NCBI GenBank assembly: GCA_964615425.1
Contig: CAZTOB010000001.1
Coordinates: forward strand, 6,369-56,186
Direction of reading: 5' to 3'
DNA from: an uncultured Candidatus Saccharibacteria bacterium
GTDB lineage: Bacteria > Patescibacteriota > Minisyncoccia > Minisyncoccales > CAYTKG01
DNA length: 49,818 nucleotides
Position 1 is the stretch's first letter; the number at the start of each line of letters is the position of its first letter. The notes below the pieces were generated by a model. It was not told where the DNA came from. It saw only the letters and a list, made by a program, of their open reading frames with translations, and did no database searches. This document shows, one piece after another, positions 1 through 49,818 of the stretch. The position numbers and the translations under genes are program-made.

Positions 1-133
1 AAGGGCTCAAATCCACAAAAAGAGCCAATCTTTCTTGGCTTATTATTTTTCCCTTGACCACATCTCCTTCCGTCGGATAGTCGAAAAAAGGAGAAAGGTC
101 TTCTTTTTGAAGTAAATTTTTCATTAAATTCAT
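1..133 (-). CDS. N-terminus of an S1 RNA-binding-domain protein (ribosomal protein S1-like); gene continues beyond the left edge
   Basis: Reverse-strand ATG at 133..131 opens MNLMKNLLQKEDLSPFFDYPTEGDVVKGKIISQERLALFVDLSP with no stop before position 1. GDVVxGxI...FVDL is a typical start of an S1 OB-fold. It is absent from the ORF track because it is truncated. Confidence 0.45.
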   Translation of the reverse strand, partial: MNLMKNLLQKEDLSPFFDYPTEGDVVKGKIISQERLALFVDLSP

Positions 134-268
134 ATGTTTTACTATAACATGAAAGTTTTTCTCTGCAAGTATGATCGGACTGATTATTTTGATAATTTTT
201 CCTTTTGTTTTAAAATTAAAAGCAGCGGGGCGGGAATGTTTTCCTCGCTTGGTTTTTATTATTAGATT

Positions 269-277
269 TGGTAAAAT
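269..277 (+). promoter_or_regulatory. Extended -10 box TGGTAAAAT, 7 nt upstream of the ATG at 284
   Basis: tggtaaaat matches TGnTAnAAT. Its last base (277) lies 7 nt from A of the ATG at 284, which would give a leaderless or near-leaderless mRNA. Confidence 0.3.
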
Positions 278-283
278 TAATTA

Positions 284-892
284 ATGGTAGTACGTATAAG
301 AAAAGTAGAAAAGGAAAGAGTTCGTCTTCTTTTCCCCTATAGAAAAGAAAGAAGAAAAAAAGTGAAGGTTGTAATAGGGCCCTGGGAAGGGGATCTTAAT
401 TCTCTTTCCTCTGAAAGCGACATACTGGTCTCTCCGCTTAAACAAGATACGAAGGTCAGCAAAAGGAAAGGTGCTTTTTTGATTGATGGTCCGGGAGAGT
501 ATGAGGTGAAGGGAGTTTTCGTGACCGGCATAGAAGATTCGGGGGAGGGTGTTATTTATGCTTTTAAAACGGAGAAAATTCAAACTTGTTTTCTTCCGGC
601 CTTAAACAAGGAGGAATTGGAAATAAGTCAGCTGGAAAAAATGGACGATGTTCATCTTTTGCTTTTCCCGCTTGATCCAAATGATCTGCCCCGGGTGAAG
701 TGGCTTAAAAACGTGGTGGCTCAAATTGAGCCCGAGATCATGGTTTTTGTTAAACAAAATGGAGGAGAGAAAGAAATAGAAAAATTTTTAAAAGAGATGG
801 ATGTTAAAAATGGCGAGGAAAAAGAAGAGTTCAGCTTTACAACGTCCGACTTTGAAAAGGATAAAACCAAGTACTTTATTTTAGGTGGCTGA
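284..892 (+). CDS. Hypothetical protein (possibly a degenerate metallo-beta-lactamase-fold fragment)
   Basis: 202-aa ORF with non-repetitive composition. The FLIDGPGEYEVKGVFVTGI segment resembles UPF0173/MBL-fold proteins, but no HxHxDH motif is visible. Its stop overlaps the next ORF. Confidence 0.5.
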   Translation: MVVRIRKVEKERVRLLFPYRKERRKKVKVVIGPWEGDLNSLSSESDILVSPLKQDTKVSKRKGAFLIDGPGEYEVKGVFVTGIEDSGEGVIYAFKTEKIQTCFLPALNKEELEISQLEKMDDVHLLLFPLDPNDLPRVKWLKNVVAQIEPEIMVFVKQNGGEKEIEKFLKEMDVKNGEEKEEFSFTTSDFEKDKTKYFILGG

Positions 893-1235
893 AAAGAAGT
901 CAAAAAAACAAGAAAATATTCTTGATAAGGTTCGGGAATGGCCGGAACTTTATCGTAAAGCCCTGCTGTGGTTTCTGATTGCTTTGCTTTTCATCGGGCT
1001 TTTTTATTTATTCCTTGTGAGGGCTAGAAACAGGATTGAAAAACATACCGTAGAAAAAATAGAAAGAAAGGAGAAGGAAGAAGTGGAAAATACGATAGAG
1101 GGGATAAAAAAGGAATGGGAGAGTTTGCAAGAGGAAAGAGGAGAGATCAAAAAAAGGCTTGAGGAGATGTCGGAGGAAGAAATACAAGAGGAGGTTGAAA
1201 GCTTAGAGGAGGGAAGTTTTTTATTTTCAAATTAA
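885..1235 (+). CDS. Hypothetical membrane-anchored coiled-coil protein (GTG start)
   Basis: One hydrophobic helix (LLWFLIALLFIGLFYLFLV) is followed by a charged E/K-rich helical region. It overlaps the previous stop and ends 11 nt before gyrA. Confidence 0.5.
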   Translation: MAEKKSKKQENILDKVREWPELYRKALLWFLIALLFIGLFYLFLVRARNRIEKHTVEKIERKEKEEVENTIEGIKKEWESLQEERGEIKKRLEEMSEEEIQEEVESLEEGSFLFSN

Positions 1236-1246
1236 AATAATTAAAA

Positions 1247-4200
1247 ATGGCTAATAAAAAGAAGAAAAAACAGACTGATATTGGGATGGTAAAACCGCTT
1301 TCCATTGTTGAAGAAATGAAAAATTCTTACATCAGCTATGCTATGTCCGTTATTGTTTCGAGAGCTCTTCCGGATGTTCGGGACGGTTTGAAGCCGGTTC
1401 AAAGAAGAATACTTTTTGCAATGGACAAGATGGGTCTTTCCCCCGGCGGCAGTTTTCGGAAGTCGGCCACCGTGGTGGGATCGGTTTTAGGAAATTACCA
1501 TCCTCACAGTGACACCGCAGCTTACCACGCCATGGTTAGAATGGCTCAGGATTTCTCAATGCGTTATCCACTGGTTAAACCCCAGGGAAACTTTGGTTCT
1601 TTGGACGGAGATCCTCCGGCCAGCATGCGGTATTGTGTAACCGGAGACTCGATGGTTGTAACGGACCGCTGCACCCAAAGAATCGGCAGTATTTCAAAAG
1701 AAGAAGACGTCCAGCTTAAAGTTTTGTCGTTTGGAAAGAAAATCAATGAAGCGTCTAAGCTTTTTGATTCCGGAGTTTGGCCGGTTGTTGAAGTTACAAC
1801 TTCAAAAGGATACTCCTTAAAAGGTACTCACAACCACCCTGTTTTAACTTTACAAAAAAGTGAAGAAGAAAAGCCTGTTTTCAGATGGAAGCTTTTAGGG
1901 GAAGTTGAAAAAGAAGATCTGGCTGTGATAGATAGGAGCAATGTTTTGTGGCCCGAGGAAGAGCCGGAGTTGGAGAAAGAAGTTTCAAGCAAAAAAGGCC
2001 TCCCTACTCGGATGTCTCCTGAGCTTTCCTTTGTTGTGGGTTCGCTTTTAAGTAGGGGTTTTACTTGTTGCGGTGAAGGTTGCTTAGAAGTTAGTTTTAA
2101 AAACGATAAAAATCTTTCAGGGGAGTTTGAAACTTGCTTTAAGAAAGTGTTTCCAAGTTCCAGCTTAAAGAAGACTGCTGGAAGAGGGAAAAATTCAGTT
2201 ACTTTCAAGATAACCTCTCAAGATGTCGTTACATTTTTAAAGAAAATCGGGCTCAGCCGGACTTCTCCGGTGATACCCGAACTTATCTTGGACTCCACGC
2301 GGGAATCTGTGAGAGAGTTTGTCAGAGTCTTTTTTAAAAAAGGCCGCAACTTTTTTGTTTCAGGTGAGAAATTGGCAAAAGAAATGCAAGTTCTTTTGCT
2401 AAGGTTTGGTGTTGTTTCAAGTTTAAGCCGGGAGGAGGAAAAAGTTAAGCTTTCACTGGAAGAAGAAAAAAACGCAGAAATTTTTAAGAGAAAAACTAGA
2501 AGAACACAAAGTGCTTCGGAAGAGAAGCCGGGTGTAAATTGGGTTCCTTTTCTTTCTTCCTACATCAAGAAAAAATATGAAGACAAGCTTGAAGGGAAGA
2601 AAAGAGATTGGCTTTTGAAGTCCAGTTTTAATTCTTACGATGAAATTAAAAAACATGAGGATAAACTTGAAGAAATGTTAAGCAAGGAGGATTTCAAAAT
2701 AGTAAAAGAGATCCTTGAAGGTAATTATTACTTCGACCGGATCGTTTCCGTTGAAGAAAGGGGCGAAGAAAGAGTCTATTCTTTCAAGGTGGAAAGCGAT
2801 TGTCATTCTTTCATATCAAACGGCTTTGTAAGCCATAATACGGAAAGCAAGCTCTCCAAAATGGGAGCTTTGATGCTGGAGGATCGTGAAAAAGACACGG
2901 TCAATATGAGTGAAAACTTTGATGGGACGAAAAAAGAACCCGATGTTTTGCCTTCTCCCGTCCCCCAGCTTCTTTTAAACGGCTGTCTTGGGATTGCTGT
3001 CGGAGTGGCGACCAAAATACCGCCTCACAATTTGGAGGAATTATGCGATGCCACTGCTCATCTTGTAGACAACCCAAAATCCAACACAGAGGATCTTTTT
3101 GAATTTATCAAAGGGCCCGATTTTCCAACCGGAGGAGTAATTTATGATCGGGAAAGTATGATAGAAACATATTCTCACGGCAACGGCGGTATTGTGGTTA
3201 GGGGAAGAGCAGAGATTGTAGAGGGACGTAAAAGAGCCCGCATTATTATTTCGGAGATTCCCTACGGGCTTCAAAAAACAAAACTTCTGCGTAAAATTGC
3301 GAAGCTGGTTCAAAAAGGAGACTTAGAAAAAATTAAAGACATCAGAGATGAGTCTGACCAGGACGGAGTCAGGGTGGTTTTAGATCTTAAAAGAGGTGCT
3401 TATCCCAAAAGAATTTTAAACCTTCTTTACAAAAAGACTCCTCTTCAGCAGACGTTTCATTTGAACATGGTGGCTTTGGAAAAGGGTATTCAGCCTAAAC
3501 GTATGAGCTTGGCTGAAGTTTTAAGTCAATTCGTAGAGCATAGAAAAGAAGTGATAAGACGAAGGACCAGATATGACAAGGACAAGGCGGAAAGAAGAGC
3601 TCATATTTTGGAAGGTTTCAGCAAGGCTATTGATGATATAGATGCGGTGATTGAAACGATCAAAGCCTCTGAAGATAGAGACGACGCGAAGAAGAACTTG
3701 ATAAAAGACTTTGATCTCAGCGAGGAGCAGGCGGAGGCGATACTGAATATGAGGCTTTCTTCCTTGGCTAAAATGGAAAGGAAAAATATTTTAGACGAAT
3801 TGAAAGAAAAAAAAGAATTAATAGAGAAACTAACCGCTATTTTGGAAGATCCGGAGAAAGTAAAGGATATTTTCAAAGAAGAGCTGGAGGAAATAAAAGA
3901 AAAGTTCGGCGAAGGGAGAAGAACTAAAGTTTTTGAAAAGAAGGCCGATGAAATATCGGCCGAAGATTTGATTCCCGAAGAAGAATGTGTGGTGGCTTTA
4001 ACCCAAAAGGGGAGAATAAAAAGAGTAAGCCCCTCAAGCTACAGAGTGCAGCACAGAGGCGGCAAGGGAGTGATAGGGGCGAAGACAAAAGAAGAAGACA
4101 GGGTGGAGCATCTTGTCTTTTCCAACACTCATGACGATATTCTTTTCTTTACTGACTCGGGCAAGGTCTTTAAAACAAAAGTTTATGAGGTGCCGGCGGC

Positions 4201-4903
4201 CCAAAGAACGGCCAAAGGGATTAACATTATGAACTTTTTGCAGATCTCTTCCGAAGACAGAATCTTGGCTCTTCTTTCTCTTTCTTCTTCCGAAAAAAAT
4301 AAAAACACTTATCTTGTAATGGCTACTAAAGAAGGAAAAGTTAAAAAGACCGACTTGAAAGAGTTTGAAGACGTAAGAAGAAGCGGACTGATAGCGATTA
4401 ATCTCAAGAAGAGAGATCTTTTATGTGACGTAGCTAAATGCAAGAAGGGAGAAAGCGTGTTTCTTATTAGCAGAGAGGGCAAAGCGATAAGGTTTGATCA
4501 AAAAGAAGTAAGAAGCATGGGGAGAACTGCGATGGGGGTCAAAGGAATGGATCTTGGTAAAGATGACGAGGTAATAGGGATGGAGGTTGTAAAAGACGAC
4601 AAGAATGAACTTTTAATTGTTACGAAAAAAGGTTACGGTAAGAGAACCGAGATGTCGGAATACAGGATGCAGGGAAGAGCCGGTAAAGGTGTTAAGGCGG
4701 CGAATATCACTAAAAAAACCGGTCTGGTGGCGGCAGCCCGGGTGTTAACTGGAGAAGAAGAAAATCTGATGATTATTTCTGAAAAGGGAAAAGTGATAAA
4801 AACAAGAGTGAAAGACATCTCCAAGATGGGAAGGGTGACGCAAGGGGTGATAGTAATGAAACTAAAAAAGGGCGATAAGGTGGCTTCGATAAGCTGCAGT
4901 TAA
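1247..4903 (+). CDS. gyrA: DNA gyrase subunit A, interrupted by an intein (precursor 1218 aa; spliced extein 816 aa)
   Basis: N-terminal motifs [31 protein letters not shown] and GNYHPHSD are present, as is the active-site ASMRY|...|TESKL. The C-terminal domain carries repeated beta-pinwheel GxxGxG-type blades. Confidence 0.95.
1634..2839 (+). mobile_element. GyrA intein (402 codons) inserted directly after the catalytic Tyr of the MRY/TE motif
   Basis: It starts with Cys ([11 protein letters not shown], block A) and has block [10 protein letters not shown]. It ends in [22 protein letters not shown] followed by Thr (+1). Removing residues 130-531 restores the canonical GyrA ...ASMRYTESKL. 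Confidence 0.85.
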
Positions 4904-4934
4904 CTTGTGGGTTGAAAATAAGCTAAAAAAGCGG

Positions 4935-4940
4935 TAAAAT
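4935..4940 (+). promoter_or_regulatory. Candidate -10 box TAAAAT, 9 nt upstream of the ATG at 4949
   Basis: gcggtaaaat is followed by taaaaaac and then ATG. No SD-like purine run lies between them. Confidence 0.25.
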
Positions 4941-4948
4941 TAAAAAAC

Positions 4949-5461
4949 ATGTTAAATCCCAAGGACGTTTTAAGTAGAATTAAGCTGGAGAAGAATATGA
5001 AAGCGGCCGAGTTTGGTTGCGGCTCCGGCAAGTTCGCCCTTCTTTTGGCCGAGAAATTAAAGGAAGGTAAGGTTTATGGATTTGATATTCAAAAAGAACC
5101 GCTTTCCGTTTTAGAGAAAAACGCTGACCAAAAAGGACTTTTCAACGTAGTGGGGGAAAGGTGCGATTTGGAGAAAGAAAGAGCGACTGAAAAACCCGAT
5201 AGTTTTTTTGATCTTGTTTTCATTCCCAACCTTTTATTCCAGGTGCGAGGACAAGAAAATGTGATTAAGGAAGCTTCTAGAGTAACAAAAAAGGGCGGAA
5301 CGGTGGTGGTCATAGATTGGAAGAAAGAGGCGGCTTTTGGCCCCAAGGAAGGAAGGATAGACCGGGGAGAAATTTTAGAAATGGCTAAAGAAAACGGGCT
5401 TACTTTAAAAAGAGAATTTGAACCTGGAGCATTTCATTTCGCATTAATTTTTGAAAAATGA
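4949..5461 (+). CDS. Class I SAM-dependent methyltransferase
   Basis: Motif I is AAEFGCGSGKFALLLAE. An acidic residue ends beta-2 (YGFDIQ), followed by a post-I/II pattern and VVVIDW. The size (170 aa) is typical. Confidence 0.8.
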   Translation: MLNPKDVLSRIKLEKNMKAAEFGCGSGKFALLLAEKLKEGKVYGFDIQKEPLSVLEKNADQKGLFNVVGERCDLEKERATEKPDSFFDLVFIPNLLFQVRGQENVIKEASRVTKKGGTVVVIDWKKEAAFGPKEGRIDRGEILEMAKENGLTLKREFEPGAFHFALIFEK

Positions 5462-5880
5462 AAAAGTTACTTTTAATTCTTTTAACGGTCGGCTTATTCT
5501 TTCCGTTAATAAGTTATGGCTTGGAGTTTAGAAATCCCATTGAGGCAGAAACCTTTGAAGAGCTGATAGAAAGCGTTCTCGACTTCCTTTTTTATATCGG
5601 TGTAGCCGCAGTTCCTTTGATGGTTGTTTTGGGAGGTTTTTTCATAGCTACTGCCGGGGGAGACAGCAGTCGTTTCAAAAAGGGTCAAAACTTTATACTT
5701 TATGCGGTAATTGGATTGGTTGTTTTGCTTTTGGCTCGAGGAATAATTGCTTTTATTAGACACGCCATAGGTTACGAAAACGGAGAGAGCGTAAGAAAGG
5801 TGAGAATTGTTAAAAAAGACGATTTATTTAAAAAAGAATTGAAAGGTCGAGTCAATAATGAAATAAAAATTGAATTATGA
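5458..5880 (+). CDS. Small membrane pilin-like protein (TrbC/VirB2-like, CPR-type T4SS pilin architecture)
   Basis: It has a signal-like N-terminus, then two hydrophobic helices flanking ATAGGDSSRFKKGQNFILYAVIGLVVLLLARG. An ATGA start/stop overlap links it to the methyltransferase. The next ORF is a paralogue. Confidence 0.55.
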   Translation: MKKLLLILLTVGLFFPLISYGLEFRNPIEAETFEELIESVLDFLFYIGVAAVPLMVVLGGFFIATAGGDSSRFKKGQNFILYAVIGLVVLLLARGIIAFIRHAIGYENGESVRKVRIVKKDDLFKKELKGRVNNEIKIEL

Positions 5881-6332
5881 ATAGTAAATTAATATTAGCG
5901 GTTGTTTTCGCTTGTTTGCTTGTGGGAGTTGTTGGATGGGTGCTTAGTCCGCAGCTTGCTTCAGCTCAAGATGGGATTCCAACATCATGTACGGTTAGAA
6001 GAGAAACCGGTATTGACGGATGTCCAGACCCAGGGGATGACGGCAGCACTGAATGTAGTTATGATCATGATGGAGACGATTATGACGGAGGAATATGTGG
6101 GCTTTGTTGTACGATAAGTACGATTTATTATGCAATGGACATCATCTTCATTTTCTTGATAGCTCTCGTTGCCGGATTGGTTATCATTGGAGCTTTTCAA
6201 ATCATGACTTCTGGCGGAGATACAGAGAAATTTGGGAAGGGTCGAAAAATGATTATGTTCGCTGCCATCGGATTAGCCGTTGCTCTTTTAGCAAGAGCTG
6301 TTCCTGCTTTGGTTAGATTTGTAGTTGGGTAA
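5877..6332 (+). CDS. Second TrbC/VirB2-like small pilin paralogue with a Cys/Asp-rich ectodomain
   Basis: It has a signal peptide ending in LASAQD. A seven-Cys, Asp-rich segment follows (TSCTVRRETGIDGCPDPGDDGSTECSYDHDGDDYDGGICGLCC). It ends in the same two-helix module, MTSGGDTEKFGKGRKMIMFAAIGLAVALLARA. An ATGA overlap links it to the previous gene. Confidence 0.55.
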   Translation: MNSKLILAVVFACLLVGVVGWVLSPQLASAQDGIPTSCTVRRETGIDGCPDPGDDGSTECSYDHDGDDYDGGICGLCCTISTIYYAMDIIFIFLIALVAGLVIIGAFQIMTSGGDTEKFGKGRKMIMFAAIGLAVALLARAVPALVRFVVG

Positions 6333-6344
6333 ACTTTATTAAAA

Positions 6345-6372
6345 AGCCCTAAGTTTCTTATTTAGGGCTTTT
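6345..6372 (+). terminator. Candidate intrinsic terminator after the pilin-like pair
   Basis: An 8-bp stem agccctaa/ttagggct with a 9-nt loop is followed by only a short T run. Confidence 0.4.
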
Positions 6373-6376
6373 CCTG

Positions 6377-6459
6377 GCCGCGGTGGTGAAATTGGCAAAC
6401 ACGCATGGTTTAGGACCATGTGCCTTCTTGGCTTGTGGGTTCGAGTCCCACCCGCGGCA
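6377..6459 (+). tRNA. tRNA-Leu (anticodon TAG), long variable arm, CCA not encoded
   Basis: The acceptor is gccgcgg/ccgcggc. The anticodon stem catgg/ccatg carries loop tt-TAG-ga. The T arm is gtggg-ttcgagt-cccac, and the variable arm is tgccttcttggcttgt. Confidence 0.9.
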
Positions 6460-6462
6460 TAG

Positions 6463-6492
6463 AAAAAACCGTCTGCAAAAAGACGGTTTTTT
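6463..6492. terminator. Bidirectional intrinsic terminator between tRNA-Leu (+) and hsp20 (-)
   Basis: aaaaaaccgtct-gcaaaa-agacggtttttt is a GC stem flanked by an A run and a T run. It can therefore terminate transcription from both directions. Confidence 0.7.
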
Positions 6493-6500
6493 AGTTCTTT

Positions 6501-6887
6501 TTATTTTTCTTCTATTTCGATTCTTTTCCCTTCCTTTTCTTCTTGTTTAGGAAGAGTTACCGTTAACACTCCATTTTCCACCGTCGCCCTGACCTCTTTT
6601 TTCTTTATTGGTTCAGGGAGAGTAACTTCTCTCGTGAAAGATCCGAAATAACATTCTCGAAGAAGAAAGTTTTCTTCAGGTATTTCTTCGGACTCTTTTC
6701 TTGTTCCTTTGATTGTTAAAATATCACCTTCGATTAAAATCTCCAGGTCGCTGGAGTCAATGCCTGCGATAGGGGCTCTGACCTTTATTTCATCATCGGT
6801 TTCATAAACATCGATGACGAGCTCTCCTTCGGGTTCGAACCATTCTTCTTTTTTAACATCAATTTCTTTTTTGTTTTGTTTTTCCAT
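6501..6887 (-). CDS. Hsp20/alpha-crystallin family small heat-shock protein
   Basis: The alpha-crystallin domain pattern is present: VIDVYETDDEIKVRAPIAGIDSSDLEILIEGDILTIKG...ECYFGSFTREVTLPEPI...ATVENGVLTVTLPK. Confidence 0.85.
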   Translation of the reverse strand: MEKQNKKEIDVKKEEWFEPEGELVIDVYETDDEIKVRAPIAGIDSSDLEILIEGDILTIKGTRKESEEIPEENFLLRECYFGSFTREVTLPEPIKKKEVRATVENGVLTVTLPKQEEKEGKRIEIEEK

Positions 6888-6899
6888 CTTATTTTTTTA

Positions 6900-7598
6900 T
6901 TAATCCTTGCATAAACTATCAAGACCTTTGGCTTTTTGAAAAAAATACAAGACTGCGAAGAACATAAAGGCAAGAAGTAGGGCCGGGAAGGTAAAATGTG
7001 AGAACTTCTTCATTCTTATTATAGAGAAATTATACAAAGTATGCAAAACGATGGCCAAGGAAAATCCTGAGAAAAGATAAGAAACTTTCTTTCTTTTTTC
7101 ATAAAAGGAAAGAGCCAAAAAGTAACCGATGATACCAGAACAAAGAGCGTGAAGAAGAGTGGCCCCTAAAAAACGCAGTCCGGAGTAAGCGAATACTTCT
7201 AAAAATTTTAACTTTCGGGTAAAAAACAAAGCGATATTTTCCGCGCTGGCAAAGCCCATGGCGGAGCTTACCATATAAACCATAAGATCCACTGGCTCGT
7301 CCATATTAAAATTGCGTATTCCTCTAAGTTGAACTGGGAGGAACTTTAAAACCTCTTCTATGACCGCTACTCCGAAAAAAAGAAGCATGAATTTGGGAAC
7401 TTCCTGTATTTCAAGCGGATTGACCCATCTTAAAAGAAAGGTTTCTATAATAGCAGCGAAAAGAGCGCCGACCGCTCCCAAAAGAAAAAGCTCCAATATT
7501 TTCTTTTTGGGTTCGGGGTCTTCGTCTTTCTTGAAATAAAAGAGAAGCCAGAGAAAACTAGGTAAAAGACCTAATAAGATGTAAGTGATTCTATTCAT
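6900..7598 (-). CDS. PrsW-family intramembrane metalloprotease
   Basis: It is multi-pass, with motifs AVIEEVLKF (EExxK), GFASAENIALF (FxxxEN), LLHALCSG and VLHTLYN, as in PrsW. It overlaps the tsaD stop by 4 nt. Confidence 0.7.
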   Translation of the reverse strand: MNRITYILLGLLPSFLWLLFYFKKDEDPEPKKKILELFLLGAVGALFAAIIETFLLRWVNPLEIQEVPKFMLLFFGVAVIEEVLKFLPVQLRGIRNFNMDEPVDLMVYMVSSAMGFASAENIALFFTRKLKFLEVFAYSGLRFLGATLLHALCSGIIGYFLALSFYEKRKKVSYLFSGFSLAIVLHTLYNFSIIRMKKFSHFTFPALLLAFMFFAVLYFFQKAKGLDSLCKD

Positions 7599-8773
7599 GG
7601 TTCTAAACTAAGATTAGCATGAGCTCTTACTTCTTTCCAATTTTTTTGCTCGAGAAAAAATGAAGCAGCGGCGATCATAAAGGCGTTGTCGGTGCAAAGC
7701 TCGGGGGAGGGCGCTAAAAGACGAAGAGTAGAGGAGAGGTTGTTTTTTACTTTTTCCCTTAGTTTTTTGTTGGCACACACTCCTCCACCCAGGATGACGG
7801 ATCGAGCGGGATAATTAAGGCTGGCTTTTATCAGTTTTGCAGTTAAAACATCGGTTATCGCTTCTTCTATTTCAAAGGAAAGCTCTTGAAGAAAGTTTTC
7901 ACTCTCTCTTCTTTTTTCCCCGGTATCTCGTAGGAGATAAAGTACGGCGGTTTTAAGACCGGAAAAAGAAAAATCGTAGTTTTTAGTTTTTATCATCGGT
8001 CTCGGCAAGCGAATCGAAGAACCGGTTGATCCACGGGAAAATTTTTCTGCCGCCATGGCGATACTTGGCCCTCCGGGGTAAGGAAGACCCATCATGCGGG
8101 CTGTCTTATCAAAGCATTCTCCTGCCGCGTCATCCCTTGTTTCTCCCAATAATTCGTATTCTCCTATGTCTTTTACCAAAGCAAGCAAGGTGTGTCCTCC
8201 GGAGGCGATAAGAGCTAAAGCGGGGAAAACCTCTCCCTTTTTTATTAACCTGAAGCCGTCTTTCTTTTTTTCTAATAAGTTAACTAAAATGTGGGCTTCA
8301 ATGTGGTTGACAGGGATTAAAGGAATCTTCCAGGCTGCAGATATCATTTTGGCAAAATTGACTCCCATCCACAGACAAGGCTCAAGGCCCGGTCCGTAAG
8401 TTACAGCAACTCGGTCGATCTTTAACCTTTTAATATTTTTTAAAGCTTCTTTGGAGCTTCGGTAAAAGTCTTTGTTTTTAAATGATTCTTTTAAATTCCT
8501 TTTTTCTTTTTCAACTTTAAACTCGGGGTTTAACTTTAAATCATCTGGTGTTTTTTCAACAATTCTTTTTAAAAGGAGAGGCAGATTTTTTTGGTGTTCT
8601 CTTTGGGCCAGGGTCGGAAAAACCCCTCCATGTTTTTGGTGTAACTTGGCTTGGGAGGCAAGCTCTTCTGCTACCTTTCTTACTTTATCCCCCTTTTTTT
8701 CTAGAAAGGCCAACCCTGTCTCATCACAGGAGGTCTCAATAGCCAATACTTTTGTATTTGATTTATTTTTCAT
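7595..8773 (-). CDS. tsaD: tRNA N6-adenosine threonylcarbamoyltransferase TsaD, with an internal insertion of about 40 aa
   Basis: Conserved motifs are LAIETSCDETGLAF, GGVFPTLAQREH, YGPGLEPCLWMG, VNHIEAHI, IASGGHT, DDAAGECFDKTARMMGLPYPGGP and CTDNAFMIA. Confidence 0.9.
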   Translation of the reverse strand: MKNKSNTKVLAIETSCDETGLAFLEKKGDKVRKVAEELASQAKLHQKHGGVFPTLAQREHQKNLPLLLKRIVEKTPDDLKLNPEFKVEKEKRNLKESFKNKDFYRSSKEALKNIKRLKIDRVAVTYGPGLEPCLWMGVNFAKMISAAWKIPLIPVNHIEAHILVNLLEKKKDGFRLIKKGEVFPALALIASGGHTLLALVKDIGEYELLGETRDDAAGECFDKTARMMGLPYPGGPSIAMAAEKFSRGSTGSSIRLPRPMIKTKNYDFSFSGLKTAVLYLLRDTGEKRRESENFLQELSFEIEEAITDVLTAKLIKASLNYPARSVILGGGVCANKKLREKVKNNLSSTLRLLAPSPELCTDNAFMIAAASFFLEQKNWKEVRAHANLSLEP

Positions 8774-8838
8774 AATCAGTTATTTTATTCTATCATAGGT
8801 TGAAGTTTTTTTGTTTTTAATTTACCATTAAGTTGAAT

Positions 8839-8913
8839 GACCCCATCGTCTAGTCCGGTCTAGGACATCAGGTTTTCATCCTGACAACCCGGGTTCGAAT
8901 CCCGGTGGGGTCG
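8839..8913 (+). tRNA. tRNA-Glu (anticodon TTC), CCA not encoded
   Basis: The acceptor is gacccca/tggggtc. The anticodon stem tcagg/cctga carries loop tt-TTC-at. The T arm is ccggg-ttcgaat-cccgg. Confidence 0.9.
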
Positions 8914-8920
8914 CAAGAAT

Positions 8921-10471
8921 ATGAATTACTTGCGAATCGGCAGAGCCGGGGAATTAAAAGATCCGAAGGAGCGTAAATTGTATCGTTTTTTAGAACTGGT
9001 CCCCGGAGGCCTAACATGGCTTACTTTAATCGGCGCCCTCCTTTTAGCTTGGATGGCGCCTTTTTTCACTTCTTATCTTTTGATTGTTTTTGTTGTTTTT
9101 TGGTTTTTAAGAAGTACTTACCTAAACTCACATCTTTGGACGAGTTTTAAAAAAATGAAGGAGGTTCAAAGTAAAAACTGGTTGGAAAAGTTAAAGAACC
9201 TTAAAGACTACTCGTTGGACATTAAAAGCTGGAGGGAGATTTATCATGTTGTTTTGCTTCCCAACTACAAAGAGCCTTACGAGGTAATAAAAGAAAGCGT
9301 TGATTCAATTCTTAGTTCGAACTATCCCAAGGATCGTTTGATTGTTGTTTTAAGCTTTGAGGAAAGAGCAGGAGAGGAAAGAAAAGAAGTTGCCCGGAAA
9401 CTGAAGGAAGAGTTTGATGGTAAATTCAAAAGTCTCGTTGTTACCTTCCATCCCGGGGATTTGGAGGGTGAAATTCCAGGTCACGGATCAAACGACGCCT
9501 GGGCTTCAAAGGAAGTAAAAAGAAAGGTTTTGGACCCAATGGGAATTTCTTATGAAAATGTGATAACTTCTTCTTTTGACACGGATACCATTGTTTACCC
9601 CGATTACTTTGCTCGTCTTGGTTATGTTTATCTTACCACTGAAGACCCCACCCGTGCTTCTTATCAACCGGTACCCCTTTTCAATAATAATATTTGGAAA
9701 GTTCCGTTTTTTTCTCAGACGTCTTCCTTTTCCACTACTTTTTGGCAGATGATGTGTCAGGAGAGGAAAAACAAACTGGTTAGTTTTTCCTCTCATTCTA
9801 TGAGCTTTAAGGCTTTATATGAGGTGGGCTACAAACAACCCAACATCATTGCTGACGACTCCAGAATATTTTATCAGTGTTTTTTCAAGTTTAACGGAGA
9901 TTACAGGGTGAAACCTCTTTATTATCCCGTCTCTATGGATGCCAACGAAGGAAAAAACTTCTGGGCGACGGTTAAAAATATTTACAAGCAGAAGAAAAGG
10001 TGGGCTTACGGGGCGGAGGATGTTCCTTATTTTCTCTACGGTTGTTTAAAAAACAAGAAGATTCCTTTAAGGAAAAAAATATCCAGGGGGGTGGAACTTG
10101 TTGTTGGGCACTGGACATGGGCGACGACATCCGTTTTAATATTTGCTCTTGGCTGGCTCCCCATCTTTTTGGGAGGAAAAGAGTTCAACCGCTCTTTGGT
10201 CTCTTACAGCGTTCCTTATTTAGCCAGCCGGGTGATGACCATCGCTATGATCGGGCTTATAACATCCATCTGGTTTGCTGCGCAACTTTTACCGGTCAGT
10301 GAAAAAGAAAAAAAAGCGAAGGGGAAACTTCGCTATGTTGGTTTTCTTTTGAGTTGGTTTTTGGTGCCTTTCGAGCTGCTTATCTTCGACTCCCTTCCTG
10401 CTATTCATGCTCAAACAAAAATTTTTACCCAGGACTATCTTCAATTCTGGAACACGCCCAAGTCCAGGTAA
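8921..10471 (+). CDS. Membrane-embedded family 2 glycosyltransferase (processive beta-glycan synthase-like)
   Basis: TM helices lie at both ends. The cytoplasmic GT-A core carries SFDTDT, ADDSRIF and a Q-x-x-R-W-like motif (KQKKRWAYG). Confidence 0.65.
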   Translation: MNYLRIGRAGELKDPKERKLYRFLELVPGGLTWLTLIGALLLAWMAPFFTSYLLIVFVVFWFLRSTYLNSHLWTSFKKMKEVQSKNWLEKLKNLKDYSLDIKSWREIYHVVLLPNYKEPYEVIKESVDSILSSNYPKDRLIVVLSFEERAGEERKEVARKLKEEFDGKFKSLVVTFHPGDLEGEIPGHGSNDAWASKEVKRKVLDPMGISYENVITSSFDTDTIVYPDYFARLGYVYLTTEDPTRASYQPVPLFNNNIWKVPFFSQTSSFSTTFWQMMCQERKNKLVSFSSHSMSFKALYEVGYKQPNIIADDSRIFYQCFFKFNGDYRVKPLYYPVSMDANEGKNFWATVKNIYKQKKRWAYGAEDVPYFLYGCLKNKKIPLRKKISRGVELVVGHWTWATTSVLIFALGWLPIFLGGKEFNRSLVSYSVPYLASRVMTIAMIGLITSIWFAAQLLPVSEKEKKAKGKLRYVGFLLSWFLVPFELLIFDSLPAIHAQTKIFTQDYLQFWNTPKSR

Positions 10472-10472
10472 C

Positions 10473-12554
10473 TTATTCTAAATGAACATTTTTTGAAAAG
10501 CGCTTCAAGCGCTTTTTTAAAACGAGATATTCGTTTAAGGAAGGAGATTTTTTTAGTATTTCTTGGGCTCTTTTTCTCGCTTTTTTAACCATTTTTAAAT
10601 CCCCCAAAGAAGCCATCATTAGTCCGGTTTTTCCGGATTGTCTTTGTCCCAAAAAGTCTCCCACGCCCCTTATTTGAAGATCTTTTTCTGCTAATTTGAA
10701 ACCGTCGTTTGTCTCAACTAAAGCACGCAGTCTTTCGGTTTCCCTTTTTTCTTCGGAGGTTGGAAAAAGGAAACAATGAGAGGGGGTGTTTGAACGCCCT
10801 ATTCGCCCTCTAAGTTGGTGAAGTTGAGCCAGGCCGAATCTTTCCGCTCCTTCTATAATCATCACCGACGCCCGGGGCACGTCTATCCCGACTTCAATTA
10901 TTGAGGTGGAAAGCAGGATGTCTATCTCACCCGCTGAAAATTTTTTCATGGTTTTTTCTTTTCTCTCATTGTCGACTTGGCCGTGTATTTTCTTTACTTT
11001 TAGGCCGGGGAAAACTTTTTTGCTTAAAAACTCCCAGTTTTCTTCTATTGATTTTACATCCGTTTTCTCATCGAGTGATATGCGGGGAAAAATTATGAAA
11101 GCCTGTCTTCCTTTTTTCACCTCGCTTTTTACGAATTCATATATTTTACCTCTTTCTTTTTGAGGAACAATTACGGTGCGAACTTTTCTCTCTCCGTGGG
11201 GCATCTCGTCAATTGTTGAAATATCCAGATCACCATATATTGTCAATCCAAGGCTGCGGGGGATGGGTGTGGCTGTCATGCTTAAAAAGTGGGCATATTT
11301 TTCACTTCCTTTTTCCCTTAGTTTCTTCCTTTGCTTTACCCCAAAGCGGTGCTGTTCATCGATTACGACAAAAGCTAGTTTGGAAAAGCTGACACCTTTT
11401 TGAATTAAAGCGTGAGTTCCAACCACTATATCAACCCTTCCCTCTTTAATCATTTTTAAAAATCCTTGTTTTTTTGTTTTTAATATCTTTCCTTCTTCAG
11501 CAACCCTGCTTTTGGAGCCGGTTAAAAGGCCTGTCGAAACGTTTGTGTTTTTGAAAAACCTGCTTAGTTTTTGAAAGTGCTGGTGGGCCAAAATTTCAGT
11601 TGGAGCCATTAATGCGGTTTGGAAGTCGTTTCTTGCAGTGTTTAAAGCGGCGATAGCGGCCGTTATTGTTTTTCCCGACCCTACGTCTCCCTGAAGAAGA
11701 CGCGCCATGGGACTTTCTTCTTCCATATCTTTTAAAATCTCCCAGGCAGCTCTTTTTTGAGAGTCGGTGAGAGTAAAAGGAAGGCTTTTTACAAACTTTT
11801 TAATCTCTTCTTTTTTGAAGTTAACTTTCCAGGATTTTTTCTGCCTTACCTTTCTTCTGGATCGGAGCATTTTAAGTTCCAACAAAAAAAGCTCCTCGAA
11901 GGAGAAGCGTCTTACAGCTTCCTTTTTGGTTTTTTTACTTTCAGGAAAGTGAATTTCTTTTAATGCTTTTTTAAAAGAGTAAAGATTTTCTTTTTTAATA
12001 ATCTCCGAGGGAAGAGTTTCCGGCATGCGGGGGGATATTTCTTTTACCAGAGGGAAAAGAACGTATCTCAGCCACCGGGAGGAGACGCCCTCCGTCTCTG
12101 GATAAACGGGGACTAGTCTGGCAGTGTGAATTTGTTCTTTTTTTTCTCTTTCATGGATCGGGTTGGAGAGAAAGGGTCCATTCTTACCGACTTTAATCGG
12201 TCCGGCAAAGTAAAAAACCTCTTTTTTTTGAAAAGTTTCTTCCAGGTAAGGCTGGTTAAACCACAAGGCTGGAATCAGCCCTGTTTCGTCTTTGACAAAG
12301 GCTTTGGTAATTGTCATTCTTTTTTTTGCAGTCCGCTCATTTAAAACACGGGCCACCCGGCCCCTAACACAGACTTTTTCTTTGGGTTCTGCCCCCCTGG
12401 CTTTTTTTATTTTCACTACGGAAGAAAAATCTTCATAACGATGAGGAAAATGAAAAAGGAGATCTCCTAAATTTTTAATTCCCAAGTTTTCAAGTCTTTT
12501 GGCGTATTTGTCCGAAATCTTGGGTGTTTTTTTAATGGGGGTTTTAAGGTTCAT
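10473..12554 (-). CDS. recG: ATP-dependent DNA helicase RecG
   Basis: It has an N-terminal wedge/OB region, Walker A LLQGDVGSGKT, DEQHRFGV, MTATPIPRSL and helicase C motifs, including the RecG-typical QLHQLRGRIGR. Confidence 0.9.
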   Translation of the reverse strand: MNLKTPIKKTPKISDKYAKRLENLGIKNLGDLLFHFPHRYEDFSSVVKIKKARGAEPKEKVCVRGRVARVLNERTAKKRMTITKAFVKDETGLIPALWFNQPYLEETFQKKEVFYFAGPIKVGKNGPFLSNPIHEREKKEQIHTARLVPVYPETEGVSSRWLRYVLFPLVKEISPRMPETLPSEIIKKENLYSFKKALKEIHFPESKKTKKEAVRRFSFEELFLLELKMLRSRRKVRQKKSWKVNFKKEEIKKFVKSLPFTLTDSQKRAAWEILKDMEEESPMARLLQGDVGSGKTITAAIAALNTARNDFQTALMAPTEILAHQHFQKLSRFFKNTNVSTGLLTGSKSRVAEEGKILKTKKQGFLKMIKEGRVDIVVGTHALIQKGVSFSKLAFVVIDEQHRFGVKQRKKLREKGSEKYAHFLSMTATPIPRSLGLTIYGDLDISTIDEMPHGERKVRTVIVPQKERGKIYEFVKSEVKKGRQAFIIFPRISLDEKTDVKSIEENWEFLSKKVFPGLKVKKIHGQVDNERKEKTMKKFSAGEIDILLSTSIIEVGIDVPRASVMIIEGAERFGLAQLHQLRGRIGRSNTPSHCFLFPTSEEKRETERLRALVETNDGFKLAEKDLQIRGVGDFLGQRQSGKTGLMMASLGDLKMVKKARKRAQEILKKSPSLNEYLVLKKRLKRFSKNVHLE

Positions 12555-13540
12555 TTTTGAAAAGAAGAAAAGTTTAGATTTCTTTTTTGAAGTATTTTTC
12601 TTGTCATTCCCTTGGTTTTTTCAGCCCACCTTGATTCGGTAAAAAATCGTAAATCTTCTTTTGTGTGAGAGTCGCCCCCTCCGCTTTGTATAAGTCCGTA
12701 TTTTTCGGTTAGTTTTTTCATTGTTTTCATATCTTTTTCGACTTCGAAGGTGGGGTTTTCTAAAAGACTGAGACAGAAAATTATTTCTGCCCCGTCCAAC
12801 CTTTTCTGCCGGAAGATTTTTTCGGCCAGCTTTTTATTAAATTTGTGTTTACTTAAGCTCCAGTGAGCTAAAATTGCTATTCCCCCCGCTTCTCTAATTA
12901 ACTTTACGGTTTCATCAAGCGGTGTGAAGTAAAGATAAGGAATCCAACTTTTAAAAATTGCGTTTTCGCTTAAAAATAATCCGTAAGGCCAGTTTTTCTT
13001 GTCTCTTGACTTTATTCTTTCCCACATTTTTTTAGATTCTGAATCTTTCTTCTTACTGGCTCTTCCGGCATATTTCATTATGAGCTTTCTATTTTCTTTC
13101 TTTTTATTGAGTTCTTCTACTATGTGGGGTCTTCCGAGAGATTTTTTATTCTTTATTCTTTCAAAGCTTATATCAAACCCCAGCTTGGCGAGGTTTTGAA
13201 TCATCCCCCGGGCTCTTTCTTCCCGCGCTGCAGCAGCCTTTTTGCAGTAATTTTTTAAAGGTTTGTTTGTGGGGTCGATAAAAAGTCCTACGATGTGAAA
13301 ATTGCTGGCCGCTCCCCCTATTTCTTTGGGCCATCCCGAAGAAATTTCTATGCCCATGATCCATTTTGTAGGATGGTTTTTGTTTTCTTCTAAAACCTTC
13401 AGGTCTTTTTTCCCCGGAAGACGGTCGTGGTCTGTAAAAGCTACCACCGATATTTTATTTTCCGTGCAGGCATCCAAAACTTCTTCGTAATTTAATTCTC
13501 CGTCCGAAGTTGTGGTATGCGCGTGTAAGTTTTCATACAT
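12551..13540 (-). CDS. PHP-domain metal-dependent phosphoesterase
   Basis: N-terminal LHAHTTTSDG and AFTDHD are present, with later His-containing motifs (LAHW, GGGDSH). It overlaps the recG start by 4 nt. Confidence 0.7.
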   Translation of the reverse strand: MYENLHAHTTTSDGELNYEEVLDACTENKISVVAFTDHDRLPGKKDLKVLEENKNHPTKWIMGIEISSGWPKEIGGAASNFHIVGLFIDPTNKPLKNYCKKAAAAREERARGMIQNLAKLGFDISFERIKNKKSLGRPHIVEELNKKKENRKLIMKYAGRASKKKDSESKKMWERIKSRDKKNWPYGLFLSENAIFKSWIPYLYFTPLDETVKLIREAGGIAILAHWSLSKHKFNKKLAEKIFRQKRLDGAEIIFCLSLLENPTFEVEKDMKTMKKLTEKYGLIQSGGGDSHTKEDLRFFTESRWAEKTKGMTRKILQKRNLNFSSFQK

Positions 13541-13553
13541 ATCTCATTATATC

Positions 13554-13577
13554 AAAAAAGGGCAAAAAAGCCCTTTT
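13554..13577 (-). terminator. Candidate terminator downstream of tRNA-Arg (minus strand)
   Basis: aaaaagggc-aaaaaa-gcccttttt is a short GC stem extended by A:T pairs. On the minus strand a U run follows it. Confidence 0.4.
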
Positions 13578-13654
13578 TGGTGCGCCCAGCAGGACTTGAA
13601 CCTGCACTTTTCGGCTCCGCAAGCCGACGTTTTTTCCAATTAAACTATGGGCGC
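13578..13654 (-). tRNA. tRNA-Arg (anticodon GCG), CCA encoded
   Basis: The reverse complement folds as follows: acceptor gcgccca/tgggcgc, D stem gttt/aaac, anticodon stem tcggc/gccga with loop tt-GCG-ga. The T arm is gcagg-ttcaagt-cctgc, then discriminator A and CCA. Confidence 0.85.
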
Positions 13655-13698
13655 CTTGTAAATTCATTAAAGCATAAAAACGAGAAAAGATAAAGTTA

Positions 13699-13707
13699 TG
13701 TTATAAT
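13699..13707 (+). promoter_or_regulatory. Extended -10 box TGTTATAAT upstream of the tRNA-Ser pair
   Basis: tgttataat lies about 50 nt upstream of the first tRNA-Ser, in the divergent region shared with tRNA-Arg. Confidence 0.3.
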
Positions 13708-13758
13708 CAGAGTGAAAGTTTACTTTCTTTAAAATTTGTGTTTTACTAATCAAAGAGA

Positions 13759-13842
13759 GGAGGAGTCGCATAATGGTATTGCAATGGCTTGCTAAGCCAT
13801 GACGGTTTATCCGTCCTGCGGGTTCAAATCCCGCCTCCTCCG
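13759..13842 (+). tRNA. tRNA-Ser (anticodon GCT), CCA not encoded
   Basis: The acceptor is ggaggag/ctcctcc. The anticodon stem atggc/gccat carries loop tt-GCT-aa. It has a long variable arm (gacggtttatccgtcc) and T arm gcggg-ttcaaat-cccgc. Confidence 0.85.
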
Positions 13843-13849
13843 CATTTAC

Positions 13850-13933
13850 GGTGGGCTGCGCCGAATTGGCAAGGCACCGGTTTTGAAAACCGGCGGGCTT
13901 CGGCCCTTACAGGTTCAAGTCCTGTGCCCACCG
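13850..13933 (+). tRNA. tRNA-Ser (anticodon TGA), CCA not encoded
   Basis: The acceptor is ggtgggc/gcccacc. The anticodon stem ccggt/accgg carries loop tt-TGA-aa. It has a long variable arm (cgggcttcggccc) and T arm acagg-ttcaagt-cctgt. Confidence 0.85.
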
Positions 13934-13947
13934 CTAAGCATTAAAGT

Positions 13948-14385
13948 ATGAAAACGGTAAAAGAATTTTCAGCTGGAGGGGTGGTATTTAAAAAAGAGGC
14001 CGAGCCTCTTTTTCTCTTGGGCAAACACTCCGGTTATCACAAGTGGGTTCTGCCCAAGGGCAGACCTGAAAAAGAAGAAACTCCGTCTGAAACTGCTAAG
14101 AGGGAAATAAAAGAGGAGACGGGGATTGATGCCAAGCTTGTTTTTGAGAAACCGCTTGTTAAGGAGCACTATTTTTACACCAAAGAAGAAAACAAAAAAA
14201 AGATAAGAGTTTCAAAAAGAGTCTTTTTCTATCTTTTCCGTTTTAAAAAGGGGGCGATCAAAGATCACGGCTGGGAGATGGAAAAAGTTGGCTGGTTTTT
14301 TTACAAAGAGGCTTTAGAGAAGATGGCTTTTTCCGGGGAGAAAGAAGCCGTTAAAAAAGCAAGAATAAAAATTGCTAACCTTTAG
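13948..14385 (+). CDS. NUDIX hydrolase
   Basis: The Nudix box is GRPEKEETPSETAKREIKEETG (GX5EX7REUXEEXGU). Confidence 0.85.
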   Translation: MKTVKEFSAGGVVFKKEAEPLFLLGKHSGYHKWVLPKGRPEKEETPSETAKREIKEETGIDAKLVFEKPLVKEHYFYTKEENKKKIRVSKRVFFYLFRFKKGAIKDHGWEMEKVGWFFYKEALEKMAFSGEKEAVKKARIKIANL

Positions 14386-15031
14386 CAATTACCAATCCTT
14401 TTACTTCGTCGGCTCCCGCCCTTTTTAAGGTTTTGTGGGCCTGAGTCAGGGTGGTCAGGGTGGTTGCGGTGTCATCGAAGATGATTATTTTCTTATCCCT
14501 TACTTCTTCAGGCTTCGGGCAAAAAAAGGCGCTTTCCAGGTTTCTTTTTCTTTGAGGAAGGGGCAGTCCAGTTTGCGGCTTTGTTTTCCTTCTTTTTTTG
14601 AGCAAGGAAGAGGAAAAAGGGAGTCCGTAGTAGCCGGCAATTATTTTCATTATCCGGGACGATTGGTTAAACCCTCTCCATCTTTTCCGAGCGGGAAAAA
14701 GCGGAACCGGGATTAAGAGATGGTCTTTTTGCTCTAAAAAGTCAGGTTTCTTTTCTAAGATGTTAAAATAAGTTATAATAACAAAAGCTAGTTCAGTAGC
14801 AAGCTGCCGGGCAAAAGGAGGATTTTTGTACTTTTTGACCATTTTTTCAACAAGACTGTTTCTGTAATCCGCAGCGAAGTAAATGGTGAAAGGTTTTTTT
14901 ATGGGACGGGTTGGAAAGTCCAGGGTGGAAAGACAATCTTGACAAAGGTAGCTTCCGTATCGCCGGCAGCCCAAACAATACTTCGGGAAAAGAAAATCCG
15001 CTAAAAAGTTTTTAATTCTTAAAAAAAGCAT
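14375..15031 (-). CDS. comFC: ComF-family phosphoribosyltransferase-like competence protein (start trimmed to the internal ATG at 15031)
   Basis: It has an N-terminal zinc finger (CLGCRRYGSYLCQDC) and a C-terminal PRT-type loop (IIIFDDTATTLTTL). The 75 upstream codons in the ORF track are low-quality and would overlap pilM. Confidence 0.75.
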   Translation of the reverse strand: MLFLRIKNFLADFLFPKYCLGCRRYGSYLCQDCLSTLDFPTRPIKKPFTIYFAADYRNSLVEKMVKKYKNPPFARQLATELAFVIITYFNILEKKPDFLEQKDHLLIPVPLFPARKRWRGFNQSSRIMKIIAGYYGLPFSSSLLKKRRKTKPQTGLPLPQRKRNLESAFFCPKPEEVRDKKIIIFDDTATTLTTLTQAHKTLKRAGADEVKGLVIAKG

Positions 15032-15057
15032 TGTAGTCCGTTTTCTTTCATTTTTTA

Positions 15058-15066
15058 TGTTACAAT
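15058..15066 (+). promoter_or_regulatory. Extended -10 box TGTTACAAT upstream of pilM
   Basis: tgttacaat lies 23 nt before the pilM ATG, in the comFC-pilM divergent spacer. Confidence 0.3.
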
Positions 15067-15088
15067 ATGAAAACGGGCTCCGAAAGTT

Positions 15089-16153
15089 ATGATTTGGCCA
15101 TCTAAAAAGGAAAAAGAAACTTCTGTGGGAATAGATATCGGTACTTCGGCGGTTAGGATCGTTGAGGTTAGCCGGCATGGTGAACAAGCTAAGTTGGAAA
15201 ACTACGGGGAGCTTTCCATTCCGCTTGATCTCCCCCTTTATTTCGGACAAACTCACAGGGGAAGGCTGCTCTTTTCAAGTAAAAGATTGGCAGAAATGAT
15301 AAGCGAGCTTCGGCAAAAGGCGGGAATAGAAAAAAGAAGCGCCTTCTTTTCGATCCCTGATTTTTCCACTCTTTTAACCACTTTTGAACTTCCCCCTATG
15401 AAGCTAGAAGAGGTTTCGAAAGCGGTTCAGTTTGAGGCTCGCAACCGGGTCCCTCTTCCCATTTCGGAAGTTACCTTAGATTGGATGGTTATGGAGGGAG
15501 GGTTGACAGAAAGGTCAAAAGAGCCGGTAAAGATTATGTTGGTGGTCGTTCCCAACAGGGTGATAGAAAAATATACGGAAATTGCTCAGCTGTGCGGGTT
15601 GGAGTTAAAAGGCATGGAGGTGGAGGTTTTTTCTCTCCAGCGGTCCTTAATAAAAGATGACAAAAAGACCGTTGCTCTGATTGATATCGGGGCGCAGAGT
15701 ACGACCTGCAACATTGTTGACAGAGGAGTTTTGAAAAGATCACGAAGCTTCAGTATTGCAGGGACTAATTTAACAGAAAGAATATCCGAGGCGTTTGAAA
15801 TCGAATATCAAAAAGCGGAGACGATAAAAGAAAACCAAGGGTTGAAAGAAGGTAATTACAACTTAAGCGAGATTTTAATTCCGGTTTTGGACCTTATACT
15901 CACGGAAATTAAGGAATCTTCTGACGATTTTTATCATGAATCTGGGCGGCAAGTTGAAAAATACCAAGTTGCAGGAGGAACAGCTGCTCTGCCCGGATTG
16001 GAAGAGTATTTCACCGAATCTTTAAAAAAAGAAGTAGAAGTGGGGTTTCCTTTTAAGGGGATGGTTTACCCCTCAATTTTAAAAAAAGAACTTAAAAGAA
16101 TCGGTCCCGCTTTTGTCGTGGCAACCGGGGTCGCATTAAAAGGGATAAGATAA
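15089..16153 (+). CDS. pilM: Type IV pilus assembly protein PilM (actin-like ATPase fold)
   Basis: VGIDIGTSAVRIVEV phosphate-1 motif, DIGAQSTTCNIV and AGGTAALPGL; the size and first position in the pil operon fit PilM. Confidence 0.85.
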   Translation: MIWPSKKEKETSVGIDIGTSAVRIVEVSRHGEQAKLENYGELSIPLDLPLYFGQTHRGRLLFSSKRLAEMISELRQKAGIEKRSAFFSIPDFSTLLTTFELPPMKLEEVSKAVQFEARNRVPLPISEVTLDWMVMEGGLTERSKEPVKIMLVVVPNRVIEKYTEIAQLCGLELKGMEVEVFSLQRSLIKDDKKTVALIDIGAQSTTCNIVDRGVLKRSRSFSIAGTNLTERISEAFEIEYQKAETIKENQGLKEGNYNLSEILIPVLDLILTEIKESSDDFYHESGRQVEKYQVAGGTAALPGLEEYFTESLKKEVEVGFPFKGMVYPSILKKELKRIGPAFVVATGVALKGIR

Positions 16154-16154
16154 A

Positions 16155-16718
16155 ATGGCTATACAATTAGTACCCAAATCAAGTCAAGGGGCAGAGTCTA
16201 AAGTTACCGGAAAAGAGGTCGTTTACTATCTTTTGTTGGGGTTGGCTCTTTTTGTTACTTTTTCCTTTCTTTATCTTCATTTTGTTGGTAGCAAAATGGA
16301 CAAAGAAACTGTAGCTATAGAGCGGAAGCTGCTCGAAAGTCGTTCTGGGGAGTTTGAAGAATTAGAAAGAAGTATTTTAAAAGCTGAAACTAAAGTCAGC
16401 TTGTTTTCCAAGTTTTTGGACTCGCACAAGAAAAATTCGTTCTTTTTTGATTATTTATCCACTCTTTGTCATAAGGAAGTTTTCTTCACCCATCTTAATT
16501 TAAATGCGGACAATGCAACTGCTGAACTAGATGGAAAAACGGAAGATTTTGCTCGTCTGCGTCAGCAGATTCTGATATTAAGAAGCGAGGAAGAAATCAA
16601 AGAAGTTAAATTAAAAAGCGTGTCGATAAATCAAGAGAGAGGGATAGATTTTTCTTTAAATTTATCTTTTGATTCATCTATTTTAAAAGAGGGGTTTAAA
16701 AAAGAAACTGAAGAATAA
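16155..16718 (+). CDS. pilN: PilN-like bitopic pilus alignment protein
   Basis: It has a short cytoplasmic N-terminus, one TM helix (VVYYLLLGLALFVTFSFLYLHFV), a coiled coil and a ferredoxin-like C-terminal region. It starts 2 nt after pilM. Confidence 0.6.
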   Translation: MAIQLVPKSSQGAESKVTGKEVVYYLLLGLALFVTFSFLYLHFVGSKMDKETVAIERKLLESRSGEFEELERSILKAETKVSLFSKFLDSHKKNSFFFDYLSTLCHKEVFFTHLNLNADNATAELDGKTEDFARLRQQILILRSEEEIKEVKLKSVSINQERGIDFSLNLSFDSSILKEGFKKETEE

Positions 16719-16719
16719 T

Positions 16720-17340
16720 ATGAATAAAACCGTTCCAATACTTTTTCTTTTAAGTTACGTTGTAGGCGGGGGCTTTAGCCTTGTTGTACCTAAAATAAGA
16801 ACCTTTCGGGAAAAAAGAGAAGATCTCCTTTTGAAAAAAGAAACTCTTGGGAATAGAGAGGAGTACATCGAGCATCTTGTTAGTCTTTCCGAAGAATTAG
16901 AAAGACGAGAAGAAGAAATGGAGAAAGTAAGTAAAGCGTTTCCTGACCACCCGGAAACCTCTTGGTTGGCTGAGTTTTTAGAGAAAGTGACCCCTCAGTC
17001 CGGGATGACGTTAAAAGAGGTTGGTTCTTTTTCAACTTCTGTTTCAGAAACCTCAACCGGTCAAAAAATTGTAGAAACGAAACTTAGAATAAAAGTCAAT
17101 GGAAGCTATACGTCTTTTTTAAACTTTTTAGAAACCCTTGAAAAATCAGTCCGTTTGATTGAAGTAGAAAACATTACTTTTTCGGCTGTTCTTTCTGAAG
17201 AACAGGGAGAAGAAAATTTTGAAGGAGAGTTCGAGGAACTTGAAGAAGGGTCCGAGGAAGAAGAAAGGAAGCCAACTAAAATGTATGATTTCTCTTTGAC
17301 CTGCAAGGTTCGTTCCGGTGAATTTAATTTTAAAAATTAA
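16720..17340 (+). CDS. pilO: PilO-like bitopic pilus alignment protein
   Basis: It has an N-terminal TM helix and a coiled coil. The LRIKVNGSYTSFLNFLETLEKSVRLIEVENITF pattern is typical of PilO C-domains. It ends in an acidic tail. Confidence 0.55.
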   Translation: MNKTVPILFLLSYVVGGGFSLVVPKIRTFREKREDLLLKKETLGNREEYIEHLVSLSEELERREEEMEKVSKAFPDHPETSWLAEFLEKVTPQSGMTLKEVGSFSTSVSETSTGQKIVETKLRIKVNGSYTSFLNFLETLEKSVRLIEVENITFSAVLSEEQGEENFEGEFEELEEGSEEEERKPTKMYDFSLTCKVRSGEFNFKN

Positions 17341-17347
17341 ATAAGTT

Positions 17348-17713
17348 ATGCCAAATATAATTAAAAAGAATAAAAAGTCGATTCTTCTTGCTGGTAGTTT
17401 GCTTTTGGGAGGTGTGATTAGTTTAATTTTTATTCTTTCTTTAAGCTCAAAAAAGGAAGTTACTCCTCTTGAGTCCGAAGAAGAAATTGGAGTTGACTTT
17501 AGTGTTTTTGAAAAAGAAGAGTTTCAGGAATTGGAGGTTTTTGAACACGAAAGCGAAGCGCCCGAAGAAAAAGGAAGAGAAAATCCTTTTGAAGAGTATG
17601 AAATAGTCGAAGAAGACGAGGAGCAGCCGGAAGAAGAAGATAAGGAAATCGAGGAGCTTCCTGAAGAAGATGAGGAAATCGAGGAGCTTCCTGAAGAAGA
17701 AATCTTGGAATAA
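17348..17713 (+). CDS. Hypothetical bitopic protein with an extremely acidic repeat tail (pilus-locus accessory)
   Basis: One TM helix (SILLAGSLLLGGVISLIFILSL) is followed by an E/D-rich region ending in a duplicated EIEELPEE unit. Confidence 0.5.
   Translation: MPNIIKKNKKSILLAGSLLLGGVISLIFILSLSSKKEVTPLESEEEIGVDFSVFEKEEFQELEVFEHESEAPEEKGRENPFEEYEIVEEDEEQPEEEDKEIEELPEEDEEIEELPEEEILE
17641..17700 (+). repeat. Tandem 30-bp direct repeat (two units, one mismatch) inside the acidic tail
   Basis: taaggaaatcgaggagcttcctgaagaaga is directly followed by tgaggaaatcgaggagcttcctgaagaaga. Confidence 0.9.
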
Positions 17714-17737
17714 TAATTTAATATTTAATTTTTTTCA

Positions 17738-19471
17738 GTGTCTTTAGCGCAGGAGCTTGTTAAAAAAGGAATAATAGGAGAAAAGAAAGCTTCCTCTCTG
17801 GAGTATAAGGCTAAAAGCAAAGACAAGAAGGTAGAGGAAGTTATTTTAGAAAACGGTGTTATTTCAGAAAAAAAACTTTTTGAAATTAAAAGCCGTTTAA
17901 TTGACATACCTTTGAAAAAAGTTTACCCCGAAGACGTGGATCTGGATCTTTTAAAGCTTGTTCCTGGGAAAACAGCAGGACACTACAAGGTTGTTCCTTT
18001 GGGATTTCAAGGTGATGTATTGGAACTGGGGATGGTTTATCCGGAAGACGAAAAAGCAAAAGACGCTATAAACTTTTTGGCAAGACAGGGAGGTTTTGAA
18101 TACAAAATTTATCTTATCACCCCTACCAATTTCAAAGAGATTTATAAAAAATATCGGGGTTTAAAAAAGGAAGTTTCCGAGGCCCTGGAAGAGGCTCAAA
18201 AAAGGGAAAGGGAGGAAAAAGAAAAAAAGAGTCCTAAAAAGGAAACAAAAGGAAAACTAGAGAGGTTAACAGAAAAAACTCCGATTTCTAAAGTGATAGA
18301 CGTTCTTCTAAGACATGCCTTAGAAGGAAGTGCTTCTGACATTCACATTGAACCTTTCGGTAGTAAATTAAGAGTTCGTTTCAGAGTCTTAGGAGACCTT
18401 CATTCTTCGATTTTTCTTCCGGAAAATTATCTTTCTACTCTTGTGGCAAGAGTAAAGATACTATCTGATTTAAGAATTGATGAATCAAGAATACCTCAGG
18501 ACGGCCGTTTTTCAAAGGAGATAGATGGAAGAAAAATAGATTTCCGGGTTTCCACTTTCCCGACGGCTAAAGGAGAAAAGGTAGCTTTACGTATTTTGGA
18601 CCCTAAGGAGGGTTTGAAAAGTTTTGACGATCTTGGTCTTTCAGAAAGGGGATATCAAAAATTAAAAAAATCAGTAGAGCAGCCGGCGGGTATGATTTTG
18701 GTCAGCGGACCTACAGGATCGGGAAAGACAACTACTCTTTACGCCTTGTTACAACACCTTAATAAGGATGAGGTCAATATAGTAACCTTGGAGGATCCTA
18801 TTGAATATTTTCTTCCAGGCCTTAATCAATCTCAGATTAAACCTGAGATTGGATATACTTTTGCCAAGGGATTGAGGTTTGTTTTAAGACAGGACCCCGA
18901 TATTATTATGGTTGGGGAGTTACGAGATGAAGAAAGCGCCATACTGGCTGCCCATGCTGCGTTAGTAGGAGATCTATTATTAGCCACGATTCATACTACT
19001 AACGTTTTAAATGTTCCTACTCGCCTTATTAATCTAGGGGTGAAGCCCTATCTTGTTCCTGTTACGGTGAGTACTATGCTTTCACAGAGACTTGTTCGTA
19101 AACTTTGTGATAACTGCAAGAAAAAAACAAAGCCGAACAAAGAAGAAGAAGAAATTGTTAAAAAAGAACTAGATGGTTTGCCCGAAGACATTAAGAAGAA
19201 AATAGACCTTGACGGTTTTGATATTTGGAAAGAGCAAGGGTGTAGAGAGTGTGAACAAAGAGGTTTTTCCGGGCGGGTAGGTGTTTTTGAGGTCTTAAAC
19301 ATGACAGAGCCTTTGTCGGAAGTTATAATGAGCGGGGATTTGAGTGAATTTAAAATTGCCGAAGAGGCTGAAAGGCAAAAAATGGTAACTATGCGACAGG
19401 ACGCTTTCTTGAAAGTTTTGAAAGGAGAGACTACCATTAAAGAGGCATTATCAGTAGTAAGAGAGAAATAA
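17738..19471 (+). CDS. pilB: Type IV pilus extension ATPase PilB (GspE family), GTG start
   Basis: It has an N-terminal GSPII_E_N-like domain, Walker A SGPTGSGKTT, an Asp box, Walker B IIMVGELRD, a His box and a tetracysteine motif (CDNC...CRECEQRG). Confidence 0.9.
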   Translation: MSLAQELVKKGIIGEKKASSLEYKAKSKDKKVEEVILENGVISEKKLFEIKSRLIDIPLKKVYPEDVDLDLLKLVPGKTAGHYKVVPLGFQGDVLELGMVYPEDEKAKDAINFLARQGGFEYKIYLITPTNFKEIYKKYRGLKKEVSEALEEAQKREREEKEKKSPKKETKGKLERLTEKTPISKVIDVLLRHALEGSASDIHIEPFGSKLRVRFRVLGDLHSSIFLPENYLSTLVARVKILSDLRIDESRIPQDGRFSKEIDGRKIDFRVSTFPTAKGEKVALRILDPKEGLKSFDDLGLSERGYQKLKKSVEQPAGMILVSGPTGSGKTTTLYALLQHLNKDEVNIVTLEDPIEYFLPGLNQSQIKPEIGYTFAKGLRFVLRQDPDIIMVGELRDEESAILAAHAALVGDLLLATIHTTNVLNVPTRLINLGVKPYLVPVTVSTMLSQRLVRKLCDNCKKKTKPNKEEEEIVKKELDGLPEDIKKKIDLDGFDIWKEQGCRECEQRGFSGRVGVFEVLNMTEPLSEVIMSGDLSEFKIAEEAERQKMVTMRQDAFLKVLKGETTIKEALSVVREK

Positions 19472-19473
19472 AA

Positions 19474-19848
19474 ATGAAGAAAAAAATTCTTTTGGTGGAG
19501 GACGATCCTTTGATTGTTAAAATTTACAAGACGCGTTTGGAGGAAGAAGATTTTGAGGTTGAAGTTGTTTCTCAAGGAGAAAAGGTGGTAGATAAATTAA
19601 AGAAAAATGAATTTGATCTTGTTCTTTTGGACATTGTTCTGCCTGAGCTGACGGGTTTTGAGATTTTGAAGAGGATAAAAGGGGAAGGTCTTTTAGAAGA
19701 TTTGAAAGTTTTGATTCTTTCTAACTTAGGGGAGAAGAGAAACGTGGAGAAAGCAAGCAAGCTGGGAGCAGTAAGTTATTTGATAAAGGCCCATCATACC
19801 CCTACCGAGGTTATAGATGAGGTTAAAAAGACTTTAAGCAACGATTAA
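19474..19848 (+). CDS. Stand-alone CheY-like response-regulator receiver domain
   Basis: The acidic pocket is LLVEDD, the phospho-acceptor is in VLLDIVLPELTG, and conserved S (ILSNLG) and K (YLIKAH) are present. There is no output domain (124 aa). Confidence 0.85.
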   Translation: MKKKILLVEDDPLIVKIYKTRLEEEDFEVEVVSQGEKVVDKLKKNEFDLVLLDIVLPELTGFEILKRIKGEGLLEDLKVLILSNLGEKRNVEKASKLGAVSYLIKAHHTPTEVIDEVKKTLSND

Positions 19849-19849
19849 A

Positions 19850-20923
19850 ATGAGTATTTATCCACAAAAAGCGAGAGAAATTTTAAAACTAGCCCTTAAA
19901 GAAAAAGCATCGGACGTTCATTTTTCTAAAGGTCACAAGCCTATCTTAAGAATAGACCGCAGTCTGGTGCCTCTAAAGCGATTTGAAAAATTGCGCGACG
20001 AAGACCTTGAGAAAATAGCTCGGTCTTTCTTGACTGAAAAACAGAGGGTAACGTTGTCTGAAGAGAGAACGGTGGAGTTGTCTTACGAGCTGGAAGAAAG
20101 AGCACGTTTTAGAACCAGTGTTTTTTACCAAAGAGGTTCTATCTCCGTCGCCATGCGTCTTATTCCCGCCGAGATAAAGTCGATAGAAAAACTTAATCTT
20201 CCTCCAGTTCTTCACCGTTTTGCCAAGGCTCCACAAGGGTTTGTTTTGGTTACCGGGCCCTCTTCACAAGGAAAATCAACTACTCTTGCTTCAGTGATTG
20301 AAGAAATAAACAAGAGCCGTTCAGCTCATATAATAACCATTGAGGACCCGATTGAATATTTCTTCGAAGACAAGGAGTCAATAGTCGACCAGAGAGAAGT
20401 TGGCAAAGATACAAAAGGTTTTCAAAAGGCTTTGGAAGAAAGCTTCAGACAAGATCCGGATGTTATTATGTTGGGAGAGATGAGAAGCAAGGAGACAATT
20501 GCCACTGCGATCACCGCTGCCGAAACTGGCCACTTGGTTTTTTCCACCCTACACACCAACAGTTCTTCCCAGGCCATTCATCGGGTTGTCGACAGCTTTC
20601 CCTCTAAGCAGCAGCCGCAGATAAGAAACCAGCTTTCCAGTTCTCTTTTGGGAGTAGTTTCTCAGCGCCTTTTGCCACGAATTAAAGGAGGGCTTGTGCC
20701 TGCTTGTGAGGTGCTTATTTCCACCCCTGCTATTTCTAACCTGATTCGAGAAAATAAGATACACGAGATACCCATGGTGATTGAAACCTCTGCTGATAAA
20801 GGTATGATTACCTTAAACAAGGCTCTTGCTAATCTTGTCAGGGCTAAAGAAATATCTTTAAAAACTGCCGTTAAATATTCTTTAAACCCTGGAGAGTTAA
20901 GACAACTTGTTGGAGATTTTTAA
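19850..20923 (+). CDS. pilT: Type IV pilus retraction ATPase PilT
   Basis: Walker A TGPSSQGKST, ITIEDPIEY, Walker B VIMLGEMR, STLHTNSS and AISNLIRENKIHEI (AIRNLIRE motif) are present. At 357 aa it lacks the PilB N-domain. Confidence 0.9.
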   Translation: MSIYPQKAREILKLALKEKASDVHFSKGHKPILRIDRSLVPLKRFEKLRDEDLEKIARSFLTEKQRVTLSEERTVELSYELEERARFRTSVFYQRGSISVAMRLIPAEIKSIEKLNLPPVLHRFAKAPQGFVLVTGPSSQGKSTTLASVIEEINKSRSAHIITIEDPIEYFFEDKESIVDQREVGKDTKGFQKALEESFRQDPDVIMLGEMRSKETIATAITAAETGHLVFSTLHTNSSSQAIHRVVDSFPSKQQPQIRNQLSSSLLGVVSQRLLPRIKGGLVPACEVLISTPAISNLIRENKIHEIPMVIETSADKGMITLNKALANLVRAKEISLKTAVKYSLNPGELRQLVGDF

Positions 20924-20926
20924 ATT

Positions 20927-22135
20927 ATGAAATTCACTTATCAAGCGAGAACAGAAGAGGGGGAAAGTAAAAAGGGGGTAATTGAAGCTTCTTCACGGGA
21001 AGCTGCTTTGGAGATTCTAAGGCAATACGGGCTTTATCCTACTTCTCTTTCTCCCCACAACAAGTCCTTAAAAGAAATGCTGCCATCAGTTTTTCGCGAT
21101 GTTTCAAGACAAGACGTAATTCTTTTTACAAGGCAGCTTTCTATCATGGTGAGATCTGAAATACCGGTGGTGGAAACATTGGAGACGATTGCTAAGCAGG
21201 TGGACAAGGAAATCTTTAAAGAAAGAATTTTAAAGATGGCTCAGTTTGTTGAAGACGGCCGGCCCTTGTCTGAGGCTATGGAAAATTTTCCTGATATGTT
21301 TTCCGACTTTTATATCGGCATGATAAGAGCGGGGGAGCAAGCGGGTGAGGTTCCTCAAAGTTTGGATTATTTGGCTGATTATTTAGAAAAAAATCAAAAA
21401 TTGAAGGGTCAGCTGGTGGGAGCTCTTCTTTATCCTATTTTTGTTTCTCTTTTCTTTGTCCTTTTAATTTTTGTTATGAGTATTTTTGTTATTCCTAATT
21501 TTAAGACTGTTTTTGAAGACATGGAAATAGAACTGCCTCTTATTACCCAGATTGTGATTAAGGCATCGGAAGTGTTAAGAAGTTGGTGGTGGGTCTTTCT
21601 TGTCTTGTTTTTTGGAGCCGCTAGTTTGATTTTTTACTTTTTTGAAAATGAAGAAACGAAAAAGAAGGCGGATCAGTTTTTACTTGAGGTTCCTTTAATA
21701 AGCGGGCTTTTGAAAAAAGTCTATCTTTCTCGAATCGCACTTAACCTTTCTACCCTCATTTCCAGCGGCGTTCCTATTAGTGACGCTTTAGAAGTTACGG
21801 CTGATTTGGTGGGGAATCATGCTTACAAAGAGATTATCCTTGAAGCAAGAAAAGAGGTAAGATCAGGTAGCGAGATAAGTAGTGTTTTTAAATCTTACCC
21901 CGATAAATTCTCAGTCTTTTTTAATCAGATGATGGTTACGGGAGAAAGGGCGGGAAAGATGGAGTCTACCTTGGGGAACATAGTTACTTTTTATGAAAAA
22001 GAGGTTGACCAAACCTTGGAAAGATTTCTTAAATTTATTGAGCCTGCCCTTATCATCGTTCTTGGTGTTTTGGTGGGCGGTTTAGCACTCTCCTTGTTTA
22101 TTCCGTTGTTTCAACAAGGAGGTCTTGCTATGTAA
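20927..22135 (+). CDS. pilC: Type IV pilus platform protein PilC (GspF family)
   Basis: It has two GspF repeats with three TM helices. The length (402 aa) and position fit PilC. Confidence 0.9.
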   Translation: MKFTYQARTEEGESKKGVIEASSREAALEILRQYGLYPTSLSPHNKSLKEMLPSVFRDVSRQDVILFTRQLSIMVRSEIPVVETLETIAKQVDKEIFKERILKMAQFVEDGRPLSEAMENFPDMFSDFYIGMIRAGEQAGEVPQSLDYLADYLEKNQKLKGQLVGALLYPIFVSLFFVLLIFVMSIFVIPNFKTVFEDMEIELPLITQIVIKASEVLRSWWWVFLVLFFGAASLIFYFFENEETKKKADQFLLEVPLISGLLKKVYLSRIALNLSTLISSGVPISDALEVTADLVGNHAYKEIILEARKEVRSGSEISSVFKSYPDKFSVFFNQMMVTGERAGKMESTLGNIVTFYEKEVDQTLERFLKFIEPALIIVLGVLVGGLALSLFIPLFQQGGLAM

Positions 22136-22156
22136 TTCTTGATTTTCTTTCTTTTT

Positions 22157-22165
22157 TGCTATAAT
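22157..22165 (+). promoter_or_regulatory. Extended -10 box TGCTATAAT upstream of the first major pilin
   Basis: tgctataat ends 24 nt upstream of the ATG at 22189. A TTGATT -35-like hexamer lies 15 nt upstream. Confidence 0.35.
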
Positions 22166-22188
22166 TAACTAGAAATGTGACTTAGAAA

Positions 22189-22638
22189 ATGACAAACTCT
22201 ATTAAAAAAGGTTTCACACTTATAGAACTTTTGGTGGTTATCGCTATTATCGGTATCTTGTCCTCCATCGTTCTTGTAGCTTTAAGAGGAGCCAGAGATC
22301 AGGCCAAGGATGCTCGCATAATCTCCGATATGAGTCAGCTTAGAAGCCTGGCAGAAATTTGGTATAATGGAGAAAGTTATTCTGATTTGAATAGTGGGTG
22401 TGGAAATGGAGTTATGACTTCCGTTGAAGATTGTAATGATTGCGCGGAAAATGAAGTAAGAATGTTGTGCAGTGATATTTTTGATCAAAGTTCCGATCCT
22501 GAGTTGACCTTTTACACTGGAAGCGAATACTGCGTTCAAGTCAATTTAAATGATGGAGACAGTTATTGTGTGGACAGCAGCGGTTATGCAGGCAAAGACA
22601 GCTCTCACAGTTGTGACGGAGGTTTCTCCTGTAATTAA
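22189..22638 (+). CDS. Type IV (major) pilin paralogue 1
   Basis: The class III signal is MTNSIKKG|FTLIELLVVIAIIGILSSIVLVAL (G-1, F+1, E+5). The C-terminal region is Cys-rich and ends SEYCVQVNLNDGDSYCVDSSGYAG. Confidence 0.85.
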   Translation: MTNSIKKGFTLIELLVVIAIIGILSSIVLVALRGARDQAKDARIISDMSQLRSLAEIWYNGESYSDLNSGCGNGVMTSVEDCNDCAENEVRMLCSDIFDQSSDPELTFYTGSEYCVQVNLNDGDSYCVDSSGYAGKDSSHSCDGGFSCN

Positions 22639-22703
22639 TTTTGTCAAACGTTTAATTTAAAAATTAGAAAGGTCGTAATGCATTTAATAACTAATAATAA
22701 AAT

Positions 22704-23111
22704 ATGAACAGAAAAAAAGGTTTCACGCTTATTGAGCTTTTGGTGGTTATCGCTATTATCGGTATCTTGTCCTCCATCGTTCTTGTAGCTTTAAGAGGAG
22801 CAAGGAATAAGGCTAAGGATGGAAGGATTATAGCGGAAATGAGTCAGTTGAGGGGCTTAGCTGAGGTTACTTATGACGGAGGAGCTTATGATATAGCAAG
22901 TCACTCTGACTACACTACTCTACAATCTGATATCGAAGAACAAGCTCCGACAGGCGAAACATTAACCCTCGTAGAAGACAGTGAATATTGTGCTTACATT
23001 CAGTTGAATGAAGGGGACGATTATTGTGTGGACAGTACTGGTTTTGCTGGTGAGGTTAGTGATGCTTCTACTACGTGTAATAGTACTGGGCCTAGTTATA
23101 CCTGCCAATAA
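22704..23111 (+). CDS. Type IV (major) pilin paralogue 2
   Basis: It starts MNRKKG|FTLIELLVVIAIIGILSSIVLVAL. It shares a C-terminal motif with paralogue 1 (SEYCAYIQLNEGDDYCVDSTGFAG). The central region has diverged. Confidence 0.85.
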   Translation: MNRKKGFTLIELLVVIAIIGILSSIVLVALRGARNKAKDGRIIAEMSQLRGLAEVTYDGGAYDIASHSDYTTLQSDIEEQAPTGETLTLVEDSEYCAYIQLNEGDDYCVDSTGFAGEVSDASTTCNSTGPSYTCQ

Positions 23112-23127
23112 TTCTAAAGTGAAAAAA

Positions 23128-23152
23128 GGGCCCGAGACTCGGGCTCTTTTTT
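23128..23152 (+). terminator. Intrinsic terminator after the pilin pair
   Basis: The hairpin gggcccg-agact-cgggctc is followed by tttttt. Confidence 0.7.
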
Positions 23153-23174
23153 CTTTGTGATATAATTTGAAAAT

Positions 23175-23951
23175 ATGTTGGATTTTTTCTTAGTTTTTGT
23201 TTTTGGTCTCTGTATTGGTTCTTTTTTGAACGTGGTTATTTACCGGTTAAAAACAGAAGAATCTGTTCTTTTGACACGTTCTCACTGCCCTCACTGTGGC
23301 CATGAGCTTTCTTTTTGGGACTTGATACCTCTTTTCAGTTTTTTGTTTTTAAAAGGAAGATGTCGTTATTGCAAAAAGAAGATTTCATGGCGCTATCCTT
23401 TGGTGGAATTTACTTCAGGGGTTCTTTTGCTGCTTGTTTTCTTGTTCTTTTATCCGAACCTTGTTTCTTTTTTTTATTATTCTTTTTTAGTTTTTTCTCT
23501 TTTGGTTATTTTTGTCTATGACCTGCGTCATTTTCTCATTCCAGATAAAGTTTTACTGCCGGCTGTTTTTATTGTTTTTCTTTTTCATGCCCTTCAGTTT
23601 TTAAGAGGAGCCAGTGAAATGGAGGATCTTTTTACCTTTTTACTTTCGGGACTTGGTGCGTCATTTTTTTTCTTTTCCTTTTATTTTTTCTCCAAGGGAA
23701 AAGCGATGGGGTTCGGGGACGTGAAGCTTGCCTTTCTTCTCGGCTTGTTTTTAGGGTGGCCTTTGATCGTGCCGGCTCTTTTTCTTACTTTTATTCTCGG
23801 TGGGATAGTTGCGGGTTTTTTACTTTTTTTTACCGAGAAAGGATGGAAAAGCAAAGTCCCTTTCGGCCCCTTTTTAGCTGTTGGAGGGGTTTTAAGTCTT
23901 TTCTGGGGGGAATTTTTAATTCATCTTTACCTTAATTTAGTTCTTTTTTAA
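23175..23951 (+). CDS. pilD: Prepilin peptidase / N-methyltransferase PilD (A24 family)
   Basis: An N-terminal CPHCGHEL...CRYCKKKI zinc motif is present. It is multi-pass, with catalytic Asp contexts VYDLRHFLIPD and GFGDVKL. Confidence 0.85.
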   Translation: MLDFFLVFVFGLCIGSFLNVVIYRLKTEESVLLTRSHCPHCGHELSFWDLIPLFSFLFLKGRCRYCKKKISWRYPLVEFTSGVLLLLVFLFFYPNLVSFFYYSFLVFSLLVIFVYDLRHFLIPDKVLLPAVFIVFLFHALQFLRGASEMEDLFTFLLSGLGASFFFFSFYFFSKGKAMGFGDVKLAFLLGLFLGWPLIVPALFLTFILGGIVAGFLLFFTEKGWKSKVPFGPFLAVGGVLSLFWGEFLIHLYLNLVLF

Positions 23952-23956
23952 GCTTG

Positions 23957-23965
23957 TGGTATAAT
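23957..23965 (+). promoter_or_regulatory. Extended -10 box TGGTATAAT, 7 nt upstream of the ATG at 23972 (candidate internal promoter for the minor-pilin genes)
   Basis: tggtataat ends at 23965 and the ATG is at 23972. This is the same 7-nt spacing seen at 277/284. Confidence 0.3.
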
Positions 23966-23971
23966 TTATTA

Positions 23972-24499
23972 ATGCCAATTTTAAAGAATAAAAAGGGGTT
24001 TACCTTGATGGAGCTTATGGTTTCTTTCGGAGTAGTTGCGCTTTTAGCCGGAGTAGTTTTAGCTCGCTACAGGGTTTTAAGCACTCGTTTTAATATAGTA
24101 AATGAATCTCATAATACGGTGCAGAACTTGCGAACAGTGCAAGAACATTCTATTTCCGGCAAAGAGATAGAAGGATTTCTTCCTGATAGTTTCGGGCTTT
24201 ATCTTGACAGCTCAAACGCGGGTCTTTACCTTCTTTATGCTGATCAGAATAATAATCAGCGCTATGACGTAGGAGAAGAAATGAGAGAAGTTGAATTGGA
24301 AAAGAATTTTTATTTTGACTTAGATGGGGCAAGCGAAGTTGATATTAATTTTGAGGGTCCGAGCCCTGTCACCACTATCTGGGTTGACGATTCTTTAAAA
24401 GAGTCAACAGAGCTTTATATTACTTCTTTAAAAGGATCTCCGCCCGATCAAAAGATACGAGTTAACAAAGGAGGGTTAATTTACACTGATGAAAGATAA
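23972..24499 (+). CDS. Minor pilin / pseudopilin (start moved from TTG 23954 to ATG 23972)
   Basis: The prepilin signal is MPILKNKKG|FTLMELMVSFGVVALLAGVVLA. Confidence 0.7.
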   Translation: MPILKNKKGFTLMELMVSFGVVALLAGVVLARYRVLSTRFNIVNESHNTVQNLRTVQEHSISGKEIEGFLPDSFGLYLDSSNAGLYLLYADQNNNQRYDVGEEMREVELEKNFYFDLDGASEVDINFEGPSPVTTIWVDDSLKESTELYITSLKGSPPDQKIRVNKGGLIYTDER

Positions 24500-24998
24500 A
24501 GGATTTACAATTTTAGAGCTTATCGTTGGTATTTTTATTCTAGTAGTTGGTGTGGTTGGTTCGGCCAATATAATTACGGATTTACTTAGATACACTCGCT
24601 TTACCGCTGACAAAGCTACCGCTTCCTATTTAACTCAGGAAGGATTGGAAATAGCGCGTAATATCAGAGACAGCAACTGGATCCAGGATGAAGATTGGGA
24701 CGCGGGCTTATGCGGAAGCAATAATTGTGAGATAAACCACACTTATTCGTGCTATGGGAGCATTTGGGATGACGAGTCTTTAACTTGCGGGAGCGGGTCA
24801 AATGGAGAAGTAATTTATGAAAACAGCGGATTTTATGATCACAACAGCGTGGGGGATGCAACTATTTTTTCCAGGTTGGTAAAGATAGAAAAGATTTCTC
24901 AAGAAAAGATTGAAGTGTGTTCTAAAACAAGCTGGGATGGTCATAAGATGGAGGCTTGTACCTGGTTATATAATTGGCACGTACCGGAAGAATCATGA
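24489..24998 (+). CDS. Minor pilin / pseudopilin
   Basis: The prepilin signal is MKDKG|FTILELIVGIFILVVGVVG, and the C-terminal region is Cys-rich. It overlaps the upstream gene by 11 nt. Confidence 0.7.
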   Translation: MKDKGFTILELIVGIFILVVGVVGSANIITDLLRYTRFTADKATASYLTQEGLEIARNIRDSNWIQDEDWDAGLCGSNNCEINHTYSCYGSIWDDESLTCGSGSNGEVIYENSGFYDHNSVGDATIFSRLVKIEKISQEKIEVCSKTSWDGHKMEACTWLYNWHVPEES

Positions 24999-25591
24999 TA
25001 AACAAAAAAAACAAAGGGTTTACTATTATAGAGCTTATTATGGGAATCACCATCTTCCTTTTAGTTCTGGGAGGGTTAATTGGTGTTTTTGTTTATAGTC
25101 TTCGTCTACAAAGGAAAATTTTAAAAAAGCAGCAGGTTTTAGCAGAAGTAGCTCTTTTTGACATGGAGTTCATGACTAAAAACTTGAGAATGGCTAAAAG
25201 ACAAGAAAGCGAGACATGTCTTTCCCCGGATATTTTTTATGAAAGTATAGACGGAGGAGAAGGGATTAAGTTTTTAAATAAGCTTCAGGAAGAAGGAGAC
25301 ACTGCTCCTTGCCAAAGCTTCTTTTTAGCGGAGGAAGGCGGAAGGGGGGTTTTAAAATACTGTATGGATGAGACTTGCATTAATGATGGCGGAAGTTCCG
25401 CTTATTCACTTACTTCACCGAACATTGATGTTCAAAGCCTTGATTTTTTAATTCAAGGTCAGGGAACAGATGACAAGTTGCAGCCTAAGGTTACAATTGC
25501 GATTAAATTTACCCACAAGGATTTTGACGAGGTTATTTCTTTACAAACCACTGTTTCGCAAAGAAATTTGGATATAGATACCAGTCCTTAA
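24995..25591 (+). CDS. Minor pilin / pseudopilin (start at ATG 24995, ATGA overlap with the upstream stop)
   Basis: The prepilin signal is MINKKNKG|FTIIELIMGITIFLLVLGG. Confidence 0.7.
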   Translation: MINKKNKGFTIIELIMGITIFLLVLGGLIGVFVYSLRLQRKILKKQQVLAEVALFDMEFMTKNLRMAKRQESETCLSPDIFYESIDGGEGIKFLNKLQEEGDTAPCQSFFLAEEGGRGVLKYCMDETCINDGGSSAYSLTSPNIDVQSLDFLIQGQGTDDKLQPKVTIAIKFTHKDFDEVISLQTTVSQRNLDIDTSP

Positions 25592-25601
25592 GTTAACAAT
25601 A

Positions 25602-26006
25602 ATGAACAACTCTCATCAAAAAGGAATTTCAATTTATATCGTTCTCGTTCTTCTTTTTGTTCTGTTCGGTTTGACGATGGGGCTTAGTGTCTTGATTTTG
25701 GGACAGTTGAAGATTTTAAGCAGTATGGGTGATTCCATCGTAGCTTATTATGCCGGTGAAGCAGGCATTGAAGAAATGATTTATCGAACAAAAACCCAAA
25801 ATGAATTTACTTCGCCTTTGTCTAGCAATTTAGGTAACAATTCTTCTTTTGAAGTGAGCATGTACTGTGCAGAAGGGGTTGGTGAGTGTGTTGATAATTG
25901 TTCAGGAAGCCCATGCACGACTCCTTCCTGGTGTGATATTCGTTTTTGTCCGATTTCGAAAGGAACTTTTCAGGATACAAACCGGGCGGTGCGGGTGAAA
26001 TACTAA
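25602..26006 (+). CDS. PilX-like pilus-associated protein (hydrophobic N-terminus without the G/F-E cleavage signature)
   Basis: It starts MNNSHQKGISIYIVLVLLFVLFGLTMGLSVLILG and has a small Cys-rich domain. It is the last gene of the pilus block. Confidence 0.4.
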   Translation: MNNSHQKGISIYIVLVLLFVLFGLTMGLSVLILGQLKILSSMGDSIVAYYAGEAGIEEMIYRTKTQNEFTSPLSSNLGNNSSFEVSMYCAEGVGECVDNCSGSPCTTPSWCDIRFCPISKGTFQDTNRAVRVKY

Positions 26007-26007
26007 A

Positions 26008-28047
26008 ATGAACAAAAAAGAAGCAAAAAAGAGGATAGAAAGTTTGAAAAAAACTATCCGCCACCACCGGTATTTATATCACGTATTGGATAAGGAAGAA
26101 ATTTCCGAAGAAGCATTAGACTCCTTGAAAAAGGAGTTGTTTGATTTGGAGCAAAAATACCCGGACCTCATTACTTCTGATTCGCCGACCCAAAGAGTCA
26201 GCGGAGAACCTCTTGAAAAGTTTGAAAAGTTTGAACATCCTTTTCCTATGCTTTCCATGAATGACGCTTTTTCTCGTGACGATATGGAAAGTTGGCAGGA
26301 AAGAAATGAAAAGCTTTTGACATCTGAGAAGAAAAAAAGATTGACATATTTTTGCGAACTCAAGTTTGATGGGTTGGCTATAGAGTTGATTTATAAAAAC
26401 GGTGTTTTAAAAACAGCTTCCACACGAGGAGACGGTAAGGTGGGAGAAGATGTTACAGCCAACATTAAAACTGTTAAAACTATCCCTTTTAAGCTTCGAC
26501 CTTTGGAAAAGGTAAAAAACGAGGTGGGGCTTTCTTTCGATATTAAAAAAGCCTATTCGGAAATTGTTATCAGGGGAGAAGTCCTGATAAAAAAGAAAAA
26601 TTTTGAAAAAATTAATAAAAAAAGAAAAAAGAGAGGAGAAGATGAGTACGCCAATCCGCGTAATTTAGCGGCTGGAACGGTGAGGCAGTTGGATCCCAAG
26701 GTGGTTGCGGAAAGAAATCTTGATTTTTTTGCTTATGAAATAACGAGTAATTTGGGGCAGAGTTTTCACCGAGAGGAGCACGAGGCTCTTGAGGCCCTCG
26801 GTTTTAAAACCAGCCAGGAAGAAAAGGTTTGTAGAAACTTGGATGAAGTTTTTGAATTTTTTGAGGAAATAAAAGAAAAGAGAGATGAATTTTCTTATGA
26901 GATAGACGGTGTAGTGGTTTCTGTTAACGAGAAAGATATTTTTGAAAAGTTAGGGGCGGTGGGGAAGGGACCAAGAGGTATTATAGCTCTTAAGTTTCCC
27001 CTGAAAAAAGCAACAACCAAAGTAAGAGATATAAATGTACAAGTGGGAAGGACCGGCGTTTTAACTCCGGTTGCCGTCTTGGAGCCGGTTGAAGTGGGGG
27101 GGGTTACAATTACCCGCGCTACTTTACATAATGAGGAAGAAGTTGAAAGGTTGGGTGTTAAAATAGGGGACACGGTAGTAGTGGGCCGGGCGGGAGATGT
27201 TATTCCCCGGGTTGTCAAGGTTTTACCTAAGATGAGATCCGGGAACGAGAAAGAGTTTAAAATGCCGGATGAATGTCCCGTCTGCGGGGAGAAAGTTGTA
27301 AAACCTGCCGGGGAAGTGATAAAAAGATGTCCTAATCCTGATTGTCCTGCTAAAAAAAGAAAAAACTTTTATCATTTTGTAGGCAAAGGGGCTTTTGATA
27401 TTGAAGGGCTGGGACCTAAAATCGTTGATAAGCTTTTAGATACTGGATTGGTTCAAGATCCGGCTGATCTTTTTGATCTTAAAAAAGGCGATCTTTTGGC
27501 TTTAGAAAACTTTAAAGAAAAAGCGAGCGAAAACTTAAAAGAAGCAATCGAAGCTTCAAAAAGAATTTCTCTTCCCCGTTTCCTTTATGCTTTGAGCATA
27601 AGAAATGTCGGGGAGGAAACCGCCTTTTTATTAGCCAGAGAGTTTGAGAGTTTAGAGAAGATAAAAAAAGCTTCCAGGGAGAAACTAGAGGAAGTCTCCG
27701 ATGTCGGACCGGAAGTAGCAGGATCCATTAAAAAATGGTTCAATAAAAAAGAAAACATTGATTTTTTAAAAAAGCTGCAAAAAAAAGGGGTGATCATTGA
27801 AGAATTTGAAGGCGAGGGTCCACTTGCGGGCAAGAAATTTGTTTTTACAGGCGGACTTGAATCTTTTTCCCGCGAGGAGGTAAAGAAAAAAGTGAGAAGT
27901 TTGGGAGGCCTTGTTTCTTCTTCTGTTTCAAAAGATATTGATTATCTGGTGGTTGGGAAAAATCCTGGCAGTAAACTGGATAAAGCTCGAAAAATAGGGA
28001 TTGATGTTTTAAAAGAGGAAAGCTTTTTAAATCTTTTAAAACAATGA
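26008..28047 (+). CDS. ligA: NAD-dependent DNA ligase LigA
   Basis: It has the adenylation motif CELKFDGLAIEL, an OB fold, a Cys4 zinc finger (CPVCGEKV...CPNPDCPAKK), HhH repeats and a C-terminal BRCT (GKKFVFTGGL). Confidence 0.95.
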   Translation: MNKKEAKKRIESLKKTIRHHRYLYHVLDKEEISEEALDSLKKELFDLEQKYPDLITSDSPTQRVSGEPLEKFEKFEHPFPMLSMNDAFSRDDMESWQERNEKLLTSEKKKRLTYFCELKFDGLAIELIYKNGVLKTASTRGDGKVGEDVTANIKTVKTIPFKLRPLEKVKNEVGLSFDIKKAYSEIVIRGEVLIKKKNFEKINKKRKKRGEDEYANPRNLAAGTVRQLDPKVVAERNLDFFAYEITSNLGQSFHREEHEALEALGFKTSQEEKVCRNLDEVFEFFEEIKEKRDEFSYEIDGVVVSVNEKDIFEKLGAVGKGPRGIIALKFPLKKATTKVRDINVQVGRTGVLTPVAVLEPVEVGGVTITRATLHNEEEVERLGVKIGDTVVVGRAGDVIPRVVKVLPKMRSGNEKEFKMPDECPVCGEKVVKPAGEVIKRCPNPDCPAKKRKNFYHFVGKGAFDIEGLGPKIVDKLLDTGLVQDPADLFDLKKGDLLALENFKEKASENLKEAIEASKRISLPRFLYALSIRNVGEETAFLLAREFESLEKIKKASREKLEEVSDVGPEVAGSIKKWFNKKENIDFLKKLQKKGVIIEEFEGEGPLAGKKFVFTGGLESFSREEVKKKVRSLGGLVSSSVSKDIDYLVVGKNPGSKLDKARKIGIDVLKEESFLNLLKQ

Positions 28048-29144
28048 AAACAACCAAAAAAAACTTGGGGAAAATAGATTGGGTGCTTGTCTTTACTGCT
28101 CTTTTTTTATCTTCTTTTGGAGCCTTGTCTATTTACAGTTCTTCCTTTTTTCGGGATAATTTTTTAAACTTTAGAAAACAAGTGGTTTTTATTGCCTTGG
28201 GGCTTGTTTTGATGTTTTTGGTTAGTTTTTGCGACTGGCGGATGTTTAAGGATCAGTCTTATGTTCTTTTGGGGATTTGGCTTGTTTTGGTCTTAAGCTT
28301 GTTTTTTCTTTTTATTCTTGGGCAAAAAACCAAGGGGGTAAAAGGATGGTATCGTTTCGGTGCTATTTCTTTTGATCCTGTTCCTTTTATGGAAATATCT
28401 CTTATTCTCGTTTTAGCTAAATATTTTTCAGAGAGACACGTTGATCTTTATAATTTTAAACACATAATAATCTCCGGGGTTTACGCTTTTCTTCCCTTCC
28501 TGTTTGTTTTTTTTCAGCCGGATTTGGGCTCGGCGGTTTCTTTCGGGGTGATTTGGATTGGAATCCTTGTGGCCTCCGGTATTAAAATTAAGGATTTTCT
28601 ATTTCTAATGGTTGTCTTTTTAATAATTTCTGTTTTAGCATGGTCTTTTCTTTTAAAACCCTACCAAAAAGAAAGAGTTTTTAATTTTCTTTTTCCGGAA
28701 GAGGATGTTTTGGGAGGAGGATGGAGCCAGATGCAGTCTAAGATAGCGATCAGCACCGGAGGGTTGTGGGGAAAAGGTTTTAAACAGGGTGAACAGGTTC
28801 AAAGGGGATTTTTAACCCTCCCTCAGACTGATTTTATCTTTGCTTCCATTGCTCACGAATTCGGACTGATGGGCGTAACTTTTCTTTTGGCTTTGGTTTT
28901 GATTTTATGTTGGAGAATTGTTAAGGTATGTTACGAGTCCCGTGGAAACTTTCCCCGACTTTTTGCTTTGGGATTGGCTATTTCCCTCTTTTTTCAAGCC
29001 TTTGTTCATGTCGGAATGAATCTTGGAATTCTACCTATTGTAGGCCTTCCCTTCCCTTTGGTTAGTTATGGAGGAAGCGGGATCATTGCTAAGTTCTTAG
29101 GACTCGGTATTTTACAAAGTTTGGTAACTCATCCGGAAAAATGA
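28044..29144 (+). CDS. SEDS-family peptidoglycan glycosyltransferase (FtsW/RodA/SpoVE)
   Basis: It is a ten-TM-type protein with FQPDLGSA, SQMQSKIAISTGGLWGKGFKQG, LPQTDFIFASIAHEFGLMG and PLVSYGGSG. Confidence 0.85.
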   Translation: MKTTKKNLGKIDWVLVFTALFLSSFGALSIYSSSFFRDNFLNFRKQVVFIALGLVLMFLVSFCDWRMFKDQSYVLLGIWLVLVLSLFFLFILGQKTKGVKGWYRFGAISFDPVPFMEISLILVLAKYFSERHVDLYNFKHIIISGVYAFLPFLFVFFQPDLGSAVSFGVIWIGILVASGIKIKDFLFLMVVFLIISVLAWSFLLKPYQKERVFNFLFPEEDVLGGGWSQMQSKIAISTGGLWGKGFKQGEQVQRGFLTLPQTDFIFASIAHEFGLMGVTFLLALVLILCWRIVKVCYESRGNFPRLFALGLAISLFFQAFVHVGMNLGILPIVGLPFPLVSYGGSGIIAKFLGLGILQSLVTHPEK

Positions 29145-30154
29145 AAAAGATGTTGACATTTGTCATTTCTTTGCTTTTGGGCCTTGTTTTTGTTTTTGGT
29201 CTTTTCAGGTATTTTGTAGCCTGGCAGGAACTTGAAGAAAGTATCTCTTCTTTTTCCTTTTGGAAATGGACTCTGGTTTTAGCAACCTCCTTTTTATGCC
29301 TTTTGTCTGCTTCCTTGAAGTGGCGGGCGATCCTTAAAAGCTTTGGTTCAACCGCTTCTTTTAGGACTATTTTTGAGGCCCATTTCTCTGCTTTTGCGAT
29401 TACCTACCTTATCCCCCCCGCTATTTTTTGGGCTGATTTTTTTAGAGCCAGGGCGGTGGAGGATGAAATATCATTGACCAAAAGGATCGCCTCTGTTTTT
29501 TCAGATAGGATTTTGACTACTTTTTTTGATCTTCTCCTTATTTGTCTCGGCTCGTTTTTGTTTTTTAAGGAAGCGGACGGTTTTTTTGGTAGGTTCACTC
29601 ATATATATCTCGGCTTTTTATTCTTTTCCGCTTTTATAGTTTTCTTCGTCTTAATCTTTCTTCTTTATTCTAATCTTCTGCAGAAAATGGGCATATTGAA
29701 GCTTTTTTTGAATTCTTTTTCAAAAGAGAATGATATCGGAGGGAAGGTTAAAAAAGAAATAATGAAATTTTTTAAAAACAGGGAGGGTGGGTTGAAAAAG
29801 GTACTTCTTCTGGGGCTTCTGCGCAGTTCTTTAATGGTTTTTCAGTGTTTTTTAATTGTTACTTTTTTGGGAAACCAGGTGGGTGTTTTGGAAAGTTTAG
29901 CCATTTTTGGCCCTACCACCGCTTCTTTGGAAACCCCCATTTCGGCGGATTTGGGAAGTCACGATTTAACTTCCGCTTTGGTTTTTAAAGGGGTCGGCTT
30001 AACCAAAGGCAGTGGAGCGGCTTATGCTTTTATCTTCCGAGGAGCGAACTTAACCCTTGTTTGTTTGGGATCTTTTTTTCTTCTTAAGATCGGCCTTCGT
30101 TCTTTCCGAAAAAGGATAGTTTCCAAGGCAAAGAAAGTATTTAATAATTTGTAA
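29141..30154 (+). CDS. Multi-pass membrane protein, flippase-like (UPF0104 / LPG-synthase TM-like)
   Basis: It has about eight hydrophobic helices and overlaps the upstream gene by 4 nt. The family assignment rests on architecture only. Confidence 0.45.
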   Translation: MKKMLTFVISLLLGLVFVFGLFRYFVAWQELEESISSFSFWKWTLVLATSFLCLLSASLKWRAILKSFGSTASFRTIFEAHFSAFAITYLIPPAIFWADFFRARAVEDEISLTKRIASVFSDRILTTFFDLLLICLGSFLFFKEADGFFGRFTHIYLGFLFFSAFIVFFVLIFLLYSNLLQKMGILKLFLNSFSKENDIGGKVKKEIMKFFKNREGGLKKVLLLGLLRSSLMVFQCFLIVTFLGNQVGVLESLAIFGPTTASLETPISADLGSHDLTSALVFKGVGLTKGSGAAYAFIFRGANLTLVCLGSFFLLKIGLRSFRKRIVSKAKKVFNNL

Positions 30155-30155
30155 A

Positions 30156-31898
30156 ATGTCGAACCTACGTCTTTCAAAAATTTTTAAGGAAATAGCAGAT
30201 TTCCTTGAAGCGGAGGAAGTGGATTTTAAACCCCGGGCTTACAGGAGAGCGGCTCGCAGCATTAAGGATTTAGACGTAGAAGTTGAAAAGATTTACGAAG
30301 AAAAGGGAAAAGAAGGTCTTAAGAAAATACCGGACATAGGGGAAAGTATCGCTCAAAAAATTGTTGAGTTCTTGGAAACTGGGGAGGTTGAATATTTAAA
30401 AAGTTTAAGAAAAAAAGCCCCCTTTAAAGTGGAAGAGTTGACCAGAGTGGAAGGCTTGGGACCCAAGAGTGCTAAAAAGCTTTTTAAGAAGCTTGAGATT
30501 AGAAACCTCAAAGACCTCAAAAGAGCCGTTAAAAAAGGAAAGGTAGCTGAGCTTGAAGGGTTTGGAAAAAAAAGCCAAGAAAATATTGCTCAAGCCATTG
30601 AGTTTCTTGAGCATTCTACGGGTCGTTTTCTTTTGGGTGAGGTGTTGCCGCAGGTAGATAGGTTAAAGGAAGAGCTATCTCACCTGGGTCAAATCTCAAA
30701 AATGGAGGTAGCCGGTTCGGTAAGAAGGATGAAAAAAACTATTGGTGACGTGGATCTTTTGGTTACGGTTCAAGGGGGAAAGAAAAGTAGAAAAGCGCAA
30801 GAAGTGATGGAATTTTTTACTAATATGCCGGGAGTAATTAAAGTTTGGAGCAGGGGGCCCACACGCTCTTCGGTTCGGCTTCAAGAGGGAATCAATGTGG
30901 ACTTGAGAATTGTTTCACCTTCTTCGTTCGGATCCGCTCTTCAATATTTCACCGGGTCTAAGGAGCACAACATCGTGGTTCGTGGAGTGGCAAAAAATAA
31001 AGGAATGAAACTAAATGAATATGGTCTTTTCAAAAATGAAAAAAAAGTTGCCGGCAAAGATGAAAAAGAAATTTATAAAAAGCTAGGAATGCCCTACATC
31101 CCTCCCGAGATTAGAGAAAACAGAGGAGAGGTCCAGGCGGGGCTTAAAAATAATTTACCGAATTTAGTGAAAGAGCAGGACCTAAAAGGTGATCTTCATA
31201 TGCATTCCGACTGGAACGGCGGAAAACATTCTATCTCCGAAATGACAAAGGTCTTAAAATCGATGGGCTACAAATACGGAGGCATCTCGGATCATACTAA
31301 GTTTTTAAAGGTTGAAAACGGATTAGACGAGGAAAAACTTTTAAAGCAAAAAAAAGAGATAAAAAGGATCAACCGCAGGCTGAAAGAAGCGGATTTTGTT
31401 TTACTTCAAGGGTGTGAGGCTAATATTTTAAAAGACGGATCTTTAGATATGGGAAAAGAAATTCTTTCCAAGATGGATTATGTAATTGCGGGGGTTCATT
31501 CTCATTTTCACATGGGAAAAGAAGAAATTACGAATCGTTTGATTAAGGCTGTTCAAAATCCTCAAGTCAATATTATTTCACATCCTACGGGTCGCATCTT
31601 AAAAAGAAGAAAGGAATTTGATATTGATTGGGATAGATTTTTGAAGGCAGTTCGAACAAACAAAGTTGCCCTGGAGATAAACTCCAGCGTGGCAAGACTT
31701 GACTTAGACGGGGAAATGGTGAAAAAAGTTAAAGAAGCAGGGGTGAAAATGGTTATTGGGTCTGATTCGCATGCCAAGACTTATCTTTCCGGGATACGTC
31801 TTGGGGTGGGGCAGGCAAGAAGAGGATGGGCGGAGAAAAAAGACATCATTAACTCTTGGGAGTTGGAAGATCTTCTGAGTTTTTTTTCAAAATCTTGA
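30156..31898 (+). CDS. polX: Family X DNA polymerase with C-terminal PHP domain (PolX)
   Basis: N-terminal HhH motifs are present. The Pol-beta nucleotidyltransferase core carries GSVRRMKKTIGDVDLLV. The PHP domain carries GDLHMHSDW, ISDH, HPTG and GSDSH. Confidence 0.85.
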   Translation: MSNLRLSKIFKEIADFLEAEEVDFKPRAYRRAARSIKDLDVEVEKIYEEKGKEGLKKIPDIGESIAQKIVEFLETGEVEYLKSLRKKAPFKVEELTRVEGLGPKSAKKLFKKLEIRNLKDLKRAVKKGKVAELEGFGKKSQENIAQAIEFLEHSTGRFLLGEVLPQVDRLKEELSHLGQISKMEVAGSVRRMKKTIGDVDLLVTVQGGKKSRKAQEVMEFFTNMPGVIKVWSRGPTRSSVRLQEGINVDLRIVSPSSFGSALQYFTGSKEHNIVVRGVAKNKGMKLNEYGLFKNEKKVAGKDEKEIYKKLGMPYIPPEIRENRGEVQAGLKNNLPNLVKEQDLKGDLHMHSDWNGGKHSISEMTKVLKSMGYKYGGISDHTKFLKVENGLDEEKLLKQKKEIKRINRRLKEADFVLLQGCEANILKDGSLDMGKEILSKMDYVIAGVHSHFHMGKEEITNRLIKAVQNPQVNIISHPTGRILKRRKEFDIDWDRFLKAVRTNKVALEINSSVARLDLDGEMVKKVKEAGVKMVIGSDSHAKTYLSGIRLGVGQARRGWAEKKDIINSWELEDLLSFFSKS

Positions 31899-31902
31899 AA
31901 AT

Positions 31903-31929
31903 AAAAAAACCACCGACGGTGGTTTTTAG
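31903..31929. terminator. Bidirectional intrinsic terminator between polX (+) and rplT (-)
   Basis: aaaaaaaccaccg-a-cggtggttttt is a hairpin with an A run on one side and a T run on the other. Confidence 0.7.
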
Positions 31930-31941
31930 TTTTTATTCCTT

Positions 31942-32292
31942 TTATTTCTCTTTTACTTCGCTGACGATTTCTTTAAAAACGCCGGGTTTTTGAACTGCAA
32001 GTTCGGAAAGAACCTTACGGTTGAGCTCTATCCCTTCTTTTTTTAAAAGGTGGATAAAACGTGAGTAGGTTAATCCCATTTTCCGCACGGCGGCGTTTAT
32101 TCTCATCTGCCATAATCTTCTGAAAAACCTTTTTCTTGTTTTTCTGTCTCTGTAAGCGTAAGTTAGAGCTTTAAGCCGGGCTTGCTTGGCGGCCCTGTAT
32201 TTTCTGCTTCTTTGCCACTTATAACCTTTAGCCTCTTTTATGAGGCCTTTTTTTCTTTTTCTTCTGGCTGAGCTTTGAGTAGAACGTGGCAT
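31942..32292 (-). CDS. rplT: 50S ribosomal protein L20
   Basis: MPRSTQSSARRKRKKGLIKEAKGYKWQRSRKYRAAKQA... is the canonical L20 N-terminus, and the length fits. Confidence 0.95.
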   Translation of the reverse strand: MPRSTQSSARRKRKKGLIKEAKGYKWQRSRKYRAAKQARLKALTYAYRDRKTRKRFFRRLWQMRINAAVRKMGLTYSRFIHLLKKEGIELNRKVLSELAVQKPGVFKEIVSEVKEK

Positions 32293-32293
32293 A

Positions 32294-32488
32294 TCAACCT
32301 GTTTTAAGTAGTCTTTTAATTATCTTGGCCTCTCCTTTTGAAACAGGAACCCATTTTCTCTGACTTCTTTTTTTGTCGCCTGATTTTTTAGCACGAAAAT
32401 GGTTTTGCCCGCATACGCGCCTTAAAACTTTACCCGTTTTTGTTATTTTAAATCTTTTTTGCAGTGATTTTCTTGTTTTTCCGCTCAT
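32294..32488 (-). CDS. rpmI: 50S ribosomal protein L35
   Basis: A 64-aa basic protein (KTRKSLQKRFKITKTGKVLRR...) sits between infC and rplT. Confidence 0.9.
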   Translation of the reverse strand: MSGKTRKSLQKRFKITKTGKVLRRVCGQNHFRAKKSGDKKRSQRKWVPVSKGEAKIIKRLLKTG

Positions 32489-32991
32489 GTTTTTTTTGAA
32501 ATTATCGTTGCCAATCCTCCTCTTTCTTTTTTGATCTTCCTTTCTATCTTGATGGGAAGTTCTTTTTTAACCTCTTCTAGGAAGTGGTTTATCTTTTTTC
32601 TGGCGTGGTCCTTTAAGGCGTGCTCCCTGCCTCTTAAACTCAAAAGAACTCTTACTTTATAGTTTTTATTCAGGAATTCAATTGTTTTTTTCTTTCGTGT
32701 TTCAAGGTCGTGTTCCGAGATGTTGAAAGTCAATCTGATTCCCTTTATTTCCCCGGCTTTACTTTTTGTTTTTGAAGACTGCTCTTTTTTCTTTTGTTCG
32801 TAAAGATATTTCCCGTAGTCAAGGATTTTACAGACCGGCGGGTCAGTTTGTGTTATTTCCACCAAGTCCAAACCCCGCTCTTCGGCTTTTTCAAGCGCTT
32901 CTTTGGTGGGAACCACTCCTATATGTTCCCCCTTGTCTATGAGGCGCACCTTGCCGGCTCTTATCTCTTTGTTTTTTCTTGGTTTGTCGAT
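32485..32991 (-). CDS. infC: Translation initiation factor IF-3; probable non-AUG start (ATC at 32991; the track start is an internal GTG at 32949)
   Basis: The frame is open back to the TAA at 33003..33001 and encodes IDKPRKNKEIRAGKVRLIDKGEHIGVV. NxEIRAxxVRLI is the conserved IF-3 N-terminus and lies upstream of the GTG. No ATG, GTG or TTG lies upstream in frame. Confidence 0.8.
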   Translation of the reverse strand: MDKPRKNKEIRAGKVRLIDKGEHIGVVPTKEALEKAEERGLDLVEITQTDPPVCKILDYGKYLYEQKKKEQSSKTKSKAGEIKGIRLTFNISEHDLETRKKKTIEFLNKNYKVRVLLSLRGREHALKDHARKKINHFLEEVKKELPIKIERKIKKERGGLATIISKKT

Positions 32992-33008
32992 ATTAAAAAA
33001 TTAGGTTG

Positions 33009-33355
33009 TGGAGATGGGGAGATTGAACTCCCGTCCAAAACTTTCGCGAGCGTGTTTCTACAAGCTTAGTCCATTTGTTTTTTTCAAGAAACCGAGTAGT
33101 AAATGGACAAAATCTTCGATTTCTTTATCCCTTTTGTTTCGAAAGATTTGCTGGGAAGACAAACCTTTCTATCCCAATATATGATGCCGGATCTTGACTA
33201 TTGAGAATCGTCAAGGCGGCACTACCCTTAAGCGTAAGCTAGGGCAGGTTCGAAATCAAAGTTGGCATTTGTTTGCCTTCCAGGTTTTTGATCAGTTTCC
33301 TGGAAACTGAGCTTGCGGCATTCTCACAATAAGTTTTGTCGATGCATGCATCCCC
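33009..33355 (-). ncRNA. ssrA: tmRNA (SsrA), about 347 nt, CCA not encoded
   Basis: On the minus strand the 5' end is ggggatgcatgcatcgac and the 3' end is ggacgggagttcaatctccccatctcca. The acceptor ggggatg/catctcc contains a G3:U70 pair (alanine identity). An internal frame GCC AAC TTT GAT TTC GAA CCT GCC CTA GCT TAC GCT TAA encodes ANFDFEPALAYA. The gene sits directly downstream of smpB. Confidence 0.8.
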
Positions 33356-33372
33356 ATTGTTAAACAACAAAA

Positions 33373-33822
33373 CTAACGACGCTTTTTTAGTTCGCGTCTT
33401 ATCTCTCTTTTGGCCTGTCTTTTTCTTATTGCTTCTCTTTTATCGTACTGTCTTTTTCCTTTAGCTAGTCCTATCTTTACTTTTATCAGGCCACTTTTAG
33501 TATATACCTTCAAGGGTATTAAAGTCAACCCCTTTTGACTTGTTTTGCCGATAAGGTGTCTTATCTCTCTTTTTTTCAAAAGAAGCTTTCTTTTTCTTTG
33601 GGGATTATAATTTTGGGGAGCGTTAGCGGGTTGATAAGGGGGAATGTTCGCTCCCAGGAGCCAAACTTCTCCGTCTTTGATTTTCGCGTAACTTCCCTTT
33701 ATCGATATTCTCCCCTTTTTAGCTGCTTTTACTTCTTGGCCTGTTAAAACTATCCCTGTCTCTAAAGTTTCAAGGATACGATATTCATGATAAGCTTTTT
33801 TGTTTTTAGCTAAAACCGGCAT
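33373..33822 (-). CDS. smpB: SsrA-binding protein SmpB
   Basis: NKKAYHEYRILETLETGIVLTGQEVKAAKKGRISIKGSYAKI... is present, with a basic C-terminal tail, as in canonical SmpB. Confidence 0.95.
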   Translation of the reverse strand: MPVLAKNKKAYHEYRILETLETGIVLTGQEVKAAKKGRISIKGSYAKIKDGEVWLLGANIPPYQPANAPQNYNPQRKRKLLLKKREIRHLIGKTSQKGLTLIPLKVYTKSGLIKVKIGLAKGKRQYDKREAIRKRQAKREIRRELKKRR

Positions 33823-33863
33823 TTGTTTAATTTTAACAGATTGTTCGCAACGCGTAAACGGTG

Positions 33864-33892
33864 TTGATTTTTAATGAATGTTGATTTAAAAT
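33864..33892 (+). promoter_or_regulatory. Candidate sigma70-type promoter (TTGATT - 17 nt - TAAAAT) for the ferritin-like gene
   Basis: ttgatt is at 33864-33869 and taaaat at 33887-33892. A second tgttgattt copy abuts the -10. Confidence 0.35.
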
Positions 33893-33921
33893 GAAAACAA
33901 TTAACAAATTAAAGTGAAAAT

Positions 33922-34206
33922 ATGCTTGCTAAATTTCCAATTGATTTAAAAAAGGTAAAAAAAGAGGATATAGACAAGGAAATACTAAGAGTCGGTCTTA
34001 TTGCCGAACTGGATGCTATAAATCTTTATGAGCAGCTGGCCGCAGAAACAGACGATTCTCACCTTAAAAAGGTTCTCTTAGATGTTGCTAAAGAAGAAAA
34101 AGAGCATGTTGGTGAATTTCAGGCCCTTCTTTTGGAAAGAGACCCAGAACAGTTGGAGGAAATGGAAGAAGGAAAAAAAGAAGTTGAGGAAATTATTAAC
34201 GAGTAA
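33922..34206 (+). CDS. EncFtn-like (encapsulated-ferritin family) two-helix ferritin-like protein
   Basis: AELDAINLYEQLAAETDDSHLKKVLLDVAKEEKEHVGEFQALLLERDP matches, by eye, the EncFtn pattern E-x-x-A-x-x-x-Y...D/NxxEEKEH...L. These are the Glu/Glu-x-x-His ferroxidase ligands. The 94-aa size fits. Confidence 0.5.
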   Translation: MLAKFPIDLKKVKKEDIDKEILRVGLIAELDAINLYEQLAAETDDSHLKKVLLDVAKEEKEHVGEFQALLLERDPEQLEEMEEGKKEVEEIINE

Positions 34207-34235
34207 CCCTGCTTTTTAATTAAAGTAGGGTGGTT

Positions 34236-34260
34236 ACAAAAGGGGCCTGGCCCCTTTTGT
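34236..34260 (+). terminator. Intrinsic terminator after the ferritin-like gene
   Basis: acaaaaggggc-ctg-gccccttttgt is followed by ttgt. Confidence 0.55.
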
Positions 34261-34279
34261 TTGTATAAACAACTTAAAT

Positions 34280-37189
34280 ATGAATTTTAAAAAACTTGAA
34301 AAAAGGGTTGATTTCCCGGAACTCGAGGAAAAAGTCTTGAAATATTGGAGGGAAAACGATGTCTTGAGTAAGTATCTTCAAAAAAATGAAGACAAGGACA
34401 AGAGGTTTTCCTTTTTTGACGGCCCGATAACAGCTAATAATCCTATGGGAGTTCATCATGCCCGAGGAAGAAGCTTTAAAGATCTTATCCAGCGCTTTAA
34501 GAATATGCAGGGTTACAAGCAGCGTTTTCAAAACGGATTTGACTGTCAAGGACTATGGGTTGAAGTGGAGGTTGAAAAGTCTCTTGGGTTTAATACAAAA
34601 AAAGATATTGAAGATTACGGCCTGGGAAGATTTACCCAAAAGTGCAAAGAAAGAGTAAGAAAGTTTGCCAAAAAGATAACCGATCAGTCAAAGAGGCTGG
34701 GCTACTTTATGGATTGGGACAACTCTTATTTCACCTTTTCCGAAAGAAACAATCTTCATATCTGGCATTTTTTAAAAAAGTGTTACAAGAAAGGATTGAT
34801 TTACAAAAGCAACTCAGCAGTTGCTTGGTGTCCCAGGTGTGAAACCGGACTTTCCAAGCACGAACAGGCCGACGGATACAAAGTAATTACCGATCTTTCT
34901 TTGTATGTTAAATTTCCTTTGGAAGATAGGGAAAATGAGTATCTTTTGGCCTGGACCACTACTCCTTGGACTTTGACCGCTAATGTTTTGTTGGCTGTAA
35001 ATCCTGAGTTTCAATACGTAAAGGCCGAAAAAGAAGGAGAAATCCTTTATCTGGCTGAAGAATCGGCTAAAAGACTAGGCCTTGATTATGAAAAAATAGA
35101 CGGGGAAAAACTTGCCGGCTTGAAATACGAATCTCTTTTTCCTCATCTTCCGGCCGGTGAAGAAGTTGACCACTTTGTTGTCGAGTGGAAAGAAGTTGAT
35201 CCGAGTGAAGGAACAGGGGTTGTTCATATTGCTCCCGGCTGTGGAGAGGAAGATTTCGAGTTAGGGAAAGAAATTGGTGCTCCCGCCTTTTCTCCTATTG
35301 ACGAAAGAGGCGAGTTTAAAAATGACTGGGGAGATTTTACCGGCGAAAACGCCCACGAGGTGAAAGAAAAAGTAATTAGTTTTTTAAAAAAGAAAGACCT
35401 TCTTTTTAAAACAGAAAACGTTACTCACTCTTATCCTCACTGCTGGAGATGTAAAACTAAATGTCTTTTCCGCCTTGAAGACAATTGGTTTATCGATTGT
35501 CAGAAAATAAAAGGAAGATTGAAAGAAAAGGCAAAAGACGCAAACTGGATTCCTTCTTATGTCGAAAGAAGAATGGAAGATTGGCTGGAGAACATGGGCG
35601 ACTGGATGATAAGTAGAAGGCGTTTTTACGGACTGTCCCTTCCTTTTTATGAGTGCGGAGAATGCGGGGGATTGACGGTTGTGGGAAGTAAAGATGAACT
35701 GGCCGAACTGGCGGTTAATCCGGAAAGAGTTGACACTTTGCCCAGTCTTCACCGTCCTTGGATAGACGAGGTGGAGATAAAATGTCCGAAATGCGGCAAA
35801 TTGGTAAAAAGGATAGAAGAGGTTGGTGACTGTTGGCTGGACGCAGGGGTGGTTCCTTTTTCCACTCTTGATTATCTTTCCAACAAAGCTTACTGGAAAA
35901 AATGGTTTCCGGCTGATTTCATTTCAGAGATGATAGAGCAGGTTAGGCTGTGGTATTATTCTATGCTTGTTTACGGTGTTATTTTAGAAGACAAAATGCC
36001 TTACAAAAATGTAGTAAGTTATGACGAGGTGAGAGATGAAGAAGGGGAGACGATGAGCAAAAGCAAAGGGAACGGAATTCCTTATGATGAGGCGGTGGAG
36101 AACATGGGAGCGGATGTGATGCGTTGGATATACTTTTCCAAAAACCCAAATGCTCCGGTTAATTTCGGATACAAACTGGCTGAAAAAGTAAAAAGAGGAT
36201 TCCTTTTTACCCTCTGGAATTGTTACAAGTTCTTTTTGGAATACGCGAGCTTAGAAGTTGGGGGAGAGATCGATCTTGAAGGGGTGGAACAAAAAACAGT
36301 GCTTGATCAGTGGATCGTTTCCCGCCTCAACAAGCTTAAAAAAGAAGTTACAGAGTCTCTGGAGGAGTTCAGCCCTGCTCCGGCAGTAAGAGCCATAGAA
36401 GAGTTTGTGCTCAAAGATCTTTCCACTTGGTATATTAGAAGGTCGAGAGATAGAATCGGTCCTTCGGCGGAAGACGGTGAGGACAAGAAAAACTGTTATC
36501 TAACCTTTTACCTTGTTTTGACGGAGGTTGCTAAGATTCTGGCTCCTTTCCTTCCATTTTTAGCTGAAAAACTTTCACACAGTTTGGGTTATAAGAGTTC
36601 TGTTCATCTGGAGGATTGGCCTTCTTTTAGGAGAGAAAAGGTGGATGAAGAGGTGGAGGAAAAAATGGAGACTGTGCGGAAAGTTTGCAGCCTAGCTCAT
36701 CGAGCCAGAAGACAAGCGGGGATAAAAACAAGGCAGGTTTTAAAAGAAATGCAGGTTAAAACTTTGCAAAACAAACCGGAAGAAGGTTTTATCACCCTCA
36801 TTAAAGACGAAGTGAATGTTGAAGAGGTTTACTTTATTGAAAGCTTTCGCAAACTCGAAAAGGAAGAACGGGTGAAAGGAGAAAGGATAGAAGTGTCTTT
36901 AGAAACCGAAATCACGCCCCGTCTTAAAAGAAAGGGAGTGTTAAGAGAGGTGGTGCGCCGGGTGCAGTTTATGAGAAAAAAGAACGGTCTCAAGCCCTCA
37001 GACACCATCCAAATTTACTACAACGGCAATTCCAAGCTGGAAAGGATGATAGAAGAAGAAAAAAAGACTTTAAAGAAGGAAACTATTGCTTTTTCCGTTA
37101 ACAAAGAGGTAGAAGAAAAAGAAGGCGTAATGTGGAAAGAATACGAGATAAAGTCCATGAAAATTAAACTGGGGATCAAAAAGATATGA
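34280..37189 (+). CDS. ileS: Isoleucyl-tRNA synthetase
   Basis: The HIGH-region variant is PMGVHHARGRSFKD and the KMSKS variant is ETMSKSKGNG. WCPRCETGLS and HCWRCKTK zinc knuckles are present, and the editing-domain WTTTPWTL is present. Confidence 0.9.
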   Translation: MNFKKLEKRVDFPELEEKVLKYWRENDVLSKYLQKNEDKDKRFSFFDGPITANNPMGVHHARGRSFKDLIQRFKNMQGYKQRFQNGFDCQGLWVEVEVEKSLGFNTKKDIEDYGLGRFTQKCKERVRKFAKKITDQSKRLGYFMDWDNSYFTFSERNNLHIWHFLKKCYKKGLIYKSNSAVAWCPRCETGLSKHEQADGYKVITDLSLYVKFPLEDRENEYLLAWTTTPWTLTANVLLAVNPEFQYVKAEKEGEILYLAEESAKRLGLDYEKIDGEKLAGLKYESLFPHLPAGEEVDHFVVEWKEVDPSEGTGVVHIAPGCGEEDFELGKEIGAPAFSPIDERGEFKNDWGDFTGENAHEVKEKVISFLKKKDLLFKTENVTHSYPHCWRCKTKCLFRLEDNWFIDCQKIKGRLKEKAKDANWIPSYVERRMEDWLENMGDWMISRRRFYGLSLPFYECGECGGLTVVGSKDELAELAVNPERVDTLPSLHRPWIDEVEIKCPKCGKLVKRIEEVGDCWLDAGVVPFSTLDYLSNKAYWKKWFPADFISEMIEQVRLWYYSMLVYGVILEDKMPYKNVVSYDEVRDEEGETMSKSKGNGIPYDEAVENMGADVMRWIYFSKNPNAPVNFGYKLAEKVKRGFLFTLWNCYKFFLEYASLEVGGEIDLEGVEQKTVLDQWIVSRLNKLKKEVTESLEEFSPAPAVRAIEEFVLKDLSTWYIRRSRDRIGPSAEDGEDKKNCYLTFYLVLTEVAKILAPFLPFLAEKLSHSLGYKSSVHLEDWPSFRREKVDEEVEEKMETVRKVCSLAHRARRQAGIKTRQVLKEMQVKTLQNKPEEGFITLIKDEVNVEEVYFIESFRKLEKEERVKGERIEVSLETEITPRLKRKGVLREVVRRVQFMRKKNGLKPSDTIQIYYNGNSKLERMIEEEKKTLKKETIAFSVNKEVEEKEGVMWKEYEIKSMKIKLGIKKI

Positions 37190-37698
37190 AAATCGTTTTT
37201 TTATCTGACACTCACGACAATCTTCCAAACTTTAAAAAGGTGATTGGGTGGGCTGAGGATAAAGGAATAAAAACCGTTGTTCACTGCGGAGATGTCTCTT
37301 CGCCTGCCACTTGGAAAAAGGCGCTGGAAGGTTTTAGAGGTAAAGCCTTTGTTTCTTTGGGCAATGCAGATGAAGGCTTTAACTGGGAAAGAGAAAAAAG
37401 ACGGGATCCGCATCTACAGGAGTCTGTTTTTACTTCTCACGGGAGAATAGAGTTGGGCGGGGTGAGGATTGGTTTTTGTCACCTTCCAAGAAAGGCTCGA
37501 GAACTGGCGGAAAATGAAAATTTTGACGTTGTTTTTTACGGGCATACTCATAAGCCGTGGGAGGAAAAGGTAGTAAAGACAGCGATGATTAATCCTGGCA
37601 ATGTGGCGGGGATAAAGTATCAGCCGACTTTCGGCGTTTACGACACTGAAAAAAAGAAGGCGGAGCTTAAAATTCTCCGCCGGCTGGAAGATGTTTAA
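37186..37698 (+). CDS. YfcE/MJ0936-family metallophosphoesterase
   Basis: FLSDTHDN, HCGDV and FYGHTHKP motifs are present. The protein is 170 aa and overlaps ileS by 4 nt. Confidence 0.8.
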   Translation: MKIVFLSDTHDNLPNFKKVIGWAEDKGIKTVVHCGDVSSPATWKKALEGFRGKAFVSLGNADEGFNWEREKRRDPHLQESVFTSHGRIELGGVRIGFCHLPRKARELAENENFDVVFYGHTHKPWEEKVVKTAMINPGNVAGIKYQPTFGVYDTEKKKAELKILRRLEDV

Positions 37699-38404
37699 AC
37701 GTTTCTCAACCGAAGCCTTTATGTTAGATTCTTTTCCTCGCAGAGAAGCAGATAAAGTTTTTCTTTTTTTTTCTAAAAAATACGGAAAAATTTTTGCGGT
37801 GGGAAAGTCAATCAGAAAGATTTCTTCAAAGTTAAACGCCGGGCTGGATTTTTTCGCTCTTTCCCGGGTTGAGTTTATTCAGGGGAGAAACTACAAAATT
37901 CTTGTTTATGCTGAAATAAAAAACGAGGCCGTTTCTTTTAGAAGATCGCTCCACAGACTGAAAGCTGCTTTTAAAACAAGAGATTTTTTATCCCGTGTTA
38001 TTAAAGGCACGGAGCCGGATCTTGCTGTGTGGCAAGTTTTTTCAAGCGCGGTTGAGGCATTGAAAAAATCTTCTCTTCCTCTTTTTTCTTTTTTAATTTA
38101 TCAAAACTTTTCCTGGCGGTTACTTCAAGAATTGGGGTACGAAATGAACTTTAAAATTTGTGCCGAGTGTAAAAAGGAAGTTGCTTCTTTCGGTCTTTTT
38201 TCTCAAAAAGGTTTTCTCTGCCCCGATTGCGGTAAAAAAACCCACCAAAAAGAAAACGTGGTACGTCTTAAAGAGAACGAGAGAAAAGTGTTGGAGAAGA
38301 TAAGGAGAGCTTCTTTGGATGACCTGGAAGAAGCGGAGGTGAGTTTGCTTGAGGCTAAAAAAGCAGAAAATATTCTCGATTTCTTTTTGGAGGACTTGTA
38401 TTGA
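37691..38404 (+). CDS. recO: DNA repair protein RecO
   Basis: It has an N-terminal OB-fold pattern (EAFMLDSFPRREADKVFLFFSKKYGKIFAVGKSIRK) and a C-terminal zinc motif (CAEC...CPDCG). Confidence 0.75.
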   Translation: MFKRFSTEAFMLDSFPRREADKVFLFFSKKYGKIFAVGKSIRKISSKLNAGLDFFALSRVEFIQGRNYKILVYAEIKNEAVSFRRSLHRLKAAFKTRDFLSRVIKGTEPDLAVWQVFSSAVEALKKSSLPLFSFLIYQNFSWRLLQELGYEMNFKICAECKKEVASFGLFSQKGFLCPDCGKKTHQKENVVRLKENERKVLEKIRRASLDDLEEAEVSLLEAKKAENILDFFLEDLY

Positions 38405-38429
38405 TTTGCCTCTTTCTATCTTTTTATCC

Positions 38430-38435
38430 TATAAT
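38430..38435 (+). promoter_or_regulatory. Candidate -10 box TATAAT, 8 nt upstream of the ATG at 38443
   Basis: cctataataatcaca precedes the ATG. No SD is visible. Confidence 0.25.
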
Positions 38436-38442
38436 AATCACA

Positions 38443-40122
38443 ATGAAGAAAAAACAAAGTGGAAAAATATTAATAATACTGTTCTTCATTTTTTTGGGGT
38501 TGGCCGCTCTCACTTTTTGGTATTTTCAAAGAAATACTTATTCCAAAGATGTTTTGAAATTTGAAATACTCGGTCCTGAAGAAGCACGGGCCGGGGAAAG
38601 GGTAGAATACACCGTCCGTTACAAAAATACCGGAGAGGTAAGGTTAGAAGAAGTGGAGATGGTTTTTGAATATCCTGAAAAGGTTCTTCCCTTGGAACAG
38701 GAAAAAGATCGGGTGATTAAAAATATTGATGATATTTATCCCGGCCAAGAAGAAACCATTGTTTTTAAGGCCAAGGTTTTCGGTCAAGAGGGGGAGTTAG
38801 TTAAACCCCGGGCTACACTTAATTACCGCCCTAAAAATTTGAAAGCTTTTTATGAGTCTGAAACTACGGTTTCTACAAAGATTAGCGAAGTGCCCCTTAC
38901 TTTTGTTTTTGATTTTCCTTCCAAAATGGCGGTGGACAGGGAAAGCAAGCTGTCTTTAAACTACTATTCCAACTTTGAAGAACCGATTTCTGATCTCGCC
39001 ATCAACGTCAATTACCCTTCCGAGTTCGAACTTCAGAAAACAAGGCCTCAGGGAATTGAAAAAGACGAATGGCAAGTCGGCGTTTTAAACAAAGGAGAAG
39101 GAGGAAAGATTGAAATTTACGGAAGCTTTATCGGAGGACTCGGTGGAGAAAAGGTTTTTGAAGGAGAGATAGGGGTTTGGGTCCAAGACAATTTTGTTGT
39201 TTTAAAGAGTATAAGGAGAGGGGTTCAAATTACAAAGCCAGGGATTGTCGTCACCCACGAGGTAAACGGCAGCTCGGATTATGTTGCCAGCCCGGGTGAT
39301 CTTCTTCACTACGAAATTTATTTTCGCAACATTAGCGACGATTACTTAGAAGATTTGTTTTTGGTGTCGGAACTTGAGGGTCCTTTCAAGTTTGACACAT
39401 TAAAAGTGCCTTCGGGCAGGGTGAGTGATTCGGTGAATACTTTGTTTTGGGACGAAAGAGATAGTTCCGATTTGAAGTTTCTGGCCCCTGGAGAAGAAGG
39501 AAAAGTGGATTTTTGGGTCAGTTTGAAGAAAGAGTGGGATTCTTCCCAGTACAAACAGCCGGTTCTCAAAAACGATGTTTCTTTGGGGCAGGTGAGCGAA
39601 CATTTTGAAACAAAAGTTAATTCGCTTTTGGTTTTAGAACAAAAGGGGTATTATGAAAATGAAGTTTTCGAAGCTTCCGGTCCGATTCCCCCCGAAGTAG
39701 GAAAAAGAACCACTTATACTATCATCTGGACCGTTAAAAACTCTTTCAACCGGGTTGAAAACGCACGGGTGAAAGCTACACTGCCTGACGAAGTGAGTTT
39801 GACGGACGATGTTTTTCCCGAAGACGAGAAATCGAACTTTGCTTTTGATTCTAATTCGCGAGAGCTTCTTTGGAAAGTGGGTGATTTGGAGCCGGGAGTT
39901 GGTTTTGATAGCGATGCTTTGAGTTTGGCCTTCCAGGTCGAGCTTACTCCAACCGAAAGCCAAAAAGGATTGGTGGTTCCTCTGGTAAGTGAAACTCGTC
40001 TTTTAGGAGAAGACCAGTGGACTGAAAAAGAACTTGAAGTTTCTATAGAGGGAGTGGACAGTTCCCTGCCGGACGATGATTCGGTTTCGGCAGAAGACGG
40101 AGTGGTTCAGGACGGGTCTTGA
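38443..40122 (+). CDS. Large secreted/anchored protein built from repeated beta-sandwich-like modules (DUF11/CARDB-like); start trimmed to ATG 38443
   Basis: It has an N-terminal signal/anchor (KILIILFFIFLGLAALTFWYF). Modules of the type G-x-x-V-x-Y-x-V-x-Y-x-N-x-G...L recur: GERVEYTVRYKNTGEV, GDLLHYEIYFRNISDD, GKRTTYTIIWTVKNSFN. Confidence 0.55.
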   Translation: MKKKQSGKILIILFFIFLGLAALTFWYFQRNTYSKDVLKFEILGPEEARAGERVEYTVRYKNTGEVRLEEVEMVFEYPEKVLPLEQEKDRVIKNIDDIYPGQEETIVFKAKVFGQEGELVKPRATLNYRPKNLKAFYESETTVSTKISEVPLTFVFDFPSKMAVDRESKLSLNYYSNFEEPISDLAINVNYPSEFELQKTRPQGIEKDEWQVGVLNKGEGGKIEIYGSFIGGLGGEKVFEGEIGVWVQDNFVVLKSIRRGVQITKPGIVVTHEVNGSSDYVASPGDLLHYEIYFRNISDDYLEDLFLVSELEGPFKFDTLKVPSGRVSDSVNTLFWDERDSSDLKFLAPGEEGKVDFWVSLKKEWDSSQYKQPVLKNDVSLGQVSEHFETKVNSLLVLEQKGYYENEVFEASGPIPPEVGKRTTYTIIWTVKNSFNRVENARVKATLPDEVSLTDDVFPEDEKSNFAFDSNSRELLWKVGDLEPGVGFDSDALSLAFQVELTPTESQKGLVVPLVSETRLLGEDQWTEKELEVSIEGVDSSLPDDDSVSAEDGVVQDGS

Positions 40123-40160
40123 ATTCCGGATTATTTTGAGTAGAATGAATTAATAAACGA

Positions 40161-40340
40161 AGAAGGGGAGAAGTAGGAGAAATACTTTCCTAAAGAAAGC
40201 CGCGCTTAAGCTGAGAAGCGGTGGAAAAGTTTCTCTCGAAAGGAGCCCTGGAGTTTTAAAGTAAATTAAGAGCCTCTTTTTAAGAGGAATTAGGGTGGAA
40301 CCGCCCCATTGGGTCCCTACGACGAGAGTCGTAGTTTTTT
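40161..40340 (+). promoter_or_regulatory. T-box leader (tRNA-sensing riboswitch) controlling glyQS
   Basis: The T-box motif aattagggtggaaccgcc (40288-40305) contains UGGA (40296-40299). Stem I has an AGTA/GA-type internal loop and a candidate GGA specifier at 40242-40244. Stem III is cctctt/aagagg, and a terminator lies at 40317-40340 directly before glyQS. Confidence 0.75.
40317..40340 (+). terminator. T-box terminator hairpin
   Basis: ctacgac-gaga-gtcgtag is followed by tttttt. Confidence 0.75.
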
Positions 40341-40358
40341 ATTCTAAATTAAGAAAAT

Positions 40359-41741
40359 ATGTCAAAAACAAAAATGGAAAAACTGGTTTCACTTTGTAAG
40401 AGAAGAGGTTTTGTTTATCAAACCTCTAAGATTTATGGAGGACTGGCTGGTTTTTATGATTACGGACCTTTGGGAGCGGAAGTGATACGTAATTTAAAAA
40501 ACTTGTGGTGGAAAGAGATGGTTCACAATATGGAGAACGTTTATGGTATTGACGGATCCATTATTTTACACCCCAAGGTCTGGCAGGCAAGCGGCCATGT
40601 TGAGGGTTTTGACGACCCCTTAGTTGAATGTTTGGAGTGTAATAAAAGAGTGAGAGCGGATAAGTTGGAAGGTTGGCGAGCGAAAAAAAACGAAAAAGGA
40701 GAGTGGGAAGTTTTAAAAGTAGGCGAGCGGGAATGTCCTTACTGCGGAGGGGAGCTAGGAACTGAAGTCAACCAATTTAACTTGATGATGAAAACTTATC
40801 TCGGATCTGTCACCGGGGAAAAGACAGAAACTTTTCTTAAGGGTGAATCTTGCCAAAATACTTATTTAAACTTCAAGCCGGTTTTGGATTCTTTTTCTCC
40901 CAAACTTCCCTTCGGAATCGCACAAATCGGAAAAGCATTTAGAAATGAGATAACATTTGGAAAATTCATCTTCAAAACACGGGAGTTTGAACAGTGGGAC
41001 GTTGAGTTTTTTGTTCACCCCGAGGAGGCCGATAACGCCTATGAAGATTGGAAGAAGATAAGGTGGGATTGGTTTGTCCGTTCGGTCGGGATTGATGAGA
41101 AAAAATTAAGATGGAGGCGCCATACGAAAGACGAACTTATTTTTTATGCCCGGGATGCGTGGGATATAGAATACGAGTATCCTTTCGGGTGGGACGAACT
41201 TGAAGGTCTCCACGACAGGTCTGATTATGACTTAAAACAGCACAGCAAATGGAGCGGCGAGGACTTGAAATATCGGACTCCGGACGATGAAAAGTTTTAT
41301 CCTTTCATAATCGAGGCTTCTGGAGGAGTGGATAGAACTTTTTTAGCTTTAATGCTTAATTCCCTGAGAGAAGAAGAAGGTAGAAGTTACTTGAAAATTA
41401 AGCCTTGTTTGGCACCTTATCAGGTGGCCGTTTTTCCTCTTTTAGCCAACAAGCCTGAGCTCGTTCAAAAAGCGAGGAAAGTCTTTAAAAACCTGCAAAA
41501 AAAGTTTCACATGGCTTGGGATGACAGAGGAAACATTGGAAAGCGTTATTTTGCTCAAGATGAAATAGGCACCCCCTTCTGTGTGACGGTGGACTTTGAT
41601 ACACTTAAAGATGAAACGGTTACTATAAGAGATCGGGATACGACCAGCCAAATCAGAGTGAAGCTAAAAGATCTATCTGAAGTTTTGGAGAAACTTATAA
41701 ACGAAGAGAAAACTTTTGAGGGGGTCGGTAAAAAAGTGTAA
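40359..41741 (+). CDS. glyQS: Glycyl-tRNA synthetase (class II, homodimeric GlyQS type)
   Basis: LCKRRGFVYQTSKIYGGLAGFYDYGPLGAE, FRNEITFGKFIFKTREFEQ (motif 2) and a GGVDR-type motif 3 are present, with a C-terminal anticodon-binding domain. Confidence 0.95.
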   Translation: MSKTKMEKLVSLCKRRGFVYQTSKIYGGLAGFYDYGPLGAEVIRNLKNLWWKEMVHNMENVYGIDGSIILHPKVWQASGHVEGFDDPLVECLECNKRVRADKLEGWRAKKNEKGEWEVLKVGERECPYCGGELGTEVNQFNLMMKTYLGSVTGEKTETFLKGESCQNTYLNFKPVLDSFSPKLPFGIAQIGKAFRNEITFGKFIFKTREFEQWDVEFFVHPEEADNAYEDWKKIRWDWFVRSVGIDEKKLRWRRHTKDELIFYARDAWDIEYEYPFGWDELEGLHDRSDYDLKQHSKWSGEDLKYRTPDDEKFYPFIIEASGGVDRTFLALMLNSLREEEGRSYLKIKPCLAPYQVAVFPLLANKPELVQKARKVFKNLQKKFHMAWDDRGNIGKRYFAQDEIGTPFCVTVDFDTLKDETVTIRDRDTTSQIRVKLKDLSEVLEKLINEEKTFEGVGKKV

Positions 41742-41754
41742 CCAATTAAAATAT

Positions 41755-42069
41755 ATGTTTTTACCTATATTAATTGCTGGGTTTGGAGGGGGAGTGGTAA
41801 GAGGGTTAGTGGGATTTATAAAACACCAGTTTTCCTACAAGAATGTGGGCTTTAACCTTCCTTATTTTTTCTCCATGTGTTTTCTTTCAGGGGTGGTCGG
41901 GGTTTTAGTTGCTGGTGCCGGGGAGAGTTTGGGCATGCGTTTTTTTGGAGGAACTTTTACTCCAGCCCTTGCTTTTTTTATCGGTTACGCAGGCGGTGAT
42001 TTCGTGGAAAACGTGGTTAAAATCATTCTCAAAAGACCGGAGCTTTATTCTTTTAAGAAAAAAATCTAA
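41755..42069 (+). CDS. Small glycine-rich multi-pass membrane protein (start trimmed to ATG 41755)
   Basis: Three hydrophobic segments carry GxxxG-type motifs (IAGFGGGVVRGLVGF, VVGVLVAGAG, FFIGYAGGDF). The upstream part of the track ORF overlaps the glyQS 3' end. Confidence 0.5.
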   Translation: MFLPILIAGFGGGVVRGLVGFIKHQFSYKNVGFNLPYFFSMCFLSGVVGVLVAGAGESLGMRFFGGTFTPALAFFIGYAGGDFVENVVKIILKRPELYSFKKKI

Positions 42070-42071
42070 AT

Positions 42072-42245
42072 ATGAGTGGAATAGTTATTCTTTTACTGGG
42101 AATTTTTTTGGTGCTTATTGTTTTTTATCTTAAATCCCAGGGGGCGAGCCTGATTGACGCTATAACGATAGTACTTTTTTATATCTTTTTGATTTGGTTT
42201 TTCTTGACTCAGTTTCCTCTTTCTGAAGGGAACAACTTTTTTTAA
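42072..42245 (+). CDS. Unlisted 57-codon ORF encoding a two-helix membrane micro-protein
   Basis: ATG 42072 to TAA 42243-42245 encodes MSGIVILLLGIFLVLIVFYLKSQGASLIDAITIVLFYIFLIWFFLTQFPLSEGNNFF. It starts 2 nt after the previous stop and ends 1 nt before the next ATG. It falls below the track cutoff. Confidence 0.4.
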   Translation: MSGIVILLLGIFLVLIVFYLKSQGASLIDAITIVLFYIFLIWFFLTQFPLSEGNNFF

Positions 42246-42246
42246 T

Positions 42247-42795
42247 ATGAAAAACAAAAGACTAAAGATTTCTCTTTTTTTATCCTTGTTGGCGTTTTTA
42301 ATTCCTGCTGTTTTAGGTTTTTTGTGGGGCGGGAGTGACGCGGCCCGGGAGGTTCTTTTCATTACCGACAAGCTTTTTTCTATGGTAGCTCCTATTGAGC
42401 CATTCAACCTCTTTGTTTTTTTGTTGTTTTTAGATTTTTTACTCTTGTCTTTTTTTGCTCTTTCTTCTTTTTTCCTTTCCCTGCCCTCTCTTTTTTATTT
42501 GTCTTTTTATTCTTTTTTGATTGGAGCGGCGGTTCGGATTTCGGGGGTTGGTCTAGTTTTTTTTCTGCTTTTTCCTTTTTCAGTTTTTAAAATTTTTCCT
42601 TTGATCTTGGCTACCTTTTTTTGCCTACAGTTTTCAGGAGCTTTAGTTCTAGAATTATTTTCGGATGAATTTTCTTTTCCTAAAAAGGAAGCGAAGGTTT
42701 TTTTAAAAAAAATTGTTTTACTTTTTCCTCTCTTTTCCTTTTTTAGTTTTCTTGAAGTTTGGGGAATTCCTTTTGTCTTTCGTTTTTTTACTTGA
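42247..42795 (+). CDS. Hypothetical multi-pass membrane protein (Phe/Leu-rich)
   Basis: The 182-aa ORF has five or six hydrophobic segments. I recognised no motif. Confidence 0.5.
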   Translation: MKNKRLKISLFLSLLAFLIPAVLGFLWGGSDAAREVLFITDKLFSMVAPIEPFNLFVFLLFLDFLLLSFFALSSFFLSLPSLFYLSFYSFLIGAAVRISGVGLVFFLLFPFSVFKIFPLILATFFCLQFSGALVLELFSDEFSFPKKEAKVFLKKIVLLFPLFSFFSFLEVWGIPFVFRFFT

Positions 42796-42819
42796 CAAAA
42801 AACTTTATTTTTTTAAAAT
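42792..42819 (+). promoter_or_regulatory. Near-consensus sigma70-type promoter (TTGACA - 16 nt - TAAAAT) reading into the micro-ORF region
   Basis: ttgaca at 42792-42797 overlaps the upstream TGA stop. taaaat is at 42814-42819. Confidence 0.4.
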
Positions 42820-42837
42820 GAAGGAAATAAAGATTTC

Positions 42838-42936
42838 ATGAGCTCAAGATTAATTACAATTCAACTCTTTCTTGTCACATGGTTTATTAACCTTGTGCCT
42901 TTTGGAGGGTTGAAAAGTAATCTTGAATTAAGCTAA
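42838..42936 (+). CDS. Candidate 32-codon hydrophobic mini-ORF (leader peptide or small membrane peptide)
   Basis: The ATG at 42838 is preceded by gaaggaaa. It encodes MSSRLITIQLFLVTWFINLVPFGGLKSNLELS and runs through the 5' arm of the proposed antiterminator. Confidence 0.25.
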   Translation: MSSRLITIQLFLVTWFINLVPFGGLKSNLELS

Positions 42937-43026
42937 CGAAAAAATTTGAGAATACCTTTCAGCCCTTCCATCGGAGGGGCTGATTTGTTTTTTTGTTCCT
43001 TAGCTCTTTTAAAGGAGGTGAGATAC
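42904..43026 (+). promoter_or_regulatory. Leader copy A: antiterminator arm, terminator hairpin, U-run and strong SD
   Basis: ggagggttgaaaag (42904-42917) can pair with cctttcagcccttcc (42955-42969). That segment alternatively forms the hairpin agcccttcc-atc-ggaggggct (42961-42981), followed by gatttgttttttt. AAGGAGGTGA lies at 43012-43021. Confidence 0.5.
42961..42994 (+). terminator. Terminator-like hairpin of leader copy A
   Basis: A 9-bp stem (one G:U) with a triloop is followed by GATTTGTTTTTTT. Confidence 0.5.
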
Positions 43027-43152
43027 ATGAGTGGGCTCAGGGAGAGGATTGTTTGTCCCGACTGCGGCAGGGTCTACTGCGGAGAAATATGTCCGCAGTG
43101 CGGGCAGACAAAGGAGGAGGCGGCTCAGTCCGCTTCAAAGAAGGGGAGTTGA
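43027..43152 (+). CDS. 41-aa zinc-ribbon micro-protein (two CPxCG knuckles)
   Basis: The ATG lies 5 nt after AAGGAGGTGA. It encodes MSGLRERIVCPDCGRVYCGEICPQCGQTKEEAAQSASKKGS. CPDCG...CPQCG is the classic rubredoxin-type zinc-ribbon signature. Confidence 0.6.
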   Translation: MSGLRERIVCPDCGRVYCGEICPQCGQTKEEAAQSASKKGS

Positions 43153-43168
43153 CTTTTTTCCCCTTAAG

Positions 43169-43196
43169 GGGCGGAGAAGATTAATCTTCTCCGCCC
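43169..43196 (+). other. Perfect 12-bp GC-rich hairpin without a U-tract after the zinc-ribbon ORF
   Basis: ggcggagaaga-ttaa-tcttctccgcc(c) is followed by aaatcaatc. It may be a stability or processing element rather than a canonical terminator. Confidence 0.4.
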
Positions 43197-43210
43197 AAAT
43201 CAATCTAAAA

Positions 43211-43303
43211 ATGAATTTGTTTGAAATAAAAAAATTAGTTAATTTTTTCTTCATCCTTCTTATTGAAGGTCTCTTTATCGTTTTTTTGTTCCGGGAGGGT
43301 TGA
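43211..43303 (+). CDS. Candidate 30-codon hydrophobic mini-ORF (leader peptide or small membrane peptide)
   Basis: ATG 43211 to TGA 43301-43303 encodes MNLFEIKKLVNFFFILLIEGLFIVFLFREG. The stop codon lies inside the 5' arm (ggagggTTGAagaa) of the copy-B antiterminator. Confidence 0.25.
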   Translation: MNLFEIKKLVNFFFILLIEGLFIVFLFREG

Positions 43304-43410
43304 AGAATGGTTTTAAATAAATAAAAACAACTTAAGGTTATTCTTCGGCCCTTCCATCGGAAGGGCTGATTTGTTTTTTGTTCCTTAGTTTCTTAAAGGA
43401 GGTGAGAAGG
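43294..43410 (+). promoter_or_regulatory. Leader copy B: antiterminator arm, terminator hairpin, U-run and strong SD
   Basis: ggagggttgaagaa (43294-43307) can pair with ttcttcggcccttcc (43341-43355). That segment alternatively forms ggcccttcc-atc-ggaagggct (43347-43367), followed by gatttgtttttt. AAGGAGGTGA lies at 43396-43405. Confidence 0.5.
43347..43379 (+). terminator. Terminator-like hairpin of leader copy B
   Basis: A 9-bp stem with the same ATC triloop is followed by GATTTGTTTTTT. Confidence 0.5.
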
Positions 43411-43521
43411 ATGTTCAAGATCATGGTGCCTAAGAAGAAAAAGGAGAAGAAGAAAAAGGAAGAGAATTCTTCCAAGAAAGTTTCTTCTCCTACACCTAAG
43501 GGGGTTAATATCTCTCCTTAG
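43411..43521 (+). CDS. Candidate 36-aa lysine-rich micro-protein
   Basis: The ATG lies 5 nt after AAGGAGGTGA. It encodes MFKIMVPKKKKEKKKKEENSSKKVSSPTPKGVNISP and is followed by a strong terminator. Confidence 0.4.
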   Translation: MFKIMVPKKKKEKKKKEENSSKKVSSPTPKGVNISP

Positions 43522-43537
43522 GAAAGCTCTTTTACGA

Positions 43538-43566
43538 GAAGGGGGAAGCCCCCCTTCTTTTTTATT
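43538..43566 (+). terminator. Intrinsic terminator closing the micro-ORF region
   Basis: gaaggggg-aagc-cccccttc is followed by ttttttattt. Confidence 0.75.
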
Positions 43567-43578
43567 TGATGATTTTTT

Positions 43579-43587
43579 TGGTAAAAT
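43579..43587 (+). promoter_or_regulatory. Extended -10 box TGGTAAAAT upstream of the permease gene
   Basis: tggtaaaat ends 17 nt before the ATG at 43604. Confidence 0.3.
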
Positions 43588-43603
43588 TAGACAGAGTGAA
43601 AAA

Positions 43604-44755
43604 ATGAAAGTGTTTAAAAAAATATTTGAAAATAAAAAGTGGAAAGCGGTTGCTACTTTGGTGGGAACAACCATAGGGGCCGGGATGTTCGGCCTCCCTT
43701 ATGTTGTAGTCAGGGTTGGTTTTCCATTAGGCTTTCTTTACCTTCTTTTTTTAGGAGGAGTTGTTTTGTTTTTAAACCTTGCTTACGGGGAGGTGATACT
43801 TAGAACGCCGGGAGATCATCAGTTCAGTGGTTATTTAAATTTTTATTTAAAGCCGAAGGAGCATATTTTACGTTTCGCCGAGCTGGTCAGTTTTTTCATC
43901 TCTGCCTATGGAGCTCTTCTTGCTTACCTGGTTAAGGTGGGGGATTTTTCAGTTCTTCTTTTCGGAAGAAGGGGTCCTGATTTTTACAGCTTGTTGTTTT
44001 TTGCTTTGGCGGCTGTTGCTCTTCATTTTGGATTGCGGTGGGTTTCTTTTTTTGACTTTATGGCGGTTTTTTTAATTTTTTTAGTTTTAGGAGGCCTTTT
44101 TATTTTTAACTTTTCACATATTAATCCGGAGATTTTAAAAAAGATTGATTTCGGGTTTTTCTTTTTACCCTACGGAGTTATTTTATTTGCTTTAAACGGG
44201 AGTTCGGTTATTCCTGAGATGGAAGAGGTTTTAAGAAAAAAACATGGAAAATTAAAAAGCGCCGTAGTGATAGGGACACTGATCCCTCTTGTTGTTTATT
44301 TTGTTTTCGTTGGTTTAGTGGGAGGAATCTGCGGAGAAAGTGTTTCTCCCGACTCCGTTTCCTGCCTGCCCGGCATTCTTCCTTCTTGGGCGGTCAGCCT
44401 TACTGCTTTTTTAGGAATTTTGACTATGAGCAGTTCTTTTGTAAGTTTTTCTTATGTTTTAAGAGAGCGTTGGCATCGGGATTACAAGTTTCCTAAATTT
44501 TGGTCTTTTGTTTTGGTTCTTTTTCCTCCTCTTGCTCTTTTCTTCTTGGGGGTCAGGGATTTTTTGGGAATAATAGAGTTTAGTGGGGCTGTTTCAATCG
44601 GGCTGATCGGAATTCTTATTCTTCTTATGCACAAAAGAGCCAAGTCGCTGGGCAAAAGAGAGCCGGTTTACAAACTAAAAATCCCTTTAAAGGTTCGTTG
44701 GCTGCTTGTTTTTGTTTTTATAAGTGGGGCGGTTCTTTCTTTACTTTTTAATTAA
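43604..44755 (+). CDS. Amino-acid permease-like transporter (about 11 TM helices)
   Basis: The N-terminal KWKAVATLVGTTIGAGMFGLPYVV is typical of amino-acid/aromatic amino-acid permease families. The protein is hydrophobic throughout. Confidence 0.55.
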   Translation: MKVFKKIFENKKWKAVATLVGTTIGAGMFGLPYVVVRVGFPLGFLYLLFLGGVVLFLNLAYGEVILRTPGDHQFSGYLNFYLKPKEHILRFAELVSFFISAYGALLAYLVKVGDFSVLLFGRRGPDFYSLLFFALAAVALHFGLRWVSFFDFMAVFLIFLVLGGLFIFNFSHINPEILKKIDFGFFFLPYGVILFALNGSSVIPEMEEVLRKKHGKLKSAVVIGTLIPLVVYFVFVGLVGGICGESVSPDSVSCLPGILPSWAVSLTAFLGILTMSSSFVSFSYVLRERWHRDYKFPKFWSFVLVLFPPLALFFLGVRDFLGIIEFSGAVSIGLIGILILLMHKRAKSLGKREPVYKLKIPLKVRWLLVFVFISGAVLSLLFN

Positions 44756-44760
44756 AAATA

Positions 44761-45597
44761 ATGACCGGTAAAAATTTTTCAAGGTGGTTTCTGATTTTAA
44801 TTGGATTTGTCTTTTTGTTTTTCATTTGGGTTCGTTTTGTGGAACCCAACGTTTTATCCCTTGAGGAGTTGGAGTTTAGCTTTAGTACTTTCCCGAACGA
44901 AGAAATTACCATTCTTCATTTGAGCGATCTTCATTCTTTTGGATACGGAGAAAAAGAAAAAAAATTAGTTAACGCAGCTAAAAGGTTGGATCCCGACTTT
45001 ATTTTTATTACAGGAGACCTTATTGACTGGAGAACGTCAGATTTTGAAGACTGCGCTCTGTTTTGGCGAGATCTAAGCGAGAATTTTGAAGGGCGAGTTT
45101 TTGCTGTTTACGGTAACCACGAACATAAAAATCCGGTCTTTAGCCGGATAGGACCCGCCTTGGAGAAAAGCGGGATAAGAGTTTTGGTAAACGAAAGGAT
45201 AAAAATTGAGCTGGAAAGAGGCGGTTATTTTTATCTTTTGGGAGTGGATGATCCGCGTTTGGGACATGACAACGTTTCAGAAACATTTGTTGACCCTTAT
45301 ATCCCCGGGCCTAAAATTCTTTTAGCTCATTCTCCTGAGATTTTTAGAAAAGTGAAGAAAAAAGAAGTCGACTTGGTTTTAGTCGGGCATACTCACGGTT
45401 GTCAAATTAACGTGCCGATCATCCGAGAGTGGTTTCTGCCTCTGGCATATGACAAAAGGTATAAGCAGGGGCTTTTTGAAGAGAGCGGGACTTATCTTTA
45501 TGTCAACCGGGGAGTGGGGGAAACCTATCTTCCTTTCCGTTTCAACTCCTTTCCTGAGGTAACCTTGATCACCATAAACAAAGAGTCGGACCCTTAA
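44761..45597 (+). CDS. Membrane-anchored calcineurin-like metallophosphoesterase
   Basis: An N-terminal TM helix is followed by the motifs LHLSDLHS, ITGDLID, VYGNHE, LLAHSP and VGHTHG. Confidence 0.8.
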   Translation: MTGKNFSRWFLILIGFVFLFFIWVRFVEPNVLSLEELEFSFSTFPNEEITILHLSDLHSFGYGEKEKKLVNAAKRLDPDFIFITGDLIDWRTSDFEDCALFWRDLSENFEGRVFAVYGNHEHKNPVFSRIGPALEKSGIRVLVNERIKIELERGGYFYLLGVDDPRLGHDNVSETFVDPYIPGPKILLAHSPEIFRKVKKKEVDLVLVGHTHGCQINVPIIREWFLPLAYDKRYKQGLFEESGTYLYVNRGVGETYLPFRFNSFPEVTLITINKESDP

Positions 45598-45602
45598 ATT
45601 TT

Positions 45603-46622
45603 TTAATTTGGCTTCCAGGTTATCGCCTTTTCTTCTATTTCGAAATTGCCGGGGAGGAATTTTTCTATAATTTCCATGTTTGTTTCGGCGTGATTTGTAA
45701 TGCGGGAGGGCTTTATAATGCTTTTTTTATTAGACAAAGCCATGTAGGGTAAGAGCTGGTCGGTTGTATGTTGATCAACACAACCTTTTGACTTTATTTC
45801 TTTTAAAAAACTGGCGGCTGCCTCTTCACCTACTTTTTCTGCTGACTTTCCCATTTTTCCTAAGTTGTCAATTCCTAAAATAGTTTCTTCGAGCTCTGCT
45901 ATAATATTTATTACACTTCCCGTGCTTTCAGACTCTGCGTAATCTATTTTTTCCTCAAAAGGCAGATTCAATCTGCCTAAAATTTGTTTCACCCCCGAGA
46001 TTTGTCTTTCAGCCACCCTTTTTTCTTTTAGGTCTTTTGAGGCTCGAGAAATGATTTTCAAGGTTTTCATCTCTCCTCTTTTTTTAATCTTTATCGGCTT
46101 TATTTTCCCTGGAAAGAGAAATGCTTTAACTTGTGCTTTCCCCTTGGGATAAAACCCTCTTTTTTTGGTTTCGATTTTGACTTTTACTCCGTGTTTTTTC
46201 AGGATTTTTAAGAAAACGAGGTTGAAATGATCTAAGCTGGGTGAAAAGAAAGTGTCTGTTGCTCCTCCGTTGAAAGTGATCTTGACCGGTTTTTTTAGAA
46301 CTAAAGCAAGAGGAAGGATTCCCTGCAAGATGAGAGTAATGCTTCCCGCCGTTTCTATTTTAATTTTTAAATCTCTCGGCTGAAGGTAAACGGGAGTAAA
46401 AGTAATCTCTTGGGAGCCGAGCTTGACTCCTTCGGTTTCAGCTCTTGTCAGGGCAGCAAGGGCCTTAATTGTTTTAAGGTGAGATCTTTTAAGTCCCGGG
46501 CTTTTTCTCCCTGCCCTTATTTTTGTAATCCGGCATGGTTTTTGAGTCACCGCCGAGAGGCTTGCAGCGGTTCTTAGAATTTGCCCTCCCCCTTCTTTTA
46601 GGTTGCCGTTTATTTCAATCAT
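45603..46622 (-). CDS. rtcA: RNA 3'-terminal phosphate cyclase RtcA (start trimmed to ATG 46622)
   Basis: MIEINGNLKEGGGQILRTAASLSAVTQKPCRITKIRAGRKSPGLKRSHL is the canonical RtcA N-terminus. A His-containing active-site region (CVDQHTTDQL) is also present. The 44 upstream codons would overlap greA. Confidence 0.85.
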   Translation of the reverse strand: MIEINGNLKEGGGQILRTAASLSAVTQKPCRITKIRAGRKSPGLKRSHLKTIKALAALTRAETEGVKLGSQEITFTPVYLQPRDLKIKIETAGSITLILQGILPLALVLKKPVKITFNGGATDTFFSPSLDHFNLVFLKILKKHGVKVKIETKKRGFYPKGKAQVKAFLFPGKIKPIKIKKRGEMKTLKIISRASKDLKEKRVAERQISGVKQILGRLNLPFEEKIDYAESESTGSVINIIAELEETILGIDNLGKMGKSAEKVGEEAAASFLKEIKSKGCVDQHTTDQLLPYMALSNKKSIIKPSRITNHAETNMEIIEKFLPGNFEIEEKAITWKPN

Positions 46623-46651
46623 ATTTGTTTTATCATAACATATTTTTATGC

Positions 46652-46680
46652 TTGACAGAGGGGTGAGGATGCTTGATAAT
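46652..46680 (+). promoter_or_regulatory. Candidate promoter (TTGACA - 17 nt - GATAAT) for greA
   Basis: ttgaca is at 46652-46657 and gataat at 46675-46680, in the rtcA-greA divergent spacer. Confidence 0.35.
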
Positions 46681-46703
46681 GAACTAAGATTATTTTTCTC
46701 CTT

Positions 46704-47186
46704 ATGATGATTTGCAAGAAAAAATATTACCTTACTGAAGAAGGCTTGAAACAAGCAAAAAAGAAGTTAAAAGAGATTGAAAAAGAAAAAATGAAGTTGA
46801 TTAAGGAAAGATCTCCCGAAAAGCAGGATTACGGCGAGGCGGATATCGAATACGTAAAATATCAGGAAGACATGGAAGCGGTTGAAAAAAAGATCTACAA
46901 GTTGGGGTGCATTTTGGATAACTACGAGTTGATTAAAAAACCCTCCAAAGAAAAAAGAGACAAAGTTCACTTGGGCGCTACTGTGGTTGTGGAGGGCAGC
47001 GGTCAGGTGGACGAATTCACCATTACGGGTAGTTTCGAGGCGGATCCTCTTTCCGGAAAGATAAGTAATAGGTCGCCCGTTGGCGAGGCTCTTTTAGGGA
47101 AAAGAGTAGGGGAAGAGGTTGAAGTTGAAACACCCATGATCAAGCAAAATTACAAGATTTTAAAAATAAGTTATGACAAACTTTAA
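46704..47186 (+). CDS. greA: Transcription elongation factor GreA
   Basis: It has an N-terminal coiled coil (LTEEGLKQAKKKLKEIEKEK). The C-terminal FKBP-like domain reads GATVVVEG...DEFTITGSFEADPLSGKISNRSPVGEALLGKRVGEEVEVETP. Confidence 0.8.
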   Translation: MMICKKKYYLTEEGLKQAKKKLKEIEKEKMKLIKERSPEKQDYGEADIEYVKYQEDMEAVEKKIYKLGCILDNYELIKKPSKEKRDKVHLGATVVVEGSGQVDEFTITGSFEADPLSGKISNRSPVGEALLGKRVGEEVEVETPMIKQNYKILKISYDKL

Positions 47187-48501
47187 AAACTTCGACTTTG
47201 ATAAAAGTGTTTTAACCGATGAGGAAAAAAAAGTTTTGCATCATTTGAAAGAAGCAGCGCGGAAGGTGGCACCGCTTTATGAAAAACAAAAAAAACCAGG
47301 GGAAAAGAGAGCTGCTTTTTACCCTGAAAATGTTTCAAAGGAAAAAATTGAAAAACAGGCTGAAAAAAATTCTAATCTTTTGGGTCCTTACACTTTTGTA
47401 GAAGAAAAAAACGGGAAGCTTAAGGCGGTGAAATTTAAGGACCGTTTTAAAAAAGAGTTGAAAGAAATTCGCAGGGAAATAGATAAAGCAGCCAAAGCTT
47501 CTTCTAACAAAGAGTTTAAAAACTATTTGAAAGAGATGGGTAAAAGTTTGCTGCAGGATGATTACGCCAGAAACGAAATGCTTTGGGTGACAAGCCCTCT
47601 TTTTAAGTTCAGTTTTATAATCGGTCCTATTGAAAGATACTTGGACCGTCTTTTTTTTAAAAAGTGTGCTTATCAAAGCTGGCTGGGGGTGATCGATGAG
47701 GAAAGAACCAAAGAAGCCGAAAAATTCAAACAAATTATTCTGGCGGCGAGAAGAAAGATTTTATCAGACGCCCCCAAGGTGCGCGTTCCTTCTTTGAGAG
47801 TAGAGGTTAACAAAACGGTTTGTTTTGCCGGCCTTATCGCCGATAACATGTTTACGGGGACCAACCTTCCCAACAGTATGGAGTTAATGGAGAAGAGGGG
47901 ATCCAAGTTGACTATTTTTTCCGGTTCTTTGAGGGAAAAATTTGAAAAAGATCAGCTTCCTGTTTTTAAAAAAATCTTCCCCGAAAAAATAAAAAAAGAG
48001 TATTCAGAGGATGAGTTGTATGAGGGAACCTTGCGTTGCATTCTTTTGCACGAGATAAGTCACTCTTTGATACGTTATGAAGATGCAGAGGAGAGGTTGG
48101 GCTCGATTTTTCCCGTTTTTGATGAAGCCCTAGCTTATATCCTAGGAATAAAAGCCTGCGGCCATCTCATCTTTAAAAAGGTTTTAACCCAGAAAGAATT
48201 AAGAAGCATCTTGCTGCTTCATATTGTTCGCAACTTTGTTTGGTACCAGGATTTTAAGGAAAATTCACAGGTAGAAGATTATGCCCGGGGGGCGGCGTTG
48301 ACTCAAAGATTTTACGAACAGAGCGGAGCCTTGTGGCTGGATGAAAAAGGAAAGGTGAACGTTGATTTTAAAAAGCTTTTTTCTGCCGTTGAAAAACTTT
48401 CCGGTGTTCTTGAACATTATTTATCCAGTGGAAATCTGAAAGAAGCGGAAAATTTTGTTAAAAGCCAGGCTGGCTTTGAAGTGTTCGATAAATATTTTTA
48501 A
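47173..48501 (+). CDS. Putative zinc metallopeptidase (HExxH)
   Basis: LLHEISHSL (HExxH) is followed by a downstream acidic candidate third ligand (FDEALAY). I did not recognise the family. Confidence 0.45.
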   Translation: MTNFKNFDFDKSVLTDEEKKVLHHLKEAARKVAPLYEKQKKPGEKRAAFYPENVSKEKIEKQAEKNSNLLGPYTFVEEKNGKLKAVKFKDRFKKELKEIRREIDKAAKASSNKEFKNYLKEMGKSLLQDDYARNEMLWVTSPLFKFSFIIGPIERYLDRLFFKKCAYQSWLGVIDEERTKEAEKFKQIILAARRKILSDAPKVRVPSLRVEVNKTVCFAGLIADNMFTGTNLPNSMELMEKRGSKLTIFSGSLREKFEKDQLPVFKKIFPEKIKKEYSEDELYEGTLRCILLHEISHSLIRYEDAEERLGSIFPVFDEALAYILGIKACGHLIFKKVLTQKELRSILLLHIVRNFVWYQDFKENSQVEDYARGAALTQRFYEQSGALWLDEKGKVNVDFKKLFSAVEKLSGVLEHYLSSGNLKEAENFVKSQAGFEVFDKYF

Positions 48502-48515
48502 TTTTAAAAACAAAT

Positions 48516-49493
48516 ATGAAGTTTGATTTTATTACCTTCGGCTCTGGTACGCTTGATATTTTTCTAAAGACCGATAAATTTCTAATTGAAAACAAAAAAA
48601 GATTTCAAAGTGGAAAATCGATTTGTTTCCCCTTTTCTTCGAAAGTTGATTTGGAATCGGTTGATTTTTCCTCCGGAGGGGGAGGAACCAATACGGCTGC
48701 TTCTTTGGTGCTTCAAGGGTTTAAAGTCGCCTACTGCGGGTCAGTGGGAGATGATTTTGCTGGCGGAAAAGTTTTGGAGGCTTTGGAAAAACTTAGTGTA
48801 GACACCTCTTTGGTTCAAAAAACTGACAAGGCGCCGACTAATCTTTCCGTCATTTTTTCTCAGAAAAATGAAAGAACTTGTTTTGTTTGGCGGGGAGCTT
48901 CGGAATGTTTGGATTGGGAAAAAGTAAACAAAAAAAAGTTGGAGGCGAAATGGTTTTATCTTGCTCCTTTGTCGGGTAGATTAGCTCCCCTTTCTTCGAA
49001 ACTTATGGATTTCGCTCACAACAAAGGAATGAAGGTTTTTGCCAATCCGGGCAATAGTCAGATAAAGATGGGCCTTGAAAAACTTGACCCCCTCTTGAAA
49101 CGTTCCGAGGTGATTCTTTTAAATCAGGAAGAAGCCTCTCTTCTTACCGGCGTTTCTTACAAAAAAGAAAAGGAGGTTTTTAAAAAAATGGATGAACTGG
49201 TGGATGGACTGGCCATTATGACTAAGGGAAAAGAAGGGGTGGTCGCTTCAGACGGTGATTATTTATGGCGGGCGGACGTTTTACCGGCGGAGGTTGTGGA
49301 AAAAACGGGAGCCGGGGACTCTTTTGGAGCTGGTTTTGTAGGAGGGTTTGTTGAAAAAGAAAATGTGGAATATGCGCTTCAGAAAGGAGTAGCTAATTCT
49401 GCCGCTTGTATTTCCAAAAGAGGGGCTAAAAACGGTCTTTTGAAAAAGAGGGACGAATGGAAAAGAGTGAAGGTGGGAAAAAAGAAGTTGTGA
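48516..49493 (+). CDS. PfkB-family carbohydrate/ribokinase-like kinase
   Basis: It has an N-terminal GG dipeptide region (SSGGGGTNTA), the C-terminal signature EKTGAGDSFGAGFVGG, and an anion-hole motif. Confidence 0.8.
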   Translation: MKFDFITFGSGTLDIFLKTDKFLIENKKRFQSGKSICFPFSSKVDLESVDFSSGGGGTNTAASLVLQGFKVAYCGSVGDDFAGGKVLEALEKLSVDTSLVQKTDKAPTNLSVIFSQKNERTCFVWRGASECLDWEKVNKKKLEAKWFYLAPLSGRLAPLSSKLMDFAHNKGMKVFANPGNSQIKMGLEKLDPLLKRSEVILLNQEEASLLTGVSYKKEKEVFKKMDELVDGLAIMTKGKEGVVASDGDYLWRADVLPAEVVEKTGAGDSFGAGFVGGFVEKENVEYALQKGVANSAACISKRGAKNGLLKKRDEWKRVKVGKKKL

Positions 49494-49544
49494 CAATTAA
49501 AACGTTTTTTATGTTAAAACAAAAAAATGACAAGATTGGAAAAA

Positions 49545-49818
49545 GATGCATCTTTTAGAAAAAATTAAAAACTTTTTTTCTCAACCGGACAACAAATTTT
49601 TAATTGAAAAAACTTTATTTCTCTTTTTAGGGGCACTTTTTTTAGGAAGTATTTTCTTTTTAGGTAAAAGTTATCTTGGGTTTGAAGGCGAAATGTTAAC
49701 GGCCGGTCTTTTTGATTTCTTAAAGAAAGACTCCCCGTCCGCCGCCCGCCAGGAAGACAATTGTTTGAATGATTCTAACTGCACCGAGTTTTTTTATGAT
49801 GGAGGCGGAGGGAGGATA
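49545..49818 (+). CDS. Hypothetical membrane/secreted protein, 3'-truncated by the window edge
   Basis: The ATG at 49545 opens MHLLEKIKNFFSQPDNKFLIEKTLFLFLGALFLGSIFFLGKSYLGFEGEM..., with no stop before position 49818. It is absent from the track because it is open-ended. Confidence 0.4.

What the first reader, a model, noticed from the sequence alone, without database searches (positions are those of the whole stretch)
42904..42994. Terminator/antiterminator alternative pairing with compensatory changes between two copies: an attenuator- or riboswitch-like platform of unknown input
In copy A, ggagggttgaaaag (42904-42917) can pair with cctttcagcccttcc (42955-42969), with T42966 bulged. The 3' part of that segment is also the 5' arm of the terminator-like hairpin 42961-42981, which is followed by a U-run. 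The two helices are therefore mutually exclusive. Copy B (43294-43307 versus 43341-43355; hairpin 43347-43367) keeps the same architecture while the sequences differ. Two antiterminator pairs change on both strands: A42915:T42957 becomes G43305:C43343, and G42917:C42955 becomes A43307:T43341. The copy-A mismatch A42916/C42956 becomes an A:T pair in copy B. In the terminator stem, T42966:G42976 becomes T43352:A43362. The ~35-nt loops between the arms are not conserved. Structure preserved through double substitutions is the signature of a functional RNA switch. I do not recognise it as a known riboswitch, T-box, or ribosomal-protein or amino-acid leader.
Basis: seen in the sequence. Interest (0 to 1): 0.7.

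Follow-up and report, generated by a model that had tools for sequence, protein, structure and literature searches.

The report
Leader-peptide transcription attenuators before small genes
The two repeated terminator/antiterminator structures are real and conserved, and they look like classical leader-peptide attenuators, in which a ribosome translating a short upstream reading frame decides whether transcription continues; this family, from candidate-phyla-radiation (CPR) bacteria, matches no Rfam family and controls tiny genes of unknown function.

Summary
Both copies (42904-42994 and 43294-43380) fold into a hairpin of about 25 bp. Its 3' arm contains the 5' arm of a terminator hairpin followed by a U-run.

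I found 19 full copies in 8 related CPR genomes or strains and no Rfam match. Substitutions preserve both helices: 84% and 78% of cells are paired, and 0 of 500 shuffles reach the observed values.

The "unknown input" is most likely a ribosome.
- In 13 of 16 copies an ATG reading frame of 21-51 codons starts shortly after a sigma-70-like promoter. It runs into the 5' arm and stops in that arm or in the loop (2.9 copies expected by chance).
- In 10 of 14 copies a segment inside this frame is complementary to the 5' arm.

This is the four-segment layout (1:2 and 3:4 versus 2:3) of the trp/phe/leu/ilv attenuators and of B. subtilis bmrB.

The controlled genes are mostly orphan small proteins with strong Shine-Dalgarno (SD) sequences, arranged in tandem arrays. 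What stalls the ribosome is not settled: the candidates are hydrophobic amino-acid supply and general translation speed. Nothing has been tested experimentally.

Verdict: a new member of a known kind, moderately interesting.

The parts
42792..42819 (+). Sigma-70-like promoter of unit A (TTGACA, 16 nt, TAAAAT)
   Evidence: Matches 11 of 12 consensus positions. The -10 box ends 18 nt before the leader ATG. Equivalent promoters lie 9-20 nt before the leader ATG in 10 of 15 units.
42838..42936 (+). Leader ORF A, 32 codons (MSSRLITIQLFLVTWFINLVPFGGLKSNLELS*). It has no SD, and its stop codon lies in the apical loop of the long hairpin.
   Evidence: The orthologue in L001 keeps the frame and changes the stop from TAA to TGA.
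42853..42871 (+). Region 1 of unit A. It lies inside the leader ORF (codons 6-12) and is complementary to the 5' arm. The core UUCAACUCUUU is at 42860-42870.
   Evidence: Folding the full leader gives 1:2 pairing together with the terminator (MFE -67.5 kcal/mol, z -5.6). The duplex energy is -14.1 kcal/mol, reached by 4% of shuffles.
42903..42929 (+). Region 2 of unit A, the 5' arm of the antiterminator hairpin. The conserved box is GGAGGGTTGAA. It also encodes the C-terminal GGLKS of the leader peptide.
42943..42969 (+). Region 3 of unit A, the 3' arm of the antiterminator. Its proximal part (42959-42969) is the 5' arm of the terminator.
42959..42994 (+). Terminator hairpin of unit A (regions 3:4; 42959-42983, 11 pairs, 7 of them G-C) with its U-run (42984-42994).
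43014..43152 (+). SD (GGAGG, 43014-18) and small ORF A (43027-43152), a 41-aa zinc-ribbon-like protein with CPxC...CPxC.
   Evidence: The L001 orthologue keeps all Cys codons and shows 8 synonymous and 8 non-synonymous codon changes.
43211..43303 (+). Leader ORF B, 30 codons (MNLFEIKKLVNFFFILLIEGLFIVFLFREG*). Its stop codon is the TGA inside the 5' arm box.
   Evidence: No own promoter was found, so it is probably read through from unit A.
43246..43262 (+). Region 1 of unit B (UUUCUUCAUCCUUCUUA; leader codons 12-18, FFFILLI), complementary to the 5' arm.
   Evidence: Duplex energy -17.4 kcal/mol, reached by 0.3% of shuffles.
43293..43316 (+). Region 2 of unit B, the 5' arm of a perfect 24-bp antiterminator.
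43332..43355 (+). Region 3 of unit B, the 3' arm of the antiterminator. Positions 43345-43355 are the terminator 5' arm.
43345..43380 (+). Terminator hairpin of unit B (43345-43369) with its U-run.
43398..43521 (+). SD (GGAGG, 43398-402) and small ORF B (43411-43521), a 36-aa Lys-rich protein.
   Evidence: The orthologue on L005 differs by in-frame indels and third-position changes, read from the sequence.
43536..43566 (+). Strong intrinsic terminator that closes the two-unit array.
   Evidence: 10 pairs followed by TTTTATTT.

Best explanation
Each copy is a ribosome-dependent (leader-peptide) transcription attenuator of the four-segment trp/phe/leu/ilv type.

**Layout.** A sigma-70-like promoter starts a transcript whose first feature is an SD-less leader ORF of 21-51 codons.
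- Region 1 lies inside that ORF, at about codons 6-18, which are mostly Leu, Phe and Ile codons.
- Region 2 is the conserved box GGAGGGUUGAAGAAU at the 3' end of the ORF.
- Region 3 is AUUCUUCAGCCCUCC.
- Region 4 is GGAGGGC followed by a U-run.

Region 1 can pair with region 2. Region 2 can alternatively pair with region 3 in a long antiterminator of about 25 bp. Region 3 can alternatively pair with region 4 as an intrinsic terminator.

**Inferred logic.**
- A ribosome that runs unhindered to the leader stop codon, which lies in region 2 or in the apical loop, masks region 2. Then 3:4 forms and transcription stops before the SD-led downstream gene.
- A ribosome held up on region 1 leaves region 2 free. 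Then 2:3 forms and RNA polymerase reads through.

**Shown and inferred.** The sequence shows the three conserved, covarying helices, the conserved reading frame and its stop position, the promoters, and that the downstream ORFs code for protein. The direction of control is inferred. So is the signal, which could be Leu/Phe/Ile-tRNA supply or general translation speed. So is the default state when no ribosome is present.
For: **Antiterminator.**
- All 15 copies tested fold into the long hairpin.
- On a structure-blind MAFFT alignment of 16 copies, 84% of cells are paired and 20 of 27 pairs change on both sides. No shuffle out of 500 reaches this, and sliding the partner columns drops pairing to 37-58%.

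**Terminator.**
- With the 5' arm masked, a terminator hairpin with a U-run forms in 13 of 15 copies.
- 78% of cells are paired and 9 of 12 pairs change on both sides, with 0 of 500 shuffles reaching the cells-paired and covariation scores.

**Cognate arms.** Each copy's own arms pair better than arms swapped between copies. The values are -26.7 against -19.2 kcal/mol for the antiterminator and -16.1 against -11.8 for the terminator, with 0 of 20000 permutations as good.

**Leader ORF.**
- 13 of 16 copies have an ATG ORF of at least 20 codons that ends in the 5' arm or loop. Dinucleotide shuffles predict 2.9, and no simulation out of 200000 reached 13.
- The stop is kept as TAA to TGA between orthologues.
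- Leader ORFs are 92-96% identical between orthologues, against 81-88% for the downstream ORFs.
- Frame-shifted versions (winB, L011_a, L012_1) still stop inside the arm or loop.

**Region 1.**
- In the full-length fold, 42860-70 pairs with 42904-14 while the terminator forms.
- A complementary region 1 is found in 10 of 14 copies at p<=0.043, including the copy whose box has diverged to GGGCGG.
- The Fisher combined p is 2e-7, and only 2 of 50000 permutations match the cognate advantage.

**Context.**
- Promoters end 9-20 nt before the leader ATG in 10 of 15 units.
- A second covariance model finds the element nowhere else in 244 kb of these genomes.
- The closest experimentally studied analogue is bmrB (PMC4191407, read).
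Against: - There is no experimental evidence of any kind: no 3'-end mapping and no proof that the leader ORF is translated.
- The leader ATGs have no SD.
- No single amino acid forms a regulatory run, there is no rare-codon bias, and the controlled genes have no known function. The physiological signal is therefore unknown.
- The 2:3 helix (mean -27 kcal/mol) is far more stable than 1:2 (-15) or 3:4 (-16). Its distal part offers a toehold. Without a ribosome the antiterminator might therefore win, which is not what happens in trp.
- Three of 16 copies lack a long leader ORF (L007_1, L009_2, L017_2).
- Three of 14 copies (L007_1, L011_a, L009_1) have no region 1 better than chance, and L012_1 is borderline (p 0.14).
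- The copies share ancestry, so the shuffle statistics overstate independence.
- Only 8 genomes or strains carry the element. An exact-pattern metagenome scan gave only chance hits.
Confidence: 0.75

Rival explanations
1. This is the first reader's idea: a ribosome-independent switch. A small ligand, a protein, or a trans-acting RNA or tRNA binds the conserved box or the hairpin. That binding shifts the balance between terminator and antiterminator.
For: The box GGAGGGTTGAA is strongly conserved in sequence. No known family matches, so a new aptamer cannot be excluded on that ground. The leader ORFs have no SD.
Against: - The antiterminator is a continuous helix without a conserved bulge or junction.
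- The apical loop is not conserved in sequence and ranges from a few to about 40 nt.
- The terminator loop is replaced wholesale between strains.
- Conservation of the box is explained by its three-way pairing (with regions 1 and 3) plus its coding role.
- The conserved ORF geometry has no role in this model.
- The downstream proteins differ from copy to copy, so autoregulation by a shared product is unlikely.
Confidence: 0.1
2. The upstream ORF is the real gene, encoding a small single-pass membrane protein. The hairpin and terminator are simply its structured 3' end, a leaky terminator that sets operon polarity. On this view they are not a sensor.
For: - 11 of 14 leader peptides have a TM-like hydrophobic stretch (Kyte-Doolittle mean over 17 residues >=1.6) followed by a basic tail.
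- Gene callers annotate some of them as hypothetical proteins (P0121-P0123).
- The ORFs are more conserved than their neighbours, and the hydrophobic core of unit a shows third-position changes.
Against: - Two leaders are not hydrophobic: L011_c (0.16) and L017_1 (-0.40).
- Charged substitutions occur in the would-be TM segment between orthologues (W to R and N to D).
- Frame shifts that change the C-terminus are tolerated, while the nucleotide box is kept.
- A plain terminator does not need a covarying 25-bp competitor helix or a covarying region 1.
- Pyrimidine-rich region 1 forces Phe, Leu and Ser codons, which itself explains much of the hydrophobicity.
- This rival is compatible with a dual-function leader and does not exclude attenuation.
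Confidence: 0.1
3. The feature acts at the DNA level, as an inverted repeat that serves as an operator, a recombination site or a miniature mobile element.
For: The feature is a long, near-perfect inverted repeat. It occurs in several copies clustered in one variable island.
Against: - The helix contains many G.U pairs, which would be C/A mismatches on the other strand.
- The reverse strand scores far lower with the covariance models, for example 37.9 against 96.8 bits.
- The arms differ between copies yet remain complementary, unlike copies of a mobile element.
- There are no matches in viral contigs or in phage records.
Confidence: 0.02

Closest known systems
Classical amino-acid leader-peptide attenuators of Enterobacteria (trpL, pheL, leuL, ilvL/ivbL, hisL, thrL)
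   Same: - Both have four RNA segments that form 1:2 and 3:4, or alternatively 2:3.
- Both have an intrinsic terminator before the first structural gene.
- Both have a short leader ORF that covers region 1 and stops at or after region 2.
- The leader peptide is hydrophobic, rich in Leu, Ile and Phe, as in ilvL, leuL and pheL. That resemblance rests on my own knowledge of those sequences.
   Different: - There is no sequence relationship. Rfam Phe_leader scores only 22.4 and 20.7 bits against a threshold of 55.
- There is no run of one regulatory amino acid.
- The leader is longer (21-51 codons) and has no SD.
- The 2:3 helix is unusually long (about 25 bp) and much more stable than 1:2 or 3:4.
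- The controlled genes are orphan small proteins rather than biosynthetic operons, and in one genome a DUF885 operon.
- The host is a CPR bacterium.
bmrB leader ORF of the Bacillus subtilis bmrBCD operon (PMC4191407), and other translation-sensing leader-ORF attenuators of antibiotic-resistance genes
   Same: - The leader ORF is about 50 codons long.
- Its 3' part holds terminator, antiterminator and anti-antiterminator structures.
- Efficient translation favours termination, and slowed translation favours read-through.
- No amino-acid-specific codon run is needed.
   Different: - In bmrB the terminator lies within the coding region. Here the stop codon precedes region 3.
- No resistance gene (ABC transporter, methylase or ABC-F) lies downstream.
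- Whether antibiotics or any translation stress induce this element is unknown.
Metabolite riboswitches with terminator/antiterminator expression platforms
   Same: Both rely on mutually exclusive terminator and antiterminator helices in a 5' leader.
   Different: There is no aptamer. The element has no conserved multi-helix junction or conserved unpaired nucleotides, and it matches no Rfam family.

Membership tests
Ribosome-mediated leader-peptide transcription attenuator (trp/phe/leu/ilv type) | An intrinsic terminator (G+C-rich hairpin plus U-run) in the 5' leader, upstream of the regulated ORF | tested here: met
   Both window copies are found by the terminator scan. The hairpin with a U-run forms in 13 of 15 copies when the 5' arm is masked. 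The helix covaries.
Ribosome-mediated leader-peptide transcription attenuator (trp/phe/leu/ilv type) | An antiterminator (2:3) that shares a strand with the terminator | tested here: met
   In every copy with a terminator, the terminator 5' arm lies inside the 3' arm of the long hairpin. In L012_1 the overlap is only 5-7 nt.
Ribosome-mediated leader-peptide transcription attenuator (trp/phe/leu/ilv type) | A short leader ORF that covers region 1 and ends at or just after region 2 | tested here: met
   13 of 16 copies, against 2.9 expected. The stop codon lies from -3 to +56 nt relative to the start of the 5' arm. The stop is retained between orthologues.
Ribosome-mediated leader-peptide transcription attenuator (trp/phe/leu/ilv type) | Region 1 within the leader ORF is able to pair with region 2 (protector or pause hairpin) | tested here: met
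   10 of 14 copies at p<=0.043. Fisher combined p is 2e-7, and the cognate advantage is matched by 2 of 50000 permutations. It is no better than chance in L007_1, L011_a and L009_1, and borderline in L012_1 (p 0.14).
Ribosome-mediated leader-peptide transcription attenuator (trp/phe/leu/ilv type) | A run of regulatory codons for the amino acid whose pathway is controlled | tested here: inconclusive
   Phe, Leu and Ile together make up 38.8% of leader residues, against 23.6% in the window's long ORFs. Some copies have local runs (FFYFFF, NFFFILL). There is no single conserved amino acid and no rare-codon bias. The downstream genes are of unknown function.
Ribosome-mediated leader-peptide transcription attenuator (trp/phe/leu/ilv type) | The leader ORF is translated, and its translation changes read-through | not testable with these tools
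   This needs reporters, coupled in-vitro assays, ribosome profiling or Term-seq.
Metabolite riboswitch | A conserved ligand-binding aptamer with a junction or internal loops and invariant unpaired nucleotides | tested here: not met
   The element is a continuous helix. The loop columns of alignment A4 show no conservation, and loop length is variable.
Metabolite riboswitch | A match to a curated riboswitch family | tested here: not met
   No Rfam 15 hit in the region at gathering score. The best sub-threshold hits in the region are generic leader and terminator models, about 26 bits at most and all far below their gathering scores.
Protein- or tRNA-mediated attenuators (PyrR site, T-box, ribosomal-protein leaders) | A match to the family's covariance model | tested here: not met
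   PyrR scores 19.8 and 18.5 bits against a threshold of 54. L20_leader scores 26.2 against 58.7, and that hit lies over ORF B rather than the element. There is no T-box hit.
Antibiotic-responsive leader-ORF attenuators (bmrB type) | A leader ORF of about 50 codons or fewer with alternative structures, placed upstream of a resistance determinant | tested here: not met
   The architecture is similar, but the downstream genes are not resistance genes. The element may work like this family, but it is not a member of it.
Type I toxin-antitoxin | A small hydrophobic peptide together with an overlapping antisense RNA gene | tested here: inconclusive
   The peptides are hydrophobic. No minus-strand promoter-like site was found in 42000-44000. 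A consensus scan is a weak test.

The most novel reading that the evidence does not exclude
The attenuators form a CPR-specific starvation circuit. These bacteria cannot make amino acids and depend on a host. Ribosomes stalling at Leu, Phe or Ile codons of the leader would report a shortage of imported hydrophobic amino acids. That would switch on a variable battery of orphan small proteins (zinc-ribbon, Lys-rich and others), and in one lineage a DUF885 / ATP-grasp amino-acid-ligase operon. The array lies next to an aromatic amino-acid permease. The hydrophobic leader peptides might in addition act as small membrane proteins in their own right.
Probability: 0.2. Interest if true: 0.7.

Novelty: new member of a known kind. 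Interest (0 to 1): 0.5.

Why it matters
- Gene regulation in CPR/Patescibacteria is almost unstudied. Two literature searches found no paper describing an attenuator in this group.
- A conserved leader-peptide attenuator implies that these organisms couple transcription to translation, and that they use the coupling as a sensor.
- It gives a regulatory handle on orphan small proteins. These proteins are probably made only when leader translation falters.
- It provides a covariance model (R2) that can be used to survey CPR genomes.
- It corrects the tempting "new riboswitch" reading of the element.

Tried and rejected
- **Rfam.** The scan at gathering score found nothing in the region. The permissive scan found only weak generic leader and terminator hits.
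- **Genome scan.** An exact-pattern scan for the terminator core gave one real relative, L001.
- **Metagenome scan.** A gapped box1...box3 pattern gave three G+C-rich chance matches (L002-L004), which I discarded.
- **Small ORF A protein search.** No homologue was found.
- **Leader-peptide profile search.** It returned only three proteins. Two are leader ORFs already in hand and one comes from a strain variant.
- **Viral and phage searches.** Both found nothing.
- **Pfam and PHROGs on the downstream small ORFs and the leaders.** No hit reaches a curated threshold.
- **MifM/SecM-type idea**, in which a membrane-insertion-monitoring nascent chain controls the switch. I rejected it by reasoning. 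The peptides have 21-51 residues, so the hydrophobic segment is still inside the ribosome exit tunnel when the ribosome reaches region 2. In addition, no insertase gene lies downstream.
- **SD-plus-AUG mini-ORF inside box 1.** It is present in only 7 of 16 copies, by reading alignment A4, with inconsistent lengths, so I judged it incidental.
- **Control of the permease.** I rejected this. A strong terminator and a separate promoter lie between the array and the permease. In L011 and L021 the element is not adjacent to the permease.
- **Rare-codon sensing.** There is no codon-usage difference from long ORFs.

Full report
**1. Observation**

The region 42796-43603 lies between a membrane-protein gene and a Trp/Tyr-permease-family gene. 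It holds two tandem units that share three sequence blocks:
- GGAGGGTTGAA;
- TTCnGCCCTTCCATCGGArGGGCTGATTTG followed by a T-run and GTTCCTTAG;
- TTAAAGGAGGTGAGA, which directly precedes an ATG.

RNAfold gives the 5'-box/3'-box helix as the minimum-free-energy structure of both copies (-34.4 and -31.8 kcal/mol; z -4.1 and -3.9). The terminator scan finds both hairpins with T-runs. It continues for about 25 bp through sequence that differs between the copies but stays complementary, leaving only a 13-15-nt loop.

**2. Relatives**

No Rfam family matches. A genome scan for the terminator core found one related genome, L001, whose record is labelled "uncultured Candidatus Saccharibacteria bacterium". 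It carries an orthologue of unit A. A gapped-pattern metagenome scan gave only chance hits.

I then used the neighbouring permease as an anchor. Its homologues fall to about 55% identity after one close relative, and I fetched their contigs. A covariance model built from six copies (R1), and later one built from sixteen (R2), found these copies:

| Locus | Copies |
|---|---|
| window | 2 |
| L001 | 1 |
| L007 | 3 |
| L009 | 2 |
| L011 | 3 |
| L012 | 2 |
| L017 | 2 |
| L020 / L021 (two contigs of one locus) | 1 |
| L025 (a strain variant of L011) | 3 |
| L005 | 1 partial |

The models found nothing else in 244 kb of these genomes, and nothing in L010, L013, L014, L022 or L024.

The copies sit in a variable island, usually between an MJ0043_C-family gene and the permease. 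Each is followed, after a strong SD, by a different small ORF of 36-88 aa. In L020/L021 the downstream gene is instead a DUF885 gene. In L011 one copy lies on the opposite strand and the element is not adjacent to the permease. The element therefore goes with the small genes rather than with the permease.

**3. The two helices are selected**

- *Antiterminator.* On a MAFFT alignment made without structural information (A4, 16 copies), 84% of cells are paired and 20 of 27 pairs change on both sides. No shuffle out of 500 reaches this. Sliding the partner columns drops pairing to 37-58%.
- *Terminator.* On alignment A6, 78% of cells are paired and 9 of 12 pairs change on both sides, with 0 of 500 shuffles reaching the cells-paired and covariation scores. 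Slid versions give 37-62%.
- *Arm swapping.* Exchanging arms between copies shows that cognate arms fit best in both helices (0 of 20000 permutations).
- *Masking.* With the 5' arm masked, a terminator with a U-run forms in 13 of 15 copies. In every copy that has a terminator, its 5' arm lies inside the 3' arm of the long hairpin.
- *Strand.* Many pairs are G.U, and the reverse strand scores far lower with the models. The structure therefore belongs to the plus-strand RNA.
- *Diverged copy.* L017_1 has changed all interacting segments together: GGGCGGTTGA, TTGACCGCCC and GGGCGG.

**4. The missing input: a leader reading frame**

In 13 of 16 copies exactly one ATG ORF of 21-51 codons runs into the 5' arm and stops in that arm or in the apical loop. 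Dinucleotide shuffles of the upstream sequence predict 2.9 such copies.

In the window these ORFs are 42838-42936 and 43211-43303. Most read the conserved box as Gly-Gly-Leu-Lys-Asn/Ser. Three copies read the same nucleotides in another frame and still stop inside the hairpin. In one of them, L011_a compared with L025_a, the shift is a 1-nt indel in a G-run. This suggests that translation into the box matters more than the peptide's C-terminus.

Between orthologues:
- the leader stop is kept as TAA to TGA;
- the leader ORF is 92-96% identical at the nucleotide level;
- the downstream ORF is 81-88% identical.

Ten of 15 units have a strong TTGACA-16/18-TAnnnT promoter whose -10 box ends 9-20 nt before the leader ATG, so the leader ORF has a very short 5' UTR with no SD. 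The units without a promoter are the second or third in an array and are probably read through from the unit before.

**5. Region 1**

Folding the whole unit-A leader from the likely transcription start (42826-43035) gives a different minimum-free-energy structure (-67.5 kcal/mol, z -5.6). The box at 42904-42914 pairs with 42860-42870, inside the leader ORF, while the terminator 42959-42983 forms.

A box-complementary segment at leader codons about 6-18, lying 23-63 nt upstream of the box, is found in 10 of 14 copies at p<=0.043. It covaries with the box in the diverged copies. The Fisher combined p is 2e-7, and cognate pairs beat non-cognate pairs in all but 2 of 50000 permutations.

The element therefore has the classical four segments: 1:2 with 3:4, or 2:3.

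**6. Mechanism**

*Shown:*
- three alternative, covarying helices;
- a conserved reading frame that covers region 1 and ends at or after region 2;
- promoters;
- downstream ORFs that code for protein.

The evidence for the last point is that Cys codons are kept and synonymous changes occur in ORF A, and that ORF B differs from its L005 orthologue by in-frame indels.

*Inferred:*
- A ribosome that reaches the leader stop codon masks region 2, so 3:4 forms and transcription terminates.
- A ribosome delayed on region 1 frees region 2, so 2:3 forms and transcription reads through.

*Open:*
- The signal is unknown. The leaders are rich in Phe, Leu and Ile (38.8% against 23.6%), and 11 of 14 look like a transmembrane segment. 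The same is true of E. coli ilvL and leuL (my own knowledge). A pyrimidine-rich region 1 also forces such codons. There is no single regulatory amino acid and no rare-codon bias.
- The default state is unknown. The 2:3 helix is much more stable than 1:2 or 3:4 and has a free distal toehold, so without a ribosome the antiterminator may win.

**7. Comparison with known systems**

In architecture the element resembles the enterobacterial amino-acid attenuators. Among experimentally studied cases, the closest analogue is bmrB of B. subtilis. That is a 53-codon leader ORF containing terminator, antiterminator and anti-antiterminator structures, in which efficient translation favours termination (PMC4191407).

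The element is not a sequence member of any curated family. It fails the riboswitch criteria because it has no aptamer. It also lacks the resistance gene of the bmrB class.

The MifM/SecM-type idea was rejected because the peptides are too short to emerge from the ribosome before the decision point. A DNA-level role was rejected because of the G.U pairs and the strand asymmetry.

**8. Verdict**

The feature is real and conserved. It is a new family of a well-known kind of regulator, found in a lineage where such regulation appears undescribed. It controls orphan small proteins. Its interest is moderate. Interest would rise if the signal proves to be host-derived amino-acid supply, or if the small proteins turn out to have a function.

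Noticed in passing
window 33006-33355 (-); tRNAs at 6377-6459, 8839-8913, 13581-13654 (-), 13759-13842, 13850-13933: A tmRNA gene (114.5 bits) and five tRNA genes lie elsewhere in the window.
   Followed up: no
window 43168-43196: A G+C-rich hairpin (GGGCGGAGAAG-ATTAAT-CTTCTCCGCCC) directly follows small ORF A. It has no U-run on either strand. Unit B has no promoter of its own, so this hairpin probably does not terminate transcription. It may stabilise or process the transcript.
   Followed up: partly
window 43579-43587: An extended -10-like sequence (TGGTAAAAT) lies between the array's final terminator and the permease start at 43604. This suggests that the permease is transcribed independently of the attenuators.
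   Followed up: no
L011 136-2595; L017 6718-9297: The MJ0043_C-family gene next to the island is 819 or 859 aa and has Intein_splicing / LAGLIDADG hits in these two genomes, against 415 aa in L007 and L012. This suggests an intein insertion. No ORF of that size lies at the corresponding position in the window.
   Followed up: no
L009 1951-2144: The 432-aa permease call (P0003) probably carries a false N-terminal extension. A separate small Cys-rich ORF (MKKWLKCWTCH...) with a strong SD follows attenuator L009_2 in another frame.
   Followed up: partly
L009 1717-1934; L017 9417-9592: In two genomes a full unit (leader ORF plus attenuator) is followed immediately by a second attenuator copy that has no long leader ORF. 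The second copy also lacks a U-run (L009_2) or a clear terminator hairpin (L017_2). Only then comes the SD-led gene. The role of this tandem arrangement is unexplained.
   Followed up: partly
L021 788-2534 (= L020 677-2423): Here the attenuator directly precedes a 543-aa DUF885 gene whose ATG lies about 13 nt after the terminator, with no SD. Downstream are a methyltransferase and an ATP-grasp gene with an L-amino-acid-ligase C-terminal domain (LAL_C2). This is the only copy tied to genes that may act in amino-acid metabolism.
   Followed up: partly
window 42995-43003 and 43381-43389; also L007, L011 and L025 copies: A conserved GTTC(C/T)TT motif right after the terminator can pair with the AAAGGAG of the downstream SD, forming a weak local hairpin in the folds. 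This might add a translational layer of control.
   Followed up: no
L007 5234-5383 and L012 6788-6934; L011 5212-5424 and 4438-4644 (-): Some of the attenuator-controlled small proteins form small families. One shares the motif DRDEYV.K.HR. Another shares CPLC...C.EID..DS.SKR. No family in Pfam or PHROGs reaches a curated threshold for them.
   Followed up: partly
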